Assembly (NCBI RefSeq): GCF_013122565.1
Contig: NZ_CP053258.1
Direction: 5' to 3' (one strand)
Length of the DNA: 64,000 nt
DNA from: Escherichia coli
GTDB taxonomy: Bacteria; Pseudomonadota; Gammaproteobacteria; Enterobacterales; Enterobacteriaceae
Of the stretch, positions 1 to 64,000 are shown in pieces. The notes under the pieces were generated by a model that saw only the letters and a program-made list of their open reading frames with translations, did no database searches and was not told where the DNA came from. Within the stretch, counting starts at the first letter, position 1. The number at the start of each line of letters is the position of its first letter. Both the position numbers and the translations under genes were made by a program.

Positions 1-963
1 TGGCAACCTGATTCATCAGGCTTTGTGTAAGCGGAACGATTAATCCGGATTTTTCAGCAAGTGGAATAAATGCCGCGGGTGAAATATATCCACCGTGAGG
101 TTGTTTCCAGCGGGCTAACACCTCAACTCCCCGCAATGTCCCTTCCCGACCATTTACCACAGGTTGGTAAAAAGGGACGATCTCCCCATTATTTATAGCC
201 CGTCGCAGGATCTCTTCAGGCGTTGCGCTTTTATTGAAATACCTATCAAGCAGGAAAGCAGCGGCGCAGGCGATTAACAGAATAAATATCAAAATCCCAA
301 AGCCTTTATCGATAAGTCTGTAGAAGCTAAAGAGTGGTGGCGGGTTGAAGATAATAGTGAAATGATATTTTGTGGAGTGAACCTTCTCGGTATAGGGATA
401 ATGTCCATTAAGCGTCATCACATCACCCGTAGGTCCAATAATGTCATCCGCCACGCGTAATACATACCTTACCCCTTTCAAGGGTACATTAAGCGCCCCG
501 CGAATATGCTGATCACTTATCGTAACCAAAATGCGCGTATCTGCAAATTGGCTCTGATAGAGCAGGATAGGTAATCTATTAACGGTGTCGATTGCCGGAG
601 CCAACAGCAAATTACTGTCCGGGACAACAGGAATACGAGACAGCAGGACCCGATTCCCAGGCAGGGATGTACACCAGACTATTCCCTGTTTGAGAATGAT
701 GATTGTGCGCAGGTGAGGTTTCAGAGCTGCTTCAGTGCCAAGCTGATATTGCTCCTCGAGGTCGCATTCCTTCCCGGCAATGTTAACCGCTGTTTGAGTC
801 GCCTGTGACGCTTCTTCAAGTATATGATTGATATTGTTGGCGGCATATCTCGCTCCCGCCAGGTACTCTGCTTTTGCGGAATACCAGAGCTGGATGTTCA
901 AAATAGCGACACCGGTTATAAACAAGCATATCGCAACGAGGATGGGTATGAATGTATTGCGCA
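1..963 (-). CDS. pdeG: c-di-GMP phosphodiesterase PdeG (YcgG; CSS-domain + EAL), N-terminal part only; 3' end lies beyond the window edge
   Basis: Minus-strand frame from ATG at 961-963 translates MRNTLIPILVAICLFITGVAILNIQLWYSAKAEYLAGARYAANNINH... and stays open to position 1; absent from ORF track because its stop is outside the window. Confidence 0.85.
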
Positions 964-1151
964 TTTGCTTGTCCCGGCCAAAGGGGTTAATACATGAAAA
1001 TGCCATTCATTCGCTCGCTCGCGCTGGCATCTACAGAGAGCATGGTAGAGAGCATAAGAAATATCCACGCCGAAGATAAAATTTTCTCCATCTTGATCTC
1101 ATCCATTAATCATTGAGCATAATGTAGACAGGATAAAGTAAATTAGGCGGG

Positions 1152-1205
1152 ATATCAGGTGTCAAGAATGGAGAGCGAGAACTCTCCATTCTTGACACCT
1201 GATAT
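1152..1205. repeat. Perfect 24-bp inverted repeat (arms 1152-1175 and 1182-1205) with 6-nt loop
   Basis: Left arm atatcaggtgtcaagaatggagag is the exact reverse complement of the right arm; lies between the pdeG start and the ymgC stop. Confidence 0.7.
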
Positions 1206-1299
1206 TGTGGACATATTAAGAAAGCATAACGCCTGAAATGCTCACTTTGCACCAGCATGGTGATACAGCTGATGTTTATTCTATAACCTTACTCAAGTT

Positions 1300-1548
1300 C
1301 TAAGAAATCACGGATTCCCTGTCATTAATAATGATATCCGTTAGTGTAGTCTTATGCATTTCAATGTACTGCAATATTTGCAGATAGAGATCAGAAAGAA
1401 TCACACTGGTTTCATCTTTTAAACGCAAGCGTAAAGCCTGATCAATAATATGACTATCAACATACCCATGCGTCATGAACACCTCCCTCTCGAGATTTTT
1501 AAACAAAGCACATTGAAAAATAAATCTCTCTGGGATTGAATTATTCAT
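1300..1548 (-). CDS. ymgC: Uncharacterized protein YmgC (last gene of the ycgZ-ymgA-ariR-ymgC operon)
   Basis: 82-aa ORF MNNSIPERFIFQCALFKNLEREVF...; position and size match ymgC. Confidence 0.85.
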   Translation of the reverse strand: MNNSIPERFIFQCALFKNLEREVFMTHGYVDSHIIDQALRLRLKDETSVILSDLYLQILQYIEMHKTTLTDIIINDRESVIS

Positions 1549-1660
1549 GTCAGCCTCGTAGAAATATTAACCCAATAAAATTATGCTGTGTATAGTCTAA
1601 AGCGACAGACAAAAATAAGATGAATGAGTTTTCTATAAACTTATACTTAATAATTAAAAG

Positions 1661-1927
1661 TTACATATCATCCGCTGTGTATCGCAACACGATTTCCAGT
1701 GTTTTTCTGATCACATCAGCTTTGAGAATATCACTTGTTGTTTCCAGGGAGTGTATCAGACTTAAGATAATATTTTTATTATTAACATTATCGCCTGAAA
1801 GCATTAAATTAGTCACAGCCTGCCCTAACACAGCTGACTCTTCTTCTAACAAATTACCCGAACTGCGAAAGTAACTTGATAACGCTTTATCAGCTATTGC
1901 ATTATGAATAGTAGTATCTTCAAGCAT
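1661..1927 (-). CDS. ariR: AriR (YmgB), regulator of acid resistance and biofilm
   Basis: 88-aa [91 protein letters not shown]. Confidence 0.9.
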
Positions 1928-1955
1928 AGTAACCTCTCATCTTACTTATGAAATT

Positions 1956-2228
1956 TTAATGTATTCTGTTTATTTTCTTACCATTGAAAATACTTTTATT
2001 GTCAGTTATCGCTGTTCTTCTGTTTGGCCCTCCTGTATCACTGTTGCTAAAATCACGAATTATACTGTCAATTAAATCTCGTCGGAAAGCATTTTCCTCA
2101 GCCGATTTCATTACGAGTAATTGCTTAATAAGAGTCTGCAACGAAAAATTTATCTTCATGCGCAGTATCTGGAGCACCGCCTGGCCAGTAATTTCATATT
2201 TTGTACTTTCATTATCAGATGTCTTCAT
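1956..2228 (-). CDS. ymgA: YmgA, Rcs-connector small protein
   Basis: 90-aa ORF MKTSDNESTKYEITGQAVLQILRMKINFSLQTLIKQLL...; in operon with ycgZ and ariR. Confidence 0.9.
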   Translation of the reverse strand: MKTSDNESTKYEITGQAVLQILRMKINFSLQTLIKQLLVMKSAEENAFRRDLIDSIIRDFSNSDTGGPNRRTAITDNKSIFNGKKINRIH

Positions 2229-2270
2229 AACGACTTCATAGCTAACCTGTTAAATAATCAGGCTGTTGCA

Positions 2271-2507
2271 TTATTCAAAAAGCAACCCAATTAGTGCATT
2301 ATAATGTTTCTGTTCCTCTTCCCCTGTCGCTTGTTCCAGTCGGCATAGAAGTTTGGCACAAAGCGACTTTCGACTCAGATTACGTCCATCTTTCAAAATC
2401 TCAGTCACAATTTCCCCGAGAGTTTCCTGCTGAGTAGGCAAGTTAGCTTTTGCAAAGTAACGAGTGATTGCTCCCGCAGAATCTAAAGTCACTGAATTTT
2501 GATGCAT
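2271..2507 (-). CDS. ycgZ: YcgZ, small regulatory protein
   Basis: 78-aa ORF MHQNSVTLDSAGAITRYFAKANLPTQQETLGEIVTEILKDGRNLSRKSL...; first gene of the operon, divergent from bluF. Confidence 0.9.
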   Translation of the reverse strand: MHQNSVTLDSAGAITRYFAKANLPTQQETLGEIVTEILKDGRNLSRKSLCAKLLCRLEQATGEEEQKHYNALIGLLFE

Positions 2508-2820
2508 GCTACGCCTCTGTTAAAAATGTTAATCAATGTTAAGTGAGGTAACAATAGCAAACTTGTACGAAATATGTGTACAGAATGATAAATTAATTTT
2601 TTGCATTTAGTGCTAATGCATATAAAACAACAAGTTATGATAAAAAGTATTGCATCATTTAAATGACAACCTATACAAGAATTTTCGCCAACTCATCTTT
2701 AACTTTTTCCATTTTTTATCAATGTAAAGAAACAGTTATGTTTTGGTATTAAAAGAAAGACACCGGAAGAGATGTCTGTTACCGTCTTACTCTCGCCTCT
2801 CCCATTACACTGGACAGTTA
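2508..2820. promoter_or_regulatory. Divergent AT-rich promoter region for ycgZ operon and bluF; TGTAC-containing imperfect inverted repeat at about 2563-2583
   Basis: 312-bp AT-rich spacer between divergent starts; motif cTTGTACgaaatatgtGTACAg seen 56-76 nt upstream of the ycgZ start. Confidence 0.4.
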
Positions 2821-4032
2821 ATGCTTACCACCCTTATTTATCGTAGCCATATACGTGACGACGAACCTGTCAAAAAAATCGAAGAAATGGTTTCGATAGC
2901 AAATCGCAGGAACATGCAGTCTGACGTAACAGGGATCTTACTGTTTAATGGTTCTCATTTTTTCCAGCTTCTGGAAGGTCCGGAAGAACAGGTTAAAATG
3001 ATATATCGGGCTATATGCCAGGATCCACGGCACTATAATATTGTTGAGCTGCTGTGCGATTACGCGCCTGCTCGCCGTTTTGGCAAAGCGGGAATGGAAT
3101 TATTTGATTTGCGCCTGCACGAGCGAGATGATGTTTTACAGGCCGTATTCGACAAAGGCACATCAAAATTTCAGCTAACTTATGATGACAGAGCGCTACA
3201 ATTTTTTCGTACTTTTGTCCTTGCAACCGAACAATCAACCTATTTCGAGATCCCTGCCGAAGACTCCTGGCTTTTTATCGCTGACGGATCTGATAAAGCA
3301 CTTGATTCCTGTACCCTTTCACCAAATATAAACGACCACTTTGCTTTTCATCCTATTGTCGATCCCTTATCGCGGCGGATAATCGCTTTTGAAGCCATTG
3401 TGCAAAAAAATGAAGATAGCCCATCAGCTATAGAGGTTGGGCAGCGTAAAGACGGGGAAATCTACAAAGCGGATCTCAAAAGTAAGGCGCTTGCATTCGC
3501 GATGGCACACGCACTTGAGCTCGGTGATAAAATGATTTCAATCAATCTATTACCTATGACCCTGGTTAACGAACCTGACGCAGTCTCTTTTTTACTTGAT
3601 GAAATAAAGGCCAATGCTCTGGTGCCTGAACAAATCATCGTTGAATTTGCTGAAAGTGAAGTCATATCTCGGTTTGATGAGTTTGCAGAAGCGATTAAAT
3701 CGCTAAAGGCTGCTGGTATCAGTGTAGCAATTGATCATTTTGGCGCAGGTTTTGCCGGTTTGTTACTCCTGTCACGCTTCCAGCCTGACAGAATTAAAAT
3801 CAGTCAGGAATTGATTACCAATGTTCATAAAAGCGGGCCACGGCAGGCAATTATTCAGGCGATCATAAAATGCTGTACATCACTTGAAATTCAAGTCAGT
3901 GCTATGGGCGTGGCAACACCAGAAGAGTGGATGTGGCTTGAATCCGCAGGAATTGAGATGTTTCAGGGAGATCTGTTTGCTAAAGCTAAATTGAATGGTA
4001 TCCCTTCCATAGCGTGGCCAGAGAAAAAATAA
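2821..4032 (+). CDS. bluF: Blue-light sensing BLUF-EAL protein BluF (YcgF), anti-repressor of BluR
   Basis: ORF track 2743-4032; conserved start taken at internal ATG 2821 (MLTTLIYRSHIRDDEPVKKIEEMVSIANRR...), giving 403 aa. Confidence 0.9.
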   Translation: MLTTLIYRSHIRDDEPVKKIEEMVSIANRRNMQSDVTGILLFNGSHFFQLLEGPEEQVKMIYRAICQDPRHYNIVELLCDYAPARRFGKAGMELFDLRLHERDDVLQAVFDKGTSKFQLTYDDRALQFFRTFVLATEQSTYFEIPAEDSWLFIADGSDKALDSCTLSPNINDHFAFHPIVDPLSRRIIAFEAIVQKNEDSPSAIEVGQRKDGEIYKADLKSKALAFAMAHALELGDKMISINLLPMTLVNEPDAVSFLLDEIKANALVPEQIIVEFAESEVISRFDEFAEAIKSLKAAGISVAIDHFGAGFAGLLLLSRFQPDRIKISQELITNVHKSGPRQAIIQAIIKCCTSLEIQVSAMGVATPEEWMWLESAGIEMFQGDLFAKAKLNGIPSIAWPEKK

Positions 4033-4152
4033 TTTCCAGCATATTCTTTCACATGATTTCAGTAAATCATCGTGAAAATGAATACGTTATGTTTAAATTT
4101 AATCCACATTAAAAATAATGTTTCATCCAATTTAGCTGAAATCTTATTTATA

Positions 4153-4184
4153 CTTTGTACAATTTTAGCGTATATTGTACAAAG
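4153..4184. promoter_or_regulatory. Inverted repeat cTTTGTACAAt-N10-aTTGTACAAAg upstream of bluR; candidate MerR-family operator
   Basis: Two copies of the self-complementary octamer TTGTACAA 20 bp apart with 11-bp reverse-complementary arms, centred about 69 nt upstream of the bluR GTG start. Confidence 0.4.
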
Positions 4185-4236
4185 TATTATTGGGTCGTGT
4201 ACAGGCGACGGAGATTTGTGACCGCAAGGAGGAATT

Positions 4237-4968
4237 GTGGCTTATTACAGCATTGGTGATGTTGCTGAACGTTGCGGGATTAATCCTGTCACTCTCCGGG
4301 CCTGGCAACGCCGCTACGGTTTGTTAAAACCACAGCGCAGTGAAGGCGGACACCGACTCTTTGATGAAGAAGACATACAACGCATCGAAGAGATCAAGCG
4401 TTGGATAAGTAATGGCGTCCCTGTAGGCAAAGTTAAAGCATTACTGGAAACCACCAGCCAGGATACGGAAGATGACTGGAGCCGCCTGCAAGAAGAGATG
4501 ATGTCAATTCTTCGTATGGCTAATCCTGCCAAACTACGCGCGAGAATTATTTCACTGGGTCGAGAGTACCCAGTAGATCAATTGATTAATCATGTTTACC
4601 TTCCTGTTCGCCAGCGTCTCGTGCTTGATCACAACACCTCCCGCATTATGAGCAGTATGTTTGACGGCGCATTAATTGAATACGCAGCAGCCTCGCTTTT
4701 CGAAATGCGCCGTAAGCCCGGTAAAGAAGCCATTCTGATGGCGTGGAATGTTGAAGAGAGAGCCCGATTGTGGCTGGAAGCATGGCGTTTATCATTATCA
4801 GGATGGCACATTTCTGTTCTTGCTGATCCCATTGAATCGCCGCGCCCGGAACTGTTCCCAACGCAAACGTTGATTGTCTGGACAGGCATGGCACCAACGA
4901 GAAGGCAAAACGAACTTTTACAACACTGGGTTGAGCAAGGTTATAAAGTCATCTTTCATGCCCCCTAA
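4237..4968 (+). CDS. bluR: MerR-family transcriptional repressor BluR (YcgE)
   Basis: 243-aa [59 protein letters not shown]... with MerR-type N-terminal HTH; GTG start preceded by AAGGAGG. Confidence 0.9.
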
Positions 4969-5188
4969 TTTCACCTTTATCCCCGCCCCTTAGACAGAAT
5001 GTTATAATCTGAACCCACAACAGCGTTTGCACCGGAGCTGTTCCATTGCAAAATGCTCACCGCACAATTCAGGCAATCCCCCTTTCACACTTTGTATATA
5101 TCACAGCCAAAGGACAGACCAGATTGAAGTGGTAAAACCGATCGTGCACACTATGCAGTCTCACAACTAACAAGAGGTTATTATCCTG

Positions 5189-5593
5189 ATGGATCAGGTC
5201 GTTGTTTTTCAAAAGATGTTTGAGCAAGTGAGAAAAGACCAAAACTTTTCCTGGTTTTATTCAGAATTAAAACATCACCGTATTGCACATTACATTTATT
5301 ATCTGGCTACGGATAACATCAGAATTATTACTCACGATGACACGGTTTTGTTATTAAGAGGAACCAGGAACCTGTTAAAAGTTAGTACGACCAAGAATCC
5401 TGCCAAAATAAAAGAGGCCGCATTGCTTCATATTTGCGGAAAATCTACATTTCGGGAATACTGTTCAACACTGGCAGGCGCGGGCGTTTTCCGGTGGGTT
5501 ACTGATGTTAATCATAACAAACGCAGTTACTACGCCATTGATAATACGCTTTTATATATTGAAGATGTAGAAAATAATAAACCATTAATCTAG
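5189..5593 (+). CDS. ycgX: Uncharacterized protein YcgX (DUF1398 family)
   Basis: 134-aa ORF MDQVVVFQKMFEQVRKDQNFSWFYSELKHHRIAHYIYYLATDNIRIITHDD... Confidence 0.85.
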   Translation: MDQVVVFQKMFEQVRKDQNFSWFYSELKHHRIAHYIYYLATDNIRIITHDDTVLLLRGTRNLLKVSTTKNPAKIKEAALLHICGKSTFREYCSTLAGAGVFRWVTDVNHNKRSYYAIDNTLLYIEDVENNKPLI

Positions 5594-5804
5594 CTAAAGT
5601 TGGAAGCTTAAGAAATGCTTCATAATTCAGTAAGGCATTAGCATAATGGAACTAAAAGTGCAGAGACTATTCCTATAGATCTTATACTGCCTTTTTATTG
5701 CCATCCATAGATGTTCAGTAGACCAATACTATAAAATTGATATTGAAATGTGCTCCCTTGCTTATTGATACATTATTTTATACGGTTAGTTTTCCTCTAA
5801 AAAC

Positions 5805-5829
5805 AACGGGCGTGCTATACGCCTGTTTC
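5805..5829 (-). terminator. Hairpin aacgggcgtgctatacgcctgtttc, a 23/25-identical copy of the icd terminator hairpin, with no obvious upstream gene on its strand
   Basis: Compare 7097-7121; on the minus strand the hairpin is followed by a U-rich tract. Confidence 0.35.
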
Positions 5830-5972
5830 AAGGCTTAACTCATATGAATTTTTCTTTATTTTTCATCACGTTATAATTTTTAACCAGCAACGAATTATCC
5901 TTCACTATAAAGTTCAATAGTTGAGACCTTATCCTCATGTCATGCGTATATTCATCATAATGATCCTTAGAC

Positions 5973-5998
5973 AAAAAAAGCCAACCATGATGGTTGGC
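5973..5998 (-). terminator. Orphan intrinsic terminator-like hairpin (8-bp stem gccaacca/tggttggc) followed by a U7 run on the minus strand
   Basis: Plus strand reads aaaaaaa-gccaaccatgatggttggc; no annotated minus-strand gene upstream of it. Confidence 0.45.
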
Positions 5999-6220
5999 AA
6001 AGTGGCACAAAGTAGCATAAAGGCTATGCTTTAATTACAGGAGGTTCAGACATTTGAATGTATATCGTTTTATCTAAACAGAACTAAAACGAAGTGAATG
6101 ATTTCATTTTTTCACTAAATCTCATTTTGTTTAATCTCTGTTGAGATTCCTTGTTTTAAATTTTGCTTTATATAAACAATAGCTTTATTTTTTAAATTGA
6201 TTTTTAGGTAATATAGAAAA

Positions 6221-6475
6221 ATGCAAAATCAAGGAATGAATATCCAAAGCAAACTATACGCATATTTAAATAAATATGACACTCGTCTTACAGAAGAAAA
6301 AATTGCGATTGAGAAAGCCATTAGAGAGTTACATTTTAGCAGCGAGCATGTTGATAACAAGAAAATAATACTGAAGTTACTATCATTTTTATCATATACA
6401 GATGATGTTGTCGAAAAAGACATTATCAGAAATGCATTGGAAGTGGTTCTTCTTTTTACTTCCGATGATATTTAA
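6221..6475 (+). CDS. AriR/YmgB-family small protein, paralog of ariR
   Basis: 84-aa ORF; C-terminal half VDNKKIILKLLSFLSYTDDVVEKDIIRNALEVVLLFTSDDI aligns with Ari[42 protein letters not shown]; weak Shine-Dalgarno. Confidence 0.55.
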   Translation: MQNQGMNIQSKLYAYLNKYDTRLTEEKIAIEKAIRELHFSSEHVDNKKIILKLLSFLSYTDDVVEKDIIRNALEVVLLFTSDDI

Positions 6476-6717
6476 TTGAATTCATTAATTTTATTATCAT
6501 AATTATTTTCCGGACACTACATTTTTTACTTATGTTTAATAATAACCACTGCGAATGAGGGACGCACAGGTATATTTTTCTCACACCTGTGATGTAAAAA
6601 CACGATAAAATCCAAATAAAGAATAAAATTTGCGACCCCACCAGATGGATTGCATCACACATTATTATTCAAAATATTTATCAACATCATTAATAGCCGA
6701 AGGATAAGACATAACAA

Positions 6718-7041
6718 ATGAAGTGGATAGTAATTGACACGGTAATTCAACCTACATGCGGTATATCTTTTTCAGCCATATGGGGTGATATGAAAATGAT
6801 CGTCTGGTATCAATCTACTATATTTCTCCCTCCTGGCAGTATATTTAAACCGGTTAAATCTGGTATTATCTTTAAGGATAAAGAATACCCTATTACTATT
6901 TATAACATCGCACCATTCAACAAGGATTTATGGAGTTTACTCAAAAGCAGTCAAGAGTGTCCTCCAGGAGAAAGCAAAATAACAAATAAATGTTTTCATA
7001 ATAGTTGCATTATAAAAATATGCCCATATGGGCTCAAGTAA
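6718..7041 (+). CDS. iraM: Anti-adaptor protein IraM (stabilizes RpoS by inhibiting RssB)
   Basis: 107-aa [36 protein letters not shown]...ICPYGLK; size and sequence match IraM (YcgW). Confidence 0.85.
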
Positions 7042-7092
7042 AGGGTTTCATATAAATATGCTCGATATGCTATTAATAATACCTACATAAAT

Positions 7093-7121
7093 AAAAAAAC
7101 GGGCGTGTTATACGCCCGTTT
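7093..7121 (-). terminator. icd rho-independent terminator (9-bp perfect stem aaacgggcg/cgcccgttt followed by U-run on the minus strand)
   Basis: Located 23 nt downstream of the icd stop codon at 7144-7146. Confidence 0.7.
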
Positions 7122-7143
7122 CAATATTTAAAACATGGAGAGA

Positions 7144-8394
7144 TTACATGTTTTCGATGATCGCGTCACCAAACTCTGAACATTTGAGCAGCTTAGCGCC
7201 TTCCATCAGACGTTCGAAGTCATAAGTTACGGTCTTCGCGTTGATTGCGCCTTCCATACCTTTAACAATCAGGTCTGCGGCTTCAGTCCAGCCCATATGG
7301 CGTAACATCATCTCTGCGGAGAGAATAATAGAGCCTGGGTTAACTTTGTCCTGACCGGCATATTTCGGCGCAGTACCGTGGGTGGCTTCAAACAGGGCGC
7401 ATTCGTCACCGATGTTTGCGCCAGGGGCGATACCAATACCACCAACCTGCGCTGCCAGGGCGTCAGAAATGTAGTCACCGTTCAGGTTCATACAGGCGAT
7501 AACGTCGTATTCAGCCGGACGTAGCAGGATCTGTTGCAGGAACGCATCAGCGATCACGTCTTTAATGACGATCTCTTTGCCGGTGTTCGGGTTTTTAACT
7601 TTCAGCCACGGGCCGCCGTCGATCAGTTCACCGCCAAACTCTTCACGCGCCAGCTGGTAGCCCCAGTCTTTAAACGCGCCTTCGGTGAACTTCATGATGT
7701 TACCTTTGTGCACCAGGGTCACAGAGTCACGATCGTTAGCAATTGCGTATTCGATCGCTGCACGAACCAGACGTTTGGTGCCTTCTTCCGAACACGGCTT
7801 AATACCGATACCGCAATGTTCCGGGAAACGAATTTTCTTCACGCCCATCTCTTCACGCAGGAATTTAATCACTTTCTCGGCGTCGGCAGAGTCAGCTTTC
7901 CATTCGATACCCGCATAAATGTCTTCCGAGTTTTCACGGAAGATAACCATATCGGTCAGTTCAGGGTGTTTAACCGGGCTTGGAGTGCCCTGATAGTAAC
8001 GTACCGGACGCAGGCAGATGTAGAGATCCAGTTCCTGACGCAGGGCAACGTTCAGAGAGCGAATACCGCCACCTACTGGAGTGGTCAGCGGGCCTTTAAT
8101 GGCAACGCGATATTCACGAATCAGATCAAGGGTTTCAGCAGGCAGCCAGACATCCTGACCATAAACCTGTGTGGATTTTTCACCGGTGTAAATTTCCATC
8201 CAGGAGATTTTACGCTCGCCTTTATAGGCTTTCTCGACTGCAGCGTCGACCACTTTCAGCATGGCTGGGGTTACATCTACACCGATTCCATCACCTTCAA
8301 TGTAAGGGATAATCGGATTTTCAGGAACGTTGAGTTTGCCGTTTTGCAGGGTGATCTTCTTGCCTTGTGCCGGAACAACTACTTTACTTTCCAT
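7144..8394 (-). CDS. icd: Isocitrate dehydrogenase (NADP), intact
   Basis: 416-aa [49 protein letters not shown]...[13 protein letters not shown]; full length with the native C-terminus. Confidence 0.97.
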
Positions 8395-8565
8395 TCACCT
8401 CTCCTTCGAGCGCTACTGGTTTGCTCGTCTGCCACCACGTTGCATATGCGTTTGCGTCCTGCGATACGGATGCTTTAGAGCAATTTTTTGTTAATGATTT
8501 GTAATTGGCTTGTCAATACTACCCTATTGTTTGCCGTCATGAAAGATGCGCGTTATTAGGCTATA

Positions 8566-8712
8566 ATGCGGCAATTCATAATCTCTGAAAATACCATGCA
8601 AAAAACTTCTTTTAGACCAAAGACAGTATTTTCCCGACCTTCAAATAAAGTATTAAATATCAATTATTTACACCAGACTTTAAGCAATAAAAAAACCACC
8701 AGAGATAACTAA
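8566..8712 (+). pseudogene. Detached canonical rluE start: first 17 codons of RluE (MRQFIISENTMQKTSFR) fused to unrelated sequence, ending after 48 codons
   Basis: Translation of 8566-8712 gives MRQFIISENTMQKTSFRPKTVFSRPSNKVLNINYLHQTLSNKKTTRDN; the first 17 residues match the RluE N-terminus as I recall it for K-12; a TATAAT hexamer overlaps the ATG. Confidence 0.5.
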
Positions 8713-8854
8713 CAGGGTGCTATTTGGTCAAAATTTGACATTACTCGATTCAGCGACTAACTCACTTTGAGCACTATTGGGAAAATTATCAAAAGTCATG
8801 GTTGAAGCGACAAGCAACGAGTAAATTATGGCATCCACCCTTTTTGAGGTTCAC

Positions 8855-8947
8855 ATGAAACGCTTTGCACTGATAGCTGTGACACTCATTGCCTTTACTG
8901 GTTCTAGTTCTGCATCTGCTGCAACCGAAGAAATCAACTTCAAGTAA
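8855..8947 (+). CDS. Mini-ORF (30 aa) with a signal-peptide-like sequence: MKRFALIAVTLIAFTGSSSASAATEEINFK
   Basis: GAGG Shine-Dalgarno 5 nt upstream of ATG; hydrophobic core plus ASA-A cleavage-like motif; in the same frame as the next ORF but separated by TAA and TGA stops. Confidence 0.35.
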   Translation: MKRFALIAVTLIAFTGSSSASAATEEINFK

Positions 8948-8980
8948 CAGAAACACTATATAACAATGGAGTGTTGAAAA

Positions 8981-9430
8981 ATGGATACTACCGAAGAACG
9001 CAATGGAACATATTTCTACAGAGGACACCCGAACCTGTCCAAAATAGAACTACTCAACGTCATATTCCTTGAAGAATTCTGTAAGGAATTGGGGATTGAT
9101 TCGGTATCAGGTGCAGCAATCTTATCTGGTCAACCTTGGCTGGGTACAAGAGCGAAGCCGGAAGGGGCAACCCTGGGAACAAGTGTTGTCTCAAAGTATG
9201 CGCGTATACTGATGAGAGATGCACGCATGCCTTTTGGTATTTCTGTTCATACAACAGTGGGTGTAAGGATGCAGAAATCTAATAAGCTTGCTGCAATTAT
9301 CGCTCGTTGGGTCCCGTGGATTGGTTGGGCTTCACTGTCGATGAGTCTTTACAGGATTTCGACTCGTACCCAGGAAAAATACAATCTGATTGCCAAACCT
9401 CAAGACCGTATTAAGTGGACTTCCTTCTAA
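8981..9430 (+). CDS. Hypothetical protein (149 aa), unknown function, with a hydrophobic C-proximal segment; first gene of a two-gene overlapping module
   Basis: ORF MDTTEERNGTYFYRGHPNLSKIELLNVIFLEEFCKELG...LAAIIARWVPWIGWASLSMSLY...; its stop overlaps the start of the next ORF (TAATG); no family recognised. Confidence 0.6.
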   Translation: MDTTEERNGTYFYRGHPNLSKIELLNVIFLEEFCKELGIDSVSGAAILSGQPWLGTRAKPEGATLGTSVVSKYARILMRDARMPFGISVHTTVGVRMQKSNKLAAIIARWVPWIGWASLSMSLYRISTRTQEKYNLIAKPQDRIKWTSF

Positions 9431-9765
9431 TGGCGACAACAATCACAGACGAAGTTTTAGCACTGTTCCGTGATGAGATTCCAGGTTATCAGGATGATCA
9501 CGGGAAGGAAATTCCGTTAGAACTGGACTCTGATTTGTTCGACTATCCACGAGATGATTTAGAGGACGCTATACGGAAATACAAAGAGAGGTTTGGGATT
9601 AACCTGGATAATCTGGAATGGTCTTTGTACCTTCCGTGGGAGTCTGCACCATTGCTTCAACGATGGTTCAAGCTCAAGCGGGAAGAGGTAGAAACAACAC
9701 GTTTACCGTTAACTGTACGGATGTTTGCAGAATCAGCAGAAGCGGGAAAATGGCTGTATCAGTAG
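9430..9765 (+). CDS. Hypothetical small acidic protein (about 111 aa); possible immunity or antitoxin-like partner of the upstream ORF
   Basis: ORF track 9415-9765; likely start at ATG 9430 overlapping the upstream stop; sequence MATTITDEVLALFRDEIPGYQDDHGKEIPLELDSDLFDYPRDDLEDAIRKYKERFGINL... is rich in Asp/Glu. Confidence 0.6.
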   Translation: MATTITDEVLALFRDEIPGYQDDHGKEIPLELDSDLFDYPRDDLEDAIRKYKERFGINLDNLEWSLYLPWESAPLLQRWFKLKREEVETTRLPLTVRMFAESAEAGKWLYQ

Positions 9766-9772
9766 AATAAAA

Positions 9773-9795
9773 AAGAAGGCTGCGATGCCCTTCTT
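9773..9795 (+). terminator. Candidate stem-loop terminator after the two-gene module
   Basis: aagaagg-ctgcgatgc-ccttctt hairpin 8 nt after the stop codon; the U-tract is weak. Confidence 0.35.
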
Positions 9796-10096
9796 ATTAC
9801 TGCTGATGATGGTAGTGGTAAAGCATCATCCTGAACTTAAACAGTGAAGTGCTGTCACCCATCAGTAATACAGAAACACTATTTTCATACCAGTATTTAT
9901 TCAATTCATCAATGTAAAATGTGTTCATTGGGCCATATTTATCACCATGCAGCCACACAACCGCTGCTCACTAACCCAGGTATTGATGAAACCGCGCTGA
10001 AGAGCCTGAACCCTGAACCTCTAACGAGTACCTTCAAAGTCCAATGCAATCCGACACTGTGCTAACCTCTGCGTATAGCTCTATTTGGAATTTACC

Positions 10097-10735
10097 ATGA
10101 AATACTTTAGCGATTCTAAATCTTCTTTTAGAAAAAAACAGGTTAGTCGACTAAACTCGCAACACACCACTAAGCGTAAACCTGAAAACCAGCCCACGCG
10201 TGTGATCCTGTTCAATAAACCCTACGATGTTCTTCCGCAGTTTACCGATGAAGCCGGGCGCAAAACATTAAAAGAATTCATCCCGGTTCAGGGCGTTTAT
10301 GCAGCAGGTCGTCTTGACCGCGATAGCGAAGGGTTACTGGTGCTGACCAATAACGGCGCGTTGCAGGCGCGTTTAACCCAGCCGGGCAAACGCACCGGAA
10401 AAATCTATTATGTGCAGGTGGAAGGTATTCCCACACAAGACGCACTTGAAGCCTTGCGCAATGGCGTAACCTTAAATGATGGCCCTACCCTGCCCGCAGG
10501 CGCGGAGCTGGTTGAAGAACCCGCGTGGTTATGGCCGCGGAATCCACCAATTCGTGAACGCAAAAGTATTCCCACCAGCTGGCTGAAGATCACCTTATAT
10601 GAAGGACGTAATCGCCAGGTGCGCCGCATGACCGCCCATGTTGGTTTCCCCACGCTGCGACTAATTCGCTATGCGATGGGTGATTACTCTTTGGATAATC
10701 TTGCCAATGGCGAATGGCGAGAAGTGACAGATTAA
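10097..10735 (+). CDS. rluE: 23S rRNA pseudouridine synthase RluE with a variant N-terminus
   Basis: ORF track 10085-10735 (TTG); likely ATG at 10097; from [23 protein letters not shown] onward matches RluE, but the first ~30 residues ([26 protein letters not shown]) differ from the canonical N-terminus encoded at 8566. Confidence 0.88.
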
Positions 10736-10744
10736 GGATACAAA

Positions 10745-12366
<1,622 letters not shown>

Positions 12367-12401
12367 TTATTATCTTTACTTAAAACAAGGAAGCAGTGAA
12401 C

Positions 12402-13043
12402 GTGGCAAAGAATTACTATGACATCACCCTCGCCCTGGCCGGTATTTGTCAGTCGGCACGCCTGGTGCAACAACTCGCTCACCAGGGGCATTGTGATGCC
12501 GATGCGCTACACGTCTCACTCAACAGTATTATTGATATGAACCCCAGCTCGACGCTGGCGGTTTTTGGCGGTAGCGAAGCCAACCTGCGCGTCGGGTTGG
12601 AAACCTTGCTCGGCGTGCTCAATGCCAGCAGTCGCCAGGGCTTAAACGCCGAATTTACCCGCTACACACTCAGCCTGATGGTGCTTGAGCGCAAACTCTC
12701 CTCAGCGAAAGGTGCGCTCGACACTCTGGGCAACCGGATCAACGGCCTGCAACGCCAGCTCGAACACTTCGATTTACAGTCCGAAACGCTGATGAGCGCG
12801 ATGGCTGCTATCTATGTTGATGTGATCAGCCCGCTTGGCCCGCGCATTCAGGTCACCGGTTCCCCTGCTGTACTGCAAAGCCCACAAGTGCAGGCGAAAG
12901 TTCGCGCAACCCTGCTGGCAGGCATTCGCGCCGCCGTGCTCTGGCACCAGGTCGGCGGCGGTCGTCTGCAACTGATGTTTTCTCGTAATCGCCTGACCAC
13001 TCAGGCAAAACAAATTCTTGCTCATTTAACCCCGGAGTTGTGA
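12402..13043 (+). CDS. hflD: High-frequency lysogenization protein HflD
   Basis: ORF track 12396-13043; GTG start at 12402 gives 213 aa (M)[29 protein letters not shown]... Confidence 0.9.
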
Positions 13044-14417
<1,374 letters not shown>

Positions 14418-14508
14418 GCCTCGTATCAGTGCCGGATGGGGATGCTGTCCGGCCTGCTTATTAAGATTATCCGCTTTTTATTTTTTCACTTTACCTCCCC
14501 TTCCCGCT

Positions 14509-14525
14509 AGTTTATTTAATGTTTA
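14509..14525 (+). promoter_or_regulatory. PhoP box (direct repeat aGTTTA-N5-TGTTTA) in the phoPQ promoter
   Basis: agtttatttaatgttta about 60 nt upstream of the phoP ATG; matches the (T/G)GTTTA-N5-(T/G)GTTTA consensus. Confidence 0.7.
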
Positions 14526-14584
14526 CCCCATAACCACATAATCGCGTTACACTATTTTAATAATTAAGACATGGAGAAATAAAA

Positions 14585-15256
14585 ATGCGCGTACTGGTTG
14601 TTGAAGACAATGCGTTGTTACGTCACCATCTTAAAGTTCAGATTCAGGATGCTGGTCATCAGGTCGATGACGCAGAAGATGCCAAAGAAGCCGATTATTA
14701 TCTCAATGAACATTTACCGGATATTGCGATTGTCGATCTCGGATTGCCTGACGAAGACGGTCTGTCACTGATTCGCCGCTGGCGTAGCAATGATGTTTCA
14801 CTGCCGATTCTGGTATTAACCGCCCGTGAAAGCTGGCAGGACAAAGTCGAAGTATTAAGTGCCGGTGCTGATGATTACGTGACTAAACCGTTTCATATTG
14901 AAGAGGTGATGGCGCGAATGCAGGCATTAATGCGGCGTAATAGCGGTCTGGCTTCACAGGTCATTTCGCTACCCCCATTTCAGGTTGATCTCTCTCGCCG
15001 TGAATTATCTATTAATGACGAAGTGATCAAACTGACCGCGTTCGAATACACCATTATGGAAACGTTGATACGCAATAATGGCAAAGTGGTCAGCAAAGAT
15101 TCGTTAATGCTACAACTCTATCCGGATGCGGAGCTGCGGGAAAGCCATACCATTGATGTACTGATGGGACGTCTGCGCAAAAAAATTCAGGCACAATATC
15201 CGCAAGAAGTGATTACCACCGTTCGCGGCCAGGGCTACCTGTTCGAATTGCGCTGA
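14585..15256 (+). CDS. phoP: Response regulator PhoP
   Basis: 223-aa [62 protein letters not shown]... Confidence 0.97.
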
Positions 15257-16716
15257 TGAAAAAATTACTGCGTCTTTTTTTCCCGCTCTCGCTGCGGGTA
15301 CGTTTTCTGTTGGCAACTGCAGCGGTAGTACTGGTGCTTTCGCTTGCCTACGGAATGGTCGCGCTGATCGGTTATAGCGTCAGTTTCGATAAAACTACGT
15401 TTCGGCTGTTACGTGGCGAGAGCAATCTGTTCTATACCCTTGCGAAGTGGGAAAACAATAAGTTGCATGTCGAGTTACCCGAAAATATCGACAAGCAAAG
15501 CCCCACCATGACGCTAATTTATGATGCGAACGGGCAGCTTTTATGGGCGCAACGTGACGTGCCCTGGCTGATGAAGATGATCCAGCCTGACTGGCTGAAA
15601 TCGAATGGTTTTCATGAAATTGAAGCGGATGTTAACGATACCAGCCTCTTGCTGAGTGGAGATCATTCGATACAGCAACAGTTGCAGGAGGTGCGGGAAG
15701 ATGATGACGACGCGGAGATGACCCACTCGGTGGCGGTAAACGTCTACCCGGCAACATCGCGGATGCCAAAGTTAACCATTGTGGTGGTGGATACCATTCC
15801 GGTGGAGCTAAAAAGTTCCTATATGGTCTGGAGCTGGTTTATCTACGTGCTCTCAGCCAATCTGCTGTTAGTGATCCCGCTGCTGTGGCTCGCCGCGTGG
15901 TGGAGTTTACGTCCCATCGAAGCCCTGGCAAAAGAAGTCCGCGAACTGGAAGAACATAACCGCGAATTGCTCAATCCAGCCACAACGCGAGAACTGACCA
16001 GTCTGGTACGAAACCTGAACCGATTGTTAAAAAGTGAACGCGAACGTTACGACAAATATCGTACGACGCTCACCGACCTGACCCATAGTCTGAAAACGCC
16101 ACTGGCGGTGCTGCAAAGTACGCTGCGTTCTCTGCGTAGTGAAAAGATGAGCGTCAGTGATGCTGAACCGGTAATGCTGGAGCAAATCAGCCGCATTTCA
16201 CAGCAAATTGGCTACTACCTGCATCGTGCCAGTATGCGCGGCGGGACATTGCTCAGCCGCGAGCTGCATCCGGTCGCCCCACTGCTGGACAATCTCACCT
16301 CGGCGCTGAACAAAGTGTATCAACGCAAAGGGGTCAATATCTCTCTCGATATTTCGCCAGAGATCAGCTTTGTCGGTGAGCAGAACGATTTTGTCGAGGT
16401 GATGGGCAACGTGCTGGATAATGCCTGTAAATATTGTCTCGAGTTTGTCGAAATTTCTGCAAGGCAAACCGACGAGCATCTCTATATTGTGGTCGAGGAT
16501 GATGGCCCCGGTATTCCATTAAGCAAGCGAGAGGTCATTTTCGACCGTGGTCAACGGATTGATACTTTACGCCCTGGGCAAGGTGTAGGGCTGGCGGTAG
16601 CCCGCGAAATCACCGAGCAATATGAGGGTAAAATCGTCGCCGGAGAGAGCATGCTGGGCGGTGCGCGGATGGAGGTGATTTTTGGTCGCCAGCATTCTGC
16701 GCCGAAAGATGAATAA
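15256..16716 (+). CDS. phoQ: Sensor histidine kinase PhoQ
   Basis: 486-aa [58 protein letters not shown]...; start overlaps the phoP stop (ATGA). Confidence 0.97.
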
Positions 16717-16791
16717 ATATGTCCATACTTCACGCATTACGTTACGCATCCGTTATAATCGGTTGCAGATACCAGCCTGTGGATGCTTAAC

Positions 16792-17913
16792 ATGGAATAC
16801 CAACTCACTCTTAACTGGCCCGATTTTCTTGAACGTCACTGGCAGAAACGCCCGGTGGTGTTAAAACGCGGCTTTAATAATTTTATTGACCCGATCTCTC
16901 CAGACGAGTTGGCGGGTCTGGCGATGGAAAGCGAAGTCGACAGTCGACTGGTCAGTCACCAGGATGGCAAATGGCAGGTCAGCCACGGCCCGTTCGAAAG
17001 CTACGATCATCTCGCTGAAACCAACTGGTCATTACTGGTACAGGCAGTGAACCACTGGCATGAGCCGACCGCCGCGCTGATGCGACCGTTCCGTGAACTA
17101 CCGGACTGGCGTATTGATGATCTGATGATCTCTTTTTCTGTACCGGGCGGCGGCGTCGGCCCGCATCTCGATCAGTACGACGTGTTTATCATTCAGGGTA
17201 CCGGTCGTCGTCGCTGGCGAGTGGGCGAAAAGCTGCAAATGAAACAGCACTGCCCACATCCGGATCTGTTACAGGTCGATCCGTTCGAAGCCATCATCGA
17301 TGAAGAGCTGGAGCCTGGCGATATTCTTTATATTCCGCCAGGATTCCCGCATGAAGGCTACGCGCTGGAAAATGCGATGAACTATTCCGTGGGTTTTCGC
17401 GCACCAAATACGCGGGAACTGATTAGTGGATTTGCCGATTATGTGCTGCAACGTGAACTGGGCGGCAACTACTACAGCGATCCTGATGTTCCACCTCGCG
17501 CTCATCCTGCGGATGTTCTGCCGCAAGAGATGGATAAACTGCGTGAGATGATGCTCGAATTGATCAACCAGCCGGAACACTTTAAGCAATGGTTTGGCGA
17601 GTTTATATCCCAGTCACGTCATGAACTGGATATCGCGCCGCCAGAGCCGCCTTATCAGCCGGATGAAATCTACGATGCGCTGAAACAAGGTGATGTGCTG
17701 GTGCGCCTGGGTGGTCTGCGCGTATTACGCATTGGCGACGAAGTGTATGCCAATGGTGAGAAGATCGATTCCCCGCACCGTCCGGCACTGGATGCACTCG
17801 CCAGCAACATTGCGCTGACCGCGGAGAATTTTGGCGATGCGCTGGAAGATCCGTCATTCCTCGCCATGCTCGCGGCGCTGGTCAATAGCGGATACTGGTT
17901 CTTCGAAGGGTAA
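16792..17913 (+). CDS. roxA: Ribosomal protein uL16 arginine hydroxylase RoxA (YcfD), JmjC/cupin
   Basis: ORF track 16783-17913; conserved start MEYQLTLNWPDFLERHWQKRPVVLKRGF at 16792. Confidence 0.9.
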   Translation: MEYQLTLNWPDFLERHWQKRPVVLKRGFNNFIDPISPDELAGLAMESEVDSRLVSHQDGKWQVSHGPFESYDHLAETNWSLLVQAVNHWHEPTAALMRPFRELPDWRIDDLMISFSVPGGGVGPHLDQYDVFIIQGTGRRRWRVGEKLQMKQHCPHPDLLQVDPFEAIIDEELEPGDILYIPPGFPHEGYALENAMNYSVGFRAPNTRELISGFADYVLQRELGGNYYSDPDVPPRAHPADVLPQEMDKLREMMLELINQPEHFKQWFGEFISQSRHELDIAPPEPPYQPDEIYDALKQGDVLVRLGGLRVLRIGDEVYANGEKIDSPHRPALDALASNIALTAENFGDALEDPSFLAMLAALVNSGYWFFEG

Positions 17914-17925
17914 GTTTGGATTTAA

Positions 17926-17992
17926 GCCGGATGCGGCGCTGATTGCGCCTTATCGTGCCTACATGCACTGAACGCCTGTAGGCACGATAAGT
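17926..17992. repeat. REP (repetitive extragenic palindromic) elements between convergent roxA and pepT
   Basis: gccggatgcggcg...ccttatcgtgcctac and inverted copy gcctgtaggcacgataag. Confidence 0.6.
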
Positions 17993-18058
17993 ATGTGGAG
18001 CAGTATCAATATAACGGTTTCATCCCGGTAATTGGCAGTCCACATACGCATCGGGCAA

Positions 18059-19288
18059 TCACGACTTCCGTTGCGCCGTTAACTCGGCAATACGGACAAT
18101 CACCTGCACCGCTTTTTCCATACCTTCCAGAGTCACAAACTCATGCTTACCATGATAGTTGTAACCGCCAGTGAACAGGTTCGGGCACGGTAATCCCATA
18201 AACGACAACTGCGCGCCGTCGGTACCGCCGCGGATCGGTTTCAGTTCCGGTTCAATATCGCAGTCACGCATCGCCTGCTGGGCGATATCGATAATATGCG
18301 GATGCTCAACCACTTTCTCGCGCATATTGTAGTAACTGTCTTCAATCACCAGTTCAATATAGCAATCAGGATGTAACCCTTTGCCCACTTTTTTGGCGAT
18401 CTCCATCATTTTACGTTTACGCGCTTCAAACTGTTTACGGTCGAAATCACGGATGATGTAGTGCATATCGGCCCGTTCAACGGTGCCTTTCATGCTCGCC
18501 AGGTGATAGAAACCTTCATAACCTTCTGTCATTTCCGGGCTTTCATCCGCCGGGACTTCCGCATGAATACGAGCAGCCAGCGAAAGCGCATTTACCAACA
18601 CACCTTTCGCTGTGCCCGGGTGAACATTATTACCGACAATTTTGATATTGACCGACGCGGCGTTGAAGTTTTCAAACTCCAGTTCACCTACGCCCCCCCC
18701 ATCAACGGTGTAAGCCCAGCGGGCATCGAAGGCGTCAACATCAAAATGTTTCGCCCCTTTGCCCACTTCTTCATCCGGGGTAAAGGCGACGCGAATATCA
18801 CCATGCGGAATGTTTTTCTGTTGCAATACCGCCAGCGCGGTCATGATTTCTGCAATACCTGCTTTGTCATCGGCACCTAACAAGGTTTTACCATCGGTGG
18901 TAATCAGCGTCTGACCCAGTAGCTGATGCAGCACCGGGAACATAACCGGTGATAAAACTTCATCGCCGATACCCAGCGCAATATCGCCACCGCGATAGTT
19001 TTCAACAATTTGCGGATTAACATTTTTGCCGCTGCAATCCGGTGAGGTATCCACATGAGAAATAAAGCCAATCGCCGGGATATCGCCAGGGACGTTAGCC
19101 GGTAACGTCGCCATCAAAGTGCCCTTCTCACTTAAGGTCACATTGATAAGCCCCATCTCTTCTAGCTGCTCTTTCAGCAGATGCAATAACTTCCATTGGC
19201 CTTCCGTGCTGGGAACTTGTCTCACCCCTGATTTTGATTGGGTATCCAGAGACACGTAGTTCAAAAATCGCTCAAGTAGTTTATCCAT
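18059..19288 (-). CDS. pepT: Peptidase T (tripeptide aminopeptidase)
   Basis: ORF track 18059-19330; conserved start [35 protein letters not shown] at 19288. Confidence 0.95.
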
Positions 19289-19537
19289 GTAGTCACCCTC
19301 ACTTTTTGTGACAACATTATTAAGAAGCAAGAAAAGACAAATATTGCGTCAGGTCACTTTTACCCCTGCAAGCGGGAATATTTATCTGCATTACCTTAAT
19401 GAATATAAAGCTAAGCCAGTAATTCACAACAAAGATTGGCGATTCAAGCGGTTTGCCGTAGAATTACCGCCCTCATTAAGAGTCACCAAGGTGGTTAACC
19501 ACAAACCCCGCATCGGTAAGCCATCCGTTGCGTTTAC

Positions 19538-20674
19538 ATGGGACAGAGTAAAAAATTGAATAAACAACCGAGTTCGCTTTCACCGCTGGTGCAATTGGCG
19601 GGAATTCGCAAATGCTTTGATGGTAAAGAGGTCATTCCCCAGCTGGATCTGACTATCAACAATGGCGAGTTCCTCACGCTGCTTGGCCCTTCTGGCTGCG
19701 GTAAAACAACCGTTCTTCGCCTGATTGCAGGTCTGGAAACTGTTGATTCCGGACGCATCATGCTGGATAACGAGGACATCACCCACGTTCCGGCGGAAAA
19801 CCGCTATGTGAACACTGTTTTCCAAAGCTACGCACTTTTCCCCCACATGACCGTGTTCGAAAATGTGGCCTTTGGGTTGCGCATGCAAAAAACCCCCGCT
19901 GCTGAAATTACGCCCCGCGTGATGGAAGCCCTGCGGATGGTGCAGCTGGAAACCTTCGCTCAACGCAAACCGCATCAGCTCTCTGGTGGTCAACAGCAAC
20001 GCGTCGCCATTGCCCGCGCGGTGGTTAACAAGCCTCGTCTGTTGTTGCTGGATGAGTCGCTCTCAGCGCTGGATTACAAACTGCGTAAGCAAATGCAGAA
20101 CGAGCTGAAAGCGTTACAGCGTAAGCTTGGCATTACATTCGTCTTCGTGACTCACGACCAGGAAGAAGCACTCACCATGTCGGACAGGATTGTGGTGATG
20201 CGCGATGGTCGCATTGAGCAAGACGGCACGCCGCGTGAAATCTATGAAGAGCCGAAAAACCTGTTTGTTGCTGGGTTTATTGGCGAAATCAATATGTTTA
20301 ACGCCACTGTCATCGAACGTCTCGACGAGCAGCGCGTACGCGCCAACGTTGAAGGCCGCGAATGTAATATCTACGTTAACTTCGCCGTTGAACCGGGGCA
20401 AAAACTGCATGTTCTGCTGCGCCCGGAAGACTTACGTGTTGAAGAGATTAACGACGACAACCACGCTGAAGGGCTGATTGGTTACGTTCGCGAGCGTAAC
20501 TACAAAGGCATGACGCTGGAGTCGGTTGTTGAACTGGAAAATGGCAAGATGGTGATGGTCAGCGAATTCTTCAATGAAGACGATCCTGACTTTGACCACT
20601 CTCTCGACCAAAAAATGGCCATTAATTGGGTAGAAAGCTGGGAGGTCGTACTGGCTGATGAAGAACACAAGTAA
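19538..20674 (+). CDS. potA: Spermidine/putrescine ABC transporter ATPase PotA
   Basis: 378-aa ORF with Walker [10 protein letters not shown] and signature LSGGQQQR. Confidence 0.96.
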
Positions 20675-21515
20675 GTTCCAGAATGTAGTGATTGTCACTA
20701 TTGTCGGTTGGCTTGTGTTGTTTGTCTTTCTGCCCAACCTGATGATCATTGGCACCAGCTTTTTGACCCGCGACGACGCCAGTTTCGTCAAAATGGTCTT
20801 TACGCTGGATAACTACACACGTCTGCTCGATCCGCTCTATTTTGAAGTGCTATTGCACTCGCTGAATATGGCGCTGATCGCCACCCTCGCCTGCCTGGTG
20901 CTGGGCTACCCGTTTGCCTGGTTTCTGGCGAAGCTGCCACATAAGGTGCGTCCGCTGCTGCTGTTTCTGCTGATTGTTCCCTTCTGGACCAACTCACTGA
21001 TTCGCATCTACGGGCTGAAAATTTTCCTCAGCACCAAAGGCTACCTCAACGAGTTTTTGCTCTGGCTGGGCGTTATCGACACACCAATTCGTATCATGTT
21101 CACGCCCAGTGCGGTGATTATCGGTCTGGTTTACATTCTGCTACCGTTTATGGTGATGCCGCTGTACTCCAGTATCGAAAAACTGGATAAGCCGTTGCTT
21201 GAGGCGGCGCGCGATCTCGGTGCCAGCAAGTTACAGACTTTTATCCGCATCATTATTCCACTGACGATGCCGGGGATTATTGCCGGATGTCTGCTGGTGA
21301 TGCTGCCAGCGATGGGCCTGTTCTATGTGTCCGACCTGATGGGCGGTGCGAAAAACCTGCTGATCGGTAACGTCATCAAGGTACAGTTCCTCAATATTCG
21401 TGACTGGCCGTTTGGTGCAGCCACCAGCATTACGCTGACTATCGTAATGGGCCTGATGTTGCTGGTTTACTGGCGCGCTTCTCGTCTGCTGAATAAGAAG
21501 GTGGAACTCGAATGA
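20658..21515 (+). CDS. potB: Spermidine/putrescine ABC transporter permease PotB
   Basis: 285-aa ORF overlapping the potA end; multi-TM permease; true start may lie a few codons inside. Confidence 0.9.
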
Positions 21516-22306
21516 TCGGTCGACTGCTTCGCGGCGGTTTTATGACCGCTATCTACGCGTACCTGTATATCCCAATCATTATTTTGATTGTGAACTCCTT
21601 TAACAGCTCGCGCTTTGGCATCAACTGGCAGGGTTTTACCACCAAATGGTATAGCCTGCTGATGAACAACGACAGCCTGTTACAGGCAGCGCAGCATTCA
21701 CTAACAATGGCGGTGTTTTCGGCGACGTTTGCTACGCTTATCGGTTCACTGACGGCAGTTGCACTGTACCGTTATCGCTTTCGTGGTAAGCCGTTCGTTA
21801 GCGGAATGCTGTTTGTGGTAATGATGTCACCAGATATCGTGATGGCAATTTCGCTGCTGGTGCTGTTTATGCTGCTGGGTATTCAGCTTGGCTTCTGGTC
21901 GCTGCTGTTCTCGCATATCACCTTCTGCCTGCCATTTGTTGTGGTGACGGTGTATTCGCGCCTGAAAGGTTTTGACGTGCGGATGCTGGAAGCGGCGAAA
22001 GATCTCGGTGCCAGCGAATTTACCATTCTGCGAAAAATCATTCTGCCACTGGCAATGCCAGCGGTGGCGGCGGGCTGGGTGTTAAGCTTTACCCTGTCGA
22101 TGGACGATGTGGTGGTTTCTTCGTTCGTCACCGGGCCGAGTTATGAAATTCTGCCGTTAAAAATTTACTCGATGGTCAAAGTCGGCGTATCGCCGGAAGT
22201 TAACGCGCTGGCAACCATATTACTGGTGCTGTCGCTGGTGATGGTTATTGCCAGCCAGCTTATTGCTCGAGATAAAACGAAAGGTAACACAGGGGACGTT
22301 AAATGA
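21512..22306 (+). CDS. potC: Spermidine/putrescine ABC transporter permease PotC
   Basis: 264-aa ORF; 4-nt overlap with potB. Confidence 0.95.
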   Translation: MIGRLLRGGFMTAIYAYLYIPIIILIVNSFNSSRFGINWQGFTTKWYSLLMNNDSLLQAAQHSLTMAVFSATFATLIGSLTAVALYRYRFRGKPFVSGMLFVVMMSPDIVMAISLLVLFMLLGIQLGFWSLLFSHITFCLPFVVVTVYSRLKGFDVRMLEAAKDLGASEFTILRKIILPLAMPAVAAGWVLSFTLSMDDVVVSSFVTGPSYEILPLKIYSMVKVGVSPEVNALATILLVLSLVMVIASQLIARDKTKGNTGDVK

Positions 22307-23349
22307 AAAAATGGTCACGCCACCTGCTCGCGGCGGGTGCTCTGGCACTGGGCATGAGCGCCGCTCACGCTGATGACAACAACACGCTGTATTTCTACAA
22401 CTGGACCGAGTACGTGCCGCCAGGACTGCTCGAGCAGTTCACCAAAGAAACTGGTATTAAGGTTATCTATTCGACTTACGAGTCGAACGAAACCATGTAT
22501 GCCAAGCTGAAAACGTACAAAGACGGTGCCTATGACCTGGTGGTTCCTTCAACCTATTACGTCGATAAAATGCGTAAAGAAGGGATGATCCAGAAGATCG
22601 ACAAGTCGAAGTTAACGAACTTCAGCAATCTCGATCCAGACATGCTCAATAAGCCGTTTGACCCGAATAACGATTACTCCATTCCGTATATCTGGGGTGC
22701 GACGGCGATTGGCGTTAACGGTGATGCGGTGGATCCGAAATCTGTCACCAGCTGGGCCGATTTGTGGAAGCCTGAGTACAAAGGCAGCCTGCTGCTGACC
22801 GACGATGCCCGTGAAGTGTTCCAGATGGCACTACGTAAGCTGGGCTACTCCGGTAACACCACCGATCCGAAAGAGATTGAAGCTGCATATAACGAGCTGA
22901 AAAAACTGATGCCAAACGTCGCAGCGTTTAACTCCGATAACCCGGCTAACCCGTACATGGAAGGTGAAGTTAACCTCGGCATGATCTGGAACGGTTCTGC
23001 TTTCGTTGCACGCCAGGCGGGTACGCCTATTGACGTGGTGTGGCCGAAAGAAGGCGGCATTTTCTGGATGGACAGCCTGGCGATCCCGGCAAATGCCAAA
23101 AACAAAGAAGGTGCACTGAAATTGATCAACTTCCTGCTGCGCCCGGATGTGGCAAAACAGGTTGCTGAAACTATCGGTTATCCAACGCCAAACCTTGCGG
23201 CGCGTAAGCTGTTAAGTCCGGAAGTGGCGAACGATAAAACGCTCTACCCGGATGCTGATACCATTAAAAATGGCGAATGGCAGAATGACGTTGGCGCAGC
23301 CAGCAGCATTTATGAAGAGTATTATCAGAAGCTGAAAGCAGGACGTTAA
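22303..23349 (+). CDS. potD: Spermidine/putrescine periplasmic binding protein PotD
   Basis: 348-aa ORF MKKWSRHLLAAGALALGMSAAHADDNNTLYFYNWTEYVPPGLLEQF... with signal peptide. Confidence 0.96.
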   Translation: MKKWSRHLLAAGALALGMSAAHADDNNTLYFYNWTEYVPPGLLEQFTKETGIKVIYSTYESNETMYAKLKTYKDGAYDLVVPSTYYVDKMRKEGMIQKIDKSKLTNFSNLDPDMLNKPFDPNNDYSIPYIWGATAIGVNGDAVDPKSVTSWADLWKPEYKGSLLLTDDAREVFQMALRKLGYSGNTTDPKEIEAAYNELKKLMPNVAAFNSDNPANPYMEGEVNLGMIWNGSAFVARQAGTPIDVVWPKEGGIFWMDSLAIPANAKNKEGALKLINFLLRPDVAKQVAETIGYPTPNLAARKLLSPEVANDKTLYPDADTIKNGEWQNDVGAASSIYEEYYQKLKAGR

Positions 23350-23357
23350 TTCAGCAA

Positions 23358-23390
23358 GCGGGCGGTGGTATTACCGCCCGTTTTTTATTT
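23358..23390 (+). terminator. potABCD rho-independent terminator
   Basis: gcgggcggtggtattaccgcccg hairpin followed by TTTTTTATTT, 9 nt after the potD stop. Confidence 0.75.
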
Positions 23391-23463
23391 AGCAAGAATG
23401 AGGCTAATGAGCCAGGACAGTAGAGTTTTATCCCGCTCTTTCGTCGTTATTGTGGTCCGCTCG

Positions 23464-23493
23464 TAGGCCTGATAAGCGTAGCGCATCAGGCAA
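23464..23493. repeat. REP-like element between potD and cobB
   Basis: gtaggcctgataagcgtagcgcatcaggca. Confidence 0.5.
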
Positions 23494-23504
23494 TGTTTCC
23501 CGCT

Positions 23505-24326
23505 TTATAAGCCCTTCAGCAACTTTTCAACAAATTCTGGCACCACCTGGCTTGCCGGGCCGTAATATTTCTCGGCAAATTCATTACCAACCTGACTCGG
23601 TTCAAGATTGAGTTCCACGGTGTGTGCGCCATGCAGTTTCGCTTCGTGAACAAACCCAGCCGCCGGATAAACATGCCCCGAAGTACCAATGGCAATAAAA
23701 ATATCGGCCATCGACAACGCCATATAAATTTCATCCATACCGAGTGGCATTTCGCCAAACCAGACTACGTGCGGGCGCAAGGGTGCCGGGAACTGGCAGC
23801 AATGGCATTTATCTTCTGGGGTAACGTCTCCGGTCCAGTCGAGAACCTGACCACTTTGTGAACAACGAACTTTCAGCAGTTCTCCATGCATATGAATCAC
23901 ATTGGTATTACCTGCGCGTTCATGCAGGTTGTCTATATTCTGCGTTACCAGCAAAAAGCGATCGCCGAGGGCGTCTTGCAGTTTAGCCAGCGCAAGATGC
24001 GCGGCGTTAGGCTGAATTTCTGGCTGCTGCAGCTGTCGGCGACGGGCGTTATAAAACGCTTGCACCAGTTCAGGATCGCGATCGAAACCTTCCGGCGTTG
24101 CCACATCTTCAACCCGATGTTCTTCCCACAGGCCATCTGCGGCGCGAAAGGTACGAATACCTGATTCCGCAGAAATACCTGCCCCTGTCAGTACGAGTAC
24201 TCTTGGTTTTTCCATTGCTTCCGGCACCACTTTATCTCTGAAAAAAATACGCTGACGCAAACGCTCGCGCAGGCGGCGTTTATTTTTACGAAAACGACTT
24301 AACCGATGACCCCGACGCGACAGCAT
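23505..24326 (-). CDS. cobB: NAD-dependent protein deacylase CobB (sirtuin), long isoform
   Basis: 273-aa [64 protein letters not shown]... Confidence 0.93.
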
Positions 24327-24341
24327 AGCAACCTCTGTTGT

Positions 24342-25253
24342 TTAATCGGTTAGATGTAGGAAGGCCGCACCACGCATTCCTCCCGCATCACCGTGGCGCG
24401 CGCGTTCAATGCGCGGAACACGAGCTACAGGTAAGAGATGACGAGGCAGCCTGTCCGCCAGTTGCGTTGTGATTGCCGGGAAATTCGATAAGCCACCACC
24501 AATGACGACCAGGTCAGGGTCAACAATGGTCAGGATATTTCCCAGACAAACCGCTAATAAATCCAGATAACGCTCAACGTGCGCCCTTGCCTGCTCATCG
24601 CCTTGATCATAAAGCGCAATAATTTCGGGAGCCTGCAACGGTTGATGATAATAGTGTTGATACAGCCACGCAAAACCGCGACCAGACAGATAATTTTCAA
24701 TGCAGCCATGCTGACCACAGCCGCAGCGGCGTAACGGGAAATCCAACCCCATCATGGTTAACGCATCAACCGGCAGACGCATATGGCCAAACTCGCCGGT
24801 AATGTAGCTTTTACCGGTAATCGGTTTGCCGTTGAAAATCAGCCCGCCGCCAACGCCGGTACCGAGAATCAACCCCATCACCAACGGATATTGAGTAAAT
24901 TCATCATCCCAGGCTTCTGAAAGGGCAAAACAGTTGGCATCGTTATCAAGACGAACATCGCGATCAAGACGTGCGCTCAGGTCGGCACGCAGCGGTTTGC
25001 CGCTGGCAGCGGGGACATTAGCGGCATACAGCGTGCCATCTTCTGTTTCCGGCATTCCAGGAATACCGATACCGACAGAACCTTTACAGCCAAAACGTTG
25101 GTCAGCTTCGGCTACCAGTTCACACACTGCATCTAAAAATGCGTCATAGCTGTCACGCGGTGTCGGCACCCGCTTTTCCCACTGCAACTGCCGACCGCTA
25201 TCAAACACGCCAAGCGCAATTTTTGTTCCACCAATATCAAACCCGTAATACAT
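24342..25253 (-). CDS. nagK: N-acetyl-D-glucosamine kinase NagK
   Basis: ORF track 24342-25313; conserved start [29 protein letters not shown] at 25253 (303 aa). Confidence 0.93.
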
Positions 25254-25281
25254 TGCCGCTCCTTGTTTTAATGTACTGCCT

Positions 25282-28530
<3,249 letters not shown>

Positions 28531-28680
28531 TCAATCGGCTAAATTGCCATGGTTTATCATCAATCTTGCCGCCTGATCTTAATCTGAAAAATCATCCAAT
28601 ACAGACAGATACCCATTACACATAGGGTCATAACCAGCAGGATCAACCGCATGTAAATTAAAAAAGAGCGTGTTGTCCTG

Positions 28681-29754
28681 ATGAAACAAAAAGAGCTATG
28701 GATTAACCAGATCAAAGGGTTATGTATTTGTCTGGTGGTAATTTATCACTCGGTCATTACCTTTTATCCGCATATGACCACTTTTCAGCATCCGTTATCG
28801 GAAGTCCTGAGCAAATGCTGGATCTATTTCAATCTTTACCTTGCACCCTTTCGTATGCCGGTTTTTTTCTTTATATCCGGCTATTTGATTCGCCGCTATA
28901 TCGACAGCGTACCGTGGGGAAATTGTCTCGATAAACGGATCTGGAACATCTTCTGGGTGCTGGCGCTTTGGGGCGTGGTGCAGTGGCTGGCGTTAAGTGC
29001 GCTGAACCAGTGGCTGGCACCTGAGCGCGATTTAAGCAATGCCTCCAATGCCGCGTATGCCGATTCCACCGGTGAGTTCCTGCACGGGATGCTCACCGCC
29101 AGCACCAGCTTGTGGTATCTGTATGCTTTAATCGTTTATTTCGTGGTATGTAAAATTTTTAGCCATCTGGCGCTGCCACTATTCGCCTTGTTTGTACTGC
29201 TGAGTGTGGCGGTTAATTTCGTTCCCACGCCGTGGTGGGGAATGAACAGTGTGATCCGCAATTTGCCTTATTACAGCCTTGGCGCATGGTTTGGCGCAAC
29301 ATTAATGACCTGTGTTAAAGAGGTGCCGCTGCGCCGCCATCTGCTGATGGCTTTTTTGTTGGCTGTTCTGGCGGTCGGTGCCTGGTTGTTTACTATCTCG
29401 CTGCTGTTGTCGCTGGTATCGATTGTGGTGATCATGAAGCTGTTTTATCAGTACGAGCAACGTTTCGGTATGCACTCCACCAGCCTGCTGAATGTGATTG
29501 GCTCCAACACCATTGCTATCTACACCACCCATCGCATTCTGGTTGAAATATTCAGCTTAACTCTGCTTGCGCAAATGAACGCAGCACGCTGGTCGCCGCA
29601 AGTCGAACTGACACTCCTGCTGGTTTACCCCTTTGTCAGTTTGTTCATCTGTACTGTTGCGGGCTTGCTGGTAAGAAAACTTTCACAGCGCGCATTCAGC
29701 GATCTGTTGTTCTCCCCGCCTTCTCTGCCCGCGGCCGTCAGTTACTCCCGCTAA
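28681..29754 (+). CDS. ycfT: Inner-membrane acyltransferase-family protein YcfT
   Basis: 357-aa multi-TM ORF MKQKELWINQIKGLCICLVVIYHSVITFYPHMTTFQHPLSEV... Confidence 0.85.
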   Translation: MKQKELWINQIKGLCICLVVIYHSVITFYPHMTTFQHPLSEVLSKCWIYFNLYLAPFRMPVFFFISGYLIRRYIDSVPWGNCLDKRIWNIFWVLALWGVVQWLALSALNQWLAPERDLSNASNAAYADSTGEFLHGMLTASTSLWYLYALIVYFVVCKIFSHLALPLFALFVLLSVAVNFVPTPWWGMNSVIRNLPYYSLGAWFGATLMTCVKEVPLRRHLLMAFLLAVLAVGAWLFTISLLLSLVSIVVIMKLFYQYEQRFGMHSTSLLNVIGSNTIAIYTTHRILVEIFSLTLLAQMNAARWSPQVELTLLLVYPFVSLFICTVAGLLVRKLSQRAFSDLLFSPPSLPAAVSYSR

Positions 29755-29881
29755 GCCATCGCCCCAGCTGGGGCGAATCAATTTGCTAAACCATGTCGAT
29801 TACGGATAATGAACAGCATTGCTTATCAGAGATATGCCCCCATATGTTGAGGCATATCCTAACGAGAATCTGACAACCGTT

Positions 29882-32800
29882 ATGCCTGAACAATATCGTT
29901 ATACGCTGCCCGTCACAGCGGGTGAGCAGCGTCTGCTGGGCGAGTTAACCGGCGCTGCCTGTGCGACGCTGGTAGCGGAAATTGCCGAACGTCACGCCGG
30001 ACCAGTGGTGCTTATTGCGCCAGATATGCAAAATGCTCTGCGTTTGCATGATGAAATCAGCCAGTTTACCGATCAGATGGTGATGAATCTGGCGGACTGG
30101 GAAACTCTTCCCTACGACAGTTTTTCGCCTCATCAGGACATTATCTCCTCGCGCCTTTCCACCCTTTACCAGCTACCGACAATGCAGCGTGGCGTACTGA
30201 TTGTTCCGGTGAATACGCTTATGCAGCGCGTTTGCCCGCACAGTTTCCTCCACGGTCATGCGCTGGTGATGAAAAAAGGTCAGCGCCTGTCACGAGATGC
30301 ATTACGAACCCAACTGGACAGCGCCGGTTATCGCCATGTTGACCAGGTGATGGAGCACGGCGAATACGCCACGCGTGGCGCGTTGCTGGATCTCTTCCCG
30401 ATGGGAAGTGAGCTGCCTTATCGTCTTGATTTCTTTGATGATGAAATCGACAGTCTGCGGGTGTTTGACGTCGATAGCCAGCGCACGCTGGAGGAAGTAG
30501 AAGCGATCAATCTGCTGCCCGCGCACGAATTTCCGACCGATAAAGCGGCAATTGAACTGTTCCGCAGCCAGTGGCGCGATACCTTCGAAGTGAAGCGCGA
30601 TCCGGAACATATTTACCAGCAAGTGAGTAAAGGCACATTACCTGCCGGGATCGAGTACTGGCAGCCATTGTTCTTCAGCGAACCGCTGCCGCCACTGTTC
30701 AGTTATTTCCCTGCCAATACCTTGCTGGTGAATACTGGCGATCTGGAAACCAGTGCCGAACGTTTCCAGGCTGACACGCTGGCGCGTTTTGAGAATCGCG
30801 GCGTCGATCCGATGCGCCCACTGTTGCCACCACAATCGCTCTGGCTGCGGGTGGACGAGCTCTTCTCAGAGCTGAAAAACTGGCCCCGGGTGCAGCTAAA
30901 AACTGAACATTTACCGACAAAAGCCGCGAATGCCAATTTAGGTTTCCAGAAACTGCCAGACCTGGCCGTTCAGGCACAACAAAAAGCACCGCTGGATGCG
31001 CTGCGTAAGTTCCTCGAGTCTTTCGACGGTCCGGTGGTGTTCTCGGTAGAAAGTGAAGGCCGCCGTGAAGCGCTTGGTGAGCTGCTCGCGCGAATTAAAA
31101 TTGCTCCGCAACGCATTATGCGTCTTGATGAAGCCAGCGACCGTGGGCGTTATCTGATGATTGGCGCTGCCGAACATGGTTTTGTCGATAAGGTGCGTAA
31201 CCTGGCGCTGATTTGCGAAAGCGATCTGCTCGGTGAACGTGTTGCCCGCCGTCGTCAGGATTCTCGCCGCACCATCAACCCCGATACACTGATCCGCAAC
31301 CTCGCGGAGCTGCATATTGGCCAGCCGGTGGTCCATCTGGAGCACGGCGTCGGTCGCTATGCCGGAATGACCACGCTGGAAGCTGGCGGCATTACCGGCG
31401 AGTACCTGATGCTCACCTATGCCAACGACGCCAAACTGTATGTTCCGGTGTCGTCACTGCATCTGATTAGCCGTTACGCGGGTGGCGCGGAAGAAAACGC
31501 CCCGCTGCATAAACTTGGCGGCGATGCGTGGTCACGCGCGCGGCAGAAAGCGGCGGAAAAAGTGCGTGATGTGGCGGCAGAATTGCTGGATATCTACGCG
31601 CAACGCGCCGCCAAAGAGGGCTTCGCGTTTAAACACGATCGTGAGCAGTATCAGTTGTTCTGCGACAGCTTCCCGTTTGAAACCACGCCGGATCAGGCAC
31701 AGGCCATTAATGCGGTACTTAGCGACATGTGTCAGCCGCTGGCAATGGATCGTCTGGTGTGCGGCGATGTTGGCTTTGGTAAAACAGAAGTGGCGATGCG
31801 CGCTGCTTTCCTGGCAGTAGATAACCACAAGCAGGTGGCGGTGCTGGTGCCTACCACCCTTCTCGCGCAGCAGCATTACGACAACTTCCGCGACCGTTTC
31901 GCCAACTGGCCGGTACGTATCGAAATGATCTCCCGTTTCCGCAGCGCCAAAGAGCAGACGCAAATCCTTGCGGAAGTGGCGGAAGGGAAAATCGATATTC
32001 TGATCGGTACGCACAAACTGCTGCAAAATGACGTCAAGTTTAAAGATTTAGGCCTGCTGATTGTCGATGAAGAACACCGCTTCGGGGTGCGTCATAAAGA
32101 GCGCATTAAAGCGATGCGCGCGAACGTGGATATTCTGACGCTTACTGCAACGCCGATCCCACGTACGCTGAATATGGCAATGAGCGGAATGCGTGACCTG
32201 TCGATTATCGCCACGCCGCCCGCCCGTCGTCTGGCAGTTAAAACCTTTGTCCGTGAGTATGACAGCCTGGTGGTCCGGGAGGCGATCCTGCGTGAAATTT
32301 TGCGCGGGGGGCAGGTTTATTATCTCTACAATGATGTGGAAAACATCCAGAAAGCCGCCGAACGGCTGGCAGAACTGGTGCCAGAAGCGCGGATCGCCAT
32401 CGGTCACGGGCAGATGCGCGAGCGAGAACTGGAACGGGTGATGAATGATTTCCATCATCAACGTTTCAACGTGCTGGTTTGTACCACCATTATCGAAACC
32501 GGGATCGACATCCCGACAGCCAACACCATTATCATTGAACGGGCGGATCACTTCGGTCTGGCGCAGCTGCACCAGTTGCGCGGTCGCGTCGGACGTTCAC
32601 ATCATCAGGCATATGCATGGCTGCTGACGCCGCATCCAAAAGCGATGACTACCGATGCGCAAAAACGTCTTGAAGCGATTGCCTCGCTGGAAGATCTCGG
32701 TGCAGGCTTTGCGCTGGCAACGCACGATCTGGAGATTCGCGGCGCGGGTGAACTGCTTGGCGAAGAACAAAGCGGATCAATGGAAACCATCGGTTTCTCG

Positions 32801-33328
32801 CTGTATATGGAGTTGCTGGAAAACGCCGTCGATGCACTGAAAGCCGGACGCGAGCCGTCGCTGGAAGATCTCACCAGCCAGCAAACAGAAGTCGAGCTGC
32901 GGATGCCGTCGCTATTGCCAGATGATTTCATTCCTGACGTGAATACGCGTTTGTCGTTCTATAAACGTATTGCCAGCGCCAAAACGGAAAACGAACTGGA
33001 AGAGATCAAAGTTGAGCTTATCGATCGCTTCGGCCTGCTGCCGGATCCGGCGCGTACCCTGCTGGATGTTGCCCGTCTGCGCCAGCAAGCGCAGAAACTG
33101 GGGATTAGGAAGCTGGAAGGTAATGAGAAAGGCGGCGTGATCGAATTTGCCGAGAAGAATCACGTTAATCCGGCCTGGTTGATTGGTTTGCTGCAAAAAC
33201 AGCCGCAGCATTACCGCCTTGATGGTCCGACGCGCCTGAAATTTATTCAGGATTTGAGTGAGCGGAAAACGCGTATCGAATGGGTACGCCAGTTTATGCG
33301 TGAACTGGAAGAGAACGCGATCGCTTAA
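29882..33328 (+). CDS. mfd: Transcription-repair coupling factor Mfd
   Basis: ORF track 29819-33328; conserved start MPEQYRYTLPVTAGEQRLLGELTGAA at 29882 (1148 aa); helicase motifs GDVGFGKTEVA, DEEHRFG. Confidence 0.97.
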   Translation: MPEQYRYTLPVTAGEQRLLGELTGAACATLVAEIAERHAGPVVLIAPDMQNALRLHDEISQFTDQMVMNLADWETLPYDSFSPHQDIISSRLSTLYQLPTMQRGVLIVPVNTLMQRVCPHSFLHGHALVMKKGQRLSRDALRTQLDSAGYRHVDQVMEHGEYATRGALLDLFPMGSELPYRLDFFDDEIDSLRVFDVDSQRTLEEVEAINLLPAHEFPTDKAAIELFRSQWRDTFEVKRDPEHIYQQVSKGTLPAGIEYWQPLFFSEPLPPLFSYFPANTLLVNTGDLETSAERFQADTLARFENRGVDPMRPLLPPQSLWLRVDELFSELKNWPRVQLKTEHLPTKAANANLGFQKLPDLAVQAQQKAPLDALRKFLESFDGPVVFSVESEGRREALGELLARIKIAPQRIMRLDEASDRGRYLMIGAAEHGFVDKVRNLALICESDLLGERVARRRQDSRRTINPDTLIRNLAELHIGQPVVHLEHGVGRYAGMTTLEAGGITGEYLMLTYANDAKLYVPVSSLHLISRYAGGAEENAPLHKLGGDAWSRARQKAAEKVRDVAAELLDIYAQRAAKEGFAFKHDREQYQLFCDSFPFETTPDQAQAINAVLSDMCQPLAMDRLVCGDVGFGKTEVAMRAAFLAVDNHKQVAVLVPTTLLAQQHYDNFRDRFANWPVRIEMISRFRSAKEQTQILAEVAEGKIDILIGTHKLLQNDVKFKDLGLLIVDEEHRFGVRHKERIKAMRANVDILTLTATPIPRTLNMAMSGMRDLSIIATPPARRLAVKTFVREYDSLVVREAILREILRGGQVYYLYNDVENIQKAAERLAELVPEARIAIGHGQMRERELERVMNDFHHQRFNVLVCTTIIETGIDIPTANTIIIERADHFGLAQLHQLRGRVGRSHHQAYAWLLTPHPKAMTTDAQKRLEAIASLEDLGAGFALATHDLEIRGAGELLGEEQSGSMETIGFSLYMELLENAVDALKAGREPSLEDLTSQQTEVELRMPSLLPDDFIPDVNTRLSFYKRIASAKTENELEEIKVELIDRFGLLPDPARTLLDVARLRQQAQKLGIRKLEGNEKGGVIEFAEKNHVNPAWLIGLLQKQPQHYRLDGPTRLKFIQDLSERKTRIEWVRQFMRELEENAIA

Positions 33329-33471
33329 TGGTAAATCTGGGGCGTTTCTGCGCCCCCATCTGCAACATTTACAAATTCTTTGCACTTCCCTTCACTATCC
33401 GACACTGTCACCATCCATAATTCAGGCTTATCTGTTTATTACAATAACCTTATATTTATTATGGATTTTTG

Positions 33472-34434
33472 GTGATGATCAAAACGCGTTTTTCTCGCTG
33501 GCTAACGTTTTTTACGTTCGCCGCTGCCGTGGCGCTGGCGCTACCGGCAAAAGCCAACACCTGGCCGCTGCCGCCAGCGGGCAGTCGTCTGGTTGGCGAA
33601 AACAAATTTCATGTGGTGGAAAATGACGGTGGTTCTCTGGAAGCCATCGCCAAAAAATATAACGTCGGCTTTCTCGCTCTGTTACAGGCTAACCCCGGCG
33701 TTGATCCTTACGTACCGCGCGCGGGTAGCGTGTTAACGATCCCGTTGCAAACCCTACTTCCAGATGCGCCGCGCGAAGGCATTGTGATCAACATTGCGGA
33801 GCTGCGTCTCTATTATTATCCGCCGGGAAAAAATTCGGTAACCGTGTATCCAATAGGTATTGGTCAGTTAGGTGGTGACACGCTGACACCGACAATGGTG
33901 ACCACCGTTTCTGACAAGCGTGCAAACCCAACCTGGACGCCAACGGCAAACATCCGAGCCCGTTATAAAGCACAGGGAATTGATTTGCCTGCGGTGGTTC
34001 CGGCTGGACCGGATAACCCAATGGGTCATCATGCGATTCGTCTGGCGGCCTATGGCGGCGTTTATTTGCTTCACGGTACGAACGCCGATTTCGGCATTGG
34101 CATGCGGGTAAGTTCTGGCTGTATTCGTCTGCGGGATGACGATATCAAAACACTCTTTAGCCAGGTCACTCCAGGTACCAAAGTAAATATCATCAACACC
34201 CCGATTAAAGTCTCTGCCGAACCAAACGGTGCGCGTCTGGTTGAAGTACATCAGCCGCTGTCAGAGAAGATTGATGACGATCCGCAGCTGCTGCCAATTA
34301 CGCTGAATAGCGCAATGCAATCGTTTAAAGATGCAGCACAAACTGACGCTGAAGTGATGCAACATGTGATGGATGTCCGTTCCGGGATGCCGGTGGATGT
34401 CCGCCGTCATCAAGTGAGCCCACAAACTCTGTAA
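33472..34434 (+). CDS. ldtC: L,D-transpeptidase LdtC (YcfS), LysM + YkuD domains
   Basis: ORF track 33469-34434; three clustered starts (TTG/GTG/ATG); signal peptide; catalytic SSGCIRL motif. Confidence 0.9.
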   Translation: MMIKTRFSRWLTFFTFAAAVALALPAKANTWPLPPAGSRLVGENKFHVVENDGGSLEAIAKKYNVGFLALLQANPGVDPYVPRAGSVLTIPLQTLLPDAPREGIVINIAELRLYYYPPGKNSVTVYPIGIGQLGGDTLTPTMVTTVSDKRANPTWTPTANIRARYKAQGIDLPAVVPAGPDNPMGHHAIRLAAYGGVYLLHGTNADFGIGMRVSSGCIRLRDDDIKTLFSQVTPGTKVNIINTPIKVSAEPNGARLVEVHQPLSEKIDDDPQLLPITLNSAMQSFKDAAQTDAEVMQHVMDVRSGMPVDVRRHQVSPQTL

Positions 34435-34513
34435 ATCCTGGATAAAAAAAATCCCCGCGACACGGCATGTCGCGGGGAAAATCAGAGTAGCAGGCATTAA
34501 TGAGGGTTAATGC

Positions 34514-34771
34514 TTATTTATAAATTACTGCTGTTCCATGGAGGGTATTCGGACCGGTTACAGAAGTAATACGGAAAGATTTTGCGCCCATCTCATCCGC
34601 TTTTTGCGCCAGCTGCTCTTCCAGCGATCCCAGATTTGTCCCCGCGTTAGCACTGATAGTACCGACTTTTTGTTGGCCTTCTGGCGTTGACTGAACTTCG
34701 ACAGCCGCAAAGCTGGCAAATGACATGGAGCTTAAAATCGCCGCAGCGATGAGGGTTTTTACGTTTTTCAT
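34514..34771 (-). CDS. bhsA: Multiple stress resistance protein BhsA (YcfR), DUF1471
   Basis: 85-aa ORF MKNVKTLIAAAILSSMSFASFAAVEVQSTPEGQQKVGTISANAGTNLGSLEEQLAQKADEMGAKSFRITSVTGPNTLHGTAVIYK. Confidence 0.92.
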   Translation of the reverse strand: MKNVKTLIAAAILSSMSFASFAAVEVQSTPEGQQKVGTISANAGTNLGSLEEQLAQKADEMGAKSFRITSVTGPNTLHGTAVIYK

Positions 34772-35011
34772 AATAGTGGCCTTATGCAGATGAATGACGT
34801 CGCAAGCAATTACTTAACGATCGATAACTAAATGATAGATGTGATCTGGATCACATACAAGATATTTTTTATAACAATCATTAATTAATTTAAAAATCTT
34901 TAAATTTCAGTTAAATAGAAAGCAATTATTTTTATGGGGTCTGGACTGGTGAACGGAGGTGATTATTTTTATAATAACCTTTCATTCACAGTCACCAGGT
35001 ACAACGGCATC

Positions 35012-35644
35012 ATGGCAACTGACTCAACACAATGTGTAAAAAAAAGCCGTGGCCGCCCAAAAGTGTTCGACAGGGATGCCGCGCTTGATAAGGCCATGAA
35101 ATTGTTCTGGCAGCACGGTTATGAAGCGACTTCTCTTGCGGACCTCGTCGAAGCGACCGGAGCCAAAGCGCCCACGCTATACGCGGAATTTACCAACAAA
35201 GAGGGGTTATTTCGTGCCGTTCTCGACCGCTATATCGATCGTTTTGCCGCTAAGCATGAAGCACAGCTGTTTTGTGAAGAGAAAAGCGTGGAGTCTGCGC
35301 TGGCTGACTATTTTGCTGCCATCGCCAACTGCTTTACCAGCAAAGACACCCCGGCAGGCTGCTTCATGATCAACAACTGCACCACCCTCTCCCCAGATTC
35401 AGGAGATATCGCCAATACGCTGAAATCACGCCATGCGATGCAAGAGCGCACTTTGCAGCAGTTTTTATGTCAACGACAAGCGCGCGGGGAAATCCCGACC
35501 CACTGTGACGTGACGCATCTGGCAGAATTCCTTAATTGTATTATTCAGGGGATGTCGATCAGCGCACGCGAAGGTGCATCGCTGGAAAAACTGATGCAGA
35601 TTGCCCGAACGACTTTGCGTTTATGGCCGGAACTGCTGAAATAA
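35012..35644 (+). CDS. comR: TetR-family repressor ComR (YcfQ)
   Basis: ORF track 34934-35644; conserved start MATDSTQCVKKSRGRPKVFDRDAALDKAMKLFWQHGYEATSLADLVEATG at 35012 (210 aa). Confidence 0.9.
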   Translation: MATDSTQCVKKSRGRPKVFDRDAALDKAMKLFWQHGYEATSLADLVEATGAKAPTLYAEFTNKEGLFRAVLDRYIDRFAAKHEAQLFCEEKSVESALADYFAAIANCFTSKDTPAGCFMINNCTTLSPDSGDIANTLKSRHAMQERTLQQFLCQRQARGEIPTHCDVTHLAEFLNCIIQGMSISAREGASLEKLMQIARTTLRLWPELLK

Positions 35645-35656
35645 GTCGCAAAAAAA

Positions 35657-35682
35657 GCCCCTCAGCCTGAGCGAATGAGGGG
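35657..35682. terminator. Bidirectional hairpin between convergent comR and ycfJ
   Basis: gcccctca-gcctgagcgaa-tgaggggc, flanked by an A-run on the left. Confidence 0.6.
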
Positions 35683-35705
35683 CCAAATTGCAGAGTACAG
35701 CCTTG

Positions 35706-36245
35706 TTATACTTTGTTATTCAAAATCAGTTGCCCGTTGCTATCTAGCGGGATCTGCGTACCCGGATCGCGGTCCATGCGGATTTTGCCCTGCTGATCGC
35801 CAATCTTATAGGTCACATCATAACCGAGCATTTTTTCTGACTTGTCATACACCGTTTTACAACGCTGTTGCGTAGTCGTGTAAGTATCGCTTTCCTGGAG
35901 AGAGCCCTGGATCTGGTTACCGGCATATCCACCACCCAGCGCCCCCACAACAGTGGCGACATCTTTACCACGACCACCACCAAACTGATGCCCTATCACG
36001 CCGCCAGCAACAGCGCCGAGCACCGACCCGGTAATGCGATTTTCATCCTGCACCGGTCGACGATGGGTCACTGTGACGTTGCGACACTCCTGACGCGGTG
36101 TTTTAACCGTTTCCTTGATTGGAGTTGCAGAAACAACCTGAGCGTATTGCGGGCCCCGTTCAAACACGTTCAGACTGGCCACTGCCGCTACGCCCAGCGC
36201 AGCTGCGACACCAATCCCGATACCCGCCAACATTGATTTATTCAC
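35706..36245 (-). CDS. ycfJ: Uncharacterized membrane/periplasmic protein YcfJ (glycine-zipper containing)
   Basis: ORF track 35706-36284; conserved GTG start at 36245 with GGAGG Shine-Dalgarno (179 aa); LAGIGIGVAAALGVAAVA glycine zipper. Confidence 0.85.
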   Translation of the reverse strand: MNKSMLAGIGIGVAAALGVAAVASLNVFERGPQYAQVVSATPIKETVKTPRQECRNVTVTHRRPVQDENRITGSVLGAVAGGVIGHQFGGGRGKDVATVVGALGGGYAGNQIQGSLQESDTYTTTQQRCKTVYDKSEKMLGYDVTYKIGDQQGKIRMDRDPGTQIPLDSNGQLILNNKV

Positions 36246-36372
36246 GGGAACACCTCCTTCTTTGCAGTTATGCCAATCATGCAAGCGAAGGAGAAAAGCA
36301 GCTATCAGACAGAAGATGAAAAGCGCGGGAATGGCTGGAAATACTTAAGGATTCGGAGGAGTCTGAAGGAAT

Positions 36373-36459
36373 GCCTGATGCGACGCTTAACGCGTCTTAT
36401 CAGGCCTACCGCTCGTACCATTTGTCCAGGGCGGATGAGGCGTTTATGCCACATCCGCC
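36373..36459. repeat. REP/BIME cluster between ycfJ and ndh
   Basis: gcctgatgcgacgcttaacgcgtcttatcaggcctac and ggcggatgaggcgtttatgccacatccgcc. Confidence 0.6.
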
Positions 36460-36471
36460 AGTGTACGTCGA

Positions 36472-37776
36472 TTAATGCAACTTCAAACGCGGACGGATAA
36501 CGCGGTTAATACTCCCCACCAGCATCATTAATCCGGTTTTAAAGTAACCATGCAGCGCAATCTGATGCATTCGGTATAGCGAGATATATACAAAGCGCGC
36601 AATTCGTCCTTCAATCATCATTGAGCCGCGCGTCAGGTTACCCATCAGGCTACCGACGGTGGAGAAGTTCGACAGCGATACCAGCGAACCATGATCTTTA
36701 TACTGATAATTTTTCAGCGGCTTACCGTTCATCTGCGCCAGAATGTTGTTCATTGCGCAGGTCGCCATCTGGTGTGCAGCCTGAGCTCGCGGCGGAACAA
36801 AGCCCCCTTCCGGACGCGGGCATGACGCGCAGTCGCCAATAGCATAAATGTCTGGATCGCGAGTGGTTTGCAGCGTCGGTTCCACCACCAGTTGGTTGAT
36901 ACGGTTGGTTTCAAGACCACCGATATCTTTCAGGAAGTCTGGCGCTTTGATCCCAGCTGCCCATACCATCAGATCAGCCTCAATATATTCGCCATCTTTA
37001 GTGTGCAGGCCGCCTTCATCAGCACTGGTGACCATGGTTTGCGTCAGCACGCGAACGCCAAGTTTCGTTAGCTCGTTGTGGGCCGCAGCAGAGATACGTG
37101 GCGGTAATGCAGGCAAAATACGTTCTCCCGCTTCTACCAGCGTTACGTTCAGTGCTTCGTTGGTCAGGCCTTTGTAACCGTAGCTGTGCAGTTGCTTGAC
37201 CGCGTTGTGCAATTCAGCGGAGAGTTCTACACCCGTCGCGCCGCCGCCGACAATCGCAATGTTCACTTTGCCATTTGCGCCCAGGTTGGCGGAGTATTTC
37301 AGGAAGAGATTCAGCATCTCCTGGTGAAAGCGACGCGCCTGGTGCGGGTTATCGAGGAAAATGCAGTTCTCTTTGACACCTGGCGTATTGAAATCGTTAG
37401 AGGTGCTACCCAGCGCCATTACCAGGGTGTCATAGGCGATTTTACGTTCCGGAACCAGCAGTTCACCTTTCTCGTCGCGCAGTTCTGCAATAGTGATTGT
37501 TTTCGCTTCACGATCAATATCAATGACGGAACCCAGCTGGAACTGGAAACCATGATTACGCGCATGGGCCAGATAGCTCAACGCATCGACGCCTTCATCA
37601 AGCGAGCCAGTCGCCACTTCGTGCAGCAGCGGTTTCCACAGGTGGCTGTGGTTACGATCGACCAGCGTAATTTTGGCTTTTTTCTTGCGTCCCAGCTTAT
37701 GCCCCAGCTGTGTTGCCATTTCCAGCCCACCAGCACCGCCGCCGACAATCACAATTTTTTTCAATGGCGTAGTCAA
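36472..37776 (-). CDS. ndh: NADH:quinone oxidoreductase II (NDH-2)
   Basis: ORF track 36472-37803; conserved TTG start at 37776 with AAGGGGG Shine-Dalgarno giving (M)[28 protein letters not shown]... (434 aa). Confidence 0.95.
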
Positions 37777-37912
37777 CGTGACCCCCTTAAATTTATTAAC
37801 CAATTGTTAATTAATGGTTATTAACATAGCTCTTAATTAACAACAGGTTACAGCAATGAAAATGTTCTTCGCTATTGAGAATAACATGAATGGTGCATTG
37901 GTCATACCAAAA

Positions 37913-37926
37913 TTGATGTTAATCAA
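37913..37926. promoter_or_regulatory. Perfect FNR-type site TTGAT-N4-ATCAA in the ndh promoter
   Basis: ttgatgttaatcaa about 140 nt upstream of the ndh start; ndh is known to be FNR-repressed. Confidence 0.6.
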
Positions 37927-38047
37927 GTTTTGTTGCTGAAAAGATAGGCGACTTTACCGGGTGAGATCAAAAAACAGAGTTTATTGTTTATTATTTGAGC
38001 GAATTTGTGAGAGTGATATAGAGTGAGAGGTGTATGTAGGGCGTTTG

Positions 38048-38100
38048 GTAGGCCTGATAAGAGGCGCATCAGGTACCGGCAAGGTTACCTGATGCGACGA
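38048..38100. repeat. REP elements between ndh promoter region and ycfP
   Basis: gtaggcctgataagaggcgcatcaggtaccggcaaggttacctgatgcgacga. Confidence 0.5.
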
Positions 38101-38106
38101 GGGCAT

Positions 38107-38649
38107 TTACCCGAGGGTTTTGAACGCTTTAATGCGCTGTAAATGCGGGGAGATATTCTTGAATTTGTGCGTCTGCTCTTCGTCCCAGACAATCTCGTAA
38201 TAATGATGCAACTCTTCAGATGTCCGCTGGCTGTTAAGCGCTTCATCATTACGCGACAAAATCACCAGGCAACGATCGCGATTCTTCTCACGGAAGTTGG
38301 TCACACACTTAGTGGCAATATCGGCATACTCTTCCGGGCGATCAATCTTGCCTTCCATGTTCTCATAAGGGAACAAATTAGGGTTGAAGATCACCTGGCG
38401 GATGTCGCAAAGAAAACCAATCCGTTCCGCCCAGTATCCGCCCAGGCCAACGCCGCAAATTAGCGGACGCTCGTCAACGTTCAGTTGCAACATTTTGTCC
38501 ACTTCTTTAAGCAGATGCTGCATATCATGTTTCGGATGTCGCGTACTGTAGCTTATCAAGCGTACATCCGGGTCAATAAACTGCAATTGTAAGACTTTCT
38601 CGTGGTTACCCGGACTGTTAGAGTCAAAACCGTGTAAATAGATAATCAT
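38107..38649 (-). CDS. ycfP: UPF0227 esterase-like protein YcfP
   Basis: ORF track 38107-38706; conserved start [32 protein letters not shown] at 38649 (180 aa). Confidence 0.87.
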
Positions 38650-38671
38650 CGCTTCCTCACATAAGCCAGGG

Positions 38672-40512
<1,841 letters not shown>

Positions 40513-40532
<20 letters not shown>

Positions 40533-41154
40533 CTTTACCTGACCAGATAATTTCGCCCGTCTGCACCAGCATCAGCTGCATTTGTAGGGTCGGAGCGTTA
40601 ACGTTGCCAGAGGCGCTGGAGTACAGCACGTAATGAGCGCCGACATTGCGGGCAATGCCTATGGCTTTACTACGGGTGCCTAAACTATCCTGCGGCGACA
40701 AACCTAACTGTTGCTTAGCCATCGACAGTTGCTGGGCGGAAACCAGGGTAAATTTCCCGTTATTAGCCAGCGCATTTCGCAGCGTTTCGGTCGCTTCTGC
40801 GGCATTCAGCGAACCGTTAGTACGGTTGTTAACGCTATCAACCAGCAGGACGCTACCCGCAGTCACCCCGTCAGCCCCAAGCATCTTACTGACCATCGGC
40901 TGCATTGCGCCATTCCAGTCATAATGGCGAATATGCGGCGCAGGCGGTGCCGTTTGATCTTCGTGCTCAATTGGGCCTGGCTGCTGCGGGATCGTCGGCA
41001 CCGAGGGCACTGTGGGGACAGGCTGTTGTGGCTCGGCTGGTTGTTCCGGCGCTGGTTTCACTTCTTCTACCGGTGCAGGTTCACGTTGCCCCACACACCC
41101 GGCGAGAAACATCCCCAGCGCAGTAATCAAGGCGTAGCGACTCATTTTTGTCAT
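40513..41154 (-). CDS. lpoB: PBP1b activator lipoprotein LpoB (YcfM)
   Basis: ORF track 40513-41157 ([24 protein letters not shown]...); lipobox LAGC; start taken at the second Met. Confidence 0.9.
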
Positions 41155-41167
41155 CAAGATTCACCCC

Positions 41168-41545
41168 TTACAAATATAGATAAAGTCTGACTTTGTGCGC
41201 CCCCAGAAAATTGGCGCTGCCGTACAGCGTTACTGCCGAATGTGCGGGAATGGTAACGCTGCGTGGCCTTTCCAGAGGATGCATCTCCAGCCCTCTGGCG
41301 TCATACCAGTAAAAACGATAATGAACGGTAACGGGTTCTTGCCTTTCGTTATAAAGCGTTGAGGATGCTGAAGGTTGAATATCAGACGTCGAAAGGACGG
41401 GCTTTTCTGCACTGATGCCCGCAGCCAATAAAGATGACTCCATCACCAGCGATTGCTCATCATTCACCGGAATTTCCGGATGTGAACGACAGCCCACCAG
41501 CAGTAACAACGCCAGAGACACCAGCCCAAAGCATCCTTTTCTCAT
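41168..41545 (-). CDS. ycfL: Lipoprotein YcfL
   Basis: 125-aa ORF MRKGCFGLVSLALLLLVGCRSHPEIPVNDEQ... with lipobox. Confidence 0.85.
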   Translation of the reverse strand: MRKGCFGLVSLALLLLVGCRSHPEIPVNDEQSLVMESSLLAAGISAEKPVLSTSDIQPSASSTLYNERQEPVTVHYRFYWYDARGLEMHPLERPRSVTIPAHSAVTLYGSANFLGAHKVRLYLYL

Positions 41546-41547
41546 CG

Positions 41548-41907
41548 TTACAGACCTTTATGCGCCAGCATTGGTCCCAGCGGACGGCCACCCAACAAGT
41601 GCATATGGATGTGGTAAACCTCTTGTCCGCCATGGCGGTTGGTGTTCATGATCAGACGATAGCCATCTTCGGCAATACCTTCTTGCTCAGCAATTTTTGC
41701 CGCTACGGTGATCATGCGTCCCAGCGCCTGCTCATGCTCAGCTGACACGTCGTTCACAGTCGGAATGAGGATATTCGGAATGATCAGAATATGCGTTGGC
41801 GCTTGCGGCGAAATATCGCGAAACGCCGTTACCAGATCATCCTGGTAGACGATATCGGAGGGGATCTCACGACGAATAATTTTGCTGAATATAGTTTCTT
41901 CTGCCAC
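41548..41907 (-). CDS. hinT: Purine nucleoside phosphoramidase HinT (HIT family)
   Basis: ORF track 41548-41925; conserved GTG start at 41907 (119 aa); histidine-triad HIHMHLL. Confidence 0.9.
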
Positions 41908-42240
41908 GACATTTTCCTTTTTCAAATAGCCATGCGTTGCGCCATGCTACGCCGCGCCACACTGCGAGTATAGAGTATGGTCGAGTTAAACCTGCTCTTT
42001 CAACCTTAACTCACGATTTCTTAAGCAAAAAATCGTTTTGCTGCCGTATATATCGCCATTATTCCCATTTCTGCCTGCGAATGCGCTGAAAAGACATTCT
42101 CTGTTTGGTTTACACACCAAATATGAATGCGTATATTTCTCATTTGCATTTACATGCAAAACTATTCGCACACTAAATATAACCGCTCATCACCCTGCTC
42201 CAGCATGAGCCTGACGACAACATAAACCAAGAGATTTCAA

Positions 42241-44430
42241 ATGTTTTCGACACAATTTAACAGGGATAATCAATATCAAGCCATCACCAAACCGTCACTA
42301 CTTGCCGGTTGCATAGCACTGGCACTATTACCTTCTGCCGCTTTTGCCGCTCCAGCCACTGAAGAAACGGTGATTGTTGAGGGTTCAGCCACTACTCCAG
42401 ATGATGGCGAAAATGATTACAGCGTAACGTCTACCTCTGCGGGTACCAAAATGCAGATGACTCAACGTGATATTCCTCAGTCGGTCACTATTGTTAGCCA
42501 GCAGCGGATGGAAGATCAGCAGTTACAAACGCTGGGCGAAGTGATGGAAAACACGCTGGGGATCAGCAAAAGTCAGGCGGATTCCGATCGTGCTCTTTAT
42601 TATTCCCGCGGATTCCAGATCGATAACTATATGGTTGATGGTATCCCCACCTATTTTGAATCGCGCTGGAATCTGGGCGACGCACTTTCTGATATGGCAC
42701 TTTTTGAACGCGTAGAAGTAGTGCGTGGCGCGACAGGACTCATGACCGGGACGGGTAATCCATCTGCGGCAATTAATATGGTTCGAAAACACGCGACCAG
42801 TCGTGAATTTAAAGGCGATGTCTCGGCGGAATACGGTAGCTGGAACAAAGAACGGTATGTGGCGGATTTACAAAGCCCACTCACCGAAGATGGTAAAATC
42901 CGCGCGCGAATTGTCGGCGGCTACCAGAATAACGACTCATGGCTGGACCGCTACAACAGTGAAAAGACCTTCTTCTCCGGCATTGTCGATGCTGATTTAG
43001 GCGATCTTACGACGCTTTCAGCCGGTTACGAATATCAGCGCATTGATGTTAATAGCCCTACCTGGGGCGGTTTACCGCGCTGGAATACTGATGGCAGCGG
43101 CAACAGTTACGATCGCGCGCGCAGTACCGCACCTGACTGGGCGTATAACGATAAAGAGATCAACAAGGTCTTTATGACCCTCAAGCAGCGGTTTGCTGAT
43201 ACCTGGCAAGCGACACTGAATGCCACCCACTCCGAAGTCGAATTTGACAGCAAAATGATGTATGTCGATGCCTATGTAAATAAAGCGGATGGTATGCTGG
43301 TTGGGCCATACAGTAATTATGGACCTGGTTTTGATTATGTCGGCGGCACCGGTTGGAACAGCGGCAAACGTAAAGTTGATGCGCTGGATTTGTTCGCTGA
43401 CGGTAGTTATGAATTGTTTGGTCGTCAGCACAATCTAATGTTTGGTGGCAGTTACAGCAAACAAAACAATCGTTACTTCAGTTCATGGGCCAATATTTTC
43501 CCGGATGAAATTGGCAGTTTCTACAACTTTAATGGCAATTTCCCACAAACCGACTGGTCACCACAGAGCCTGGCGCAGGACGATACCACACATATGAAAT
43601 CGTTATATGCTGCGACTCGTGTCACCCTTGCCGATCCGCTGCATCTGATCCTCGGCGCACGTTATACCAACTGGCGGGTTGATACGCTGACTTACAGCAT
43701 GGAGAAAAACCACACCACGCCTTACGCTGGTCTGGTGTTTGACATCAATGACAACTGGTCGACCTACGCCAGCTATACCTCTATTTTCCAGCCGCAAAAT
43801 GATCGTGACAGTTCAGGCAAATATCTGGCTCCAATCACCGGTAACAACTACGAGCTGGGTCTGAAATCGGACTGGATGAATAGCCGTCTGACCACCACGT
43901 TAGCCATCTTCCGTATTGAGCAGGATAATGTTGCTCAGTCCACCGGTACACCTATCCCCGGCAGCAACGGCGAAACCGCCTATAAAGCGGTGGATGGGAC
44001 AGTCAGTAAAGGTGTGGAATTTGAACTCAACGGCGCAATTACCGACAACTGGCAGCTGACGTTTGGCGCAACGCGCTATATTGCAGAGGATAACGAAGGA
44101 AACGCCGTTAATCCTAATCTGCCACGCACCACGGTTAAAATGTTCACCAGCTACCGGTTGCCTGTCATGCCAGAGTTGACGGTCGGCGGTGGTGTTAACT
44201 GGCAAAATCGCGTGTATACCGACACCGTGACACCGTATGGCACCTTCCGCGCCGAGCAAGGTAGCTACGCGCTGGTGGATCTCTTCACCCGCTACCAGGT
44301 GACGAAAAACTTCTCGTTACAGGGGAACGTCAATAACCTGTTCGACAAAACCTACGATACCAACGTGGAAGGTTCTATCGTCTACGGCGCACCGCGTAAT
44401 TTCAGCATTACCGGCACGTATCAATTCTGA
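42241..44430 (+). CDS. fhuE: TonB-dependent outer-membrane receptor FhuE (ferric coprogen / rhodotorulic acid)
   Basis: 729-aa ORF with signal peptide and C-terminal ...FSITGTYQF. Confidence 0.95.
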   Translation: MFSTQFNRDNQYQAITKPSLLAGCIALALLPSAAFAAPATEETVIVEGSATTPDDGENDYSVTSTSAGTKMQMTQRDIPQSVTIVSQQRMEDQQLQTLGEVMENTLGISKSQADSDRALYYSRGFQIDNYMVDGIPTYFESRWNLGDALSDMALFERVEVVRGATGLMTGTGNPSAAINMVRKHATSREFKGDVSAEYGSWNKERYVADLQSPLTEDGKIRARIVGGYQNNDSWLDRYNSEKTFFSGIVDADLGDLTTLSAGYEYQRIDVNSPTWGGLPRWNTDGSGNSYDRARSTAPDWAYNDKEINKVFMTLKQRFADTWQATLNATHSEVEFDSKMMYVDAYVNKADGMLVGPYSNYGPGFDYVGGTGWNSGKRKVDALDLFADGSYELFGRQHNLMFGGSYSKQNNRYFSSWANIFPDEIGSFYNFNGNFPQTDWSPQSLAQDDTTHMKSLYAATRVTLADPLHLILGARYTNWRVDTLTYSMEKNHTTPYAGLVFDINDNWSTYASYTSIFQPQNDRDSSGKYLAPITGNNYELGLKSDWMNSRLTTTLAIFRIEQDNVAQSTGTPIPGSNGETAYKAVDGTVSKGVEFELNGAITDNWQLTFGATRYIAEDNEGNAVNPNLPRTTVKMFTSYRLPVMPELTVGGGVNWQNRVYTDTVTPYGTFRAEQGSYALVDLFTRYQVTKNFSLQGNVNNLFDKTYDTNVEGSIVYGAPRNFSITGTYQF

Positions 44431-44440
44431 ATAACACCTG

Positions 44441-44470
44441 TAAAAAAGGCAGCCATCCGGCTGCCTTAGT
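44441..44470. terminator. Bidirectional terminator between convergent fhuE and ptsG
   Basis: taaaaa-aggcagcc-atcc-ggctgcct hairpin; U-run on the minus strand serves ptsG. Confidence 0.65.
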
Positions 44471-44489
44471 CTCCCCAACGTCTTACGGA

Positions 44490-45923
44490 TTAGTGGTTAC
44501 GGATGTACTCATCCATCTCGGTTTTCAGGTTATCGGATTTAGTACCGAAAATCGCCTGAACACCAGAACCAGCAACCACTACGCCCGCTGCGCCCAGTTT
44601 CTTCAGGCCAGCCTGATCCACTTTTGACACATCAGCAACGCTGACGCGCAGACGGGTAATACATGCGTCGAGGTTAGTAATGTTTTCTTTACCACCAAAT
44701 GCAGCAACCAGAGCCGGTGCCATTTCGCTGGTACCTGTCGCTTTTGCATCATCAGTCGCGTCTTCACGACCCGGCGTTTTCAGATCCAGTGCTTTAATCA
44801 GTACACGGAAGATGGTGTAGTAAACAATCGCATAACCGATACCGACGATCGGGAACAGCCACAGTTTGCTGCTGTTACCAGACAGAACGATGAAGTCGAT
44901 CAGACCGTGCGAGAACGACGTACCGTCACGCATCCCCAGAAGAATACAGATTGGGAATGCCAGGCCTGCCAGAATCGCGTGGATGATGTACAGGATCGGC
45001 GCAACGAACATGAAGGAGAACTCGATCGGCTCGGTGATACCGGTCAGGAACGAGGTCAGCGCCGCGGAGATCATAATACCGCCCACTTTCGCGCGGTTTT
45101 CTGGTTTAGCAGAGTGCCAGATAGCAATTGCGGCAGCTGGCAGACCGTACATTTTGAACAGGAAGCCACCAGACAGTTTACCCGCAGTTGGGTCACCCGC
45201 CATATAACGCGGAATGTCGCCGTGGAAAACCTGACCTGCTGCGTTGGTGTATTCACCAATCTGCATCTGGAAAGGTACGTTCCAGATGTGGTGCAGACCA
45301 AACGGTACCAGGCAACGTTCGATGAAACCGTAAATGCCAAACGCAACTACCGGGTTCTGGTAAGCAGCCCACTGAGAGAAGGTCTGGATTGCAGAACCAA
45401 TCGGCGGCCAAATGAAGGACAGCACAACGCCAGTAAAGATGGCAGCCAGGCCAGAAATGATCGGCACAAAGCGTTTACCGGCAAAGAAGCCAAGATACTC
45501 AGGCAGCTTAATACGGTAGAAACGGTTAAACATGTACGCTGCGATCGCACCGGAGATAATCCCTCCGAGTACGCCAGTATCCGCCAGGTGTTTAGAGGCG
45601 ATTTCTTCAGCAGGTAAATGCAGTACCAGTGGCGCAACCACGGCCATGGTTTTAACCATGATGCCATAGGCAACAACTGCGGCCAGCGCGGATACGCCAT
45701 CGTTATTGGTAAAGCCGAGGGCGACACCGATCGCAAAAATCAGTGGCATGTTTGCAAAGACGGAACCGCCTGCTTCTGCCATAACATGCGATACAACGGC
45801 GGGCAGCCAGCTGAAATTCGCGGAACCGACGCCCAGCAGAATACCTGCGATAGGCAGTACGGATACCGGCAGCATCAGCGATTTACCGACCTTTTGCAGG
45901 TTAGCAAATGCATTCTTAAACAT
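44490..45923 (-). CDS. ptsG: Glucose-specific PTS enzyme IICB
   Basis: 477-aa [56 protein letters not shown]...[11 protein letters not shown]. Confidence 0.97.
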
Positions 45924-46060
45924 AATTGAGAGTGCTCCTGAGTATGGGTGCTTTTTTTACGTTCTCACGCGTGGCAAGGGGGGAGAGCCTCGCCGTGTAC
46001 AGGGCATCTAAGCGCCCTTTATTTATTACACAGAGTAAAATAATTCAGTGCCAATTTGTT
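45924..46060 (-). promoter_or_regulatory. ptsG 5' UTR and promoter region (known Mlc-regulated, SgrS target); AT-rich palindrome tttatttattacacagagtaaaataa
   Basis: Position upstream of ptsG plus the NagC/Mlc-like TT-N-AA palindromic motif; boundaries approximate. Confidence 0.4.
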
Positions 46061-46217
46061 TGACGGCTATCACGTTTCAACTTCAGATCATTGGAGAAGT
46101 TGCACATTTTGACAAAACATATGTCACAATATTTCAAACGTGGTTATTCACCGCCCAATTTTCGGCGGTGAACTTTACTCGTTTTAGCCATTAATTACGA
46201 GCTTTAAAAAAACTCAT

Positions 46218-47015
46218 TCAACGGATGGATTGAAGGCGGGAAGCGTCGATGTGAAACAGACGGGCGAAGTTATCGGTGGTTACCTGCGCCAGTTCTTCAA
46301 CGGCAACACCTTTCAACACAGCCATGTATTCTGCAACGTCACGAACCATCGCAGGTTGATTCTCTTTTCCTCGATGCGGTACCGGCGCAAGGTAAGGTGA
46401 GTCAGTTTCCACCAGTAACCGATCCAGGGGGACATAACGCGCAGCATCGCGCAGTTGCTCCGCATTACGGAAGGTCACAATGCCGGAAAAGGAGATGTAA
46501 AATCCGAGATCCAGTAATTTACCCGCCGTTTCTCTGTCCTCTGTAAAACAGTGTAGTACGCCACCGCAATCCGTCACTTTTTCTTCGCGCAGAATTGCCA
46601 GCGTATCGGCGCGGGCGTCACGGGTATGGACGATAACCGGCTTGTTCAGTTCACGACCAATCTGGATATGATGAATGAAGGACTCTTGCTGACGTACTTT
46701 AGTTTCCGGTGTGTAATAATAATCCAGCCCGGTTTCACCCAGCGCTACAACACCCTCTTCTGCCGCCAGACGGCGTAAATCTTCTACATCGTAGGGATCA
46801 TTCTGGTTGAGTGGATGCACGCCACAAGAAAATACGACGTTGTCACGTTCGCCTACCAGATCCCGCATGTGTAAATAACCCGGTAACGTTGTGGCGACTG
46901 CCAGACAAAATTTCACATCGCGTGCGGCGGCTTTCGCCAGAACGTCATCCACGTCCTTATGCAAAGATTCATAATCCAGACCATCGAGATGGCAGTGTGA
47001 GTCGACTAAAAACAT
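46218..47015 (-). CDS. ycfH: TatD-family metal-dependent deoxyribonuclease YcfH
   Basis: ORF track 46218-47075; conserved start [34 protein letters not shown] at 47015 (265 aa). Confidence 0.9.
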
Positions 47016-47025
47016 GATGTCTCTC

Positions 47026-48030
47026 TTAAAGATGAGGAACCGGTAGCACAACGCCCGGTTGCAGGTAATGCTCAATACGCAGTAAAAGATCGGTGATGAG
47101 AAGCTCGCGGTTGATGCCTGTGACAGACATTAACTGTTCACGAATGTGGCAAACATCCCCCAGTATAGCCTGCAGGCGCGAGGGAGAAAGATGGTTTGCC
47201 AGTTCGGCGACAAGGCCCGGCACATCAACATTGGTCACCTGCGCAGCACCATGATGGCGTTTTAGCGCATCCATCAGCAACGTTGCCAGCCAGTGTAAAC
47301 GCGCCGGAGCTTGTTCATGATTAAGGGCCGCCAGCAGCGAATACCAGTCGCCCGATTGCACGCTATATGCCAAAGCCTGACACAATGTTTCACGAGCCTG
47401 CCAGTTATCTCCCTGAAACAACGCCAGTGCCGCGCCAGGCGAACCGGCGCTTAAGCGCAATGCGGCAAGTAATGCATCTTGTGACATTGTCACTTCGCGT
47501 GAAAGCCAGGTCACGGCGTACTGTTCCGGCGGCGGCGCAAGGTAATGTAACCGACAACGACTACGTAATGTTGCCAGTAAACGTTCTGGCTCGCGGGTAG
47601 CAAGGAAAAACCAGGTTTCTGCTGGTGGCTCTTCAAGCGTTTTCAGCAATGCGTTAGCCGCGGCGTCGGTTAGTAAGGCAGCATCGGTTACCCAGACAAC
47701 TTTCGCACCACCTAAGCGTGCGTGCTCATTCAGCTTTTCGGTGACCTCACGTACCGCATCAATGCCCAGTGTATTTTTCCCTTTTTCGGGAGCCAGGGTG
47801 TAGTAATCGGGATGCGTGCCAGCCTGCATCAACTGACATCCACGACAGTGACCGCAACTTTTGTGGCCCTGCGGTTGTTGGCAGAGTAAATAACGGCTCA
47901 GGGCGTAGATTAAAGCATCATCGCCCATGCCCGGTAACGCCTGAATGAGTAGCGCATGGTGACCTCTTCCGGCCTGATAGCTGTCTACCAGTTTTTCGAA
48001 ATCAGGTCGTAACCATGGATACCATCTCAT
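47026..48030 (-). CDS. holB: DNA polymerase III delta-prime subunit HolB
   Basis: 334-aa [55 protein letters not shown]... Confidence 0.95.
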
Positions 48031-48668
48031 GCGTCCAACTCCTTCACCCAGTTGGTCACGGTAGTGCGGATTGCATCCATCACGGCCTCCAGCGGCTGGG
48101 TGGCATCAATGGTATGAATGCTTTTATCTTGTGCTGCCAGTTCCAGATAGCGGGCGCGGGTGCGATTAAAAAAATCGAAAGACTCTTGCTCAATACGATC
48201 CAGCTCGCCGCGCGCACGCGCGCGTTTTAAACCAACTTCCGGGGTAACATCGAGATAGAGCGTTAAGTCGGGGCGAAAATCCCCGAGAACAGCATCACGC
48301 AGTGTTGCCAGCATATGTTGGTCAATACCACGTCCGCCGCCCTGATATGCCTGAGTGGAGAGATCGTGGCGATCGCCAATCACCCAGGTGCCGTTAGCCA
48401 GCGCAGGTTTGATGACCGTTTCTACCAGCTGAACGCGCGCGGCATAAAACATCAGAACTTCGGCTTTATCGGTAATGACTTCATCGCCTACCGATTTGAT
48501 ATCCAGCACCAGGCTTCTTAACTTTTCGGCAAGTTGCGTACCGCCAGGTTCCCGAGTGAAAACCATGTCGCGGATACCCAGTTGCTCGAGCGTCTCAACC
48601 ACCACATTACGCGCGGTAGTTTTGCCTGCGCCTTCCAGCCCCTCAATGACGATATACTTACTGCGCAT
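48027..48668 (-). CDS. tmk: Thymidylate kinase
   Basis: 213-aa [54 protein letters not shown]... Confidence 0.96.
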
Positions 48669-49680
48669 TTTTTTCCTTAAGCACTTTCAGATAATCCTGC
48701 ACAGACTTGTTATGACTGGCAAGATTGGTATTAAACGTGTGACCACCTTTACCATCGGCCACAAAATAGAGATACGGCGTTTTTGCCGGATGCGCAGCAG
48801 CCTTCAGCGAATCCGCCCCCGGCGTAGCTATTGCACCTGGCGGCAAACCGGTAATGGTATAGGTGTTATACGCTGTCGGCGTTTCCAGGTCTGCACGAGA
48901 AAGTTTGCCATTATAACGCTCTCCCATCCCGTAAATCACGGTCGGGTCGGTCTGCAGGCGCATACCAATGCGTAAACGGTTGATAAATACTGAGGCAACC
49001 TGATCGCGTTCACTGGCAACGGCGGTTTCTTTTTCGATAATTGATGCCATCGTCACCAGCTGATTTTTATCTTTATAAGGCAGACCGTCCGCACGCCCTT
49101 CCCAGGCGCTATCGACCGCTTTCACCATTTTCTTGTGCGCTCGCTTGAGTAACGCGACATCGGTAGTATTGGCGGTATACATCCAGGTGTCTGGCCAGAA
49201 CCAACCTTCAATCCACTCCGGGTTTTCCAGTTCAAGTGCCTGCGCTACGGTGGCGTACTTATCGTCGCTCAGGGTGTGCTTGATATACGGAGCCTCACGC
49301 AATTGCTTGAGGTAGTCGCTCAGACGCATCCCTTCTACCAGTCGCAGCGGGAACTGTGCTTCTTTACCGCTTTCCAGCAACTTCAGCATCTCGCGCACGG
49401 TCATCTGCGGTGTAAAGCGGTAAGTCCCGGCTTTAAAGTGAGAAAGATCCGGTTCGATACGCAGCAGCCATTGAAAAACCCGTGGGCGATTGATGATCTT
49501 ATCGGCATGAAGCTGTTCACCGAGCGCCAGACGTCCGGTCCCTGGCTTCAGGGTAAATATCGTCTCTTCTTTGATAAGCAATTTGCTGTCGGCAAGATGG
49601 CGAACCTTCCAGACGCCCACACCAGCGGCGATACCCAGTACCACCAGTAATAACAAGATAATCAATAACACTTTTTTCAT
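48658..49680 (-). CDS. mltG: Endolytic murein transglycosylase MltG (YceG)
   Basis: 340-aa [54 protein letters not shown]... Confidence 0.93.
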
Positions 49681-49682
49681 GA

Positions 49683-50492
49683 CTAATTCGGGCGCTCACA
49701 AAGTGGGGCTAAATATTCATATAACGATGCTGACGAAAAGGAGACATCGCCACAGGCACGTACGGGCATCACTGGCATTAACGCATTACAAATAACCATC
49801 TCATCTGCCTGCAACGCCTCCTCCAGCGAGGCTTGCACTTCGACAAGCTGATAAGAGGATTGTGCCAGTAAACGGATACAGAATTGTCGCATAATGCCGT
49901 TAACACCTGCCTGATCCAGTCGCGGCGTATAAACTACGTTGCCCTTCCGCCAGAACAAATTAGCCGCACAGCATTCCGTAACCCACCCTTCGCTGTCAAG
50001 GACCAGCGCCTCATCAGCGTTTGTCTGCTCAAGATGAGAGCGGATCAATACTTGCTCAAGCCGATTAAGATGTTTAATACCTGCAAGATGAGGATTGCGC
50101 CCCAGCCGCACCGGGCTTAGCGCCAACGTCATCCCCTCGTTACGCAAACGGTCGTAATGTGCAGGATAAGCCGTAACGGAGAGAATCCGCGTTGCCGGTC
50201 CGCTGTTCAATGTGCTGTACCCTCGCCCGCCACTACCGCGACTGATCACGACTTTCAGCACACCATTTTGCTGTTCTGCTGTCAGCGTTTTCATCTCTTG
50301 TTCAAGCTGAGGCCAGAAGTCACAGGAAATCATCAACCGCTGACAAGCATCCTGTAGTCGCTGGATATGCGCCGATAACAAACTGACTTTACCGTCGATA
50401 ACTCTGGCGGTGGTAAAACAACCATCACCAAACTGCGTTGCCCGATCGCTTACTGCCAGCGATTCCTGCTTATGACCGTTAATTAAGAACAT
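49683..50492 (-). CDS. pabC: Aminodeoxychorismate lyase PabC
   Basis: 269-aa [54 protein letters not shown]... Confidence 0.93.
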
Positions 50493-50564
50493 ACCGGCTC
50501 CTTATCAGAGAATTGTTAGTGTGGCAGCATGTTCACTACGGAACAAGTCGGAATAAAAGCTAAG

Positions 50565-50590
50565 AAAAAAGGCCCGCAAGCGGACCTTTT
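50565..50590 (-). terminator. fabF rho-independent terminator
   Basis: Minus strand reads aaaaggtccgcttgcgggccttttttc about 25 nt after the fabF stop. Confidence 0.6.
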
Positions 50591-50611
50591 ATAAGGGTGG
50601 GAAATGACAAC

Positions 50612-51883
<1,272 letters not shown>

Positions 51884-51940
51884 CTAGTGGGACAAAAAGA
51901 TAAAACTCAGGCGGTCGAACGACCGCCTGGAGATGTTCAC

Positions 51941-52177
51941 TTACGCCTGGTGGCCGTTGATGTAATCAATGGCAGCCTGAACGGTGGTGATTTTCTCAGC
52001 TTCTTCGTCCGGAATCTCAGTATCAAACTCTTCTTCCAGAGCCATTACCAGCTCAACGGTGTCAAGAGAATCCGCGCCCAGGTCTTCAACGAAAGAAGCA
52101 TTGTTGGTAACTTCTTCCTGCTTAACGCCCAGCTGTTCGCCGATAATTTTCTTAACGCGTTCTTCGATAGTGCTCAT
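51941..52177 (-). CDS. acpP: Acyl carrier protein
   Basis: 78-aa [81 protein letters not shown]. Confidence 0.98.
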
Positions 52178-52387
52178 ACTCTTAAATTTCCTATCAAAAC
52201 TCGCTTTCGCGATGGTTTTCGTAGTGTATAAAATGTTGAAAAATTTGCAACTAAATCCCGGCAGGTCTTACCACGATTTTACGTTATTTTGAGGCCTTAC
52301 CCCCCAATAACGCAAATCATTTTGCACTAATTATTACTCATAACCACGCAGACTGCGCGCAACATGAGCATTTTGTGCAAATCGCGG

Positions 52388-53122
52388 TCAGACCATGTAC
52401 ATCCCGCCGTTCACATGCAAAGTTTCACCCGTGATGTAAGCTGCTTCGTCGGATGCCAGGAATGCAACCGCGTTGGCGATTTCCTGTGCGCCGCCGAGGC
52501 GACCCGCAGGAACCTGCGCCAGGATACCCGCACGCTGGTCATCGCTCAGCGCACGTGTCATGTCCGTTTCAATAAAGCCCGGAGCAACAACGTTTACAGT
52601 AATACCGCGTGACGCAACTTCGCGCGCCAGTGATTTACTGAAGCCGATCAAGCCCGCTTTCGCCGCAGCGTAGTTGGCCTGACCGCCATTTCCCATGGTA
52701 CCAACCACAGAACCGATAGTGATAATACGACCATGACGCTTTTTCATCATAGCGCGCATTACCGCTTTTGACAGACGGAAAACAGATGAAAGGTTGGTTT
52801 CGATAATATCGTTCCACTCTTCATCTTTCATTCGCATTAACAGGTTATCACGAGTGATACCGGCATTATTGACCAGGATATCCACTTCACCAAATTCTGC
52901 GCGAATTTTTTCCAGAACAGATTCGATAGATGCCGGGTCGGTCACATTCAACATCAGACCTTTGCCGTTGGCACCTAAATAATCGCTGATCGCCTGAGCG
53001 CCATTTTCACTGGTCGCAGTGCCAATAACTTTCGCGCCACGGGCTGCGAGCGTTTCAGCAATTGCGCGGCCAATTCCGCGGCTTGCACCGGTTACCAGTG
53101 CGATTTTTCCTTCAAAATTCAT
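52388..53122 (-). CDS. fabG: 3-oxoacyl-ACP reductase
   Basis: 244-aa ORF MNFEGKIALVTGASRGIGRAIAETLAARGAKVIGTATSENGAQAISDYLG... Confidence 0.97.
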   Translation of the reverse strand: MNFEGKIALVTGASRGIGRAIAETLAARGAKVIGTATSENGAQAISDYLGANGKGLMLNVTDPASIESVLEKIRAEFGEVDILVNNAGITRDNLLMRMKDEEWNDIIETNLSSVFRLSKAVMRAMMKKRHGRIITIGSVVGTMGNGGQANYAAAKAGLIGFSKSLAREVASRGITVNVVAPGFIETDMTRALSDDQRAGILAQVPAGRLGGAQEIANAVAFLASDEAAYITGETLHVNGGMYMV

Positions 53123-53134
53123 GATTTTCCTCTT

Positions 53135-54064
53135 TTAAAGCTCGAGCGCCGCTGCCATCGCTGAAGGTTCGTTCAGCGCCGAGGCGGTCAGGGTGTCGAC
53201 AATGCGTTTCGTCAGGCCAGTAAGCACTTTGCCCGGGCCGACTTCATAGAGATGTTCTACGCCTTGCGCTGCCATGTACTCAACAGACTTCGTCCACTGA
53301 ACCGGGTTATACAACTGACGTACCAGTGCGTCACGGATGGCATCACCATTGGTTTCGCATTTCACATCAACGTTATTCACAACAGGAACTGTTGGTGCGT
53401 TAAAGGTGATTTTCGCTAATTCTACTGCCAGTTTGTCGGCTGCTGGTTTCATCAGCGCACAGTGAGACGGTACGCTCACTGGTAACGGCAGAGCGCGTTT
53501 TGCGCCCGCAGCTTTACAGGCAGCGCCAGCACGCTCAACCGCTTCTTTATGACCGGCAATAACAACCTGTCCCGGAGAGTTAAAGTTTACCGGAGAAACG
53601 ACCTGACCTTCTGCAGCTTCTTCACACGCTTTCGCAATAGACGCATCATCCAGACCGATGATTGCCGCCATAGCGCCCGTGCCTTCCGGTACGGCTTCTT
53701 GCATGAACTTGCCGCGCATCTCAACCAGACGCACCGCATCAGCGAAATCAATCACGCCAGCGCATACCAGCGCGGAGTATTCCCCCAGGCTGTGACCGGC
53801 CATGATTGCCGGTGCTTTACCACCCTGCTGCTGCCATACGCGATACAGCGCAACAGATGCAGTCAACAGCGCTGGCTGGGTTTGCCAGGTTTTATTCAGT
53901 TCTTCAGCTGGCCCCTGCTGGGTCAGCGCCCACAGGTCGTAGCCCAGCGCCGCAGAAGCTTCAGCAAACGTTTCTTCGACAATTGGATAGCTCGCCGCCA
54001 TATCAGCCAGCATTCCAACGGTTTGAGAACCCTGTCCAGGGAACACAAATGCAAATTGCGTCAT
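53135..54064 (-). CDS. fabD: Malonyl-CoA:ACP transacylase
   Basis: 309-aa ORF MTQFAFVFPGQGSQTVGMLADMAASYPIVEETFAEASAALGYDLWALTQQ... Confidence 0.97.
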   Translation of the reverse strand: MTQFAFVFPGQGSQTVGMLADMAASYPIVEETFAEASAALGYDLWALTQQGPAEELNKTWQTQPALLTASVALYRVWQQQGGKAPAIMAGHSLGEYSALVCAGVIDFADAVRLVEMRGKFMQEAVPEGTGAMAAIIGLDDASIAKACEEAAEGQVVSPVNFNSPGQVVIAGHKEAVERAGAACKAAGAKRALPLPVSVPSHCALMKPAADKLAVELAKITFNAPTVPVVNNVDVKCETNGDAIRDALVRQLYNPVQWTKSVEYMAAQGVEHLYEVGPGKVLTGLTKRIVDTLTASALNEPSAMAAALEL

Positions 54065-54079
54065 GTTTTAATCCTTATC

Positions 54080-55033
54080 CTAGAAACGAACCAGCGCGGA
54101 GCCCCAGGTGAATCCACCGCCAAAGGCTTCAAGCAGAACCAACTGCCCTGGCTTAATGCGCCCGTCGCGTACAGCTTCATCCAGCGCGCACGGGACAGAG
54201 GCCGCAGAGGTATTACCGTGGCGATCCAGCGTCACCACGACATTGTCCATCGACATGCCGAGTTTTTTCGCCGTTGCACTGATAATACGCAGGTTAGCCT
54301 GATGCGGAACCAGCCAGTCCAGTTGAGAACGGTCAAGATTATTCGCCGCCAGCGTCTCATCAACGATGTGCGCCAGTTCTGTTACCGCAACCTTGAAGAC
54401 TTCGTTGCCCGCCATCGTCAGATGAATTGAATTCTCTGGATTCACACGGTCAGCATTAGGCAGCGTCAGCAACTCACCATAGCTACCGTCGGCATGCAGA
54501 TGGGTGGAGATGATTCCCGGCTCTTCAGAGGCAGCCAGCACCGCAGCGCCCGCGCCATCGCCAAAAATAATAATAGTCCCACGATCGGTTGGATCGCAGG
54601 TGCGCGCCAGTACATCGGAACCGACGACCAGAGCATACTTCACCGCCCCAGATTTCACGTATTGATCGGCTACGCTTAATGCATAGGTGAAACCTGCGCA
54701 GGCTGCTGCAACGTCAAATGCCGGGCAACCTTTAATGCCCAGCATGCTTTGAATCTGACAAGCTGCGCTCGGGAAAGCGTGCGTAGCAGAAGTCGTTGCC
54801 ACAACGATCAGGCCAATCTGGTCTTTCTCAATGCCCGCCATCTCAATTGCACGTGTCGCCGCTTCAAAGCCCATGGTTGAAACGGTTTCGTTTGGCGCGG
54901 CAATGTGGCGTTCGCGGATACCGGTACGAGTGACAATCCACTCGTCAGAGGTGTCCACCATTTTTTCCAAATCGGCGTTTGTCCGCACTTGTTCGGGCAG
55001 ATAGCTGCCAGTACCAATAATCTTCGTATACAT
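54080..55033 (-). CDS. fabH: 3-oxoacyl-ACP synthase III (KAS III)
   Basis: 317-aa [53 protein letters not shown]... Confidence 0.97.
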
Positions 55034-55100
55034 GTACGCTCAGTCACTTTTCGGTTATATACCGTCACTTGCAAACTGCGGGTTCGCTGGCAGCGTCCTG

Positions 55101-56171
55101 CTACCGCAGAGTTCCGCTTTTGCCACCGTCCAGCAGCTCAAAACCAGCTGGGTATACAGATTCCAGGCGAGCGGCAATTCGCTGAGGAACTTGTCGCTGC
55201 ACCGCCTGCACTGCCTGTTCAATCGCGACCGCAAAAGCTCGCTGATTGGCTGCACCATGACTTTTTATCACCGTGCCGCGCAATCCTAACAGACAGGCGC
55301 CGTTATACTGGTCGGGGTTGAGGTGACTGAATCGCCTCGTCAGACTCTTTTGTAGCCAACGCTTTAATAACAGTAGCCACCACGACCGTTTTTTCCCTTC
55401 ACCCTGAGATTTCAGCAGAGAAAGGAACATCCTGACAACACCTTCCATCGTCTTTAATGTGACATTTCCTGTAAAGCCGTCACAAACCAGCACATCTGTC
55501 TTGCCAGTTAACAACTCATTGGCTTCAAGGTAGCCGATATAATTGATAGAAGGGATTGTTTTAAGCACCGCTGAGGCATCCCGAATACTGTCGAGACCCT
55601 TTACTTCTTCTTCACCAATATTGAGCAACGCCACGCGAGGATTGGGAATTTCCACCACCTCTTCAGCCAGGACTGAGCCCATAATGGCAAATTGCACCAA
55701 CATTGTACTGTCACAATCGACGTTGGCCCCTAAGTCAAGGACCACCGTTTTGCCCTTTTGCTGATGTGGTAATACCGTCACCAGCGCCGGACGCTCAATC
55801 CCCTCCAGGGGCTTGAGTAATAATTTTGCCAGCCCCATCAGTGCCCCGGTATTACCGGCACTGACACAGGCTTGCGCTCGACCTTCTTTCACCAGCTCCA
55901 GGGCCACGCGCATTGAACTCCCACGACTGGCGCGGATAGCTTGCGAAGGCCGGGCATCACTGGCGATAACTGACTGCGCAGGAATAATCTGCAGACGCGA
56001 ACGTTGTTCAAAGTCAGCTTTAGCAAGTAATGGCGTGATGGCGTCGGGATTGCCGACTAAAAGAAGAGTGAGTTGCGAATTAGAATTCAGTGCCTGCAAT
56101 GCTGCAGGCACTGTCACGGAAGGGCCAAAATCCCCTCCCATGACATCTAACGCCAGGGTTAGACGTGTCAA
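55101..56171 (-). CDS. plsX: Phosphate acyltransferase PlsX
   Basis: 356-aa [53 protein letters not shown]... Confidence 0.95.
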
Positions 56172-56251
56172 GGTATCGTCGCCGCCCGGTTTGGTCTTTC
56201 CCCAGTTGCCTGGGGAAAATCCTCACTAAGCTTCATCACGCAGACGCGTGA

Positions 56252-56437
<186 letters not shown>

Positions 56438-56476
56438 TCAATTACGGTTTATCCCCGATCCAACGGGGAGCACCAA

Positions 56477-57010
<534 letters not shown>

Positions 57011-57035
57011 TTAACTTTGTAACGTCATAGAGTCA

Positions 57036-57204
57036 AAGAAAAAGGCAGCCTGTGGTTGCCTTTTGCCAATAATTCGCACACATTGCGGGTTACTGCTTTA
57101 TTTTCGTTCAGTGCTGATAACGAACATCAACCTGCAAAACGAAGCGCATAGTTTAAAATGGCTATCATCAATACGCTATATCTGATGGAAAAAAATATGC
57201 CTAA
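57036..57204 (-). ncRNA. sraB: Candidate small RNA SraB in the yceF-yceD intergenic region; coordinates approximate
   Basis: From memory, K-12 encodes SraB between yceF and yceD on the yceD strand; terminator-like hairpin aaggcagcc-tgt-ggttgcctt at about 57042-57062 with flanking U-run fits its 3' end; 5' end not resolved. Confidence 0.3.
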
Positions 57205-57781
57205 ACTTATTTTAGCCTCCACTTCGCCCTGGCGTCGCGCTCTTCTGGAAAAACTGCAAATCTCTTTTGAATGTGCAGCACCAGAGGTCGACGAAACCCC
57301 ACGCAGCGACGAATCACCGCGACAGTTGGTGCTTCGACTGGCACAAGAAAAAGCGCAATCTCTGGCGTCACGTTATCCGGATCATTTAATTATTGGTTCA
57401 GACCAGGTATGTGTTCTTGATGGCGAAATCACCGGTAAACCGTTAACGGAAGAAAATGCCCGTCTGCAATTACGCAAAGCCAGCGGCAATATCGTCACCT
57501 TCTATACTGGACTGGCGTTGTTTAATTCGGCGAATGGGCATCTGCAAACAGAAGTGGAGCCTTTTGACGTCCATTTCCGTCACCTGAGCGAGGCGGAGAT
57601 TGATAATTACGTGCGTAAGGAGCATCCCCTGCACTGCGCGGGTAGCTTTAAGAGTGAAGGATTTGGCATTACGCTGTTTGAGCGTTTAGAGGGGCGTGAC
57701 CCTAACACGCTGGTTGGTTTACCGCTAATCGCGCTGTGTCAGATGTTACGTCGGGAAGGGAAAAACCCGCTGATGGGATAG
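57197..57781 (+). CDS. yceF: Maf-like nucleotide pyrophosphatase YceF
   Basis: ORF track 57158-57781; conserved start [33 protein letters not shown] at 57197 (194 aa). Confidence 0.9.
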
Positions 57782-57787
57782 TTTTTT

Positions 57788-57866
57788 GCGCCGGATGCGG
57801 TTACTTCACATCCGGCAATCGGTGCTGGCGGCCTGATGCGGCGTAAACGCCTTATCAGGCCAACCG
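57788..57866. repeat. REP/BIME elements between convergent yceF and rluC
   Basis: gcgccggatgcggttacttcacatccggc and ggcggcctgatgcggcgtaaacgccttatcaggcc. Confidence 0.55.
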
Positions 57867-57892
57867 CCCATTATCAGGTTTATATGCTTGTA

Positions 57893-58852
57893 TTAGCGCG
57901 CGTTACGCAGCTTTTGCAAACAACGCTTCAAACCTTCATCCATCGGCGCTTCGATACGCATCACCTCACCGGTCCCCGGATGAGTAAACTTCAACGCTGC
58001 AGCGTGCAGGAACAGGCGATTTAATCCCGTGCCTGCTTCAGTGAGCTGTCTGTCAAATTCACGGTCACCGTAGCGATCGTCAAAGGCAATCGGATGACCC
58101 GCATATTGTGTATGCACACGGATCTGATGAGTACGCCCTGTTACCGGGCTACAACGCACCAGGGTGGCAAATGCATAGCGTTCTTCCACTTTAAAGCGTG
58201 TTTCCGACGGTTTGCCTTCCTGACTGACACGCACGATACGTTCGCCGCTTTGCAGAATATTTTTCAATAACGGCGCTTGAACGCTCTTCACATGCGACTG
58301 CCACTGACCGCGCACCAGCGCCAGGTAATCTTTTTGCATCCCTTTTTCACGTAATTGCTCATGCAGAGAACGCAACGCCGAGCGTTTTTTCGCTACCAGC
58401 AACACACCTGAAGTGTCCCGGTCGAGACGATGAACCAGTTCAAGGAACCGCGCTTCCGGGCGCAACGCCCGCAAACCTTCGATAACGCCGAAGCTTAAAC
58501 CACTGCCGCCATGTACCGCCGTACCGGAAGGTTTATTCAGCACCAGGATATGGTCATCTTCATATAAGATGACGTCCGCCAGCGCCGCCACCTTTTGCAG
58601 ATGTGGCGAAACCGCCTCTTCTTCCCGCTCAGCAACGCGAACCGGTGGGATACGCACCTCATCACCCGCTTCGAGTTTATATTCAGGCTTAATACGTTTT
58701 TTGTTCACCCGCACTTCGCCTTTACGCAAAATACGGTAAATCATACTTTTTGGTACGCCTTTCAATTGGGTACGCAAAAAGTTATCGATACGTTGCCCCG
58801 CTTCGTCAGCGGTGATAGCAACAATTTTTACGGATGGAGTCTCTGTTTTCAT
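57893..58852 (-). CDS. rluC: 23S rRNA pseudouridine(955/2504/2580) synthase RluC
   Basis: 319-aa ORF MKTETPSVKIVAITADEAGQRIDNFLRTQLKGVPKSMIYRILRKGEVRVN... Confidence 0.95.
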   Translation of the reverse strand: MKTETPSVKIVAITADEAGQRIDNFLRTQLKGVPKSMIYRILRKGEVRVNKKRIKPEYKLEAGDEVRIPPVRVAEREEEAVSPHLQKVAALADVILYEDDHILVLNKPSGTAVHGGSGLSFGVIEGLRALRPEARFLELVHRLDRDTSGVLLVAKKRSALRSLHEQLREKGMQKDYLALVRGQWQSHVKSVQAPLLKNILQSGERIVRVSQEGKPSETRFKVEERYAFATLVRCSPVTGRTHQIRVHTQYAGHPIAFDDRYGDREFDRQLTEAGTGLNRLFLHAAALKFTHPGTGEVMRIEAPMDEGLKRCLQKLRNAR

Positions 58853-59063
58853 GGTGGGCGATTCTAATTAGCCAACAGGATTCGCGCCACTCATTTTTCT
58901 ATGCTTATATTTAGTTTTGCACCTTATTACTTCACTACGTGATCACTTTATTGATGGTTATTAAACCAATCACCAGCAAGAAGTGAAAAAACTGTGAGTA
59001 AGCGGGTGATAAATGGTAAAAGTCATCTTGCTATAACAAGGCTTGCAGTGGAATAATGAGGCC

Positions 59064-59424
59064 GTTTCCGTGTCCATCCTTGTTAAAACAAGAAATTTTA
59101 CGGAATAACCCATTTTGCCCGACCGATCATCCACGCAGCAATGGCGTAAGACGTATTGATCTTTCAGGCAGTTAGCGGGCTGCGGGTTGCAGTCCTTACC
59201 GGTAGATGGAAATATTTCTGGAGAGTAATACCCAGTCTGTTTCTTTGATAATTGCGCTGTTTTTCCGCATGAAAAACGGGCAACCGACACTCTGCGCCTC
59301 TTTGAGCTGACGATAACCGTGAGGTTGGCGACGCGACTAGACACGAGGCCATCGGTTCACACCCGGAAAGGCGTTACTTTGCCCGCAGCTTAGTCGTCAA
59401 TGTAAGAATAATGAGTAAGTTACG
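59064..59424 (+). promoter_or_regulatory. rne long 5' UTR (autoregulatory leader); boundaries approximate
   Basis: rne in E. coli is known to have a ~360-nt structured leader; 570-bp non-coding region between the divergent rluC and rne starts. Confidence 0.45.
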
Positions 59425-62400
59425 ATGAAAAGAATGTTAATCAACGCAACTCAGCAGGAAGAGTTGCGCGTTGCCCTTGTAGATGGGCAGCGTCTGTATG
59501 ACCTGGATATCGAAAGTCCAGGGCACGAGCAGAAAAAGGCAAACATCTACAAAGGTAAAATCACCCGCATTGAACCGAGTCTGGAAGCTGCTTTTGTTGA
59601 TTACGGCGCTGAACGTCACGGTTTCCTCCCACTAAAAGAAATTGCCCGCGAATATTTCCCTGCTAACTACAGTGCTCATGGTCGTCCCAACATTAAAGAT
59701 GTGTTGCGTGAAGGTCAGGAAGTCATTGTTCAGATCGATAAAGAAGAGCGCGGCAACAAAGGCGCGGCATTAACCACCTTTATCAGTCTGGCGGGTAGCT
59801 ATCTGGTTCTGATGCCGAACAACCCGCGCGCGGGTGGCATTTCTCGCCGTATCGAAGGCGACGACCGTACCGAATTAAAAGAAGCACTGGCAAGCCTTGA
59901 ACTGCCGGAAGGCATGGGGCTTATCGTGCGCACCGCTGGCGTCGGCAAATCTGCTGAGGCGCTGCAATGGGATTTAAGCTTCCGTCTGAAACACTGGGAA
60001 GCCATCAAAAAAGCCGCTGAAAGCCGCCCGGCTCCGTTCCTGATTCATCAGGAGAGCAACGTAATCGTTCGCGCATTCCGCGATTACTTACGTCAGGACA
60101 TCGGCGAAATCCTTATCGATAACCCGAAAGTGCTCGAACTGGCACGTCAGCATATCGCTGCATTAGGTCGCCCGGATTTCAGCAGCAAAATCAAACTGTA
60201 CACCGGTGAGATCCCGCTGTTCAGCCACTACCAGATCGAATCGCAGATCGAGTCCGCCTTCCAGCGTGAAGTCCGTCTGCCATCCGGTGGTTCCATTGTT
60301 ATCGACAGCACCGAAGCGTTAACCGCCATCGACATCAACTCCGCACGCGCGACCCGCGGCGGCGATATCGAAGAAACTGCGTTTAACACCAACCTCGAAG
60401 CCGCCGATGAGATTGCTCGTCAGCTGCGCCTGCGTGACCTCGGCGGCCTGATTGTTATCGACTTCATCGACATGACGCCTGTACGCCACCAGCGTGCGGT
60501 AGAAAACCGTCTGCGTGAAGCGGTGCGTCAGGACCGTGCGCGTATTCAAATCAGCCATATTTCTCGCTTTGGCCTGCTGGAAATGTCCCGTCAGCGCCTG
60601 AGCCCATCACTGGGTGAATCCAGCCATCACGTCTGCCCGCGCTGCTCCGGTACCGGTACCGTGCGTGACAACGAATCGCTGTCGCTCTCTATTCTGCGTC
60701 TGATCGAAGAAGAAGCGCTGAAAGAGAACACTCAGGAAGTTCACGCCATTGTTCCTGTGCCAATCGCTTCTTACCTGCTTAATGAAAAACGTTCTGCGGT
60801 GAATGCGATTGAAACTCGTCAGGACGGCGTGCGCTGCGTGATTGTGCCAAACGATCAGATGGAAACCCCGCACTATCATGTGCTGCGCGTGCGTAAAGGG
60901 GAAGAAACGCCGACCTTAAGCTACATGCTGCCGAAACTGCATGAAGAAGCGATGGCGCTGCCGTCTGAAGAAGAGTTCGCTGAACGTAAGCGTCCTGAAC
61001 AACCTGCACTGGCAACCTTTGCCATGCCGGATGTGCCGCCAGCGCCAACCCCAGCTGAACCTGCCGCGCCTGTCGTAGCCCCAACACCTAAAGCTGCACC
61101 GGCAACACCAGCCGCTCCTGCACAACCTGGGCTGTTGAGCCGCTTCTTCAGCGCACTGAAAGCGATGTTCAGCGGTGGTGAAGAAACCAAACCGACCGAG
61201 CAAACAGCACCGAAAGCAGAAGCGAAACCGGAACGTCAACAGGATCGTCGCAAGCCTCGTCAGAACAACCGCCGTGACCGTAATGAGCGCCGCGACACCC
61301 GTAGTGAACGTACTGAAGGCAGCGATAATCGCGAAGAAAACCGTCGTAATCGTCGCCAGGCACAGCAGCAGACTGCCGAGACGCGTGAGAGCCGTCAGCA
61401 GGCTGAGGTAACGGAAAAAGCACGTACCACCGACGAGCAGCAAGCGCCGCGTCGTGAACGTAGCCGCCGCCGTAACGATGATAAACGTCAGGCGCAACAA
61501 GAAGCGAAGGCGCTGAATGTCGAAGAGCAATCTGTTCAGGAAACCGAACAGGAAGAACGTGTACGTCCGGTTCAGCCGCGTCGTAAGCAGCGTCAGCTCA
61601 ATCAGAAAGTGCGTTACGAGCAAAGCGTAGCCGAAGAAGCGGTAGTCGCACCGGTAGTTGAAGAAACTGTCGCTGCCGAACCAATTGTTCAGGAAGCGCC
61701 AGCTCCACGCACAGAACTGGTGAAAGTCCCGCTGCCAGTCGTAGCGCAAACTGCACCAGAACAGCAAGAAGAGAACAATGCTGATAACCGTGACAACGGT
61801 GGCATGCCGCGTCGTTCTCGCCGCTCGCCTCGTCACCTGCGCGTGAGTGGTCAGCGTCGTCGTCGCTATCGTGACGAGCGTTATCCAACCCAATCACCAA
61901 TGCCGTTGACCGTAGCGTGCGCGTCTCCGGAACTGGCCTCTGGCAAAGTCTGGATCCGCTATCCGATTGTACGTCCACAAGATGTACAGGTTGAAGAGCA
62001 GCGCGAACAGGAAGAAGTGCAAGTGCAGCCGATGGTGACTGAGGTCCCTGTCGCCGCCGCTGTCGAACCGGTTGTTAGCGCGCCAGTTGTTGAAGAAGTG
62101 GCTGAAGTCGTAGAAGCCCCCGTTCAGATTGCCGAACCGCAACCGGAAGTGGTTGAAACGACGCATCCTGAAGTAATTGCCGCCGCGGTAACTGAACAGC
62201 CGCAGGTAATTACCGAGTCTGATGTTGCCGTAGCCCAGGAAGTTGCAGAACACGCAGAACCGGTGGTTGAACCGCAGGAAGAGACGGCAGATATTGAAGA
62301 AGTTGCCGAAACTGCTGAGGTTGTGGTTGCTGAACCTGAAGTTGTTGCTCAACCTGCCGCGCCAGTCGTCGCTGAAGTCGCAGCAGAAGTTAAAACGGTA

Positions 62401-62610
62401 GCCGCGGTTGAACCTGAGATCACCGTTGAGCATAACCACGCTACCGCGCCAATGACGCGCGCTCCGGCACCGGAATATGTTCCGGAGGCACCGCGTCACA
62501 GTGACTGGCAGCGCCCTACTTTTGCCTTCGAAGGTAAAGGTGCCGCAGGTGGTCATACGGCAACGCATCATGCCTCTGCCGCTCCTGCGCGTCCGCAACC
62601 TGTTGAGTAA
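59425..62610 (+). CDS. rne: Ribonuclease E
   Basis: 1061-aa [81 protein letters not shown]...; Arg-rich and Pro/Glu/Val-rich C-terminal scaffold. Confidence 0.98.
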
Positions 62611-62630
62611 TAATTAGCTCAAGTAATCAA

Positions 62631-62658
62631 GCCCTGGTAACTGCCAGGGCTTTTTTAT
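62631..62658 (+). terminator. rne rho-independent terminator
   Basis: gccctggtaactgccagggc hairpin followed by TTTTTTATTT, 20 nt after the rne stop. Confidence 0.8.
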
Positions 62659-62743
62659 TTCAGGGGTAGCATCTTTGCTGTAATGACATTAGCGTTACAT
62701 GTACTGTATAATTATCATCCATGCAAAGCCGAAGGATATATTT

Positions 62744-63528
<785 letters not shown>

Positions 63529-63622
63529 TTCGTTATGTCTCATGCAAAAAAATGCCCGCCCCGGCGATCCCAGAGCAGGCAGACAAAACATACCCAGTTT
63601 CATGATATGTTTTAAAGCGAGC

Positions 63623-64000
63623 TTATTTGTTGAGCTGGAAGAGCGACAATCCCTGCATATCGGTAAATGCTTTATACGATGCCTGCAATGCCGTTTGCTG
63701 CATGATGTAAGATGAAATAGTTGCATTCCAGTCCACATCAACCAGATCGCTCATCTGCTGCGTTTGCCCTAAAGCGCGATCGCTACCTAATGAATCCAGC
63801 GACTCCAGTTCGTTCAGCTGCGTGCCTAATTCCGCGCGAACGGTCAGCACATTGTTCAGCGAGTTTTTCAGTCCGCGGTTGGTTTTATCTAACGCCGCAG
63901 AGGCGGTTTCTTTATCCGCTTCGCTATCCGCGACCGGCGTTTTCAGGACTGCGATGGCGCTATCCAGCATGGCAAAAAGATTGGTTTCAGAAGCGCTACC
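63623..64000 (-). CDS. flgL: Flagellar hook-associated protein 3 FlgL, C-terminal part only; 5' end beyond the window
   Basis: Minus-strand ORF ending ...NATISSYIMQQTALQASYKAFTDMQGLSLFQLNK, continuing past 64000. Confidence 0.85.
   Translation of the reverse strand, partial: GSASETNLFAMLDSAIAVLKTPVADSEADKETASAALDKTNRGLKNSLNNVLTVRAELGTQLNELESLDSLGSDRALGQTQQMSDLVDVDWNATISSYIMQQTALQASYKAFTDMQGLSLFQLNK

What the first reader, a model, noticed from the sequence alone, without database searches (positions are those of the whole stretch)
8981..9765. Translationally coupled two-gene module of unknown function (149-aa protein plus 111-aa acidic partner)
The two ORFs overlap by one base (TAATG), which indicates co-translation. 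The first product has a hydrophobic, Trp-rich C-proximal segment (LAAIIARWVPWIGWASLSMSLY). The second is strongly acidic (DEIPGYQDDHGKEIPLELDSDLFDYPRDDLED). A larger protein followed by a small acidic partner is typical of toxin-immunity or toxin-antitoxin and abortive-infection pairs, and the module sits in an apparently acquired islet. I could not assign either protein to a family from sequence alone.
Basis: inference. Interest (0 to 1): 0.7.

Follow-up and report, generated by a model that had tools for sequence, protein, structure and literature searches.

The report
Orphan secretion-system toxin with immunity partner
The two overlapping genes are a free-standing copy of a bacterial-warfare toxin and its protective immunity protein; elsewhere the same toxin sits at the tip of Rhs toxins or right behind a type VI secretion tube gene, so the kind of system is familiar, but how the toxin kills is unknown.

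Summary
ORF1 (8981-9430, 149 aa, pI 9.9) and ORF2 (9430-9765, 111 aa, pI 4.5) overlap in TAATG. They lie in a 1.5-kb islet between icd and rluE that 374 of 5,426 complete E. coli genomes carry.

Both proteins can be assigned. ORF1 is an STM2901-family protein (NCBIfam NF045926 = Pfam DUF8209). ORF2 is DUF1493, with an acyl-carrier-protein-like fold but no conserved prosthetic-group serine.

Comparative evidence makes this a polymorphic toxin-immunity cassette:
- The ORF1 domain forms the extreme C-terminus of longer proteins; 8 of 10 tested carry an Rhs core just upstream.
- In 53 Enterobacterales loci the stand-alone toxin is followed almost always by an overlapping DUF1493 gene.
- In 25 of 49 loci an hcp (type VI secretion tube) gene lies directly upstream, as it does in 3 of 3 more distant representatives.
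- Toxin and immunity co-diverge (r = 0.90), and both are under purifying selection.

The E. coli copy has no hcp next to it, so it is an orphan effector-immunity pair. The toxin's fold and target are unknown, and no toxicity was tested here. A classical toxin-antitoxin or anti-phage role is less likely but not excluded. This is a new member of a known kind, of moderate interest.

The parts
8617..10132 (.). Accessory islet of about 1.5 kb between icd and rluE, absent from K-12
   Evidence: blastn against K-12: homology ends at 8616 and resumes at 10118, with a 15-bp ambiguous overlap. G+C is 42% against 46% in the flanks. Present in 374 of 5,426 E. coli genomes.
8606..8616 (+). Left copy of the 11-bp direct repeat CTTCTTTTAGA that bounds the islet
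   Evidence: Only two copies in the whole 64-kb window, one at each junction.
10122..10132 (+). Right copy of the 11-bp direct repeat CTTCTTTTAGA
8968..8971 (+). GGAG, candidate ribosome-binding site for ORF1
   Evidence: Read from the sequence; 9 nt before the ATG at 8981.
8981..9430 (+). ORF1: predicted toxin/effector, STM2901 family (Pfam DUF8209), 149 aa, 16.8 kDa, pI 9.9
   Evidence: NF045926 scores 156.8 bits against a cut-off of 110. Homologues carry PF26636 = DUF8209. The domain ends Rhs proteins. hcp lies upstream in homologous loci. dN/dS across genera is about 0.06.
9428..9432 (+). TAATG stop/start overlap (translational coupling)
   Evidence: The same 1-nt or 7-nt overlap recurs in homologous loci.
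9430..9765 (+). ORF2: predicted cognate immunity protein, DUF1493, 111 aa, pI 4.5, acyl-carrier-protein-like fold
9776..9791 (.). G+C-rich hairpin just after ORF2, terminator-like
   Evidence: The consensus scan reports it on the minus strand; on the plus strand it is followed only by a weak T-run. It is a consensus match, not evidence of function.

Best explanation
The module is a free-standing polymorphic-toxin cassette. ORF1 is a small basic toxin domain (STM2901 family, DUF8209). ORF2 is its cognate cytoplasmic immunity protein (DUF1493, acyl-carrier-protein-like fold, acidic), which most likely neutralises the toxin by binding it one-to-one.

The E. coli pair belongs to a lineage whose usual form is a three-gene mini-islet, hcp-toxin-immunity. 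In that form the 17-kDa toxin would ride inside the ring of its dedicated Hcp and be fired by a type VI secretion system into neighbouring bacteria. Sister cells survive because they make the immunity protein. The same toxin domain is delivered in other phyla as the C-terminal tip of Rhs proteins.

In this E. coli the cassette sits alone, without hcp, in a 1.5-kb islet between icd and rluE. It is therefore an orphan effector-immunity pair. Either a resident Hcp exports the toxin, or the pair is kept mainly for the immunity it gives against neighbours armed with this toxin, with tight translational coupling keeping the toxin harmless.

Shown here: family membership, obligatory pairing, hcp and Rhs linkage in homologues, co-divergence, purifying selection, and the islet's status. 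Inferred: toxicity, neutralisation by binding, a cytoplasmic site of action (the immunity has no export signal), and the route of delivery. The biochemical target is unknown.
For: 1. The toxin position in Rhs proteins. A full HMMER search found 368 relatives. In all 31 proteins longer than 200 aa among the best 150, the domain ends within about 10 residues of the C-terminus. Eight of 10 tested carry the Rhs-associated core (TIGR03696) upstream of it.
2. The next gene in those distant loci is DUF1493 in 4 of 5 cases, twice in L058.
3. In 53 Enterobacterales loci essentially every stand-alone toxin is followed by an overlapping DUF1493 gene.
4. hcp/tssD (TIGR03344, 135-148 bits, cut-off 58.9) lies immediately upstream and co-oriented in 25 of 49 loci. 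Seven more loci have an hcp within 6 kb. Three of 3 more distant stand-alone representatives show T6SS_HCP -> DUF8209 -> downstream gene; that gene is recorded as DUF1493 in 2 of them.
5. In 48 pairs the toxin is basic (median pI 9.8) and the immunity acidic (4.7). Their pairwise identities co-vary (r = 0.90), and the immunity diverges faster.
6. Both genes are under purifying selection across genera (omega about 0.06 and 0.10).
7. At 16.8 kDa the toxin is close in size to Tse2, a 158-aa Hcp-carried effector (own knowledge, Silverman et al. 2013; see also PMC8262886).
8. Some loci hold arrays with toxin fragments, extra immunity genes and several hcp copies (L034, L035), as is typical of polymorphic-toxin loci.
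9. In E. coli one identical immunity protein (WP_000246191.1) is annotated in three strains whose toxin alleles differ or are cut by an insertion sequence.
Against: - No toxicity, neutralisation or secretion experiment exists for any family member in the literature I could search.
- There is no hcp next to the E. coli pair, or anywhere in the 64-kb window. The syntenic region of strain PT62 holds only core genes.
- The pair also occurs with no type VI gene nearby: on 153 plasmid records and in a P2-like phage. It can therefore persist without linked delivery genes.
- The toxin model is of modest confidence (pLDDT 68) and matches no known toxin fold.
- The superfamily has no invariant acidic or histidine residue that would point to an enzyme.
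- I did not check whether islet-bearing E. coli strains have a type VI secretion system.
Confidence: 0.75

Rival explanations
1. An autonomous intracellular toxin-antitoxin or abortive-infection module. ORF1 is a growth-arresting toxin held in check by ORF2. The pair stabilises the islet, plasmid or prophage that carries it, or kills the cell on phage infection, with no export involved.
For: The two genes are translationally coupled, with a basic toxin and an acidic partner. The pair stands alone in this E. coli islet. It also lies in accessory or maintenance regions of 153 plasmid records, 54 of them conjugative. In the P2-like Erwinia phage EtG it sits between the tail-fibre assembly and sheath genes, the site where P2 carries its non-essential fun(Z) gene (own knowledge).
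Against: No PADLOC defence model matches either protein. ORF2 has an acyl-carrier-protein-like fold, and nothing in it resembled a DNA-binding antitoxin. The commonest neighbour is hcp, and the domain ends Rhs proteins, which is the signature of exported toxins. Flanks are housekeeping genes, not defence islands.
Confidence: 0.12
2. A decaying remnant. Only the immunity gene is still useful, as an orphan immunity against neighbours' toxins. The E. coli ORF1 is an inactive or never-exported relic that survives because ORF2 depends on its translation.
For: The hcp gene is missing. Within Escherichia the few substitutions in ORF1 are mostly non-synonymous (3 non-synonymous against 0-1 synonymous between E. 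coli alleles; 8 against 3 versus Escherichia sp. E1V33). The window allele has T92 where other E. coli alleles and most close homologues have Pro. Insertion sequences lie in or beside the toxin gene in IAI39 and CUWW06, while the immunity protein of IAI39 is identical to that of PT62 and CFSAN061768.
Against: 371 of 374 islet-bearing genomes match at least 80% of the pair, and 342 are at least 99% identical. Every column that is invariant in the family alignment is intact in the window protein, which is itself part of that alignment. The substitution counts are too small to be significant.
Confidence: 0.1
3. ORF1 is not a toxin at all. It is a small membrane or 'phage membrane' protein, as some automatic annotations say, or an accessory factor of Hcp, and ORF2 is its partner or chaperone.
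For: AlphaFold-database relatives are auto-labelled 'membrane protein' or 'phage membrane protein'. There is a hydrophobic C-proximal helix at 103-125.
Against: Hydrophobicity is below the usual transmembrane threshold in most members (maximum 1.24 here; family medians 1.36-1.44). The domain occupies the toxin slot after the Rhs core, with its own downstream partner gene. Co-divergence with a fast-evolving partner fits a toxin-immunity specificity pair.
Confidence: 0.03

Closest known systems
Rhs C-terminal toxin / RhsI immunity cassettes (polymorphic toxin systems; e.g. E. coli and Dickeya Rhs-CT/RhsI, Serratia Rhs effectors)
   Same: The ORF1 domain is found at the extreme C-terminus of proteins, directly after the Rhs-associated core in 8 of 10 tested. 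A small immunity gene follows, often overlapping, and loci contain arrays.
   Different: The E. coli protein has no Rhs shell, no PAAR and no pre-toxin region. It starts eight residues before the toxin domain, with a conserved MDTTEE. The toxin domain (DUF8209) has no assigned activity.
Hcp-carried type VI cargo effectors with cytoplasmic immunity, e.g. Pseudomonas aeruginosa Tse2-Tsi2 (own knowledge; Hcp-driven delivery reviewed in PMC8262886)
   Same: A small toxin (149 aa; Tse2 is 158 aa) and a small acidic cytoplasmic immunity protein encoded directly downstream. Homologues are linked to a dedicated hcp gene. The killing mechanism is unknown.
   Different: There is no sequence or detectable fold similarity. 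The hcp-toxin-immunity units are mini-islets among housekeeping genes rather than parts of a main T6SS cluster. The E. coli copy lacks hcp.
Hcp-ET 'evolved Hcp' effectors and orphan hcp islands of E. coli (Ma et al. 2017, cited in PMC11148199; bioRxiv 10.1101/2021.10.07.463556)
   Same: An orphan hcp plus toxin plus immunity, placed outside the main T6SS cluster.
   Different: In those effectors the toxin is fused to Hcp. Here it is a separate gene that starts about 12 nt after hcp. No Hcp-DUF8209 fusion appeared among the best 150 relatives. T6EC4 of PMC11148199 is a Tox-REase-5-like nuclease, not this family.
Salmonella Typhimurium STM2901-STM2902 (namesake genes at the edge of SPI-1)
   Same: ORF1 passes the NCBIfam model named after STM2901. 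The Salmonella genes are adjacent and variably present among serovars (PMC3680342).
   Different: They lie at another chromosomal site. The papers I found that describe them call them only 'putative cytoplasmic proteins', with no function tested.
Type II toxin-antitoxin modules
   Same: A two-gene, translationally coupled operon with a basic toxin and an acidic neutraliser, found on plasmids and a prophage.
   Different: The toxin gene comes first. The partner has an acyl-carrier-protein fold rather than a recognisable DNA-binding fold. The toxin is in no known TA family. Homologues are linked to hcp and Rhs.

Membership tests
STM2901 family (NCBIfam NF045926) = Pfam PF26636 DUF8209 | Whole-protein score above the curated cut-off of 110 bits | tested here: met
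   156.8 bits, covering residues 8-142. Precomputed PF26636 is recorded on 60 of the 61 word-search homologues, and its name, DUF8209, appears.
DUF1493 (Pfam PF07377) | Significant full-length match to the Pfam model | tested here: met
   E 1.8e-29, residues 4-110 of 111 against model positions 3-107 of 108.
Polymorphic toxin-immunity cassette (Rhs-CT type) | The toxin domain occupies the extreme C-terminus of Rhs/YD proteins, after the Rhs-associated core | tested here: met
   This holds for homologues: 31 of 31 proteins over 200 aa end with the domain, and TIGR03696 lies upstream in 8 of 10. The window protein itself has no Rhs part.
Polymorphic toxin-immunity cassette (Rhs-CT type) | A cognate immunity gene lies immediately downstream and co-varies with the toxin | tested here: met
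   DUF1493 is downstream in nearly all of 53 loci and in 4 of 5 distant long-protein (mostly Rhs-type) loci. Identity correlation r = 0.90.
Polymorphic toxin-immunity cassette (Rhs-CT type) | The toxin kills or arrests cells, and the immunity protein specifically neutralises it | not testable with these tools
   Needs expression and competition experiments. No published test was found.
Type VI secretion Hcp-cargo effector | Genetic linkage to an hcp/tssD gene | tested here: inconclusive
   Met for homologues: 25 of 49 loci have hcp directly upstream, 7 more have one nearby, and so do 3 of 3 distant representatives. Not met in the window: tblastn found no hcp.
Type VI secretion Hcp-cargo effector | Small enough to be carried inside the Hcp ring (known Hcp-carried effectors such as Tse2 are about 150-160 aa; own knowledge) | tested here: met
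   149 aa, 16.8 kDa.
Type VI secretion Hcp-cargo effector | Hcp binding and T6SS-dependent export, and a T6SS present in the host strain | not tested
   There are no T6SS genes in the window, nor in the syntenic PT62 region. The rest of the genome is not available.
Type II toxin-antitoxin system | An antitoxin with a DNA-binding domain, and a toxin from a known TA superfamily | tested here: not met
   ORF2 has an acyl-carrier-protein-like fold. ORF1 matches no TA family in Pfam, NCBIfam or PADLOC.
Known anti-phage defence systems (PADLOC-DB 2.0) | A match to a defence-system protein model | tested here: not met
   No match for either protein at E up to 1.
Acyl carrier protein (for ORF2) | The ACP helical-bundle fold | tested here: met
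Acyl carrier protein (for ORF2) | A conserved serine that carries phosphopantetheine at the start of helix II | tested here: not met
   The aligned position is R, G, A or S, followed by D or E, across the family. No serine is conserved.

The most novel reading that the evidence does not exclude
DUF8209 is a new class of cytoplasm-acting antibacterial toxin with a new fold and no classical catalytic residues. Its immunity protein neutralises it by mimicking acyl carrier protein. On that reading the toxin's real target is AcpP or an ACP-dependent step of lipid synthesis, or else the toxin acts through its conserved C-terminal helix on the inner membrane. The hcp-less E. coli copy would then work as an export-independent addiction or exclusion module.
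Probability: 0.12. Interest if true: 0.75.

Novelty: new member of a known kind. Interest (0 to 1): 0.45.

Why it matters
If the reading is right, two widespread families of unknown function gain a role: DUF8209 (STM2901 family) as an interbacterial toxin and DUF1493 as its immunity protein. That includes the Salmonella genes next to SPI-1, many plasmid-borne copies in Serratia and Pantoea, and a P2-like phage moron.

It also defines a compact hcp-toxin-immunity mini-islet that recurs in Enterobacterales and was seen in three more distant representatives. It flags a toxin with no recognisable fold or catalytic motif, neutralised by an acyl-carrier-protein look-alike. That combination is cheap to test (toxicity, rescue, Hcp binding) and could reveal a new killing mechanism.

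For E. coli it marks a strain-variable competition or immunity determinant carried by about 7% of complete genomes.

Tried and rejected
- PADLOC: no hit for either protein.
- PHROGs: hits only to families of unknown function.
- Pfam in the tool's library: nothing for ORF1 apart from a chance KELAA match.
- Protein Data Bank sequence searches with family profiles: nothing significant for either protein, only a weak acyl-carrier-protein hit at E 0.5 for DUF1493.
- Foldseek against AFDB50: returned only family members.
- Pfam on the N-terminal parts of the long homologues: largely blank. NCBIfam TIGR03696 was needed to see the Rhs core.
- The 98%-identical 'phage' hit (vB_EcoM-689R6) is an e14-like prophage record that includes host DNA from icd to hflD, so it is not evidence for phage carriage.
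- T6EC4 of PMC11148199, an Hcp fusion from Citrobacter koseri, was checked as a possible published relative. It is a Tox-REase-5-like nuclease and unrelated.
- The 131-aa gene after the Rhs protein P0292 could not be shown to be DUF1493 (hhalign probability 2%).
- A transmembrane reading of the Trp-rich segment was rejected as unproven (Kyte-Doolittle 1.24).
- An ADP-ribosyltransferase-like reading of the YFYRG and GTSxxS motifs was considered and dropped, because the Arg is not conserved.
- The promoter scan found no convincing promoter inside the islet. The only plus-strand hit (8539-8567) is the old rluE promoter region outside it.
- The first dN/dS script timed out and was rewritten.

Full report
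**1. The observation**

The window is E. coli chromosome. The gene order is bluF, bluR, ycgX, an ariR-like gene, iraM, icd (7144-8394, minus strand), then the module, then rluE, nudJ, mnmA, hflD, purB and phoP.

The stop TAA and the start ATG share one base, TAATG. Both quoted peptide segments are present. ORF1 is basic (pI 9.88, 16.8 kDa) and ORF2 is acidic (pI 4.51).

The islet is real. K-12 has only 171 bp between rluE and icd. The window has about 1.5 kb of extra DNA (8617-10132), with 42% G+C against 46% in the flanks. It is bounded by the only two copies of CTTCTTTTAGA in the window, at 8606-8616 and 10122-10132. Of 5,426 complete E. coli genomes, 374 carry the pair. In 371 at least 80% of the pair is matched, and 342 are at least 99% identical. 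RefSeq annotates the two genes as 'STM2901 family protein' and 'DUF1493 family protein'.

**2. Family assignment**

ORF1 passes NCBIfam NF045926 (STM2901 family) with 156.8 bits against a cut-off of 110. Its homologues carry Pfam PF26636, named DUF8209. ORF2 is Pfam DUF1493 (E 1.8e-29).

Neither protein matches any PADLOC defence model. The PHROG matches are to families of unknown function.

I found no paper that assigns a function to STM2901, STM2902, DUF1493 or DUF8209. The Salmonella genes are described only as 'putative cytoplasmic proteins' that are variably present beside SPI-1 (PMC3680342, PMC7232297).

**3. What the relatives show**

*The ORF1 domain occupies the toxin slot of Rhs proteins.*
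- A search of 1.84 billion representative proteins with a family profile gave 368 hits.
- Among the best 150, all 31 proteins longer than 200 aa carry the domain at their very C-terminus. Examples are 411-545 of 548 aa, 304-435 of 437 aa and 504-604 of 612 aa.
- Their sequences show the end of the Rhs core (for example YDPxxGRF...DPxGL) some 100-190 residues upstream.
- NCBIfam TIGR03696, the RHS repeat-associated core, is found upstream of the domain in 8 of 10 tested.
- AlphaFold-database relatives include Rhs proteins of Flavobacterium and other Bacteroidota.
- A few carriers instead have lipoprotein-like or otherwise unassigned N-termini (P0253, P0222).

*The partner is always DUF1493.*
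- In 4 of 5 such distant loci the next gene is DUF1493, and L058 has two copies. The fifth could not be assigned.
- In 53 loci from different Enterobacterales species, essentially every stand-alone toxin gene is followed by a DUF1493 gene. The overlap is 1 nt or 7 nt, even in subgroups that are only 38-46% identical to ORF1.

*The recurrent third gene is hcp.*
- In 25 of 49 loci with upstream sequence, a 160-aa gene ends about 12 nt before the toxin start. It is the type VI secretion tube protein Hcp/TssD (TIGR03344, 135-148 bits, cut-off 58.9).
- Seven more loci have an hcp within 6 kb.
- Three of 3 more distant stand-alone representatives show T6SS_HCP, then DUF8209, then a downstream gene. 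That gene is recorded as DUF1493 in two of them.
- The next genes outward are housekeeping genes (MFS/YajR, UbiA, MutS, LptFG). No other T6SS family appears in the top of the Pfam list. These are therefore two- or three-gene mini-islets, not parts of main T6SS clusters.
- Some loci (L034, L035) hold several cassettes, toxin fragments, extra immunity genes and several hcp copies.

*Evolutionary behaviour.*
- In 48 pairs the toxin is always basic (median pI 9.8) and the partner usually acidic (median 4.7).
- Pairwise identities of toxins and partners co-vary (Pearson 0.90), and the partner diverges faster. For example, 43% toxin identity goes with 31% partner identity.
- Across genera dN/dS is about 0.06 for the toxin and 0.10 for the partner.

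**4. Structures**

The Trp-rich segment scores below the usual transmembrane threshold (Kyte-Doolittle 1.24; family medians 1.36-1.44). Residues conserved across the superfamily are Gly, Ser, Thr, Pro and Arg (the GTSxxSK stretch, R109, P112), with no invariant Asp, Glu or His. The mechanism of toxicity therefore cannot be read from the sequence.

**5. Best explanation**

The module is a free-standing polymorphic-toxin cassette: the DUF8209 toxin plus its DUF1493 immunity protein. It comes from a lineage that normally travels as hcp-toxin-immunity.

In that form the toxin would be loaded into its dedicated Hcp ring and injected by a type VI secretion system into competitors. Its size fits: Hcp-carried effectors such as Tse2 are about 150-160 aa (own knowledge; Hcp-driven delivery is reviewed in PMC8262886). 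Kin cells would be protected by the immunity protein.

The closest relatives of the E. coli toxin, 64-87% identical, mostly have the hcp. The E. coli islet does not: tblastn with Hcp found nothing in the window, and the syntenic region of strain PT62 is all core genes. The E. coli pair is thus an orphan effector-immunity pair.

Whether a resident Hcp exports the toxin, or the pair is retained mainly for immunity or as a selfish unit, is open.

One hint comes from three E. coli strains, which share one identical immunity protein (WP_000246191.1) while their toxin alleles differ. In IAI39 the toxin gene is split by an IS3-family element, and in CUWW06 an IS2 lies in the region. The few substitutions within Escherichia are mostly non-synonymous, and the window allele has T92 where its relatives have Pro. 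These numbers are too small to be significant.

**6. Rivals**

An autonomous toxin-antitoxin or abortive-infection role is the main rival. The pair occurs on 153 plasmid records (Serratia 63, Pantoea 54), in accessory regions near par, umuDC and recombinase genes. It also occurs in the P2-like Erwinia phage EtG, between the tail-fibre assembly and sheath genes. That is the site where P2 carries its non-essential fun(Z) gene (own knowledge). This shows the cassette can live without linked delivery genes. It does not outweigh the hcp and Rhs linkage, the lack of any defence-model match, or the absence of any recognisable antitoxin DNA-binding fold in the partner.

'Membrane protein' and 'phage membrane protein' labels in automatic annotation rest on the hydrophobic helix alone.

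**7. Comparison with known systems, and novelty**

In kind, this is a type VI/Rhs polymorphic toxin-immunity pair. It works like the Rhs-CT/RhsI cassettes and like Hcp-carried effectors such as Tse2-Tsi2. It resembles the orphan hcp islands of E. coli, except that the toxin is a separate gene rather than fused to Hcp.

Membership of the STM2901 and DUF1493 families was tested and met. Membership of type II toxin-antitoxin systems, of known defence systems and of true acyl carrier proteins was tested and not met. T6SS-dependent export and toxicity could not be tested.

I found no publication linking these two families to Rhs, Hcp or toxin-immunity function. Within the searchable literature the functional assignment therefore appears new, but the type of system is well known. 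Interest is moderate. The interesting residue is an uncharacterised toxin fold neutralised by an acyl-carrier-protein look-alike.

Noticed in passing
window 8566-8712 and 10085-10135: The islet junction lies inside what K-12 annotates as the 5' end of rluE. A 48-codon remnant ORF at 8566-8712 begins with K-12 RluE's N-terminus, MRQFIISENTMQKTSFR. The intact rluE of this strain starts inside the islet (ATG 10097, [15 protein letters not shown]...). RluE therefore has a different N-terminus, and presumably a different promoter, in islet-bearing strains.
   Followed up: partly
window 8855-8947 (+): A 30-codon ORF with a GAGG ribosome-binding site encodes MKRFALIAVTLIAFTGSSSASAATEEINFK, a signal-peptide-like sequence followed by only 8 residues. 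It lies inside the islet, upstream of the toxin gene. It may be a truncated periplasmic-protein gene or a small exported peptide. NCBIfam gave only a chance-level hit to the SodC signal peptide.
   Followed up: partly
window 6718-8394; L061 (ON470584.1): There is no e14-type prophage at the 3' end of icd in this window, unlike K-12. The 'phage' record vB_EcoM-689R6 is such a prophage: integrase and excisionase lie next to icd. It was deposited together with host DNA from icd to hflD, including the toxin-immunity pair.
   Followed up: yes
L067 (Erwinia phage EtG, NC_047833.1) 3001-3761: A genuine P2-like phage carries an STM2901-family gene (148 bits) overlapping a DUF1493 gene. The pair lies on the opposite strand, between the tail-fibre assembly and tail-sheath genes, a classical moron position.
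   Followed up: partly
L034 and L035 (Mangrovibacter), whole loci: Multi-cassette clusters: two or more toxin-immunity pairs, frameshifted toxin fragments followed by intact immunity genes, and two or three hcp copies on both strands. This suggests cassette turnover like that of other polymorphic-toxin loci.
   Followed up: partly
L066 (E. coli IAI39) 1332-3429; H5 (strain CUWW06): The toxin gene is split by an IS3-family element in IAI39, and an IS2 lies in the region in CUWW06. The IAI39 immunity protein is identical (WP_000246191.1) to that of PT62 and CFSAN061768.
   Followed up: partly
L062 (Serratia marcescens plasmid NZ_CP018916.1) 4340-5788: On Serratia plasmids a DUF2913-family gene, not hcp, ends 25 nt before the toxin gene. 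This may be a different three-gene arrangement. Its role is unknown (no NCBIfam hit).
   Followed up: no
proteins P0253, P0222, P0207, P0209, P0229 (metagenomic, probably Bacteroidota): These DUF8209 carriers have no Rhs core. One (P0253) has a lipoprotein-type signal, the linkers are Cys-rich, and there is a Cys at or within a few residues of the C-terminus. They may represent a different delivery route for the same toxin; the one locus looked up (P0253, L059) has DUF1493 downstream.
   Followed up: no
protein P0059 (153 aa): A single ORF joins the N-terminal two-thirds of an STM2901-family toxin to the C-terminal end of DUF1493, and both Pfam families are recorded on it. It is probably a deletion that fused the two genes.
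   Followed up: no

Follow-up and report, generated by a model that had tools for sequence, protein, structure and literature searches.

Two uncharacterised inner-membrane protein genes, ymfA and ycfZ, are missing from the 64-kb stretch of Escherichia coli DNA analysed here (hereafter the window), and the 155-bp spacer found in their place between potD and cobB is, with little doubt, the scar left when a single old deletion, about 1.29 kb long, removed them. The breakpoints, the remnant of ymfA left at the site, the junction shared with other genomes and the frequency of the deleted form in the population are all direct observations.

The spacer between potD and cobB

The potABCD operon is intact in the window (19538–23349, plus strand), with potD as its last gene, and cobB is convergent with potD; nagK starts inside an open reading frame at 24342–25313 on the same strand as cobB (minus), according to the list of open reading frames and NCBIfam scans. 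The potD stop codon ends at 23349 and that of cobB starts at 23505, leaving a spacer (23350–23504) of exactly 155 bp. The direct adjacency of the two genes, with a terminator and a REP between their stop codons, had been pointed out in a preliminary description of this DNA and is borne out here. We call loci that carry ymfA and ycfZ the long form and those that lack them the short form; the features of the segment are as follows:

22303–23349, plus strand: potD, intact, 348 aa (NCBIfam NF007048 PotD, E 1e-238, profile positions 1–348 of 348)
23356–23390, plus strand: predicted intrinsic terminator of potD, a hairpin (23356–23383) with a 12-bp G+C-rich stem and a 4-nt loop, then a T-run (pattern scan)
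23407–23454, plus strand: 5′ remnant of ymfA, the ATG at 23407 and 44–48 nt, about 15–16 codons
23451–23455, no strand: deletion junction, placed by best-split analysis, in which the short form is fitted to the two flanks of the long form
23455–23462, no strand: residue of the former ycfZ–cobB spacer, matching GCGTCCCCTTGTA, which is found before the cobB-proximal REP in long-form loci
23463–23491, no strand: complete REP element of 29 nt, GTAGGCCTGATAAGCGTAGCGCATCAGGC, an exact REP sequence
23505–24326, minus strand: cobB, intact, 273 aa (NCBIfam NF001755 Sir2-family deacetylase, E 2e-180)

The hairpin at 23356–23383 and the T-run that follows it, just 3′ of the potD stop codon, make up a predicted intrinsic (Rho-independent) terminator. 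Its RNA folds with a free energy of −20.3 kcal/mol (z −4.3; none of 200 shuffled sequences folds as well), and its sequence is kept in the long and short forms alike. The element at 23463–23491, previously taken for a REP fragment, turns out to be a whole 29-nt REP unit: an extragenic, multi-copy, imperfect palindrome of ~30 nt with the conserved CTTATC(A/C)GGCCTAC end, which forms a hairpin when folded. The window contains 9 copies of its end motif CTTATCAGGCCTAC, where 0.27 would be expected, and the REP part of our query has a median of 7 match sites per E. coli genome; in the Rfam scan of the spacer nothing passed the threshold, the one weak match being to naRNA4, itself derived from REP (21 bits, E 0.16). 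The third component of the spacer, the ymfA remnant, had been overlooked.

The annotated order in the K-12 MG1655 record is lolCDE–nagK–cobB (b1120)–ycfZ (b1121)–ymfA (b1122)–potD (b1123)–potCBA, so that the earlier statement that two genes lie between cobB and potD in K-12 was correct. Both sit downstream of potD in the same orientation as potABCD; ymfA encodes a DUF3592 protein (PF12158) and ycfZ a TPM-domain protein (PF04536). In intact loci the ycfZ–cobB spacer contains a pair of REPs, both on the cobB side of ycfZ, and the REP of the window corresponds to the cobB-proximal member of this pair. The absence of the two genes from the window, also part of the preliminary description, stands: the window lacks both, and tblastn detects no homologue of either elsewhere in the 64 kb (best E 0.08).

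We also considered, and rejected, two views of the ymfA–ycfZ pair as a cassette. Neither gene matches a PADLOC defence-system model, which speaks against a defence cassette, and the matches in plasmid and phage records look like chromosomal DNA, which speaks against a mobile one. Ten “plasmid” records that carry ycfZ measure 0.3–4.9 Mb, are predicted to be non-mobilizable and are most likely mislabelled or over-extended chromosomal DNA. In two “phage” records (ON470619.1 and ON470612.1) ycfZ is identical to that of K-12 and most likely represents host DNA at a prophage edge rather than evidence of mobility.

The ymfA remnant and the breakpoints

When the cobB–potD interval is aligned with that of K-12, homology covers potD, the terminator and the beginning of ymfA up to 23429, and is regained at 23455, just before the cobB-side REP. 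The left homology reaches further against a second class of ymfA alleles, found in ST2350 and VG12A2: it extends to ~23450 in the comparison with ST2350, with the right homology resuming from ~23455 and the flanks collinear with intact loci on both sides. The scar is closer to the ymfA alleles of the ST2350/E. albertii type than to the K-12 type. The ribosome-binding site and the ATG of ymfA (23407) are both kept in the window, and the remnant now reads as a 19-codon pseudo-ORF, MSQDSRVLSRSFVVIVVRS, which ends at a TAG codon (23464–23466). It aligns with the ymfA start of ST2350, VG12A2, E. albertii and K-12; the corresponding N-terminus begins MSQDSKVLSRAFLGIGL in ST2350 and MSQDSRVLSRAFLGIGL in E. 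albertii. Since the N-terminus of Phytobacter YmfA, which begins MQQDAKVFRRIF, is also homologous to the remnant, the retained codons belong to ymfA and not to an older spacer. The lack of the two genes, tentatively attributed to a deletion in the preliminary description, is thus a true loss and no primary absence, given that ~15 codons from the beginning of ymfA are still in place.

Best-split analysis against the two ST2350 flanks places the junction 44–48 nt after the ATG (23451–23455 in the window) and accounts for 48–52 of the 59 positions of the scar. The remaining 7–11 match neither flank, which implies that the true progenitor allele is unsampled and that the breakpoint is good to about 4 nt. 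Relative to an intact locus of the ST2350 type, the missing interval measures about 1,287 bp and comprises ymfA from about codon 16, the whole of ycfZ and the ycfZ-proximal REP of the two-REP pair; on the right, the breakpoint lies 8–12 nt outside the retained REP. The RefSeq annotation of short-form genomes has no pseudogene or other feature between potD and cobB, the remnant being too short for recognition by annotation pipelines.

Distribution and origin of the short form

The short form is no peculiarity of a single strain. It aligns across the junction in 576 of 5,426 complete E. coli genomes (roughly 10%), and ymfA–ycfZ is present in 4,850 of the 5,426; the two numbers add up to 5,426, which suggests that short-form genomes hold no second copy of ymfA–ycfZ, with the proviso that one genome has no match to the potD–cobB query, so that the counts may not be exactly complementary. 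Carriers of the short form include O157:H7, O145:H28, O78, O157:H16 and various animal and human isolates; in O157:H7, potD and cobB are likewise 155 bp apart, with the same junction. Among the matches listed, the short-form alignments run in one piece in every case. Inspected base by base, the junctions of the window, SCU-316, O157:H7 F6667, WL297 and Escherichia sp. E1V33 proved identical. The assignment of the short form to a single event rests on these five junctions and on the single-piece alignments in the listed matches, not on all 576 genomes.

The carriers that share this junction differ by 1–6% in the adjoining 800 bp of potD and of cobB, and their spacers differ from one another at several positions. 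The flanks of WL297 group with those of E1V33 and E. whittamii and not with those of other E. coli strains. The window is 95.4% identical to E1V33 (over 9.3 kb) and 96.6% identical to MOD1-EC7003, and the best of the 5,426 complete E. coli genomes reaches 98.2–99.1% over three segments of ~20 kb; the window appears to come from an Escherichia lineage unrepresented among complete E. coli genomes.

The interval has also been lost in other ways. JSMCR1 carries a separate, strain-specific deletion that begins within potD, which it inactivates, and reaches to the last 168 bp of ycfZ, so that independent deletions do occur here, and in 22 of the 4,850 genomes positive for ymfA–ycfZ the pair is only partly covered.

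To place these states in the family, we scanned GTDB species-representative genomes for PotD, which returned 80 loci, and positioned ymfA, ycfZ, cobB and nagK in them by tblastn. Both potD and cobB were found in 68 of the 80, and they are directly adjacent, 38–221 bp apart, in 41 of these 68, including Citrobacter, Salmonella arizonae, Enterobacter, Lelliottia, Kluyvera and Yokenella. The other 27 hold 0.4–5.4 kb of varied cargo between the two genes; the spacer is a recurrent insertion site, with unrelated cargo in, for example, Klebsiella, Raoultella, Kosakonia and some Enterobacter. Among the scanned loci, the only ones with ymfA–ycfZ at this site are in Escherichia (E. whittamii, E. albertii, “E. 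coli” SCPM-O-B-8794 and MOD1-EC7003) and in two Phytobacter species, whose proteins show 50–59% amino-acid identity. Because adjacency prevails in 41 of the 68 loci and ymfA–ycfZ occurs outside Escherichia only in Phytobacter, adjacency of potD and cobB is probably the usual, ancestral state at the level of the family, and ymfA–ycfZ looks like an insertion in Escherichia. The adjacency seen in the window is nonetheless secondary, since its spacer carries a ymfA start and codons that Phytobacter YmfA identifies as genic. The polarity is thus settled as a probable insertion in the ancestor of Escherichia followed by a secondary deletion.

The prevalence of adjacency across the family could also be read in the opposite sense, with the short form as an ancestral state that never held the genes and K-12-like strains as the ones that gained ymfA–ycfZ by insertion into the spacer. 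We consider this extremely improbable. The window has kept about 15 codons of ymfA along with the start codon and the ribosome-binding site, which contradicts a spacer never interrupted, and no similar sequence is present in the spacers (38–120 bp) of Salmonella, Citrobacter, Yokenella, Lelliottia and Kluyvera. The insertion would also have needed an orphan gene start already in place and a landing site exactly behind its codon 15. The possibility that the region was collapsed by an assembly or sequencing artefact is practically negligible. The multi-copy nature of the REP is a point in its favour, the rest being a general possibility alone, and it is at odds with the finding of the same junction in 576 independent complete genomes and in the draft genome of another Escherichia species, as well as with the intactness of the genes that flank the junction.

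A deletion mediated by REPs, the mechanism put forward in the preliminary description, is a further rival, whether through recombination between REP copies or through cleavage at REPs by a REP-associated transposase or by gyrase. One of the two REPs between ycfZ and cobB was indeed lost, the retained one lies only 8–12 nt from the right breakpoint, and a repeat search of an intact locus finds an imperfect direct repeat of 14 nt (10 of 14 positions matching) that links nucleotides 42–55 of ymfA (TATCGGTCTGATAT) with the start of the retained REP (TGTAGGCCTGATAA). However, the left breakpoint falls in the ymfA coding sequence, at codon 15–16, where there is no REP in K-12, ST2350, VG12A2, E. albertii or E. 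whittamii, and the junction, with an ambiguity of 0–4 nt, lies outside the REP and not within any repeat or shared homology. A microhomology deletion between the two 14-nt sequences, which we examined as a candidate and rejected, predicts a loss of 1,301 bp and the erasure of GTCCGCT(C/T)GTA; the loss observed is 1,287 bp, and the short form still has that sequence. As judged from these sequence comparisons, recombination between REPs appears largely refuted; a REP-mediated deletion as a whole is very unlikely and the idea can be dropped. The REP at the right end alone may still have contributed, as a replication-stalling hairpin or as a cleavage site.

The simplest reading of these data is one old deletion whose product moved between lineages by recombination of the flanks. 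Such a deletion would have taken everything from about codon 16 of ymfA up to and including the ycfZ-proximal REP, and with it the whole of ycfZ, and would have left behind the potD terminator, the ribosome-binding site, start codon and about 15 codons of ymfA, and the cobB-proximal REP. With no more than a few ambiguous bases at the junction, the ends were probably joined without meaningful homology, by illegitimate end-joining or replication slippage rather than by recombination between repeats. The resulting null allele would then have persisted and spread in Escherichia by descent and probably also by homologous recombination of its flanks, to reach its present range, roughly one in ten of the E. 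coli sequenced and at least one cryptic lineage of Escherichia.

Allelic diversity and significance

Where they are intact, ymfA and ycfZ have alleles far more divergent within E. coli than the flanking genes potD and cobB, as the following comparisons indicate:

ymfA, between deep allele classes: about 78% nucleotide identity, dS 0.83–0.93, dN/dS about 0.17–0.18
ycfZ, between deep allele classes: 88–90% nucleotide identity, dS 0.3–0.4, dN/dS 0.13–0.20
potD and cobB, all pairs: 96–98% nucleotide identity (99.9% in one near-identical pair), dS about 0.005–0.18, dN/dS 0.03 or less

Between closely related ycfZ alleles dN/dS rises up to 0.39. Classes of ycfZ and of ymfA are combined as a mosaic: the ymfA genes of K-12 and ST2350 belong to different classes, and their ycfZ genes are 98% identical. 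The K-12-type ymfA is 97–98% identical to that of E. whittamii and SCPM-O-B-8794, whose potD genes are less close (95–96%), and the ST2350-type ymfA is 90% identical to that of E. albertii. Both genes are under purifying selection yet fast-evolving, with allele classes common to several species. The existence of at least two deep ymfA classes, the mosaic of ycfZ classes and a null allele with one and the same junction across lineages including E1V33 suggest a further reading, namely that ymfA–ycfZ is a long-lived balanced polymorphism in Escherichia, under frequency-dependent selection on envelope proteins. We regard this as speculative and on balance unlikely; if it were true, the pair could be, for example, the target of a phage, a colicin or a contact-dependent toxin, and the deletion an escape allele.

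The flanking genes show some variation of their own. K-12-type cobB differs from that of the window by 1 bp shortly ahead of the stop codon that the window uses (window positions 23495–23510), which makes the open reading frame 6 codons longer and carries it into the REP, so that the protein measures 279 aa in K-12 and 273 aa in the window; strains 146 and JSMCR1 also have the K-12 type. In O157:H7 F6667, VG12A2 and strain 146, the genes immediately upstream of potC are not potB and potA but a prophage integrase and excisionase, which indicates a prophage integrated in potB. In E. coli J53, an IS4-family element (annotated as ISVsa5) interrupts cobB.

The deletion resembles several known kinds of genome variation. 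Enterobacterial pseudogene remnants that stem from short illegitimate deletions likewise keep a truncated 5′ fragment between intact core genes, with neither a repeat nor a mobile element at the junction, as in the window; the difference is that RefSeq marks no pseudogene in the short-form genomes. Rearrangements at REP and BIME sequences are similar in that a REP adjoins the junction of the window and one REP of a pair is gone, but their defining traits, a REP at both endpoints and a junction inside the REP, are absent from it. The comparisons of K-12 with EDL933 and Sakai made in 2001 by Perna et al. and by Hayashi et al. reportedly defined K-12-specific “K-islands” that are absent from O157:H7. 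The potD–cobB segment is, like them, a small piece of chromosomal backbone present in K-12 and absent from O157:H7; the polarity given by the ymfA scar and the frequency of the short form were worked out here.

A full-text literature search returned no paper discussing a potD–cobB deletion. For ycfZ and ymfA it yielded nothing beyond passing mentions, in lists of genes and in one pangenome study (PMC10304320, PMC8788219 and PMC3091784), and for b1121 and b1122 only unrelated reference labels.

The short form is an ordinary strain difference, a gene-content polymorphism of a known kind; hundreds of annotated genomes in public collections show it, and no new type of element is involved. Its scar is mapped to within a few bases and could be annotated as a ymfA pseudogene remnant. 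Routine variation in the presence of two uncharacterised inner-membrane protein genes matters little in itself; if the deep allele classes and the widespread null allele do reflect selection, the locus could help to find out what YmfA and YcfZ do.
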